Source: an uncultured Actinomycetes bacterium (GTDB lineage: Bacteria > Actinomycetota > Actinomycetes > S36-B12 > CAIYMF01). Taken from it: 32,000 bases of DNA. The DNA is taken from NCBI GenBank assembly GCA_963843975.1, contig CAWJMG010000003.1, positions 720,001-752,000 on the forward strand. The letters run 5' to 3'. Below are positions 1 through 32,000 of this stretch, in pieces. The notes beneath the pieces were generated by a model. The model was given only the letters and a program-made list of their open reading frames with translations. It was not told the origin of the DNA and ran no database searches. Both the position numbers and the translations under genes were made by a program. Position 1 is the stretch's first letter. Every line of letters starts with the position of its first letter.

Positions 1-503
1 TCGCGCACGATCTCGCCCTGCAGGATCTCGCCGCGCACCGGCCGCACCCCGTCCTCGCGCACGACGGTGCCGTTGACGATGGTCGTCTGCTCGAACACCA
101 GCCCGGCCGCCTGGGCCCGCCGCTTGAACGAGCGCGAGACCGTGCGGCGCACGAAGGTGCGCACCGGCGGGATCAGGAGCAGGAGCCCGACGGTGCTCGT
201 GATGAGGCCGGGGATCGCGATCATCGCGCCGGCCAGGAACACGAGACCGGCGTCGCCGACCTCGCGGCCCACCTGCTGCGTGCTCGCCTGCCCGGGCATC
301 ACGGTCACGCCGTCAGCCTGCACGGGCCGGAGGGACCGGGCCGCGGCGAACCCCGCGCGACGCATGACTGCCGAGCCGATGATCACCAGGGCCGCCACCG
401 CCAGCAGGACGCCGGCCCAGCCGATCAGGCTCGCCAGCCACGACGCCACGAACCACTCGGCGACGACGTAGAGGACGATTCCGGCGAGGATCAGCAGGCC
501 CAT
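1..503 (-). CDS. fxsA: FxsA-family cytoplasmic membrane protein (3' end runs off the window)
   Basis: Absent from the ORF track because it is open at the window edge. My minus-strand translation from ATG at 503 reads MGLLILAGIVLYVVAEWFVASWLASLIGWAGVLLAVAALVIIGSAVMRR...GLLLLIPPVRTFVRR. It has two TM helices and the LLLxPPV motif typical of FxsA. The start lies 4 nt after the ppm1 stop. Confidence 0.7.
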   Translation of the reverse strand, partial: MGLLILAGIVLYVVAEWFVASWLASLIGWAGVLLAVAALVIIGSAVMRRAGFAAARSLRPVQADGVTVMPGQASTQQVGREVGDAGLVFLAGAMIAIPGLITSTVGLLLLIPPVRTFVRRTVSRSFKRRAQAAGLVFEQTTIVNGTVVREDGVRPVRGEILQGEIVR

Positions 504-507
504 GCAG

Positions 508-1302
508 TCACCAACCGCCGTGGTCCTGCGAGTTCTTCCCGGCCAGCAGACGGCGGGCCTTCTGCGCCTTGTCCTGCGCACCCCAGACGGTGACCCGCCA
601 GAGCGCCTCGGTGACGATGCGCTGATCCATCTTCGAGTCGCCGAGCTCGCGCTCCACGAACTCGATCGGCACCTCGGCGACGCGCAGGCCCGCCTGCACC
701 GCGCGCCGGGCGAGATCGACCTGGAAGCAGTAGCCCTTGCTCTCGACGCCCTCGAGGTCGAGCGTGCGCAGCGTCGAGGCGCGGAACGCCCGGTAGCCGC
801 CGGTGGCGTCCTTGAGCGGGACGCTGAGCATGATCCGCGTGTAGACGTTCCCGCCGCGGCTGAGGATCTCGCGCGACTTCGGCCAGTTCACGACCGAGCC
901 GCCCTTGACGTACCGGGAGCCGAGCACGAGGTCTGCGGTACGGAGCTTGTCGAGCAGGCGGTGCAGCTGCTCGGGCTGGTGCGAGCCGTCGGCGTCCATC
1001 TCGACCACGACGTCGAAGCCGTTCTCCAGCGCCCAGTCGAAGCCCGCGAGGTAGGCGGCGCCCAGGCCCTGCTTGCCGGCCCGGTGCATCACCTGGATGT
1101 GGTCGTCCGCCGCGGCGAGGGCGTCGGCGATGTCGCCGGTGCCGTCGGGGCTGTTGTCGTCGGCGACGAGCACGTGGACCTCGGGCAGCGCGGCGCGCAC
1201 GCGCGCCACGATCAGCTCGAGGTTCTCCTTCTCGTTGTACGTCGGGATGACCACGACGATGCGTCCGAGGTCGGCGAACTGCGGCACTGCGGGGTCGGTC
1301 AC
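508..1302 (-). CDS. ppm1: polyprenol monophosphomannose synthase (GT2 family)
   Basis: C-terminal 264 aa of the 754-aa track ORF: VTDPAVPQFADLGRIVVVIPTYNEKENL...VADDNSPDGTGD...EMDADGSHQP, the dolichol-P-mannose synthase-like GT2 signature. GTG at 1302 overlaps the lnt stop as GTGA. The upstream part of the track ORF is an out-of-frame read through lnt. Confidence 0.9.
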   Translation of the reverse strand: MTDPAVPQFADLGRIVVVIPTYNEKENLELIVARVRAALPEVHVLVADDNSPDGTGDIADALAAADDHIQVMHRAGKQGLGAAYLAGFDWALENGFDVVVEMDADGSHQPEQLHRLLDKLRTADLVLGSRYVKGGSVVNWPKSREILSRGGNVYTRIMLSVPLKDATGGYRAFRASTLRTLDLEGVESKGYCFQVDLARRAVQAGLRVAEVPIEFVERELGDSKMDQRIVTEALWRVTVWGAQDKAQKARRLLAGKNSQDHGGW

Positions 1303-2987
1303 GCGTAGGGCTCCTCGCTGGGCTGGGGCGCTCCCGAGCCTACGTCCCGCCGCCTCCGGATACCGAATGCTGCGAGCACCCAGATCACGACAGCTGCGGC
1401 CGCGGCGAGCAGCTCCGGCACCGCTCCGACGCGGTCCGAGAGGGTCAGGTCGTCGCGCAGCGGCACCGTGTCGACCAGGTAGCCGGCCTGCAGCTCGCCC
1501 AGCGACCCGGCGAGAGTGCCGTCGGGGCGGACGATCGCCGAGATGCCGCTCGTGGACGCGATGAGCACCGCGCGGCCGTGCTCGACGGCGCGCAGGCGTG
1601 ACATGGCGAGCTGCTGCTGCGGCTGGCCGGTGAGGTTGTACGTCGCGTTGTTGGTCTGGACGGCCAGGATGCGCGCGCCCTGGCCCTCGAGCTCGCCCTT
1701 CACGCCGACGCCCTGCACGGCCGCGCGCCCGAGCTCGTCGTACGCCACCTCGAAGCAGATGAGGTCGCCGATGCGGGCCGGGCCCAGCATGAGCACGCCG
1801 GTGCTGTCGCCCGGTGCGAAGTCGCGCGGGATCCGGTCGAACCGGCCGATGAGCTTGGCCAGCACCGCACGGCCGGGGATCCACTCGCCGAAAGGCACAG
1901 GGTGCTGCTTCACGTAGTAGTCGGCCGGGCCAGGGGTGCCGGACGACGTCGGAAGCCACACGATCCCGGTGTTCCAGATGTAGTTCGGGTCGTCCGGCTT
2001 CTCGAGCACCGCCCCCACGAGCACCGGCACGTCGATGGCGTCGACCGCGCCCTGGATCTTCGCGCCGGCGGCAGCGTCGCGGATCGGGTCGATGTCGGTG
2101 GAGTTCTCCGGCCAGATCACGATGTCGGGCCTCGGTGCGCGCCCCGCCTCGACGTCGGCCGCGAGCCGCTCGGTCTCGGCCACGTGGTTCTTCAGCACCT
2201 GCTCGCGCTCGCCCTGGAAGTCCATGCCCGGCTCGGGCACGTTGCCCTGGACGACGGCGGCGACGATCTCCGACGGCTGCCCGTCGGTGGCCTGGCCCTC
2301 TGTCGGCAGCGGCACGAGGCCGCCGGCGGTGCTGAGGACGGCGACGAGCACCAGCGTGCCGACGGCGAGGCGCGGCTCGCGCCAGCGCAGCACCACGAAG
2401 GCGAGCAGGGCGCCGATCAGCGCGATGACGAACGTGACCAGCGGGGCCCCCGCCAGCGCGGCGTACGGCGTCAGCGTGGTGTCGGTCTGCCCGTACGCCA
2501 GGCGGCCCCACGGGAATCCGCCCAGCGGCACGCGGTCGCGGATCGCCTCGCTCAGCACCCACATGAGCGGCACGACCAGCGGCCACGCGCGCAGGCGCGA
2601 CGTGGCGGCGATGCCCGCTGCGGTGAGCGCGATGAACAGCGCGAAGACACCGCCGAGGAGCAGCCAGGCGTCGCTGCCCACCACGCGCATCCACGCGAGG
2701 TGCGGCAGGAGGAACGCGGCCCCGGCCAGGTAGCCCAGCCAGAGCCCGCGCCGGGCCCGTACGCCGTGCCACGACAGCGTCATGAGCGCCAGGGCGGGCG
2801 GGGCGAGCCAGACCACGTCGTACGGCGGGAAGGACAGCACCAGGAGGGCGCCGCCGAGGACGGACCCGAGCACCCGCAGCAGCAGCTCGGGGCGCGACGA
2901 CGTGCGTCCGCGGGCGGGGGCGACGCCGTCGACGCCCGGGACGTCGTCGAGCCCCTCGCGGGCGGCGTCGTCACCGGTCACAGGCAC
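1299..2987 (-). CDS. lnt: apolipoprotein N-acyltransferase
   Basis: 562 aa with multiple N-terminal TM helices followed by a nitrilase/CN-hydrolase domain (VQGNVP...IVIWPENS...ICFEVAYD). Sits directly upstream of ppm1 as in mycobacteria and corynebacteria. An alternative GTG start at 2981 has a better-spaced G-rich SD. Confidence 0.9.
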   Translation of the reverse strand: MPVTGDDAAREGLDDVPGVDGVAPARGRTSSRPELLLRVLGSVLGGALLVLSFPPYDVVWLAPPALALMTLSWHGVRARRGLWLGYLAGAAFLLPHLAWMRVVGSDAWLLLGGVFALFIALTAAGIAATSRLRAWPLVVPLMWVLSEAIRDRVPLGGFPWGRLAYGQTDTTLTPYAALAGAPLVTFVIALIGALLAFVVLRWREPRLAVGTLVLVAVLSTAGGLVPLPTEGQATDGQPSEIVAAVVQGNVPEPGMDFQGEREQVLKNHVAETERLAADVEAGRAPRPDIVIWPENSTDIDPIRDAAAGAKIQGAVDAIDVPVLVGAVLEKPDDPNYIWNTGIVWLPTSSGTPGPADYYVKQHPVPFGEWIPGRAVLAKLIGRFDRIPRDFAPGDSTGVLMLGPARIGDLICFEVAYDELGRAAVQGVGVKGELEGQGARILAVQTNNATYNLTGQPQQQLAMSRLRAVEHGRAVLIASTSGISAIVRPDGTLAGSLGELQAGYLVDTVPLRDDLTLSDRVGAVPELLAAAAAVVIWVLAAFGIRRRRDVGSGAPQPSEEPYA

Positions 2988-3034
2988 CCCCAGACAGTAC
3001 GTGATGGGGTCTGGGTGCCCCGCGTCCGCAGCGG

Positions 3035-3616
3035 CTACGTCGCCGTGTTGCGCCAGCGCCAGTCAGGGTCTCCCCCGGTACGGCCGCACCGGTCGAGCAG
3101 CGCACCCCAGGCGTCGACCCCGGGGTCGGGCTCGGCGAACAGGTGCGCGAGCACGGCGCGAGCGACGTCGTCGTCCGGCACCCATTCCGCACCGAGGCCG
3201 CGCCGGATGTCCTCTCCGTGCACGAGCAGCTCGACGATGCCCATCGCCGCCATGTCCCGGGGGCCGGCGACGCCGAACACGTGATGGCCGAGAGCGTCCG
3301 GCGGCGACTGCCGCACGACGGCGGACAGCAGACCGGACAGCGAGACCAGGACGTCCGCCAGCGCCGCCGGCGTCTGGGTCCCTTCGATCCTCACGGCGAA
3401 GTTCGCCCAGCCATCGGTCTTCCCCCGGGTGAGCTGCGAGGCGTAGAAGACGACGTCGTCGGCCATGTGCTCGACGACCTGGTGGAGGCTCCAGTCCAGG
3501 CCCGGTGCGGGAGCCGTCCAGTCGGTGCCTTCGGGGGCGCTCTCGACCAGCCCCGCCACCGAGGCGGCCGACCGGTCGAGGAGATCGGCCCAGTCCGACG
3601 GACTCAGGTCGGTCAC
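3035..3616 (-). CDS. DinB-like / mycothiol-dependent maleylpyruvate isomerase N-terminal domain protein
   Basis: 193 aa. The N-terminal helical bundle with WSLHQVVEHMADD resembles the actinobacterial DinB/MDMPI_N family. GTG at 3616 overlaps the yciO stop as GTGA. Confidence 0.6.
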   Translation of the reverse strand: MTDLSPSDWADLLDRSAASVAGLVESAPEGTDWTAPAPGLDWSLHQVVEHMADDVVFYASQLTRGKTDGWANFAVRIEGTQTPAALADVLVSLSGLLSAVVRQSPPDALGHHVFGVAGPRDMAAMGIVELLVHGEDIRRGLGAEWVPDDDVARAVLAHLFAEPDPGVDAWGALLDRCGRTGGDPDWRWRNTAT

Positions 3617-4236
3617 TGCTCGAAGCGGGAGGGGTCGCCGGCGCCGTAGCGCAGGATCTCGGGCTCTGGCGTCGAGAGGTCGACGATGGTCGTCGGCTCC
3701 ATGCCGCAGTCGCCGGAGTCGACCACGGCATCGACGAGGTGGTCGAGCCGCTCCTTGATCTCCCAGCCCTGCGTCATCGGCTCGTCGTCTCCCGGCAGGA
3801 ACAGCGTGCTCGACAGCAACGGCTCGCCGAGCTCGGCGATGATCGCCTGCGTCACCGTGTGCTTCGGGATGCGGACGCCGACGGTGTGCTTCTTCGGGTG
3901 CAGCATCCGGCGCGGCACCTCACGGGTCGCGGGGAGGATGAACGTGTAGCTGCCCGGCGTCGCTGCCTTCACGGCGCGGAACATCGCGTTGCTCACCTGC
4001 ACGTAGTGGCCGAGCTGGGCGAAGTCGGCGCAGACGAGGGTGAAGTGGTGCTTGTCGTCGAGGTGGCGGATCTCCTTGATCCGCTGCAGCCCCGCGGCGT
4101 TGCCCACCGTGCAGCCGAGCGCGTAGCAGGAGTCGGTGGGATAGGCGATCAGCGCGCCGTCCCGCAGCTGCTGCACGATCTGACCGACCGAGCGTGCCTG
4201 CGGGTTGTCGGGGTGCACGTCGTAGTAGCGGGCCAC
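3613..4236 (-). CDS. yciO: YrdC/Sua5-fold threonylcarbamoyl-AMP synthase family protein, YciO subfamily
   Basis: 207 aa, collinear with E. coli YciO as I recall it (YDVHPDNPQ...AYPTDSCYALGC...TPGSYTFIL...PRRML...GVRIP...LGEPLLSS...PTTIVDL). GTG start at 4236. Confidence 0.88.
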   Translation of the reverse strand: MARYYDVHPDNPQARSVGQIVQQLRDGALIAYPTDSCYALGCTVGNAAGLQRIKEIRHLDDKHHFTLVCADFAQLGHYVQVSNAMFRAVKAATPGSYTFILPATREVPRRMLHPKKHTVGVRIPKHTVTQAIIAELGEPLLSSTLFLPGDDEPMTQGWEIKERLDHLVDAVVDSGDCGMEPTTIVDLSTPEPEILRYGAGDPSRFEQ

Positions 4237-4242
4237 GGCACG

Positions 4243-4248
4243 ACCCTA
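4243..4248 (-). promoter_or_regulatory. -10 hexamer TAGGGT placed for a leaderless yciO transcript
   Basis: The minus strand reads gcgcgTAGGGTcgtgccGTG. The TANNNT hexamer lies 6 nt before the GTG start and no SD is present. Confidence 0.4.
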
Positions 4249-4292
4249 CGCGCGGCGGTGGCGGCGTACCCGCGGATCGGCGTACGGCGACG

Positions 4293-4703
4293 TCAGGGGC
4301 GCGAGACGAGCGAGAGCGGCACCGGGTACACGGACTCGACGCGGCGGCGCAGGATCTTCACGAGCGACATGACGGATGCGTAGAGCCCGAAGACCCAGCC
4401 TGCGAGGCCGATCCAGCCGAGCACCGGCTTGAGGTTCGGCTGGGTGGCGATGAACGCGCCCATCACGAAGAGGCCGACGTACACGAGCTGCAGGTAGAGC
4501 GACACGCGGGCCCAGTGCTGGGCGAACGGACGCTCGCGTGCGAACAGGCGGATCAGGAGCGGACCGATGACGGGCAGGACCCAGAGGCTGCCGGCGGCCG
4601 CGATCGCGAACGCCTGGTCGGGGCCGGTGGGGTCGTGCAGCCGCTCAGGCTCGGGCCGCGTGTCGTCGGGCCAGCTGAAGGTCTCTCCGGGCTCGGTGCT
4701 CAC
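4293..4703 (-). CDS. small integral membrane protein (DUF4870-like)
   Basis: C-terminal 136 aa of the 391-aa track ORF: VSTEPGETFSWPDD...VLPVIGPLLIRLFARERPFAQHWARVSLYLQLVY..., with 3 TM helices. GTG at 4703 overlaps the upstream stop as GTGA. Confidence 0.55.
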   Translation of the reverse strand: MSTEPGETFSWPDDTRPEPERLHDPTGPDQAFAIAAAGSLWVLPVIGPLLIRLFARERPFAQHWARVSLYLQLVYVGLFVMGAFIATQPNLKPVLGWIGLAGWVFGLYASVMSLVKILRRRVESVYPVPLSLVSRP

Positions 4704-5155
4704 TCCCCCACCGTAAGCGCTCGGTGCTTGCTCGCACTCGCGCAGGCCACCACCAGCGCCACGGTCACCGGGAGGATGAACAGACCGATCGACATCAGAC
4801 CCAGCACGGTGAACACGCCCAGCAGTCCGACGAGCACCCACGCGACGACCCGTGCCGGCCGGACGCCGATCCGCAGGAGCAGCGCCACCACGGCCGTGAC
4901 GGCGAGCGGGATGCTCACGAGCAGCGCGGCGTAGAGGCCGTTGACCCCCACGAGGGTGGCGGTGCCCGTGATCTCCTCGCTGCTCGTCAGGTTGCCGTTG
5001 GCGTCCACCGAGCCCGAGCTGCTCGCGGTGCCGTACGCCGGGAAGGTGAACGCGGCCACCAGCAGCAGCACCGACCAGGCCGCAGCGGCGATGAGGGCGA
5101 TCTTCGCGGTCTGTGGCAGCCGCCAGGTCGGACGCATGATCCCGGTCTCGGTCAT
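4700..5155 (-). CDS. hypothetical integral membrane protein (4 TM)
   Basis: 151 aa, hydrophobic, with G/C-rich third codon positions. GGGGGAGGA SD lies about 10 nt upstream of the ATG at 5155. Confidence 0.6.
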   Translation of the reverse strand: MTETGIMRPTWRLPQTAKIALIAAAAWSVLLLVAAFTFPAYGTASSSGSVDANGNLTSSEEITGTATLVGVNGLYAALLVSIPLAVTAVVALLLRIGVRPARVVAWVLVGLLGVFTVLGLMSIGLFILPVTVALVVACASASKHRALTVGE

Positions 5156-5196
5156 GTGCCGATGGTCCTCCCCCGACGTCGGGGCGTCGAGGCCCC

Positions 5197-5586
5197 TCAG
5201 CCGGGGACGACGACCGTGCCGGTGGCTGACGTCGTGACGAGCGGCTCGGCGAGCACGGTGGCGGCCGACACGGACACCTCCGGGTTGGCGCGGCAGACCA
5301 CGCGCGCCTCGAACGCGACAGTGCGCGACCGGCGTCCGACCCGGGTGACCGTGGCAGTCGCCTCGAGGATGTCGCCGCCCATGACCGGCGCCTGGAAGGC
5401 GACCGACTCGTAGCCGGCGAACAAGCCCTCATCACCGTCGGTGCGGATGCAGAGCTCGGTGGCGACATCGCCGAACATGCCGAGCACGTACGCGCCGTCG
5501 ACCAGGTTGCCGCCGTAGTGGGCGTGCGAGTAGGGCACGTAGCGGCGGTGGGTCACGCTCACGCCGAGGCGGGGGTCGTCGGTCAT
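5197..5586 (-). CDS. kal: hotdog-fold protein, probable 3-aminobutyryl-CoA ammonia-lyase
   Basis: 129 aa single hotdog domain ([25 protein letters not shown]...[26 protein letters not shown]). Starts 1 nt after the kamE stop. Size and context match Kal of the lysine fermentation pathway. Confidence 0.65.
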
Positions 5587-5587
5587 C

Positions 5588-6352
5588 TCAGCCAGCCTTC
5601 TTCCGGGTCGAGGGTGCGGGCACGAGCGACGACACGAGGTACGACGCGACCTCGCCCGGGGTCGTGCCCTTGCCGAAGATGCGGTCGACGCCGAGCTCGG
5701 CCGTCATCGACTCGTCGAAGCGCGGACCGCCCACGACGAGCAGCGGGCGCTTGTCGCGCGGGAACGCCTCACGGAAGGCAGCGCTCATCTCGCGCGTGTT
5801 GTGCAGGTGCGCGTCCCGCTGCGTGACCACCTGCGACACGAGCACGGCGTCTGCCTTCGCGACGCGCGAGGCCTCGACGAGGTCGGGCACCGACACCTGG
5901 GCACCGAGGTTCACGACCGTGATCTCGGAGTAGTACTCCAGGCCCTTCTCCCCCGCGAACCCCTTGATGTTGAGGATCGCGTCGATGCCGACCGTGTGCG
6001 CGTCGGTGCCGATGCAGGCGCCGACGACCACCAGGGGCCGGTGCAGGCCCTTCTTGATCGCGGTGTTGATCTCCTTCGGAGACAGCAGCGGGTAGTCGCG
6101 CTCGACCACCTGCACCTCGCGGACGTCGACGAGGTGCTGCACCGCGCCGTACACGACGAAGAACGTGAAGTCGGGCCCCATCGCCTTGGCGTGGACGACC
6201 ATCGCCGGGTCCATGCCCATCTTCTTCGCGAGCTGCAGGGCCGCACCCTCCGCGCGCTTGTCGTGCGTGAGCGGCAGGGTGAACGACATCTGCACCATGC
6301 CGTCCCCGGTGGTGTCGCCGTACGGGCGGACGATGTGCTTGCTGGCGCTCAT
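5588..6352 (-). CDS. kamE: beta-lysine 5,6-aminomutase, beta (B12-binding) subunit
   Basis: C-terminal 254 aa of the track ORF 5588..6799: [27 protein letters not shown]...[18 protein letters not shown], which contains the DxHxxG cobalamin motif. ATG at 6352 overlaps the kamD stop as ATGA. Confidence 0.9.
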
Positions 6353-7943
6353 CGGGTCGCCCCCTCCTCGAGCAGGTCGGACGCCGGGTTCACGTACTCC
6401 GGCGCCTTGCGCACGACGCCGTCGAGGCCGCGGCCGGCGTCGGCGGGGCGCTTCATGAGTCCGAAGGTGCCGTCGGCGATCGCGTTCAGCAGCGTGTCGT
6501 CGACGATGTCGTCGAGGAGGTCGACCGCCTCTCCGAGGACCTGCCGTGCGCGCTGCGCGATGAAGCCGTCCGGCGCCGGGCGGAAGTCCTCGCGCAGGTT
6601 GCCCGCGGCGTTGAAGACGTAGCGCACGTTCTGCAAGGCGAGGTCGCGGTCGGACAGCCACGGCGTGACGACCGCCTCGGTCATCATCCCGACGAGCAGG
6701 ATCCCCTGGCCGGTGAGCGCACCCGCGAGATTGAAGAAGCCGTCGAGCAGGTAGCCGCGGAAGACGTCGCCGGTCATGTGCTTGGTGGGCGGCATCCACT
6801 TGAGCGGCGCGTCGGGGAACAGCGCGCGAGCGAGCATCGCGTGCGCGAGCTCGAGCCGGAACGAGTCGGGGATCTCCGGCACGATCTCGAACGCGTGCCC
6901 GAGGCCGAGCTGCCAGTCCTGCAGCCCCGCCTCCTTGGCGAAGAACTCGTTGAGCAGCTGGCTCACCGTGACCGTGTGCGCGGCGTCGACGGCGTCGGCC
7001 GTGGTGAGGTAGTTGTCCTCGCCCGTGTTGATCACGATGCCGGCGCGGGCGTGGACCTGGCGGCTGAAGCGCTGGTCGACGAACGTGCGCACCGGGTTGA
7101 TGTCGCGGAAGAGGATCCCGTACATCGAGTCGTTGAGCATCATGTCGAGCCGCTCGAGGCCTGCCAACGCTGCGATCTCGGGCATGCAGAGACCGCTGGC
7201 GTAGTTGGTGAGTCGCACGTACCGGCCGAGCTCCTTGCTCGTCTCGTCGAGCGCCGCACGCATGAGGCGGAAGTTCGCCTGGGTGGCGTAGGTGCCGGCG
7301 TACCCCTCGCGGGTCGGGCCCTCGGGCACGTAGTCGAGCAGGGACTGGCCGGTCGACCGGATGACGGCGATGACGTCGGCGCCCTCACGTGCGGCGGCCT
7401 GGGCCTGCGGCATGTCCTCGTAGATGTCGCCCGTGGCCACGATGAGGTAGATCCAGGGCGAGGGCGGGTCGCCGTACTTCCCGATGAGCTTGTCGCGCGC
7501 CGCGCGCTGGGAGTCGACGCGGCGGATCCCGGCGGAGATCTGCGCCCGGGCCTTCTTGGCCGCCGCTGCAGCTGCCTTCCCCCGGGGATCCGGAACTGCA
7601 CCGAGCCGGCCGCTGCCTTCTGCGCCACCGTGACGAGGTCGTCGCCCGTGCGGATGATGGCGTCCCAGACCGGGATCGAGACGCCGTGCTCGAGGCCGAC
7701 CTGCTCGCGGACGACGTCGACGAGGCGGTTGACCCACGGGATGCCCTCGACGTCGGCGCCCTCGAGGCCGGCGAGGCGCAGCGTCGCGCGCTCGACCGAC
7801 ACCGTGGTGTGCTGCTTGGCGAGCTTCACCACGGGTGCGCCGGCCTTGCGCGCGAGCGATCGCGCCTTGCGGATCGTGACGGGGTCGAGGTCGAGCATGC
7901 GCCGCGGATCGTTCGCCGCGGTGATGTACGGACTGCGGCTCAC
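6349..7943 (-). pseudogene. kamD: beta-lysine 5,6-aminomutase alpha subunit, interrupted by a 1-nt frameshift
   Basis: The N-terminal ~118 aa (VSRSPYITAANDPRRMLDLDPVTIRKARSLARKAGAPVVKLAKQHTTVSVERA...VQFRIPGG) lie in the frame of track ORF 7140..9443. The remainder (GKAAAAAAKKARAQ...LIVATGDIYEDM...VIRSTGQSLLDYVP...NTGEDNYLTT...) lies in the frame of ORF 6349..8223. The switch occurs at the C/G tract 7579..7587. The span is 1595 nt, which is 3n-1. Alternative start: ATG at 7898. Confidence 0.8.
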
Positions 7944-9495
7944 GCCGCCACCTCCTCGAGTGCGCCGGCGTCGAACAGGACCGTGCCGCGCACGGTCGTG
8001 CGCAGGCAGGTCGGCGTGAAGCCGGTGGACAGGTCGGGCCAGCCCTGGTCGTCGGCGACGCCGACGGCCCAGATCGCGTACGTCGCAGGCGCACCCACGG
8101 TGATGAGGCCGGACCCATGGTCGCCGACCGACGCGTGGCCGGCGCGGGTGTGCGCGTCGAACGCGGTCGCGACATCGATGCGCTGCGCGGGCGTGCGGTG
8201 CAGCACCGCGCCACGCACGCCACCCCACGGGTCGAACGGCGTGACGGGCGAGTCGCTGCCGAGCACGAGCGGGACTCCGGCGCGGTGCAGGTCGCCGTAC
8301 GGGTTCAGGGACGGGCCGCGGCTGGGGCCGAGGCGGTCGACGTACATGCCCTCGGTGCCGCCCCAGAACGCGTCGAACGCGGGCTGCACCGAGGCGATGA
8401 CCCCGAGGTGCGCGAGGGTGGCGATGCCGTCGGCGTCGAGCATCTCGGCGTGCTCGAGGCGGTGCCGAAGCGCACGGACCCGCTCGACACCGGCCTTGTC
8501 GGCGGCGGCGCGCAGGCCGGCGAGGACGGCGTCCATGGCTGCATCGCCGATCACGTGGAAGCCTGCCTGCACGCCCTCGTCGGTGCAGCGCACGAGGTGG
8601 TCGGCGATCGACTCGGGGTCGATGTAGAGGGCGCCGTGGGTGCCTGCCTCGTCGTGGTAGCCGTGGCGGAGGCACGCGGTGCGCGATCCGATCGCGCCGT
8701 CGACCGAGAGGTCGCCGGCCGCGCCGTACGCACCGAGGCGGCGCATGACGTCGAGGCCACCGGTGGAGGCCAGCTGGCCCCAGTAGACGACCACCTCGGG
8801 CAGGGCCTCGGCCTGAGCCAGGGCGATGAGCGAGGCGGCGTCGTCCTCGCCGGAGATGTCCGGGCCCGCCATCTCGTGCACAGCCGCGATGCCGTGCGCC
8901 GCAGCCGATCGCAGCGCGACCCGCTGCGCCTCGGTGGTCTGCGCAGCGGTCACCGAGCCGAGCGCGGCCTGACGTACGGCGTTGTGCGCCTCGCGCGTGA
9001 TCCAGCCGTCGGCCGACCACCCCTCGAGGCTCACGGGCACCACGTGTCGAGGCGAGCATCGCGCTGCTGACGAGCGCGGAGTGCACGTCGACACGTGAGA
9101 GGTAGACGAGCGAGCCGTACGACGCTCGGTCGATCTCGGCGGCCGTGGGCAGCTCGCGCACTGACCAGGTGGTCTCGTCCCAGCCGTGGCCGAGGATCGC
9201 GCGACCCCGCAGCTGCTGTGTGCGCGCGGCGACGAGGTCGAGCACGTCCTGCTTGCTCCGCGTGCCCGACAGGTCGAGGCCCGACAGCACCAGACCCGTG
9301 TCGGTGGTGTGCACGTGCCCGTCGACGAACGCGGGCAGGACGTGCGCGCCGCCGAGCTCGATCACCGTGTCCGTCGCGGGCGCCTCGCCGCGCGCGCCGA
9401 CCCAGGCGAACACGCCGTCGCTGACGACGACGTCGAGGCGCACGGACCGCGCCGTCGTGCAGCGCGAGCCCGCCCGACAGCAGCGCGCTGCTCAT
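7940..9495 (-). pseudogene. YtcJ-like metal-dependent amidohydrolase (Amidohydro_3 type), apparently two frameshifts
   Basis: Three collinear pieces lie in three different frames. (1) MSSALLSGGLALHDGAVR, with ATG at 9495 overlapping the kdd stop as ATGA. (2) RLDVVVSDGVFAWVGARGEAPATDTVIELGGAHVLPAFVDGHVHTT...LSRVDVHSALVSSAMLAS. (3) PVSLEGWSADGWITREAHNAV...GFHVIGDAAMD...RLEHAEML...VLGSDSPV. The span is 1556 nt, which is 3n+2. The intact track ORF 7940..9094 covers only the C-terminal two thirds. Confidence 0.65.
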
Positions 9496-10568
9496 CGGTG
9501 CCCTTCGGCTTCGAGCCGCTCGCGGAACAGTGTCTGGATGCCGGGCTCGGTGCGCAGCAGGTCGAACGCCATGTCGGCGTGACCCGGGGTGAAGCCGTTG
9601 CCGATGAGCATGGTGACGTCGGCGGCCAGGCCCTCGGCGCCCAGCGCCGCGGTGGCGAAGGACGTGGCCATCGAGAAGAAGATGATCGTGCCGCCGTCGC
9701 CGCACGACAGGACGGCGCCGTGCTCGCAGCCCGGGACGTCCACGCACACGACGACGATGTCGGCGACGTCGCCGAGCGCGTTGGCGATCGCATCGGACAG
9801 ACCGACGGGGTCGCGCGCGTCCGCGAGCGCGACGTTGTCGGCGAGGGCGACGCGCTCGAGCGCCTCGGCCTCGCGCATGACCGGCACGACGCCGACCGTG
9901 CGTGCAGCGCCCGCGCGGCGGGCGGCCGCGAGCGAGAGCGAACCGCTCTTGCCCGCTCCCCCGATGACGGCGACCGTCGGCGCATGGCCGGCCTCGACGT
10001 ACCGGCGTACGACTCGGGCGGTCAGCGCGGGCGCGCCGCAGACGTCCATGACGGCCATGGCGAGCGGGCCCTCGAGGTCGTCGGGCACCTTGGCGAGGAT
10101 CGTGCGGTCGAAGAGGATCGCGTGGCCGTCGCAGGGCACCTGCTCCGACAGTCCGTCCCAGTCGCGCAGGTCGTCGTCGATCTGCAGCGGTGTAAGGGTC
10201 AGCGAGACGAGCGTGGTGATCTGGTCGCCGACGGCGACCTCGTGGTGGTGGCTGTCGGGTCCGATGGCCTCCACGACCCCGACCAGCATGCCGCCCGACC
10301 CGGTGACGGGGTTGTGCATCTTGCCTCGGGTGCGGACGATCTCGAGAACCTCCGCGCGCACCGCCACGCCGTCGCCGAAATGCTTGTCGGAGAGCTGGCG
10401 GAAGCTTGCGGCGTCGAGGTTGAGCCGCTGCACGCGCACGCGGATCTCACCGGGGTGCAGGTCAGGGGTGGCGTCGAGGCGCCACGCGGCCTGGGGCAGC
10501 ACGCCGCTCGGCTCGAGGACGCGGTGCAGACCGACCGGGCTCACCGGATGACGGGGGCTCACGCGCAC
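9492..10568 (-). CDS. kdd: L-erythro-3,5-diaminohexanoate dehydrogenase
   Basis: 358 aa, collinear with Fusobacterium/Clostridium Kdd as I recall it (HRVLEPSGVLPQ...LNLDAASF...RGKMHNPVTGSGGMLVG...TLVSLTLTPL...DVCGAPA). The start is GTG at 10568 or 10562. A GGAAGGA SD sits just upstream. Confidence 0.85.
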   Translation of the reverse strand: MRVSPRHPVSPVGLHRVLEPSGVLPQAAWRLDATPDLHPGEIRVRVQRLNLDAASFRQLSDKHFGDGVAVRAEVLEIVRTRGKMHNPVTGSGGMLVGVVEAIGPDSHHHEVAVGDQITTLVSLTLTPLQIDDDLRDWDGLSEQVPCDGHAILFDRTILAKVPDDLEGPLAMAVMDVCGAPALTARVVRRYVEAGHAPTVAVIGGAGKSGSLSLAAARRAGAARTVGVVPVMREAEALERVALADNVALADARDPVGLSDAIANALGDVADIVVVCVDVPGCEHGAVLSCGDGGTIIFFSMATSFATAALGAEGLAADVTMLIGNGFTPGHADMAFDLLRTEPGIQTLFRERLEAEGHR

Positions 10569-10785
10569 TGATCCTTCCGTGCGGCGACGCCGCTGTCTCG
10601 GGACGCGCCAGGTAGGCAGCCCATACCGCAGGTAACGGGACGATCTCGCTCGAACTCACACGATGAGCGCAAATCCTTGCGTCGAATGATGCCAGATCGG
10701 GAGGTTGTCCCGTATCCTCGCGCCAAGATCACGCGCGTGTCCGGCGTACCGCCGGCCGCGCGTCCTCGTCCCACCGGAGGCAGCC
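10569..10785. promoter_or_regulatory. divergent kdd-operon / kamA control region with a structured kamA leader
   Basis: 217-bp spacer containing the least GC-rich stretch of the window (ctcgaactcacacgatgagcgcaaatccttgcgtcgaatgatgcc). Candidate -10 TATCCT at 10713..10718 (+). A 13-bp GC hairpin lies at 10731..10763. GGAGG SD at 10776..10780. Confidence 0.4.
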
Positions 10786-12228
10786 GTGACCGAGACCCTC
10801 GCCAACGCCGTAGCCGCGGCCGACGGGCGCGCCCTGCCGCAGCCGTACGTGTACCGGCACAACCCGCTGGTCGAGCCGGACTGGCGACGCTTCCCCGGGT
10901 GGAAGGACGTCACCGACGAGGAGTGGCGCTCGGCCCAATGGCAGCGCAGCCACTGCGTCAAGAACGTCGCGCAGCTGCGCGGAGTGGTGGGCGACCTGCT
11001 CGACGAGCGCTTCTATGCCGACCTCGAGGCCGACATCGAGCGCGCGGCCACGATGTCGATGCTCGTGCCGCCGCAGATGGTCAACACCATGGCACCGGCC
11101 GTCTCGCCGTCCGGCCCCGGCTCGCTCACCGACGCGTTCTACGCCGACCCGGTTCGCCGCTACATGCTGCCGGTGCTCAGCGACCGGCGCACCGACTGGA
11201 CGTCGCACCCGCACGCCACGCGCGACTCGCTGCACGAGCACGAGATGTGGGCGGTCGAGGGCCTCACCCACCGCTACCCGACCAAGGTGCTCGCCGAGCT
11301 GCTCACCACGTGCCCGCAGTACTGCGGCCACTGCACCCGCATGGACCTCGTCGGCAACTCCACCCCGCAGGTCGAGAAGCTGAAGTTCGTCGCCAAGCCC
11401 GACGCCCGACTTGCCGACATGCTCGACTACCTGCGCCGCTCCCCCGGCGTGCGCGACGTGGTCGTGTCCGGGGGCGACGTCGCCAACATGCCGTGGGCCC
11501 GCCTCGAGCAGTTCGTGGCCGCGCTCCTCGAGATCGAGAACGTGCGCGACATCCGCTTGGCGTCCAAGGCTTTCGCGGTCCTCCCGCAGCACTGGCTGCA
11601 GGACGACGTCCGCGCCGGCATGGAGCGGGTCGCGACCACCGCGCGCAGGCGCGGCGTCGGCCTCGCGATCCACACCCACGTGAACTCCGCCAACACGGTG
11701 ACGCCGCTCGTCGCCGAGGCGACGCGCGCGATGCTCGAGGCGGGTGTCCGCGACGTACGCAACCAGGGCGTCCTCATGCGCGGGGTCAACGACTCCGTCG
11801 ACAAGCTGCTCGACCTCTGCTTCAGCCTGCTCGATGGCGCCGGGATCATGCCGTACTACTTCTACATGTGCGACATGATCCCGAACGCCGAGCACTGGCG
11901 GCTCGCGGTCTGGGAGGCGCAGGCGCTGCAGCACGGGATCATGGGCTACCTGCCAGGCTTCGCGACGCCGCGCATCGTCTGCGACGTGCCGTACGTCGGC
12001 AAGCGCTGGGTGCACCAGGTGCACGAGTACGACCGCGAGCGCGGCATCACGTACTGGACGAAGAACTACCGCACCGGCATCGAGACCGCGGACTCCGCTG
12101 CCCTCGAGCGCACGTACGAGTACTACGACCCGATCCACACGCTGCCCCAGGCCGGCCAGGACTGGTGGCGCCTGCACGCCGACGACTCCGTCGCCGAAGC
12201 CGACGCCAGCCGCGAGATCCACAGCTGA
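10786..12228 (+). CDS. kamA: lysine 2,3-aminomutase (KamA-family radical SAM/PLP enzyme)
   Basis: CPQYCGHCTRM CxxxCxxC cluster, plus THRYP, VVSGGD, LMRGVND and PYYFYMCD blocks typical of KamA. I place the start at GTG 10786, 5 nt after GGAGG. The track ATG at 10705 lies inside the leader. Confidence 0.88.
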   Translation: MTETLANAVAAADGRALPQPYVYRHNPLVEPDWRRFPGWKDVTDEEWRSAQWQRSHCVKNVAQLRGVVGDLLDERFYADLEADIERAATMSMLVPPQMVNTMAPAVSPSGPGSLTDAFYADPVRRYMLPVLSDRRTDWTSHPHATRDSLHEHEMWAVEGLTHRYPTKVLAELLTTCPQYCGHCTRMDLVGNSTPQVEKLKFVAKPDARLADMLDYLRRSPGVRDVVVSGGDVANMPWARLEQFVAALLEIENVRDIRLASKAFAVLPQHWLQDDVRAGMERVATTARRRGVGLAIHTHVNSANTVTPLVAEATRAMLEAGVRDVRNQGVLMRGVNDSVDKLLDLCFSLLDGAGIMPYYFYMCDMIPNAEHWRLAVWEAQALQHGIMGYLPGFATPRIVCDVPYVGKRWVHQVHEYDRERGITYWTKNYRTGIETADSAALERTYEYYDPIHTLPQAGQDWWRLHADDSVAEADASREIHS

Positions 12229-12234
12229 CCCCCC

Positions 12235-12284
12235 GATTTGGTAGTGCTACAGCGTCACCCGTGGCGCCTTAGCACTACCAAATC
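12235..12284. repeat. 50-nt imperfect palindrome, copy 1
   Basis: GATTTGGTAGTGCTAcaGCGTCACccGTGGCGCctTAGCACTACCAAATC. It forms 15 perfect outer pairs, a 2x2 mismatch, then 7 inner pairs. It starts 6 nt after the kamA TGA and encodes the last ~12 codons and the stop of the DUF559 ORF on the other strand. Confidence 0.9.
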
Positions 12285-13218
12285 GTGCTTCGGCGGCTCT
12301 ACGGATCTCCTCGAACTGGGCCTCGATCCGCCTCGCTTCGGGTCGCAGGAGGTGGACTGGAATCCGGAGCACCTGGTGACCCAGCGCCGTTGCCGCAGCG
12401 TCCTTGGCCAGGTCGCGGGCGCGGCGGACAGGGTCGTCATGGAACACACCGTCCACCTCGACGAGGAGCAGCGTCCCGTCGGGGAGATCGACGACGACGT
12501 CGTAAGGCCTGGGGCCGTCCGCAGTGCGCACGACGTGCTGCCGCCTGAACGACGTGAGCCCTGCACGGCGGAGCAGGCGCGTCACATCGACCTCGGACAG
12601 CGAGTCCGCCCCGCCCGCAGCGTGTACGAGCGAATCGCGGATGGCATCGACATGACGCACCTTGGTGAGCCGCTCCAGACACTCAAGCATCGCCAGGGGT
12701 GTGGAGAGCCGCTGCTGCACGACCGCGATCACGAGCCCTGACGCCGAGCGGGGTGATCGCTGCCGCGACGCGGCATTGACCGCCGCCCGTTCGACAGTCG
12801 TGCAGCGCACTCCTCCGTGGATCGTGGCATCCGCCCCGTCGAGGTGGCGACTGCGATGGAACACCACGCCACGCATGGGACTGATCACGACGCCGTGGGG
12901 CGCGAGCACATGAGTCATCCCGGACTCCCAACCTCGAAGGCCGCCCAGAGACAGGACGGTACGGTCGTCGAGCAGCGCTCGCGGCCCGGCGTGCAGCAGC
13001 GCCGAACGCTGCAGCTGCCCCTCCGTGAGCACCCCGGTCATCAGACCGATGACGTTCGGCGTGATTGCTTGCCACCGCTGGGCGCGCAGCTGGCTCCGGA
13101 CGTGGTTTTTGGTGACGCCCAAGGCGGCCAGCTGGTCGCGATGCACGATGCCCGCCTGCTGCGAGGCGAGCTCGCGCAGACCGGGAATGTAGGCCAGTGG
13201 CTGAGTGCGACCTGTCAT
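12247..13218 (-). CDS. DUF559 / Vsr-like (PD-(D/E)xK) endonuclease-domain protein with N-terminal AbiEi-like HTH region
   Basis: The C-terminal block SLSEVDVTRLLRRAGLTSFRRQHVV...YDVVVDLPDGTLLLVEVDGVFHDD...RDLAKDAAATALGHQVLRIP matches the DUF559 pattern. The N-terminal LASQQAGIVHRDQLAALGVTKNHVRSQLRAQRWQAITPNV matches the AbiEi_4-like pattern. I count roughly 1 in 5 codons ending in A/T (aca, ggt, act, cca, att, aaa, caa...) against well under 1 in 10 in kamA. The ATG at 13218 is preferred. The track ORF extends to GTG 13290. Confidence 0.75.
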   Translation of the reverse strand: MTGRTQPLAYIPGLRELASQQAGIVHRDQLAALGVTKNHVRSQLRAQRWQAITPNVIGLMTGVLTEGQLQRSALLHAGPRALLDDRTVLSLGGLRGWESGMTHVLAPHGVVISPMRGVVFHRSRHLDGADATIHGGVRCTTVERAAVNAASRQRSPRSASGLVIAVVQQRLSTPLAMLECLERLTKVRHVDAIRDSLVHAAGGADSLSEVDVTRLLRRAGLTSFRRQHVVRTADGPRPYDVVVDLPDGTLLLVEVDGVFHDDPVRRARDLAKDAAATALGHQVLRIPVHLLRPEARRIEAQFEEIRRAAEARFGSAKAPRVTL

Positions 13219-13309
13219 GGGCCGACCATCGGCGTACGACACGCGGGCGCGCGCCGGTGCACAGAGCCGAATGGGGATGACGCGCCGCACGCCCGACCTG
13301 TGCCTGACG

Positions 13310-13359
13310 GATTTGGTAGTGCTAACGCGCTACCCGTGACGCTCTACCACTACCAAATC
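13310..13359. repeat. 50-nt imperfect palindrome, copy 2
   Basis: GATTTGGTAGTGCTAacGCGCTACccGTGACGCtcTACCACTACCAAATC. It matches copy 1 at 42/50 positions in the same register (hand alignment). It ends 10 nt before the stop of the GGDEF gene and lies 20 nt upstream of the longest DUF559 ORF start. Confidence 0.9.
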
Positions 13360-13369
13360 GAGGCGAGGG

Positions 13370-14695
13370 TCAGAGGCTGACTACTCGGTTCTTGCCGTGG
13401 CCCTTGGCCTCGTACATGGCCTGGTCGGCGCGGGCGATGACCTGCTCCACGTGCTCACCGGTGCGCGCGAGCGTGACGCCGATGCTGGTGGTGAGAGGGA
13501 CGGTCGTGCCGCCCACGACGACCGGCTCCGACGTCGCCTGCCGCACCCGCTCGGCCAGGTGCTCAGCCTCGCCGGGGTCGGCGACGTTCACGAGCAGCGC
13601 GACGATCTCGTCACCGCCGAAGCGCGCGACGAGGTCGGCACCCCGAAGCGCACCACCGACACGCGCCGCCACGATGCGCAGCACCTCGTCTCCGACCGCA
13701 TGGCCGAACTCGTCGTTGGTCGCTTTGAAGTCGTCGATGTCGCAGAACAGGACCGCCGCACGCCCGCCCTGGGCCGGGATGCGGCGCGGCTCCAGTCGCC
13801 TCAGCAGAGCGGCCCCTGTCAGCAGCCCGGTCAGAGCGTCGTGCTCGGCGGCGTGCACGAGCTGGTGCTCGATCTCCACCTGCTGGTCAGCGACGCGGAA
13901 CGACGTGAGCACGCCCTGGTGCTGCCCGTCACCGTCGATGAACACCTTCGCGTTCGACTCGACCCAGTGGTACCGACCGTCCTTGGCCAGCACCCTCCGA
14001 CGCGTGATCACCGACCGGCCAGCCAGCAGCGCCTCACGAGTCGTACCGAGGTCGGCGGCGTCGTCCGGGTGCAGGAAGCTGCGGCCCTCGTGGCCCATCC
14101 ACTCCTCGGGAGACCATCCGAGCGCATGGGTGATGGACGGCGACACCCAGCGGACGATGCCGTCCTTGATGTGGAACACGACGTCGGACGCGTTCTCCGC
14201 CAGCAGGCGGTATCGCTCCTCCGACTCGGCGAGCTCCGCCCTCGCGCTGCGCAGCGCGTCGATGGCACTGACCTGGTCGCTGATGTCTGCGAGCGTGACC
14301 ACCACAGCGCCGTCGTCCTCGTCGGCCGGCGCGGCCAGTGGCACGGCGTTCACCCATACCCACGTGACGTCTCCGTCGTGCGCGCGGATGCCCATCCTCA
14401 CACCGAGCACCGGTTCGCCGGTGGCGAGCGCGACCGTCCCGGGGTGGGTCTCGCCGGTGAACTCGGTGCCGTCCTCGTGGATGGTGCGCCGGCCGGCGTC
14501 CATCGGGGTCAGACCGGTGATCTGATCGGCGGTGTACCCGAGGATCCGCCACGCCGCGGGATTGCTCCGTACGATTCGGCCGTCCGCAGCCAGGACGACG
14601 ATGCCCTGGGGAAGCGCCTCGAACGCGCGCTGGCTGAGGCCGCAGGACATCGCCCCCGGCGGCTGACCCGCCGCGGTGCGTCCACCGGCAACCAT
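13370..14695 (-). CDS. PAS-PAS-GGDEF diguanylate cyclase
   Basis: 441 aa with two PAS-like modules followed by a GGDEF domain (DALTGL...LFCDIDDFKATND..GH..GD...RGADLVARFGGDEIVALL). The active-site variant is GGDEI. An RxxD I-site (RGAD) sits 5 residues upstream. Confidence 0.9.
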   Translation of the reverse strand: MVAGGRTAAGQPPGAMSCGLSQRAFEALPQGIVVLAADGRIVRSNPAAWRILGYTADQITGLTPMDAGRRTIHEDGTEFTGETHPGTVALATGEPVLGVRMGIRAHDGDVTWVWVNAVPLAAPADEDDGAVVVTLADISDQVSAIDALRSARAELAESEERYRLLAENASDVVFHIKDGIVRWVSPSITHALGWSPEEWMGHEGRSFLHPDDAADLGTTREALLAGRSVITRRRVLAKDGRYHWVESNAKVFIDGDGQHQGVLTSFRVADQQVEIEHQLVHAAEHDALTGLLTGAALLRRLEPRRIPAQGGRAAVLFCDIDDFKATNDEFGHAVGDEVLRIVAARVGGALRGADLVARFGGDEIVALLVNVADPGEAEHLAERVRQATSEPVVVGGTTVPLTTSIGVTLARTGEHVEQVIARADQAMYEAKGHGKNRVVSL

Positions 14696-14697
14696 CG

Positions 14698-14743
14698 GTC
14701 GCCTCCGTCCTCGTCCCAGCCAGCGTAGGACGGCGGAGGCGAC
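14698..14743 (-). promoter_or_regulatory. hairpin sequestering the GGDEF-gene Shine-Dalgarno; also possible lrp terminator
   Basis: Plus strand: GTCGCCTCCGTCCT-n15-AGGACGG(cgg)AGGCGAC, giving 14 bp with a 3-nt bulge. On the mRNA strand the 3' arm contains GGAGG, 6 nt before the ATG at 14695. Confidence 0.4.
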
Positions 14744-14755
14744 GAGTCCTGGCGG

Positions 14756-15196
14756 CTACAGGGCCGGTGGGCGGTTCTCGTACGGCGTGGAGAGCACGAC
14801 GCTGGTACGCGTGGAGACGTTGGCCTTGGCCCGGATCTCGGCCAGCAGCAGCTCGAGGTCGGCGGGGCTGCCCACCCTCACCTTGAGCACGTACGACTCG
14901 TCGCCGGCCACCGAGTGGCAGGCCTCGATCGCCGAGACCTCCTCGAGCCGCGCCGGCGCGTCGTCGGGCGCGGCGGGGTCGATCGGCTTGATCGAGATGA
15001 GGGCGGTGAGCGGGAGCCCGAGCTGGTCGTGGTCGACCACGATGGTGTAGCCCTTGATGACGCCGCGCTGCTCGAGCCGGCGGACGCGCTGGTGCACGGC
15101 GGACGTCGAGAGACCGGTGGCCTTGCCGAGGTCGGTGTACGACATGCGGCCGTCGCCGGCCAGCAGGCGCACGATCGCCTGGTCGATCTCCTCCAC
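14756..15196 (-). CDS. lrp: Lrp/AsnC-family transcriptional regulator (LrpA-like)
   Basis: Closely resembles M. tuberculosis LrpA as I recall it (EEIDQAIVRLLAGDGRMSYTDLGKATGLSTSAVHQRVRRLEQRGVIKGY...DDAPARLEEVSAIEACHSVAGDESYVLKVRV). The track start is GTG 15247, but a TAGGTT hexamer (15248..15253) abuts that codon. I therefore favour GTG 15196. Start uncertain. Confidence 0.8.
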   Translation of the reverse strand: MEEIDQAIVRLLAGDGRMSYTDLGKATGLSTSAVHQRVRRLEQRGVIKGYTIVVDHDQLGLPLTALISIKPIDPAAPDDAPARLEEVSAIEACHSVAGDESYVLKVRVGSPADLELLLAEIRAKANVSTRTSVVLSTPYENRPPAL

Positions 15197-15298
15197 GAAC
15201 GCACAGCCCTTCGTCCCGACCGGCCCGCACGACCGGATCTCCGGCACAACCTACCGAGAGGCGCACGGATGTCCCGCAGGATCCCCGGATCGTGACCA

Positions 15299-15320
15299 CT
15301 ACCGGCCGGTACGGCGGTAG
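15299..15320 (-). terminator. GC hairpin after the acyl-CoA dehydrogenase gene
   Basis: CTACCG-g-CCG-gta-CGG-CGGTAG, 8 nt beyond the stop. No U-tract follows. Confidence 0.25.
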
Positions 15321-15327
15321 GACGCCC

Positions 15328-16485
15328 TCAGGAGGTCAGGGACCGCCCGATCACCATGCGCTGGACCTGGTTGGTGCCCTCGACGATCTGCAGCACCTTC
15401 GCCTCGCGCATGTACCGCTCGACGGGGAAGTCCTCGACGTAGCCGTAGCCGCCGAACACCTGCACGGCGTCGGTCGTCACCCGCATCGCCGCGTCGGTGG
15501 CGAAGAGCTTGGCCTTGGCGGCCTCGACCGAGAACGGCATCCCGCGGTCCTTGCGACGCGCGGCCTCGAGCACCAGGGCTCGCGCCGCCGACACCTGGGT
15601 AGCCATGTCCGCGAGCATGAACGAGATGCCCTGGAAGTCGCCGATAGCGCGGCCAAACTGACGCCGCTCCTTCGCGTACGCCGACGCCGCATCCACTGCA
15701 GCCTGGGCCAGACCGACGGCGCAGGCCGCGATCCCGAGCCGCCCAGCATCCAGTGCAGCGAGCGCGATCTTGAAGCCCTGGCCCTCGACGCCGACCAGCT
15801 GCGACGCCGGCACCCGCGCGGAGTCGAGCAGCACCTGCGCGGTGCGCGAGGCCTTCGTGCCCATCTTGCGCTCGGGCGGGGCGCTGGACAGACCGTCCGT
15901 GTCGGCCGAGGCGACCAGGCACGAGATGCCGCGGGCGCCGTCGTCCGACGTGCGCACCATGAGGTTGTAGAAGTCGGCCACTCCCCCGTGGGTGATCCAC
16001 GCCTTGGTGCCGTTGACGACGTAGTCGTCGCCCTCGCGCACTGCGCGGGTCACCAGCGCAGCGGCGTCCGAGCCGGACGACGGCTCCGAGAGGCAGTAGG
16101 CGCCCAGCTGATCGCCGCCCAGCATCCCCGGCAGCCACTGCGCCTTCTGCTCGTCGGTGCCGTACTCGGCGACCGGGAAGCACGCGAGCGAGTGCACCGA
16201 CACCGAGATCGCCACCGACAGCCACGCGCCGGCGAGCTCCTCGAGCACCTGCAGGTAGACCTCGTACGGCTGGCCGCCGCCTCCGATCTCCTCGGCGTAC
16301 GGCAGCGAGAGCAGTCCGGCCGCGCCGAGAGTGCGCAGCTCGTCACGGAAGAAGGTGCCGTCGTGCTCGTACTGCGCCACCTTCGGCGCGAGCTCGGCGT
16401 CCGCGATCTCGCGGACGAGGTCGAGCAGCGCCACCGACTCGTCGGTGGGCAGCATCCGGGAGGCGGGCGTCACAGAGAGGGCCAC
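15328..16485 (-). CDS. acyl-CoA dehydrogenase (short-chain / butyryl-CoA dehydrogenase-like)
   Basis: 385 aa with ACAD signatures: GAYCLSEPSSGSDA, VVNGTKAWITHGG, FGGYGY, VLQIVEGTNQVQRMVIGR. Confidence 0.9.
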   Translation of the reverse strand: MALSVTPASRMLPTDESVALLDLVREIADAELAPKVAQYEHDGTFFRDELRTLGAAGLLSLPYAEEIGGGGQPYEVYLQVLEELAGAWLSVAISVSVHSLACFPVAEYGTDEQKAQWLPGMLGGDQLGAYCLSEPSSGSDAAALVTRAVREGDDYVVNGTKAWITHGGVADFYNLMVRTSDDGARGISCLVASADTDGLSSAPPERKMGTKASRTAQVLLDSARVPASQLVGVEGQGFKIALAALDAGRLGIAACAVGLAQAAVDAASAYAKERRQFGRAIGDFQGISFMLADMATQVSAARALVLEAARRKDRGMPFSVEAAKAKLFATDAAMRVTTDAVQVFGGYGYVEDFPVERYMREAKVLQIVEGTNQVQRMVIGRSLTS

Positions 16486-17601
16486 CTAGACCACCTCCAG
16501 CTCGCGCGGGCGCAGGTTGACGCGCTCGCCGGCGGACTCGCCGCACACCACGATGTCCTCGATGCGCGCGCCGTGCTGCCCCGGCAGGTAGATGCCCGGC
16601 TCGATCGAGAAGGCCATGCCCGGCTCGAGCACCTCGGTGTTGCCGGTGACGATGTACGGCTCCTCGTGGGTCTCGAGGCCGATGCCGTGACCGGTGCGGT
16701 GCACGAAGTACTCGCCGTACCCAGCGGCCTCGATCACCGAGCGCGCGGCGGCATCGACCGACTCGCAGGTGACGCCGGGGCGCACGTGCTCGCAGGCCGC
16801 GACCTGCGCTGCGAGGAGCACCTCGTAGTACGCCGCGAACTCCGCCGGCGGCTCGCCCACGGAGTAGGTGCGCGTCTCGTCCGAGCAGTAGCCGTCGGGC
16901 ATGGTGCCGCCTATGTCGACGACGACGGGCTCCCCCGCCTGGATCACGCGGTCGGACAGCTCGTGGTGCGGGCTTGCACCGTTCGGGCCGCTGCCCACGA
17001 TGACGAAGTCGACCGTCACGTGCCCCTCGGCGATGATCGCGTCGGCGATGTCCTTGCCCACCTCGCGCTCTGTGCGGCCGGCACGCAGCCACTGCGGCAC
17101 CTGGGCGTGCACGCGGTCGATGGCTGCACCGGCACGGCGCAGAGCCTCGACCTCGTCGGGCGTCTTGCGCATCCGCAGCTCGCGCAGAACGGTGCCCGCG
17201 AGCATCTGGTCGACGCCCGGCATGGCCGCGCGCAGGCGCAGCACCTTCTCAGCCCACATGTGGTTGTCCAGCGCCGCGCGACCGCGCTCGGGCAGCAGCG
17301 ACCCGACCAGCGCGAAGGGGTCGTCGGTCTCGTGCCAGGTGAGTATCTCGATGCCGAGGTCGCCGATCGGGCTGGCCAGCGCGGCCGGCTTCTCCAGGAA
17401 CGGCACCACGATCGTGGGGTCGCCGTCGGCGCGCAGCACCAGGCAGGTGAGGCGCTCGAGCGGGATCGCGTCGTACCCGGTGAGGTAGCGCAGGTCGGGC
17501 CCGGGGCTCACGAGGAGGGCGTCGACCTCCTGCGCTGCGGTGGCGCGCTGGGCACGCTCGAGGCGGTCGGAGAGGTCGCTGATCGGCGGGTGGTTGCTCA
17601 C
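16486..17601 (-). CDS. M24-family Xaa-Pro dipeptidase/aminopeptidase
   Basis: C-terminal 371 aa of the track ORF: VSNHPPISDLSDRLERAQ...DIGGTMPDGYCSDETRT...HRTGHGIGLETHEEPYI...FSIEPGIY...ARIEDIV. GTG start at 17601. Confidence 0.85.
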   Translation of the reverse strand: MSNHPPISDLSDRLERAQRATAAQEVDALLVSPGPDLRYLTGYDAIPLERLTCLVLRADGDPTIVVPFLEKPAALASPIGDLGIEILTWHETDDPFALVGSLLPERGRAALDNHMWAEKVLRLRAAMPGVDQMLAGTVLRELRMRKTPDEVEALRRAGAAIDRVHAQVPQWLRAGRTEREVGKDIADAIIAEGHVTVDFVIVGSGPNGASPHHELSDRVIQAGEPVVVDIGGTMPDGYCSDETRTYSVGEPPAEFAAYYEVLLAAQVAACEHVRPGVTCESVDAAARSVIEAAGYGEYFVHRTGHGIGLETHEEPYIVTGNTEVLEPGMAFSIEPGIYLPGQHGARIEDIVVCGESAGERVNLRPRELEVV

Positions 17602-17608
17602 GACGGCG

Positions 17609-17614
17609 ACCCTA
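17609..17614 (-). promoter_or_regulatory. -10 hexamer TAGGGT placed for a leaderless peptidase transcript
   Basis: The minus strand reads ggcgTAGGGTcgccgtcGTG, with 7 nt between the hexamer and the start codon. No SD is present. Confidence 0.4.
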
Positions 17615-17647
17615 CGCCGAGGGGCGCCTCCTGACAGACTGCACCGC

Positions 17648-17989
17648 GTGTGGGTCACTCCGGACGGCGTCGCGCACGTCCTCTCCCTGCCCGAGCCTGC
17701 CGAGGTGCTCACCCCGGCGGCGCTGAGGACGTACGCCGCACTCGTCGCGGCGAGCGAGCGCGAGGACCTCGAGCTGGCGCTCGACGACCGGCTGCTCGCC
17801 CTCTCCGACACCGGGTTCGAGCCGGACCCCGACGGCCTGTTCGTGGAGCGGGCGCCCGCGGAGGGCCTGCTGGACGGCGACCTCAGCACCCTGGCCGGCC
17901 TCGACGCCGCCCTGGCCCCGATCGACCCGCGCTGGCAGGTCGACCTCCTCTACGCGTTGCACGCGCTCCTGGCGCTTCCCCAGGGCTGA
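17648..17989 (+). CDS. hypothetical protein
   Basis: High-GC3 frame encoding an acidic Leu/Ala-rich 113-aa product (VWVTPDGVAHVLSLPEPAEVLTPAALRTYAAL...). Start set at GTG 17648 to avoid overlapping the divergent peptidase gene. No recognisable domain. Confidence 0.45.
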   Translation: MWVTPDGVAHVLSLPEPAEVLTPAALRTYAALVAASEREDLELALDDRLLALSDTGFEPDPDGLFVERAPAEGLLDGDLSTLAGLDAALAPIDPRWQVDLLYALHALLALPQG

Positions 17990-18007
17990 CGACTCAGGCG
18001 CGACGCC

Positions 18008-18391
18008 TCAGGACGCGATCTCCCACAGGTGCCCGGCCGGGTCGCGGAACGTCGCCGTCGTCGGCCCCCACGGCCGCACCTCGGGGCCACGCAGCAGCAC
18101 CGTCCCTGCGGCGACGATCCGCTCGGCAACGGCCGTGACGTCGTCCACGGTCAGCGTGAGCTGGAACCGCACCCCTGCCGACGCGTCCCCGACAGCCGCC
18201 GGACCGACGAGGTCGTCAGCCTCGGACACGACGAGGTAGTTCAGCATCAGGTCGCCGATCCGGTAGACCACGCTGTCGGAGTCCTCGTACGCCACAGGAA
18301 GCTCGACGACGTCGGCGAAGAAGACCTTCACCGCGTCGAGGTCCTCCGCGAACAGGGTGATGGCGTCCACGCTGCTGGCCCAGCTGGTCAT
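18008..18391 (-). CDS. VOC / glyoxalase-bleomycin resistance family protein
   Basis: 127 aa with the typical C-terminus RPWGPTTATFRDPAGHLWEI. A GAGGAGGAG SD lies upstream. Confidence 0.8.
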   Translation of the reverse strand: MTSWASSVDAITLFAEDLDAVKVFFADVVELPVAYEDSDSVVYRIGDLMLNYLVVSEADDLVGPAAVGDASAGVRFQLTLTVDDVTAVAERIVAAGTVLLRGPEVRPWGPTTATFRDPAGHLWEIAS

Positions 18392-18489
18392 GGCTCCTCC
18401 TCGGCGCGCACCGGGGGCGGGCGCAGGAGGCGCACGCTACCCCGGCCGACGACGAGCTCGGACCACGCCACGCACGTCGGACGCCGACG

Positions 18490-19431
18490 TCACGGGATCG
18501 GCTTGGCGGGCACCGGGCATCCGGACATCGCGTGCATGGCCGCGAGGTCGGCGTCGGTGAAGCCGTCGACCTTCGACGTGAACGAGCGCGCGATTCCGCT
18601 CGACGGTGCGATGCCCCCTCCGACCCCGGTCATCCGCGCGACCATGAGCCGTGCTGCGCGTCGTGCCTGCAGCGGACTGGTGCCCAGCGTCTGCCCGTAC
18701 GCGACGAGCTTCCAGCGGCGCATGTGCTCGTAGCGGCCGTCGGCGCTGAGGACGGTCGTGAACGTCCCCCCGAGCCCCTGGGGCCTCCCGACGTCGTTGG
18801 GCGGCGGCGTCGCCGTGCTGTAGCTGACGGGGACGACGATCCACGACGACGGAGGACCCGCCAGCGACTTCTCGGGAGGCGACGTCCCCGCGCGCACGGC
18901 GGCGACGTTGAGCCCGTCGTGCCGGGCTGTCTCGACGACCGCGCGCACCTGCTTGCTCATCGCGGCCGGCATGGCCGGATCGAGGGCGAGCACGACTGCG
19001 GCGCACTCATACCCCCAGGGCGCGGTGGCGGCGATGGGGCGACCGTGGATCCCGAGGGAGGTTGTGTATCCGGTCAGCGCCGGGACGTTGGCCGGGTCGT
19101 ACGCGCTGCCCACCCGCACGGGATCGGGATCCCCGGTCGTCATCCGCAGCGCGTTCACTGCGCCCACGGTGACGAGGATGCCGAGCAGCACCAGCAGGAC
19201 GACGAGGCGCATCGGCACGCTGCGCTGCGGCGGCGGCATCCGGCGCGACGGCGGCGGTGCAGCGAACGGGTTCACCGCGCCCTGCGGGTCGGTCCACGGA
19301 TACGGCGCTGACGGCGGCGGCGGAGGTGCGGCGCCATAGGGCGGAGGGGGTGCCGAGCCGTAGGGCGGAGGCGGCGGCGTGTACGGGCTCCGCTGACGCG
19401 ACGACCCGGGATCCGGCATCTGATGACTCAC
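18490..19431 (-). CDS. proline-rich single-pass membrane protein, unknown function
   Basis: N-terminal tail with PPPPPYGSAPPPPYGAAPPPPP repeats, one TM helix (LVVLLVLLGILVTVGAV), then an extracytoplasmic domain of about 220 aa. Start ambiguous: GTG 19431, ATG 19419 or GTG 19491. Confidence 0.55.
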   Translation of the reverse strand: MSHQMPDPGSSRQRSPYTPPPPPYGSAPPPPYGAAPPPPPSAPYPWTDPQGAVNPFAAPPPSRRMPPPQRSVPMRLVVLLVLLGILVTVGAVNALRMTTGDPDPVRVGSAYDPANVPALTGYTTSLGIHGRPIAATAPWGYECAAVVLALDPAMPAAMSKQVRAVVETARHDGLNVAAVRAGTSPPEKSLAGPPSSWIVVPVSYSTATPPPNDVGRPQGLGGTFTTVLSADGRYEHMRRWKLVAYGQTLGTSPLQARRAARLMVARMTGVGGGIAPSSGIARSFTSKVDGFTDADLAAMHAMSGCPVPAKPIP

Positions 19432-19522
19432 GTGCACCCCCGTGCTTCGGCGAGCACCGGGACCGGCGCCGCACCTCACGCCTATCGGCACCGGGGGGCC
19501 CCCGCTGAAGGCCGCCGCGATC

Positions 19523-19528
19523 TAGGGT
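19523..19528 (+). promoter_or_regulatory. -10 hexamer TAGGGT placed for a leaderless exonuclease transcript
   Basis: gatcTAGGGTgaccgcGTG, with 6 nt between the hexamer and the GTG at 19535. No SD is present. Confidence 0.4.
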
Positions 19529-19534
19529 GACCGC

Positions 19535-20461
19535 GTGGCCGACAAGCTGATGCTGCTCGACTCCGCGTCCCTGTACTTCCGCGCGTTCTACGGCGTGAAG
19601 GAGGATGTCGTCTCCCCGGACGGCATCCCGGTGAACGCTGTGCGCGGGTTCCTCGACTCGATCGCGCGCCTCGTGTCCGACCACGGCCCGACGCACCTGG
19701 TGGCCTGCTGGGACGACGACTGGCGGCCGGCGTTCCGCACCGACGCGATCCCGTCGTACAAGGCGCACCGCGTGGTCGACCCGGCGCTCAACGAGGAGGA
19801 GGTGCCGGACACCCTCGAGCCGCAGGTGCCGGTGATCGCCGACGTCCTCGCGGCGCTCGGGATCGCGCGCATCGGATCGCCGGGCTACGAGGCCGACGAC
19901 GTGATCGGCGCGCTGGCCGTGCACGCCACCATGCCCGTCGACGTCGTCACCGGAGACCGCGACCTGTTCCAGCTCGTCGACGACGACCGCGGGGTCCGGA
20001 TCATCTACACGGCCAAGGGCGGCGTCGGTCGCCCCGACCTCGTCACCGAGGGCTTCGTCGAGGCGAAGTACGGCATCCCGGGCCGGTCGTACGCCGACTT
20101 CGCCGCGCTGCGCGGCGACCCGTCCGACGGCCTGCCCGGAGTGCCGGGCGTGGGCGAGAAGACCGCGGCGCAGCTGATCACGACGTACGGCTCGCTGGCG
20201 GCGGTGATCGCGGCGGCCGAGGCGGGCGACCCCGCGGTGCGGGCCACCGTGCACGCCAAGATCCTCGCGGCGGCGGACTACCTGGCCGTCGCGCCGCTCG
20301 TGGTCAACGTGGCTGTCGATGCACCCGTGGCGCCGCACGACCCGACGCTGCACGCCGACCCTGCGGACCCCGACGCGCTGACCTATCTCACCGAGCGCTG
20401 GGGTCTCACCAGCTCGGTCGACCGCCTGCTGAAGGCTCTGCGCCGCAACGCGGCCGCGTAG
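19535..20461 (+). CDS. 5'-3' exonuclease (FEN / Pol I N-terminal-domain-like)
   Basis: 308 aa with a PIN-like N-domain (LMLLDSASLYFRAFYG...TGDRDLFQLV) and an H3TH (GDPSDGLPGVPGVGEKTAAQLI). Confidence 0.9.
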   Translation: MADKLMLLDSASLYFRAFYGVKEDVVSPDGIPVNAVRGFLDSIARLVSDHGPTHLVACWDDDWRPAFRTDAIPSYKAHRVVDPALNEEEVPDTLEPQVPVIADVLAALGIARIGSPGYEADDVIGALAVHATMPVDVVTGDRDLFQLVDDDRGVRIIYTAKGGVGRPDLVTEGFVEAKYGIPGRSYADFAALRGDPSDGLPGVPGVGEKTAAQLITTYGSLAAVIAAAEAGDPAVRATVHAKILAAADYLAVAPLVVNVAVDAPVAPHDPTLHADPADPDALTYLTERWGLTSSVDRLLKALRRNAAA

Positions 20462-20470
20462 GCCGGAGCG

Positions 20471-21136
20471 TCAGGAGGCCGACGCTGAGGGCGAGGCCGA
20501 CGCCGGCGCCGACGGGCCGGCCTTGCCGATGCCCGCAGCCGCCATGTACGTGACCGCCAGACGCTGCGCGGCCTCGGTGCCCGCCGACCAGACGAGCACC
20601 ATGTCCTCGCCGGTCAGGAAGCCGACCGCCGTGATCTGGGAGTTCCGCGCCTGCTCCACCTGAGCGACGGGGATGCCGTTGAGCGTGCCGGTGGTGGCGT
20701 CCTTGCCCCCGAAGCCGCCGACCATGAACGTCAGCAGCTGCGCCTTGGTCGAGACGGGCACGTCCTCGCGGAAGCGCCACAGCTGCACGCCGCCGACCTC
20801 GCTGCCGGCGTAGACGAGCTGGCGCGCCACCGCACCGGAGAAGACCCGCGCGACGGTGTCGTTGGTGCCCTGCGACGCGACCTGGGAGTCCTGCCCGTCG
20901 GCCGCCACGTAGGCGAAGTTCGGGAGGATCGCGAGCTCGGACTCGGGCAGGATCACGAACGGGTTGACCGTGTTCGACGACGACGGCGCAGCCGAGGCCG
21001 TGGTGGAGCCCGAGGGCTGGGCCGAGGTGGGCGAGGAGCTGTCGGACGGCGCGACGTCGCCGCTCGAGCTGCTGCAGCCGGTCAGGGCGAGCACGCCGGT
21101 CAGGACGACGCCGACGACGGCGGTGGGACGGAGCAC
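20471..21136 (-). CDS. lipoprotein, unknown function
   Basis: Signal peptide with lipobox VLALTGC, followed by a Ser/Thr/Pro-rich linker. GTG 21136 is preceded by a GAGGAGG SD at 7 nt. The track ORF starts further upstream. Confidence 0.65.
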   Translation of the reverse strand: MLRPTAVVGVVLTGVLALTGCSSSSGDVAPSDSSSPTSAQPSGSTTASAAPSSSNTVNPFVILPESELAILPNFAYVAADGQDSQVASQGTNDTVARVFSGAVARQLVYAGSEVGGVQLWRFREDVPVSTKAQLLTFMVGGFGGKDATTGTLNGIPVAQVEQARNSQITAVGFLTGEDMVLVWSAGTEAAQRLAVTYMAAAGIGKAGPSAPASASPSASAS

Positions 21137-21231
21137 GGACGGACCTCCTCGGGGTCCCGTCACGCTACCCCGGCAGCACGGCATCCCTGGAATCGGTGTC
21201 ACGGCGGCGTCACGACGCGGTCAGCGCGAGG

Positions 21232-21777
21232 TCACGGCCGTTCGTGGGCGAGCATCGCCCAGATCGCGAGGTCGCCCCACTCGCCCTTGAACCACGACTC
21301 CTCGCGCAGGTGAGCCTCCTGCCGCATGCCCAGAGCGGCGCAGAGGCGTGCCGACCGCTCGTTGCGCGGGTCGAGCGCCGCGTGGACGCGGTGCGCACCC
21401 AGGACGTCGAACGCGGCGTCCCGCAACGCCGCCGCCGACTCCAGCGCGAACCCCTGCCCCTGCACGTCGGGGTGGAAGACCCACCCGATCTCAGCCTGCG
21501 CGTCCTGCAGCGCGCCCCACTTCAGCGTGAGGTCCCCGATCACGCGCCCGTCGAGCTCGACCACGAGGTGCACCCAGGCGCGGTCGGCCTCGACCGCGGT
21601 CATCGCTGCGCGCTCCACGACCATCTCGGCGATCCGCTCGCGTGGCTGCGGGCCGAACAACAGCCAGCGTGTGACGTCCTCTCGACTCCGGTAGGCGTGG
21701 ATGTCGTCGACGTCGCCGGTGGCCCACGCACGAAGGACGAGCCGTTCGGTGCGCAGCGGCAGGGGGACGACGGGCAT
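21232..21777 (-). CDS. GNAT-family N-acetyltransferase (RimJ/RimL-like)
   Basis: 181 aa: LRTERLVLRAW...IGWVFHPDVQGQGFA...AHRVHAALDPRNERSARLCAALGM. Confidence 0.85.
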   Translation of the reverse strand: MPVVPLPLRTERLVLRAWATGDVDDIHAYRSREDVTRWLLFGPQPRERIAEMVVERAAMTAVEADRAWVHLVVELDGRVIGDLTLKWGALQDAQAEIGWVFHPDVQGQGFALESAAALRDAAFDVLGAHRVHAALDPRNERSARLCAALGMRQEAHLREESWFKGEWGDLAIWAMLAHERP

Positions 21778-21831
21778 GCGTGCAGCCTGCCACGCGCCGG
21801 GGCGGCGAGGTGCTCGTCGAGGCGCCGAGGC

Positions 21832-22863
21832 TCAGAGCGCGTACGCGTCCAGCGCGTACGAGGAGGAACCCGTAGCCCCAGGAGCACCCGTGACCGTCTC
21901 GACGACCACCTGGAGCACCGTGACCGACCCGACCACCGCAGAGGTGGAGTCGGCAGCCGGGTCGGGCGCGGTCAGCGCCTTCGCCACGTCGGCCGGGAGC
22001 TCGGCGGCGTACACCGTCGGTCCGAGGTCGGCCGTGCAGGCGGTGTCGGCCGGCTGCGTGTCGTCGACCTCGACGACGGCACGGATGACGGCCGCTGCGC
22101 GCCCGGAGGGCTCGGTGGCCGGCTCGAGTCGCAGCGTCCTCGGCACCTGCGGGCAGGACGACGACCCCCAGAGCCCGAGCACGAGCGAGGCACCCGTGCC
22201 ACGGCGGACCACGGCCGCCTGACCGCTGCCCTGGGCGGGCATCGGCATGTCCGCGGGCCAGGCGACCCCTGACGGCAGTGACGAGGGCTTCCAGGATCCG
22301 TCGTCGGCAGGCGTGGTGGCGCCGTCCGTCGCCGATGAGAAGCTGACCGTGTAGCCCATCTCGTCGTCGGCCGCGTTGGCGATCGCGTCGATGTAGATGC
22401 GCAGCGGCACACCCCGGCTGTCATAGGTCACCGAGATCGAGGCGGCATCCTTCGCGTCGGCGATGACCGTGTGCAGGTCCTCGACGGTCCGGGGGAACCC
22501 CTCGAGCACCGGGTCCGTGGCCGCGCCGCCTGTGTTGTCGACGTCGATCGGCGTCTGGGCGACGGCCTTCCCGCCCTTCACCGTGACGTCGAGACCGATC
22601 CGACGGCAGAAGCACGACGGCACGATCATCAGCCGGTACTCCCCCGTGCGCCCGGCGTACGCCGCCCACGCGGCCTGCGCGGCGGCCAGGGAGGTGATCG
22701 CCGCGGGGGCCGAGGGCGACGGCGTCCCCGTGCCTCCGGAGCCGCCCGGTCCCGTCTGGGTGCCGCAGGCGGAGAGCAGCAGGGCTCCCGAGACGAGCAG
22801 GGCAGGGAGGGCCGCGCGGCGGACGGCGGCAGGGCGCAGGGCGGTGAGCGGCGAGCGGGTCAT
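21832..22863 (-). CDS. lipoprotein with DUF6174-like N-domain
   Basis: Lipobox LLLSACG. YRLMIVPSCFCR...VTYDSRGVPLRIYIDAIANAADDEMGY resembles DUF6174. The C-terminal half is Cys-containing and unassigned. GGGAGG SD present. Confidence 0.65.
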   Translation of the reverse strand: MTRSPLTALRPAAVRRAALPALLVSGALLLSACGTQTGPGGSGGTGTPSPSAPAAITSLAAAQAAWAAYAGRTGEYRLMIVPSCFCRRIGLDVTVKGGKAVAQTPIDVDNTGGAATDPVLEGFPRTVEDLHTVIADAKDAASISVTYDSRGVPLRIYIDAIANAADDEMGYTVSFSSATDGATTPADDGSWKPSSLPSGVAWPADMPMPAQGSGQAAVVRRGTGASLVLGLWGSSSCPQVPRTLRLEPATEPSGRAAAVIRAVVEVDDTQPADTACTADLGPTVYAAELPADVAKALTAPDPAADSTSAVVGSVTVLQVVVETVTGAPGATGSSSYALDAYAL

Positions 22864-22911
22864 GCGACGGCCTCCCGGGTCGAGCCGGCCTGCGCCGACG
22901 CCCCTGTGACG

Positions 22912-22929
22912 CCGCTCACGCGGGAGCGG
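22912..22929 (-). terminator. small hairpin after helY
   Basis: CCGCTC-n6-GAGCGG, 8 nt beyond the helY stop. No U-tract follows. Confidence 0.2.
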
Positions 22930-22936
22930 TTCCGCG

Positions 22937-25687
22937 TCAGACGGACGTGAAGGACACGACGCCGCGCTTGACGGCGTCCACGGCTTCGCGGGCGGTGCGG
23001 GCGAGGTGCGTGCCCTCGACCGTGCCGTGCGAGCCGGCGGCGTCCGCGATCTGGCCGAGCAGGTCGGCGAGCTGCTTGCACCACCGGACGAAGTCGCCGG
23101 CCTGGAGGTCGGTGTCGCGCAGCACCGGCTCGAGCCGGTGCCCGCTGGCCCACCGGTACGCCGCCCAGGCGAACCCGAGGTCGGGCTCGCGCAGGAACTG
23201 CAGGTGCTCCTCGGCCTCGAGCTTGCTCAGCTCGCGCCACAGCGAGACCGTCTCGGCGATGACCTCGCGCGCCGGTCCCTGGGGAAGGCGCGGCGGCAGG
23301 GAGTCGTCGGACTGACGGGCCTCGAAGACCAGCACCGATGCGCAGGCGGCCAGCTCGGCGGCTGTGAGGCCGTTCCACAGGCCCTGACGCAGGCACTCGG
23401 CAGCCACGAGGTCCATGTCGTTGTAGAGGCGCTGCAGCATGCGTCCGGCGTCGGTCACCTGCGCGGTGTCGTCGTCAGCGGTGAGGTAGCCGAGCTGCTC
23501 GAGGATCGCGCAGACGCGGTCGAACTGCCGCGCGATCGAGTTGGTGCGGTTCTCCACGCGTCGCTCGAGGCCGCGCGTCTCGCGCAGGAGGCGGTGGTAG
23601 CGCTCGGCCCAGCGGGCGTGCACCTCGCGCTCGTCGCAGCCGTGGCAGGGGTGCTGGCGGATCTGGCGGCGCAGCTCGAGCACCTGCGCGTCCTCGCCCT
23701 GGTCGCCCTTGGGCTTACGGGGCTTGTCGACGCGGATGTCGCCGACGAGGTCCTTGAGCTTGGCCGCGAGGTCGCGTCGCGAGTTCGCCGACCGCGGGTT
23801 GAACAGCTTCGGGATCCGGATCGACTCGAGCGGCTCGACCGGTGCCGGGAAGTCGAGCACCGAGAGCCGCTTCACCTGGCGGTCCAGAGTGAGCACGGTC
23901 GGTCGCGGCTCGTCCTTCTCGGTGAGACCCGGGTCGAGGACGACGGCGACGCCGCTGCGTCTGCCGGCGGGCACCATGATCACGTCGCCCGGCTTGAGTG
24001 CCGCCAGCGAAGCACCAGAGGCGGCGCGACGTCGCACGGCGCCGTCGCGCGTCAGCTCCTTCTCGCGGTCGGTGAGTCGGCGGCGCAGCTCGGCGTACTC
24101 CGCGAAGTCGCCGAGGTGGCACTCCATCGCGTCGTGGTATCCGTCGAGTGCCTCCTCCTGCTTGCGCACCTGCTTGGCGAGCCCGACGACGGCGCGATCG
24201 GCCTGGAACTGCGCGAACGACGTCTCGAGGAGCTCGCGCGCCGCGTGGTGGCCCACGGACCCGACGAGGTTGACCGCCATGTTGTACGACGGCTTGAACG
24301 ACGAGCGGAGCGGGTAGGTGCGGGTCGAGGCGAGACCGGCGAGGGCGCTGGGGTCGAAGCCCTGGTGCCACACGACGACGGCGTTGCCCTCGACGTCGAT
24401 GCCGCGGCGTCCGGCCCGACCGGTGAGCTGGGTGTACTCCCCCGGCGTCACGTCGGCATGCGTCTCGCCGTTCCACTTCACGAGCTTCTCGAGCACCACG
24501 CTCTTCGCCGGCATGTTGATGCCGAGAGCGAGCGTCTCGGTGGCGAACACCATCTTCACGAGACCGCGCTGGAAGAGGTCCTCCACCGTCTCCTTGAAGG
24601 TCGGCAGCATCCCGGCGTGGTGGGCGGCGAAGCCGCGCTCGAGCCCGTCGAGCCACTCGAGGTAGCCGAGGACCATCAGGTCTTCCTGCGGCAGGTCGGC
24701 GCAGCGGTGCTCGACGATGCCGCGGATCTGCAGGCGCTCGTCGTTGCTGGTGAGGCGCAGGCCGGCGGCGAGGCACTGCTCGACCGCGGCCGTGCAGCCG
24801 ACGCGGCTGAAGATGAACGTGATCGCGGGCAGCAGCCGCTCGCGGTTGAGGCGCTCGACCATCTCGAACCGCAGGGGCATCAGCGCGCTGCGGTTGCGCT
24901 TGCCGCCGCGACCGGGACGCCCCGCGGAGCCGTCGCGGGCCATCTTCTGGACGCGCGACTCCTCGCGCGCCAGGCGCACGAGCTCGGGGTTGACCTTGGT
25001 CTGGTCGTCGTCGGTGAACAGGTCGTAGAGCCGGTCGCCCGCCATGACGTGCTGCCACAGCGGCACGGGGCGATGCTCCTCGACGACGATCTCGGTCTCG
25101 CCGCGCACGGTCGAGAGCCATTCGCCGAACTCCTCGGCGTTGCTCACCGTCGCCGACAGCGCCACCACCCCCACGTGCTCGGGCAGGTGGATGATCACCT
25201 CCTCCCACACCGCGCCGCGGAAGCGGTCGGCGAGGTAGTGCACCTCGTCCATGACGACGTACGAGAGGCCGCCGAGCGTGTGCGAGCCGGCGTAGATCAT
25301 GTTGCGGAGGACCTCGGTCGTCATGACGACGACAGGTGCCTCACCGTTGACCGAGTTGTCGCCGGTCAGCAGGCCGACCTTGTCGGCGCCGTACCGAGCG
25401 ACCAGGTCGTGGTACTTCTGGTTCGACAGGGCCTTGATCGGCGCTGTGTAGAAGCACTTGGTGCCCGAGCGCAGTGCCAGATGGACGGCGAACTCGCCGA
25501 CGATCGTCTTGCCCGCACCGGTGGGTGCCGCCACGAGGACCCCCGAGCCGCCCTCGAGGGCGCGACAGGCGTCGAGCTGGAACTGGTCGAGCTCGAAGTC
25601 GTACAGGCCGCGGAACTCGTGCAGCGCCGTCTTCTCGTCCTTGGCCCTCTGCTGGGCGGCCGTGTAGCGCTCGGCGGGCGAGTTCAT
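22937..25687 (-). CDS. helY: Ski2-like DEAD/DEAH-box RNA helicase HelY
   Basis: 916 aa with Walker A AAPTGAGKT, a DEVH box (VVMDEVHYL), and the rRNA-processing arch and DSHCT-like C-terminus. Occupies the same neighbourhood as M. tuberculosis helY (downstream of tatC), with dagK interposed between tatC and helY here. Confidence 0.92.
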   Translation of the reverse strand: MNSPAERYTAAQQRAKDEKTALHEFRGLYDFELDQFQLDACRALEGGSGVLVAAPTGAGKTIVGEFAVHLALRSGTKCFYTAPIKALSNQKYHDLVARYGADKVGLLTGDNSVNGEAPVVVMTTEVLRNMIYAGSHTLGGLSYVVMDEVHYLADRFRGAVWEEVIIHLPEHVGVVALSATVSNAEEFGEWLSTVRGETEIVVEEHRPVPLWQHVMAGDRLYDLFTDDDQTKVNPELVRLAREESRVQKMARDGSAGRPGRGGKRNRSALMPLRFEMVERLNRERLLPAITFIFSRVGCTAAVEQCLAAGLRLTSNDERLQIRGIVEHRCADLPQEDLMVLGYLEWLDGLERGFAAHHAGMLPTFKETVEDLFQRGLVKMVFATETLALGINMPAKSVVLEKLVKWNGETHADVTPGEYTQLTGRAGRRGIDVEGNAVVVWHQGFDPSALAGLASTRTYPLRSSFKPSYNMAVNLVGSVGHHAARELLETSFAQFQADRAVVGLAKQVRKQEEALDGYHDAMECHLGDFAEYAELRRRLTDREKELTRDGAVRRRAASGASLAALKPGDVIMVPAGRRSGVAVVLDPGLTEKDEPRPTVLTLDRQVKRLSVLDFPAPVEPLESIRIPKLFNPRSANSRRDLAAKLKDLVGDIRVDKPRKPKGDQGEDAQVLELRRQIRQHPCHGCDEREVHARWAERYHRLLRETRGLERRVENRTNSIARQFDRVCAILEQLGYLTADDDTAQVTDAGRMLQRLYNDMDLVAAECLRQGLWNGLTAAELAACASVLVFEARQSDDSLPPRLPQGPAREVIAETVSLWRELSKLEAEEHLQFLREPDLGFAWAAYRWASGHRLEPVLRDTDLQAGDFVRWCKQLADLLGQIADAAGSHGTVEGTHLARTAREAVDAVKRGVVSFTSV

Positions 25688-25693
25688 ACGGCA

Positions 25694-25699
25694 AACCTA
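25694..25699 (-). promoter_or_regulatory. -10 hexamer TAGGTT placed for a leaderless helY transcript
   Basis: The minus strand reads gcagcaTAGGTTtgccgtATG, with a 6-nt spacing. No SD is present. Confidence 0.4.
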
Positions 25700-25739
25700 T
25701 GCTGCGGCGGGCCGTATCGCGGCTCGGCGCTCCGCCGTC

Positions 25740-26657
25740 CTAGGGGACGAGAACGTGCACCCCGCCGGGCGTCACGCTCACCTCGACCGGCAGCGGGCCG
25801 ATGCGTTCGCCGTCGGCGTACGCGATCTGCCCAGGCGCCTCGAGGCGGACGGACACACCGGTGTGCTCGTGCACCTCGGGCCGTGACACGTGCGTGCCCT
25901 TGTAGACGCTCGGGAAGACCCGCAGGAACGTGCCCGTGGGCAGCTCGTCGAGGAAGGTCACCGAGAGCAGCCCGTCGTCCAGGACGGCACCGGGGCACAC
26001 CTTCATGCCGCCGCCGTAGCTGGTGCCGTTGCCCACGGCGACGAGCATCCCGGTGCCCTCGTGCCGGTGCTCGGTGGGCAGCCCCTCATCGATCACCATG
26101 ACGTACGGCACCGGCTTGAACGACCGCAGCTCGGCGAGGATCGCGCGCAGGTAGCGCGCCTGGCCGGTCGGCCACGTCATGCGGTTCGCGCGCTCGTTGA
26201 CCATCGAGTCGAACCCGCTGGACAGCACCGCGAGGAACCACCGGGCCACGCCGTCGGCGCTCACCGCGCGTCCGACGTCCAGGCGCCTGCTGGTGCCGGC
26301 CTGGAGGCAGTCGGCGACGAGGTCGGCCGCAGCCTCGGCGTTGGTCGGCACGCCCAGCACGGTGGCCGAGTCGTTGCCGGTGCCGAGCGGCAGGATGCCC
26401 ATCGGCACGTCCGTGCCGGCCACGGCCTGCAGCACGAGGTGCACCGTGCCGTCGCCCCCGCAGGCCACCACGGCGGCGGGCGGCTCGGCCTCGATCGCCT
26501 CGCGGAGGCTCGACAGCGCGTGCTCGGCGTCCACGCCCTGGATGTGCACGACGTCGAACCCTCGCTCGCGCAGCCGCGCCTCGGCGGCGGGTGCGCCGGA
26601 CGACGCCCGCCCCTTGCCCGAGGTCGGGTTGACGAGCATCAGGACGCGAGGAGCCAC
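25740..26657 (-). CDS. dagK: diacylglycerol/lipid kinase (DagK/YegS family)
   Basis: 305 aa: VLMLVNPTSGKG...VVACGGDGTV...LPLGTGND... Confidence 0.85.
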   Translation of the reverse strand: MAPRVLMLVNPTSGKGRASSGAPAAEARLRERGFDVVHIQGVDAEHALSSLREAIEAEPPAAVVACGGDGTVHLVLQAVAGTDVPMGILPLGTGNDSATVLGVPTNAEAAADLVADCLQAGTSRRLDVGRAVSADGVARWFLAVLSSGFDSMVNERANRMTWPTGQARYLRAILAELRSFKPVPYVMVIDEGLPTEHRHEGTGMLVAVGNGTSYGGGMKVCPGAVLDDGLLSVTFLDELPTGTFLRVFPSVYKGTHVSRPEVHEHTGVSVRLEAPGQIAYADGERIGPLPVEVSVTPGGVHVLVP

Positions 26658-26665
26658 GGCGCCGG

Positions 26666-26671
26666 ACTCTA
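26666..26671 (-). promoter_or_regulatory. -10 hexamer TAGAGT upstream of dagK
   Basis: The minus strand reads ggggaTAGAGTccggcgccGTG, with an 8-nt spacing. No SD is present. Confidence 0.3.
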
Positions 26672-26673
26672 TC

Positions 26674-26704
26674 CCCGTGCCCGGCGGATGCGCACAGGCA
26701 CGGG
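26674..26704 (-). terminator. hairpin between tatC and dagK
   Basis: CCCGTGCC-n15-GGCACGGG, an 8-bp stem 14 nt after the tatC stop. Confidence 0.25.
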
Positions 26705-26717
26705 CAAAGCGGGAGCC

Positions 26718-27638
26718 TCAGAGGAGGTCATCGTCGATCGGGCTCGGCCGCAGGTCTGTCGGATCGATCTGCACCGGCTCGAGGGCCGAGGCCTCGTCGT
26801 CCGCCGGTGCCCGCAGCGCTGCACGTCGGTCGCGCCGCGCGCGCCGCTTGTCGTTGATGAGCATGATGCCGACGGCGGAGAACACCAGCCCCAGGAACGG
26901 CGCGGCCACGATGAGCATGTTGATCGGGTCGGGCGAGGGCGTCGCGATGGCGGCGAAGGTCAGGCAGCCGATGATCAGCCACCGCCACGCCTTCAACAGC
27001 CTCATGCCGGTGAGCAGCCCGGCGAAGTTGAGCATCACGAAGATGGCGGGGATCATCGCGCCGATGCCGAAGAAGAGCATGATCTGCAGCGTGAAGCTGA
27101 GGTACGTCGTGACGTTGATGATGTTCGAGACGTTCTCGGGCGTGAAGCCCAGCAGGAGTCCGAGCAGCGGCGGCATCGCGATGTAGGCGATCCAGGCACC
27201 GAACACGAACAGGGGCGTTGCGGCGATGACGAAGCCGTACGCCCAGCGGCGTTCGCTCTTCTTCAGGCCCGGGGCCAGGAAGCGCCACAGCTGGTAGAGC
27301 CAGATGGGCAGCGACAGCACGATGCCGGAGACGAGCACGACCTGCAGCTGCAGGGTGAACGCGTCGCCGACGCCGGTGATCGCCAGCACGATCTGCTTGC
27401 CCTGGTTCTGCGCCTCGGCCACGACCGTGTCGAACGGCGCACGGATGAACGCGAAGATCTCGTCGTAGAAGAACCACGCGACGACGGACCCGACCGCGAT
27501 GCCGAGCACCGCGCGGAACAGCCGCTTCTGGAACTCGCGGAGGTGCTCGAAGAGCGTCATCGCGCCCTCCGGGTTCGCCGGCTTGCGACGTCGCCGTCGG
27601 GTCGCGGCGGAGCCGGGGCTCACCTCACCTGCGACCAC
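26718..27638 (-). CDS. tatC: twin-arginine translocase subunit TatC
   Basis: 306 aa with six TM helices. The N-terminus RRRRRKPANPEGAMTLFEHLREFQKRL parallels mycobacterial TatC. FLAPGL..ER motif present. Confidence 0.9.
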   Translation of the reverse strand: MVAGEVSPGSAATRRRRRKPANPEGAMTLFEHLREFQKRLFRAVLGIAVGSVVAWFFYDEIFAFIRAPFDTVVAEAQNQGKQIVLAITGVGDAFTLQLQVVLVSGIVLSLPIWLYQLWRFLAPGLKKSERRWAYGFVIAATPLFVFGAWIAYIAMPPLLGLLLGFTPENVSNIINVTTYLSFTLQIMLFFGIGAMIPAIFVMLNFAGLLTGMRLLKAWRWLIIGCLTFAAIATPSPDPINMLIVAAPFLGLVFSAVGIMLINDKRRARRDRRAALRAPADDEASALEPVQIDPTDLRPSPIDDDLL

Positions 27639-27663
27639 GACGACCTGCTCCGGACGTCGAGGC

Positions 27664-28017
27664 TCAGGCGCGCGGGGTGCCGTCGGCCGGCGGCGTCACC
27701 GGCTGAGCGAGGACCTGCTCGCCCGTGACCGGGTCGATGAGGTAGCGCGGGGTCACCGGCTGTGCCGGCGCGGGCGGCGCCGCGGGAACAGCGGGGGCGG
27801 CCGGGGCGGCCGGCGCAGGGGTGACGGCGGCGGGGGCGTCGGGGTCGGTGCCGGCACCGGCCTGGAACTCGCCCTTGAGGCCGTCGGTCTCGGCCTTGAA
27901 GATGCGCAGCGAGCGGCCGACGCCGCGCGCGAGGTCGGGCAGGCGCTTGGCACCGAACAGGAGCAGGACGATCAGGATCAGGATCCAGAACGCCGGCTTC
28001 TCGAACAGAGCGGTCAC
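27664..28017 (-). CDS. tatA: twin-arginine translocase subunit TatA/E
   Basis: N-terminal TM helix plus amphipathic helix ([32 protein letters not shown]), followed by a Pro/Ala-rich tail. Confidence 0.85.
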
Positions 28018-28081
28018 GGCACTGCCTCACTCGTCGAAGGTCGCACCCGGCCGATCCGGGCGTGGACACACGATAACCCGA

Positions 28082-28118
28082 GCGCCCGCCACCCACCGAG
28101 CAGGCGGGGTGCGGGCGC
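28082..28118 (-). terminator. GC-rich hairpin after the zinc-ribbon ORF
   Basis: GCGCCCGC...GCGGGCGC outer 8-bp stem plus about 4 inner pairs. On the minus strand it is followed by a moderately T-rich tcgggttatcgtgtgt. Confidence 0.35.
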
Positions 28119-28138
28119 AGGGAGTGTTCTGGGGCCTC

Positions 28139-28480
28139 TCAGGCGGTGCGAGCGGCGAGCTCGGCCATGAGGTCGTCGGTGTGCTCGAGCCACAGGGCCA
28201 GGTCGAGCAGGTCGTCGTACCCGATCGCAGCACCGTCGTGGTGCTCGCGGGCCTCGGCGGGCACCGGCACGCGCACGATCTCGACGCCGGCGGTCGACAG
28301 CAGGCGCACGACCTCGGCGTCCGCGGACTTCTCGACGTCCTCGTGGCACTGCGGGCAGCCGAACGTGTAGGTGCGGCGCGACATGTCGTCCTCGATCGCC
28401 TCGACGACGCGGACGTGGACCTGGCGCGGGGTGAGGTCGACGTCACCGCACATCGGACAGGTCGCCTTGATGGTGGCCAT
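28139..28480 (-). CDS. small zinc-ribbon protein, unknown function
   Basis: 113 aa, MATIKATCPMCGDVDL...FGCPQCHEDVEKS..., with two CxxC pairs and an acidic C-terminal half. Strong GGAGGAGG SD before the ATG at 28480. This is the C-terminal part of the track ORF 28139..29173. Confidence 0.65.
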   Translation of the reverse strand: MATIKATCPMCGDVDLTPRQVHVRVVEAIEDDMSRRTYTFGCPQCHEDVEKSADAEVVRLLSTAGVEIVRVPVPAEAREHHDGAAIGYDDLLDLALWLEHTDDLMAELAARTA

Positions 28481-28601
28481 CGGAGCCTCCTCCCGGTCTC
28501 TCATCCCCTGGTCGGGGGTGACAGATCTGGATTCGGCACGCTGACCGGTGGGGCTTGAGCCCGAACGGGGGAGAAATCTCGCCCTCCGGGCTACGAACCG
28601 G

Positions 28602-29576
28602 TCACGCTCGGTACGCCGCCAGCGCGGCCGCGGCCTCGGCACGCACACGTTCGGCGATCTCGGGGCGGTCCACGACCTCCACCTCGGGCCCGCTGCGCAG
28701 GAGCAGCCGCACCAGCCAGCGCTCGTCCGCGACCGGAAGGACCACCTGCAGACGGCCGTCGGCCAGCTCGGCGACGGAGTCCACGGGGAACTCCTCGGCG
28801 ATCCAGCGGACGCCGTTCCCGAGCACGAGCGTGACCGCACCGCCCTGGGGGCGCAGCACGCCGGCCCCGAGGTCGAGCGGGACGGCATCGGCCGGCACCT
28901 CGGAGGCCTCGCCGAGCACCGCGGCCGCCACGATCCGGTCGAGCCGGAACGTGCGCATGGCCTCGGCGCGGTGGCACCAGCCCTCGAGGTAGACCCGGCC
29001 GTCGAGCGAGACGATCCGCAGGGGGTCGACATCGCGCTCCGTGCGGTCGTCCAGCGCCCCGACGTACGTGATGTGCAGGCGACGTCCGTCGGCGAGGCCG
29101 GTGCGCACGGCGGCGTCGACCTCGGGCGCGACCGTGGCGTCGACCTGCACGACGAGCCCCTCCGCGGCCGCACGTGCCTCGCCCGCGGCGGCCTCGAGCT
29201 TGGCCTGCGCCGACGCGATGGCGTCGCGGTCGTGCGGGCCGGGGACGGCGGCGAGCAGGCGCAGCGCCACGAGCAACGAGGCCGCCTCGTCGGCCGAGAA
29301 GCGCAGCGGCCGGCCGATCGTCTGCGGGTCGAGCACTGTGATGGTGCCGTCCTCGTCCCAGAACTGGATGTCGACGAGCTCCTGGTGCTGGTGGCCCGGG
29401 CGCCCCGTGCAGATGAGGAGGTTGAGGTCCTCGACCAGCTGGGCCTCGGACACCCCGAAGTGGGCGGCGGCCTCGGCCACCGTGACCCCCTCGTGGGCGG
29501 TCAGCCACGGCACCAGCGCGAGCAGCCGCGACAGGCGCCCTGCAGCGGTGTTGTCGGCCTTCTTCACCGCGCTCAT
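28602..29576 (-). CDS. pafC: HTH-WYL transcriptional regulator PafC
   Basis: 324 aa: MSAVKKADNTAAGRLSRLLALVPWLTAHEGVTVAEAAAHFGVSEAQLVEDL..., with WYL and C-terminal extension domains. ATG at 29576 overlaps the pafB stop as ATGA. Confidence 0.85.
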   Translation of the reverse strand: MSAVKKADNTAAGRLSRLLALVPWLTAHEGVTVAEAAAHFGVSEAQLVEDLNLLICTGRPGHQHQELVDIQFWDEDGTITVLDPQTIGRPLRFSADEAASLLVALRLLAAVPGPHDRDAIASAQAKLEAAAGEARAAAEGLVVQVDATVAPEVDAAVRTGLADGRRLHITYVGALDDRTERDVDPLRIVSLDGRVYLEGWCHRAEAMRTFRLDRIVAAAVLGEASEVPADAVPLDLGAGVLRPQGGAVTLVLGNGVRWIAEEFPVDSVAELADGRLQVVLPVADERWLVRLLLRSGPEVEVVDRPEIAERVRAEAAAALAAYRA

Positions 29577-30538
29577 GCGAGCACCTCCCCCGCCGCGATG
29601 CCGAGCCGTCGTACGACGGCGTCGCGCAGGCCTTCGGGGGCGACCACGACGGCGTCGGCTCCGAGGCCCACGAGCTCGCGGGCGAGCACCTCGTCGTCGG
29701 AGTAGGGCACGAGCAGGAGGTCGGTGCCGGTGCCCGGGTCGACCGCCGTGGCGCGACGCCGCAGGCCGTGGGCACGGTCGGCCGCCACGCGGATCTCGGC
29801 CACGAGCGAGCCGGGCGCGGGCGTGGCGGTGGCCACCAGCGCGGCGACGTCGATCCCCGTGGGGATCTCGTACGCACCCGGCTGGCCGACGCCCGTCACC
29901 TCCCCCACGACGCGCGAGAGGCGGAACACGCGCGCTGCAGCGCGGTCGACGTCGTGGCCCACGAGGTACCAGTGGCCGCGACGCGAGGTGACGCCCCACG
30001 GCTGGACGATGCGGGTGGCGGCGCTGCTGTCGTCGGGGCGGCGGTAGCCGAAGGTGACCGCGCGGCGGAGTCGGACGGCCTCGTAAAGCGTGGGGAACGA
30101 CGGCTCCGCGGTCGCGACCCGGGTCTCGATACCGACCGGGCCCTCGACGATCGTGCCGCCGGCTGCCTCGAGCTTGCGCAGGGCGCTCTGGGCAGCCGGG
30201 CCGAGGCTGGCCTGCTCCCACACGCGCGCGGCCAGGCCGACCACGGCGAGCTCGTCGGTCGTGAGCGCGATCTCGGGGAGCGCGTACTCGCTCGCAGCGA
30301 CGCGGTAGCCCTCGATGCCGCCGGATCCGTCGGACCCCTCCACCGTCTCGATCGGGACGCCCATCGAGCGCAGCTCCTCCTTGTCGCGCTCGAACATGCG
30401 CTCGAAGGCCTCGTCTGAGGGGCTGTCGCGGTAGGCCTCGACGGCGTCGCGCAGGAAGCTCTTGGGCACCGGGCGCGAGGACGCCATGAGCGCGAACAGC
30501 AGGTTGAGCAGCCGCTCGGTGCGGTCCTTCTGGCTCAT
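29573..30538 (-). CDS. pafB: HTH-WYL transcriptional regulator PafB
   Basis: 321 aa: MSQKDRTERLLNLLFALMASSRPVPKSFLRDAVEAYRDSPSDEAFERMFERDKEELRSMGVPIE...WYLVGHD..RVFRLSR, collinear with mycobacterial PafB as I recall it. Confidence 0.85.
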   Translation of the reverse strand: MSQKDRTERLLNLLFALMASSRPVPKSFLRDAVEAYRDSPSDEAFERMFERDKEELRSMGVPIETVEGSDGSGGIEGYRVAASEYALPEIALTTDELAVVGLAARVWEQASLGPAAQSALRKLEAAGGTIVEGPVGIETRVATAEPSFPTLYEAVRLRRAVTFGYRRPDDSSAATRIVQPWGVTSRRGHWYLVGHDVDRAAARVFRLSRVVGEVTGVGQPGAYEIPTGIDVAALVATATPAPGSLVAEIRVAADRAHGLRRRATAVDPGTGTDLLLVPYSDDEVLARELVGLGADAVVVAPEGLRDAVVRRLGIAAGEVLA

Positions 30539-30575
30539 CGCTCCCCCACGGGTGTCGTACGGCGAGGACCTCGGT

Positions 30576-30619
30576 CTGGATGCGTGGGAGGCACGTGGAC
30601 GTGCCTCCCACGCATCCAG
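30576..30619. repeat. perfect 20-bp inverted repeat with 4-nt spacer (terminator or operator)
   Basis: CTGGATGCGTGGGAGGCACG-tgga-CGTGCCTCCCACGCATCCAG. It lies 23 nt after the FKBP stop and 37 nt upstream of the pafB ATG. No U-tract on either strand. Confidence 0.85.
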
Positions 30620-30641
30620 TGCGGATCCGGGGCCTGGTGCG

Positions 30642-31001
30642 TCAGCTGACGCCGAGCAGGTCGATCACGAACACGAGCGTCTTGCCCGACAGGCGGTGGC
30701 CGCCGCCCGCGGGGCCGTAGGCCAGGTGCGGCGGGCAGACGAGCTGGCGGCGTCCGCCGACCTTCATACCCGGGATGCCCTCCTGCCAGCCCGCGATGAG
30801 GCGGTTCAGCGGGAAGTTGACGGACTGGCCGCGGCCCCAGCTGGAGTCGAACTCCTCGAGGGTGTCGAACTCGACGCCGAGGTAGTGCACGTCGACGGTC
30901 GCACCGGGCGTGGCCTCGGCGCCGTCACCCACGACGATGTCGGTGATGACGAGCTCGGTCGGGGCCTCGTCGCCCACGAACTCGATCTCGGGCTTGTCCA
31001 T
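30642..31001 (-). CDS. FKBP-type peptidyl-prolyl cis-trans isomerase (cytoplasmic)
   Basis: 119 aa: VHYLGVEFDTLEEFDSSWGRGQSVNFPLNRLIAGWQEGIPGMKVGGRRQLVCPPHLAYG. GAGGAG SD present. Confidence 0.9.
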   Translation of the reverse strand: MDKPEIEFVGDEAPTELVITDIVVGDGAEATPGATVDVHYLGVEFDTLEEFDSSWGRGQSVNFPLNRLIAGWQEGIPGMKVGGRRQLVCPPHLAYGPAGGGHRLSGKTLVFVIDLLGVS

Positions 31002-31056
31002 GGTCGGTCTCCTCGTGGGTTCGGCCGTGCTGATGGGGTTGTGCCGGGAGGTCAGA

Positions 31057-31638
31057 TCACTTGGCGGGAGCGGTCTCGCCCGGGTTGATGTAGTTGACCA
31101 TGTCGACCACGAAGACCAGCACCTCGTTCGGCTGGATGTCGGCGCTCGGCGGGTTGGCGCCGTACGCGAGATCGCCGGGGATGATCAGGAGGCGGCGTCC
31201 ACCCAGCTTCATGCCCGGGATGCCCTGCGTCCAGCCGGCGATGACCTGGTCGAGGCCGAACTCCGACGGCTGGCCACGGTCGAACGAGGAGTCGAACTGC
31301 TTCTTCGTCGATGCACCTACGCCGGCGTAGTCGGCGAGCACGGTGGCCCCTGCGAGGACCGGGTCACCGGTGCCCTCGACGAGGTCGACGACCTGCAGCT
31401 GGGTGACGTCCTTGGTCTGGTCGCCGATCGTGATGACCGGCTTCTCGCCGAAGCCGCCCTCGACCTTCACGCCGCTGGCGTCGTTGCCGATGCCTTCCTG
31501 GGCCGGCGCCGAGGAGGTGGCAGCGGGAGCGGACGAGCCGGCTCCGGACTGGGTCTCCGTCGAGCTGCCGCAGGCCGACAGGACGAGCGACACGGACAGG
31601 GCGAGGGTCGCGGGGGCGACGAGGCGGGAGCGCTTCAT
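31057..31638 (-). CDS. FKBP-type peptidyl-prolyl isomerase lipoprotein
   Basis: 193 aa with lipobox LVLSACG, followed by an FKBP domain (FDSSFDRGQPSEFGLDQVIAGWTQGIPGMKLGGRRLLIIPGDLAYG). Confidence 0.85.
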   Translation of the reverse strand: MKRSRLVAPATLALSVSLVLSACGSSTETQSGAGSSAPAATSSAPAQEGIGNDASGVKVEGGFGEKPVITIGDQTKDVTQLQVVDLVEGTGDPVLAGATVLADYAGVGASTKKQFDSSFDRGQPSEFGLDQVIAGWTQGIPGMKLGGRRLLIIPGDLAYGANPPSADIQPNEVLVFVVDMVNYINPGETAPAK

Positions 31639-31646
31639 GATCCCCG

Positions 31647-31652
31647 ACCCTA
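31647..31652 (-). promoter_or_regulatory. -10 hexamer TAGGGT upstream of the FKBP lipoprotein gene
   Basis: The minus strand reads gggtTAGGGTcggggatcATG, with an 8-nt spacing. The GGGGA could alternatively act as a very short-leader SD. Confidence 0.3.
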
Positions 31653-31713
31653 ACCCGATCCGACGGCCTTTCCGTGCACGGGACCCCGGCCGAGGGCCGG
31701 TGCCCGGAGACGG

Positions 31714-32000
31714 TCACATGCTCGCGATGAGCTTCTCGACGCGCTCGTCGACGGAACGGAACGGGTCCTTGCAGAGCACGGTGCGCTGCGCCTGGTCGTT
31801 GAGCTTCAGGTGGACCCAGTCGACGGTGAAGTCCCGGCGACGCTCCTGCGCCTTCTTGATGAACTCCCCGCGCAGCTTGGCCCGCGTGGTCTGCGGCGGC
31901 AGCGTCTTCGCCTCGAAGATCGGCAGGTCGCTGCTCACCCGTGCGACGGCACCGCGCTTCTCCAGCAGGTAGTAGAGGCCCCGGCTGCGGGTGATGTCGT
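31714..32000 (-). CDS. pafA: Pup-protein ligase PafA, C-terminal fragment (5' end outside the window)
   Basis: The frame is open to the window edge: ...[94 protein letters not shown]. This is near-identical in pattern to the mycobacterial PafA C-terminus. Confidence 0.85.

Follow-up and report, generated by a model that had tools for sequence, protein, structure and literature searches.

The window, by which we mean the whole 32-kb stretch of DNA that was analysed, contains a small gene between a KamA-family radical SAM gene (kamA) and a PAS-GGDEF gene. It is bracketed by two copies of a palindrome of ~50 nt. We refer to this palindrome as P, to its two copies in the window as P1 and P2, and to the 1125-bp unit that they bound as the cassette (Table 1). 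The first-pass annotation had located both 50-nt palindromes correctly and had found them to be identical at 42 of 50 positions in the same register. Its spacer lengths were likewise accurate: P1 starts 6 nt past the kamA stop (12228), 1025 nt separate P1 from P2, and 10 nt lie between P2 and the GGDEF stop (13370). As it had also described, the stop codon and the last ~12 codons of the cassette gene lie inside P1, and the second copy lies in the 5' region of the gene, 91 nt before the ATG.

Table 1 Features of the cassette in the window
Feature	Position	Strand	Description
P1, 50 nt	12235..12284	no strand	Downstream of the cassette gene
Cassette gene	12247..13218	-	323 aa, ATG start; AbiEi-like DNA-binding N-terminal part and Vsr/DUF559 (EDxHD-like) nuclease
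Vsr/DUF559 nuclease domain, about aa 204-310	12289..12609	-	Pfam, profile and fold matches
AbiEi-type winged-helix and AbiEi C-terminal-like domain, aa 13-175	12694..13182	-	PADLOC, Foldseek, Pfam
Leader, 91 nt	13219..13309	-	Between P2 and ATG; presumably contains the promoter
P2, 50 nt	13310..13359	no strand	91 nt upstream of the cassette gene ATG

The flanking palindromes

P has the ends GATTTGG...CCAAATC, and P1 is paired at 22 of 25 positions. A search for the pattern GATTTGGTAGTG-N-CACTACCAAATC returned just two sites in 32 kb, P1 and P2, and no match in 100 shuffles. The proposed hairpins were reproduced by folding, with -36.7 kcal/mol for P1 (z -7.5) and -26.3 and -32.9 kcal/mol for the two strands of P2 (z -2.8 and -5.6). 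The outer arms had also been read as terminal inverted repeats. In the window, P1 agrees with P2 at 44/50 positions if P2 is reverse-complemented; since this is only slightly above the direct match of 42/50, the relative orientation is ambiguous. Relatives do not support the reading. There, the flanking copies are direct, as is the case in most homologous loci with asymmetric centres (e.g., L002, L081, and L082, with the loops GCAGAG/GTAGAG in either copy).

No rho-independent terminator-like site was detected in 12100-13500, and P1 is followed by GGGGGG when read on the strand of the cassette gene. As a T-tail is missing, P1 and P2 are not canonical intrinsic terminators. A sigma-70 consensus site was not found for the leader. 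Rfam gave no match to a known RNA family at E <= 1, and there was no intron either.

The cassette protein

The cassette protein is an exact match to the database protein P0001. Its proposed composition, an AbiEi-like HTH region and a DUF559 nuclease, was supported by fold and profile matches. The Pfam score for DUF559, however, was 20.3 bits and thus just below the curated cut-off of 20.6; hence, the DUF559 assignment rests on fold and profile matches. The AlphaFold model reached a pLDDT of 92.8, and Foldseek matched it to 6y8q, 1zel, 3hrl, and 3r3p. For the N-terminal part, PADLOC AbiEi models aligned with residues 13-175 (E 2e-14), the AbiEi structure 6y8q was matched over 199 aligned columns (E 1.8e-5), and Rv2827c was a further structural match. 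Among 16 distant homologs, AbiEi_4 of Pfam was matched in seven, and DUF559 (PF04480) was found at E <= 0.01 in seven.

The C-terminal domain gave Foldseek matches to 3hrl (TMt 0.70) and 3r3p (TMt 0.78), with a probability of 1.00 each. A family profile compared with the PDB recovered 3hrl (E 7e-4) and also 3r3p. D240, D256, G257, H260, and D269 are invariant among 32 homologs, and E254, K272, and D273 are at least 90% conserved. Judged from the model and this conservation, the protein is predicted to have a Vsr-type fold with conserved acidic and histidine residues of catalytic type; its activity is inferred. A Y1 (HUH) transposase was not found by Pfam, NCBIfam, PADLOC, or fold search, which returned AbiEi and DUF559/Vsr only. 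PADLOC showed the AbiEi domain alone without a partner from a defence system, and an AbiEii (DUF1814) toxin gene is absent beside the cassette gene and from every cassette examined.

The same layout around homologous genes

About 30 homologous loci with sufficient sequence on either side (28-67% protein identity) have the P-gene-P layout as well. The taxa include Sporichthyales, Propionibacteriales (Nocardioides sp. zg-579, complete genome), and Micrococcales (Microbacterium, Knoellia), and also Longivirga. The structure appears in an independent read assembly (L001), in the complete genome of Nocardioides sp. zg-579 (CP053660.1), and in dozens of metagenomes. The flanking P is 46-54 nt in size and differs in sequence by lineage. 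The two copies are 1001-1221 nt apart, and no additional copies were found in the 3-kb flanks of these loci. Other cassettes also have a leader, with 22-164 nt from the upstream palindrome to the start of the tblastn match. The same type of cassette occurs in unrelated genomic contexts, and there are tandem cassettes (L060) and decaying copies. Relatives with the DUF559 gene at the kamA/AsnC site but without repeats, which would have spoken against the first-pass reading, were not encountered; the repeats are present there.

In 11 more loci, which are truncated, a palindrome was seen on the side present, a few of these being imperfect or degenerate. There are exceptions: at L042, the downstream palindrome is reduced to 10 nt; at L040, no palindrome was seen in flanks of <100 nt; and the distant partial homologs L066-L068 (28-32% identity, N-terminal part only) have no repeats. 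The bracket is the hallmark of the whole protein family, which comprises 3421 clusters at 50% identity. P co-diverges with the cassette protein. As P and the gene are physically linked, this alone is no proof of function.

Dispersed copies of P and their association with nuclease genes

A 50-mer without further occurrences would have spoken against the first-pass reading, but the family does occur elsewhere: at least 28 copies were found in the sister genome, Longivirga aurantiaca, where they agree in arms and inner stem with the copies on either side of the cassette gene, and more in several MAGs. The metagenomic locus L075 has three solo copies within 21 kb, which have the outer arm in common with the P of that cassette. 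Within the window, only the two flanking copies are present. The flanking P therefore belongs to a dispersed family in the two genomes in which this could be checked; the genome of the window is not among them. Most solo copies are found at a distance of 1-17 nt from a stop codon, frequently where two genes converge.

In 32 copies, 89.8% of the stem cells are paired, both-sided changes occur in 10 of 22 pairs, and the covariation score was reached by none of 500 shuffles. The outer 12 nt are nearly invariant, and the inner stem is variable yet complementary. On the grounds of pairing and covariation, we consider the structure of P to be under selection.

Most copies lie behind unrelated genes, and most solo copies have no DUF559 gene nearby. 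Viewed from the gene, however, the tie between P and DUF559 holds at the about 30 loci with enough flank, each of which has a lineage-specific palindrome. A generic terminator family unlinked to the gene is rejected from the side of the gene, as the bracket recurs in about 30 loci.

In Longivirga, at least 4-5 copies of a DUF222-HNH gene are bounded by the same P family. A 1857-nt unit of this kind is 91% identical between two copies, and its ends lie 7-27 nt from P. Such genes form the REP13E12-type repeated elements, a family named in PMC10589994. The window itself contains no HNH gene. P is thus not exclusive to DUF559 genes and could be part of a different element or a landing site used in common. 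Accordingly, P might be a REP-like palindrome or terminator family mobilised by the DUF222-HNH element or an unidentified enzyme. The DUF559 protein would then not act on P, and solo copies would simply be places at which small nuclease genes preferentially land or recombine. The mostly solo occurrence of P behind unrelated genes agrees with this, and class C group II introns and IS110/IS1111 are examples of elements with hairpins or REPs as their targets. We nevertheless consider this explanation unlikely, although it is the strongest of the alternatives. It does not account for a bracket at about 30 loci of the DUF559 family, where every locus has a P variant of its own that tracks the protein, or for 3-kb flanks without further copies. 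A passive landing site also predicts neither the constant size of 46-54 nt nor the broadly similar leader length across orders.

Variability of the cassette and occupancy of its site

Compared with L. aurantiaca, the proteins of the adjoining genes are 96-99% identical and the cassette protein 61%. In the DNA, identity is 92-98% in kamA up to the stop and then 50-78% across the cassette. Four-fold sites are 39% identical in the cassette (saturation expectation 33%) versus 64-74% in the neighbours. Among six genomes compared, the kamA protein is 86-96% and the cassette protein 44-61% identical. Fast evolution of the cassette in situ is rejected because four-fold synonymous sites are saturated in the cassette and not in its neighbours.

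The codon usage is atypical, as the first-pass annotation had noticed. GC3 is 0.79 in the cassette gene versus 0.965 in kamA, and the count of about one in five codons ending in A/T against well under one in ten is correct. For AsnC and acyl-CoA dehydrogenase, GC3 is 0.976 and 0.935, respectively. An empty site, for which the first-pass annotation had suggested inspecting sister genomes, exists in some relatives, one of them with a single palindrome of 52 nt. Depending on the relative, the kamA/AsnC site has the cassette, lacks it, or has other contents; the cassette gene occupies this site in at least eight related genomes. The cassette is thus a hypervariable module of foreign appearance, which is either present or absent at a conserved junction. 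The idea of an inserted selfish unit is supported by the empty sites and by saturated synonymous sites beside flanking proteins of 96-99% identity.

We also looked for an att-like signature. Assuming that a P_y circle integrated at the centre of a chromosomal P_x, the strongest pairing is expected between the left half of the upstream copy and the right half of the downstream one. In 23 loci, the flanking copies were not reciprocal chimeras (871 pairs within copies versus 862 across copies). In the window, pairing across copies is slightly above pairing within copies (44 versus 40), which we did not count as evidence.

Searches for plasmid carriage gave no match, and phage records and viral contigs gave one weak match each. 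This near-absence, together with the kamA/AsnC site kept in many relatives, fits long residence as well as mobility. The gene could be a resident, vertically inherited host gene, either domesticated in the manner of RAYTs or a regulator. In that case, P2 would be its operator and P1 its terminator, it would not be mobile at present, and its divergence would reflect fast evolution or an old balanced polymorphism. Besides the AsnC/kamA site kept in those genomes, it is in line with this that RAYTs are reported to be missing from plasmids and nearly so from phages in the same way (PMC5581495) and that AbiEi domains autorepress via inverted repeats (PMC7319586). We regard such residence as less probable still than mobilisation by another element. 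Neither the contrast in synonymous sites nor the sharp breaks of identity at the cassette edges is expected of a resident gene. The changing occupancy of one site among relatives, the atypical GC3, the unrelated genomic contexts, and the tandem and decaying copies also argue against it. That two ordinary terminators form the pair by chance, or that it is an artefact of assembly, is already refuted: both palindromes do occupy positions expected of terminators, at the 3' ends of genes in convergent or tandem arrangement, but 0/100 shuffles matched, the T-tail is missing, and independent assemblies have the same structure.

Proposed function of the cassette and its significance

The first-pass annotation had named several computational results that would refute its idea; all of these were checked, and none of them was obtained. 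We favour the explanation that the enclosed nuclease has P as its cognate DNA site and that the unit is a replaceable selfish cassette, and we assign it a probability of roughly 0.55. With the same degree of confidence, we take the 1125-bp unit to be a palindrome-bounded nuclease cassette that combines one gene for a two-domain protein with a REP-like P family. Binding and cleavage of P by the protein are only inferred, as there is no biochemical or genetic evidence for a link between the two.

According to this proposal, the cassette protein would bind P with its AbiEi-type domains on the conserved outer arms of 12 nt and would recognise the inner stem by its structure. The protein would then nick or cut P as duplex, hairpin, or cruciform and thereby may promote recombination at P. 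Three outcomes are conceivable: the cassette could insert into solo P sites at junctions of convergent genes, it could be lost and leave a solo P behind, or it could be replaced by divergent alleles. The upstream P would probably also be an autoregulatory operator and the downstream P the transcript end.

A more far-reaching version is that actinobacterial AbiEi-HTH/Vsr nucleases form an unrecognised class of bacterial genomic replicators, which recognise their own palindrome of ~50 nt, spread or maintain it in the form of REP-like solo copies at the ends of genes, and drive gain, loss, and replacement of their own cassettes. We put this forward tentatively and with more doubt than confidence. 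If true, the class would be a functional analogue of REPIN-RAYT of independent origin, derived from a PD-(D/E)xK nuclease. The palindrome as a "currency" might be common to DUF222-HNH (REP13E12-type) elements, and a large part of the DUF559 family would be assigned a function.

Actinobacteria have very many DUF559/AbiEi-fusion proteins, to which, to our knowledge, no function has been assigned. A conserved DNA partner that matches the lineage leads to a directly testable hypothesis on the substrate of DUF559. Should the nuclease mobilise or maintain the palindromes, populations of REP-like repeats would have arisen on at least two occasions with unrelated enzymes, and there would be an explanation of how high-GC Gram-positives acquired palindromic repeats. 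REP13E12-type elements have, as far as we know, long been known and never been explained; one palindrome used by both DUF559 and DUF222-HNH cassettes hints at how they might move. Dozens of natural pairs of a protein and a 50-nt site, which have diverged in specificity, could be put to use as DNA tools specific for sequence or structure. Furthermore, assemblies recurrently break around cassette genes, for which the palindromes provide an explanation.

Comparison with known systems

We searched the literature for DUF559 with palindromes, REP with Vsr, and RAYT in Actinobacteria, and the arrangement was not described in the searchable literature. The first-pass annotation had known of no mobile element with such a nuclease. 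A caveat is that mobile elements with a Vsr-type nuclease have been described before, in the form of the EDxHD homing endonuclease I-Bth0305I (PMC3239194).

AbiE type IV toxin-antitoxin systems: The N-terminal 175 residues of the cassette protein match AbiEi models and structures, and AbiEi proteins bind inverted repeats (PMC7319586). In the cassette, however, the AbiEi part is fused to a nuclease and lacks an AbiEii nucleotidyltransferase partner; the neighbours are kamA and the GGDEF gene.

Integron attC cassettes: Integrons, including chromosomal arrays and CALINs, resemble the cassettes in having promoter-poor single ORFs between imperfect palindromes of similar size with conserved outer parts and variable centres. 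Direct copies, tandem arrays (as in L060), and ORFs running into the palindrome are further likenesses. In contrast, the ends of P have no R/L core sites (GTTRRRY), the cargo is always the same nuclease family, and solo copies of the same palindrome are distributed over the chromosome. No integrase was found in the window or any flank examined.

REP13E12-type elements: Like the cassette, these are compact repeated units in the chromosomes of Actinobacteria, with a single nuclease gene each and of unknown mobility. Their nuclease is HNH, the unit is larger (about 1.8 kb) and clearly multi-copy with 87-92% protein identity, and the P copies around DUF222-HNH units are inverted.

EDxHD homing endonucleases: The likeness to I-Bth0305I consists of a Vsr-like catalytic domain (3r3p, TM 0.78) with the conserved ExDGxxH...D motif (PMC3239194) and of an N-terminal HTH-type DNA-binding module fused to the nuclease. 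With free-standing homing endonuclease genes, the cassette has in common the behaviour of a small selfish module and presence/absence polymorphism. It differs as its gene stands alone in an intergenic region and is not part of an intron or intein, and as its N-terminus is AbiEi-like instead of NUMOD. Moreover, it is bracketed by two complete palindromes instead of splitting a unique target, and its putative target is a multi-copy repeat.

REP/RAYT systems: The first-pass annotation had described the arrangement as REP/RAYT-like, which fits: there is one flanked gene at about 30 loci together with dispersed repeats, the dispersal having been checked in relatives. In both cases, a usually low-copy gene has short palindromic repeats on both sides, and the same repeat family is dispersed in extragenic space (for the cassette, in Longivirga aurantiaca and L075). 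The repeat families are lineage-specific and track the gene, and the arm of this particular P family contains a GTAG motif (GGTAGTG). RAYT genes are rare on plasmids, and likewise the cassette family (PMC5581495, PMC3116915). The differences concern enzyme, repeat, and inheritance. In place of the Y1 HUH transposase of RAYTs, the cassette has an AbiEi-HTH and Vsr/PD-(D/E)xK nuclease. The Y1 (HUH) tyrosine transposase of RAYT systems is related to IS200/IS605 TnpA. Flanking repeats are inverted there, whereas cassette copies are direct where the orientation is readable, and P is a near-perfect palindrome of 46-54 nt that occurs mostly solo and not as REPIN doublets. RAYTs behave as vertically inherited housekeeping genes, whereas the cassette gene is hypervariable and not congruent with its neighbours. 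REPIN-RAYT is from Proteobacteria, and the cassette hosts are Actinomycetota. By analogy, the cassette looks like an undescribed counterpart of REP/RAYT built on a different enzyme.

Layout of the cassette

The cassette, a minus-strand gene between the two palindromes P1 and P2, fills the spacer between the kamA-family gene and the PAS-GGDEF gene. It holds the only credible ORF there, and the product is identical to the database protein P0001.

Features of the cassette and of related loci (L-numbers are loci fetched from other genomes or metagenomes, with locus-internal positions)
Feature	Position	Description
Spacer	window, kamA-family stop 12228 to PAS-GGDEF stop 13370	1141 bp: 6 nt, P1, 1025 nt, P2, 10 nt
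P1	window 12235-12284	50 nt; contains stop and last ~12 codons of cassette gene
P2	window 13310-13359	50 nt; 91 nt upstream of cassette gene ATG
Cassette ORF	window, ATG 13218 to stop 12247, minus strand	323 aa
PAS-GGDEF gene	window 13370-14695 (-)	adjoins P2
Third long palindrome	window 30576-30619	44 nt, perfect 21-bp stem (CTGGATGCGTGGGAGGCACGTG...)
DUF222-HNH units bounded by palindromes	L015 4202-6002; L019 1070-2891; also L003, L011, L008	L. aurantiaca
Chloroflexia palindrome	L005 5618-5663	MAG CAWHCC010000004.1; 46 nt, perfect
Solo palindrome	L078 2187-2240	Nocardioides sp. zg-579; 54 nt (GGGGGTCGTGTGCC...), 7.7 kb from cassette
Tandem cassettes	L060 71-1300	palindrome doublet upstream, gene, palindrome, second leader and gene start (~80% identical)
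Decaying cassette	L042 ~965-975	only first 10 nt of downstream palindrome left
Decaying cassette	L048 1-32 and 932-963	gene 3' end and palindrome left arm deleted
Decaying cassette	L063 ~705-760	palindrome right arm degenerate
Single palindrome at kamA/AsnC junction	L069 5452-5503	52 nt, one bulge, size class of P1 and P2; kamA 86% identical

P1 and P2 agree at 42/50 positions in register and at 44/50 when P2 is reverse-complemented; because these matches are comparable, their relative orientation is unreadable in the window. Both fold as long hairpins with energies well under those of shuffled controls. The arm pattern has no further occurrence in the 32-kb window, and none in 100 shuffles. 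The cassette gene has a GC3 of 0.79; the values of kamA, AsnC, and the acyl-CoA dehydrogenase gene are 0.965, 0.976, and 0.935. The first-pass annotation had claimed this spacer layout, the 42/50 match, a gene ending inside one palindrome with the other on its 5' side, and atypical codon usage, all of which were confirmed.

Domains of the cassette protein

Given 32 homologs, AlphaFold models the protein confidently (pLDDT 92.8). Residues 1 to ~200 align structurally with the AbiEi antitoxin (6y8q, E 1.8e-5) and with Rv2827c (1zel), and the N-terminal part matches PADLOC AbiEi models at 2e-14. Inverted repeats are binding targets of AbiEi-type domains (PMC7319586). No AbiEii toxin partner is found beside the cassette gene. 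For the ~100 C-terminal residues, the structural matches are 3hrl, a DUF559 protein, and 3r3p (TM 0.78), the catalytic domain of the homing endonuclease I-Bth0305I. The signature ExDGxxH...D...KD, whose residues are invariant or nearly so among the 32 homologs, corresponds to the Vsr/EDxHD catalytic motif known from I-Bth0305I (PMC3239194). The original DUF559 assignment is marginal by Pfam (20.3 bits, cut-off 20.6), but the fold and the family profile, which retrieves 3hrl at E 7e-4, support it. The family comprises 3421 clusters at 50% identity (E <= 1e-3).

Palindromes bracket the homologs

At the AsnC/kamA junction of the sister genome, Longivirga aurantiaca, lies a homolog with 61% identity. 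Two ~52-nt palindromes enclose it at a spacing of 1073 nt, compared with 1075 nt in the window. Their 12-nt outer arms are identical to those of the window and their inner stem is different. Scanning metagenomes with the alignment of the family gave 38 loci. A gene without repeats would have spoken against the proposed pairing; wherever both flanks were long enough, the gene borders carried two copies of one palindrome of 46-54 nt, spaced by 1001-1221 nt and, where orientation could be read, direct in nearly all loci. In 11 truncated loci, the retained side has a palindrome, imperfect or degenerate in a few cases. The palindrome sequence varies from lineage to lineage. Apart from doublets in a few loci, the 3-kb flanks held no additional copies. 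The same bracket occurs in L074, L075, L081, and L082 and in the cultured Nocardioides sp. zg-579 (complete genome), Microbacterium sp. 2MCAF23, and Knoellia sp. CPCC 206435.

L060 carries tandem cassettes, with a direct repeat of 157 nt made up of palindrome, leader, and first codons; L042, L048, and L063 hold decaying cassettes (table). Many homologs lie on read-assembly contigs just 1.0-1.3 kb long, and several fetched contigs start or stop within a palindrome (L043, L048, L055), which suggests that the repeats break assemblies around these genes.

Dispersed palindromes and HNH genes

When one genome per species was scanned for exact matches to the arm pattern, 28 stretches contained it, at least 23 of them in L. 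aurantiaca and the rest in actinobacterial MAGs and one Chloroflexia MAG. The 50-mer family thus occurs elsewhere. All copies are 50 nt long save the Chloroflexia copy (46 nt). Once oriented, they have in common an asymmetric loop, GCAGAG, and outer arms that hardly vary. Sequence differences in the inner stem preserve its complementarity: 89.8% of cells pair, 10/22 pairs have changed on both sides, and the observed covariation score was reached in 0/500 shuffles. Most copies lie 1-17 nt past a stop codon, often between convergent genes. The suspected link of dispersed copies to DUF559 genes stood in part. The copies flanking the L. aurantiaca cassette are members of this family, but only the L002/L023 site among the scan stretches has a DUF559 homolog nearby.

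A Nanopelagicales MAG (L022) has a solo copy resembling the inner-stem variant of the window, and L075 has three of 50 nt within 21 kb, whose outer arm is common to the copies flanking its cassette. The third long palindrome of the window is intergenic and lies 22 nt beyond the stop codon of ORF 30642..31001 (-). Similar in its outer arm, CTGGATGC, to the solo family of L075, it may represent a second palindrome family of the genome with its cognate gene elsewhere. The solo palindrome of Nocardioides sp. zg-579 is a variant other than that of its cassette and is similar to the flanking palindromes at metagenome locus L053. A single genome may harbour several families. The 12-nt arms GATTTGGTAGTG...CACTACCAAATC recur in another phylum, in the Chloroflexia palindrome; chance, mis-binning, and horizontal transfer are possible reasons.

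DUF559 genes are not the only ones with this palindrome: in L. aurantiaca, the 50-mer family also brackets copies of a REP13E12-type DUF222-HNH gene (table). Two of these copies have 1857 nt in common at 91% identity, and homology stops 7-27 nt from the palindromes, which are inverted relative to each other. HNH genes adjoin a copy at three further loci. The palindrome is either a site for both nuclease cassettes or owned by one of them or a third party. It could instead belong to a different mobiliser and serve the cassette merely as a landing site, but we consider this unlikely: the HNH units would suit such a reading, the bracket at every adequately flanked DUF559 locus less so.

Variability and occupancy of the site

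L. aurantiaca and the window genome are closely related: their kamA proteins are 96% identical, their AsnC proteins 98.8%, the acyl-CoA dehydrogenases 96.6%, and the dehydrogenases encoded upstream of kamA (Pfam KDD_N) 93%. DNA identity is 92-98% in kamA as far as the stop, then 50-78% over the cassette. Identity at four-fold synonymous sites is 39% in the cassette gene, near the saturation expectation of 33%, and 64-74% in its neighbours, a difference for which faster protein evolution in place cannot account. Among six genomes that carry a cassette here, identity is 86-96% for kamA and only 44-61% for the cassette protein, and their palindromes are of different variants.

Relatives were sampled by kamA rather than by the cassette to reveal the states of the site. 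The cassette is present in L074, unrelated small genes are present in L071, and the site is empty in L072/L073 (only a 9-bp hairpin) and in L069/L070, which have one 52-nt palindrome. An empty site with a single palindrome, as envisaged at first pass, exists. The L069 palindrome marks either a target before insertion or the remnant of a lost cassette. Further family members lie in unrelated genomic contexts. The cassette is a module, both hypervariable and replaceable. That the gene is immobile, as a resident regulator or after domestication, is a weaker explanation still, and we doubt it; the near absence of the family from plasmids and phages would fit, the empty and exchanged sites would not.

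The PAS-GGDEF gene is missing from L. aurantiaca, L081, and L082, where the upstream palindrome directly follows AsnC with no gene between. Its GC3 (0.885) lies between those of cassette and core genes, and the gene appears to be an insertion next to the palindrome, specific to the lineage.

Proposed role of the palindrome

We favour, at a probability of about 0.55, the palindrome as cognate site of the AbiEi-HTH/Vsr nuclease, which would bind and cut it, and the cassette as a selfish module that would enter, leave, or be replaced at solo-palindrome sites at gene ends. P2 would probably double as operator and P1 as transcript end. The association of gene and palindrome is observed; binding, cutting, and mobilisation are inferred. 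As a test for att-like reciprocal chimeras between the flanking copies was negative, the insertion route (site-specific exchange, homing-type repair, or other) is not decidable. Chance or artefact can be set aside almost entirely for a bracket recurring in cultured strains.

Comparison with known systems

Full-text literature searches returned no description of DUF559/Vsr-like genes bracketed by palindromic repeats, and none of the RAYT/REPIN matches listed mentioned Actinobacteria. The first-pass statement that no described mobile element uses such a nuclease has to be narrowed, as Vsr-like nucleases in mobile DNA are known as EDxHD homing endonucleases (PMC3239194). The link between RAYT transposases and REP repeats rested on a repeat-flanked gene, a dispersed repeat, and lineage-specific pairing (PMC3116915, PMC5581495), and the cassette data show the same three features, with dispersal seen in L. 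aurantiaca and around the L075 cassette. In contrast to REP/RAYT, the enzyme is unrelated to RAYT, the flanking repeats have direct orientation in nearly all loci where it can be read, and the gene varies strongly, whereas RAYT genes are housekeeping-like. We rate the cassette among the repeat-associated gene systems.
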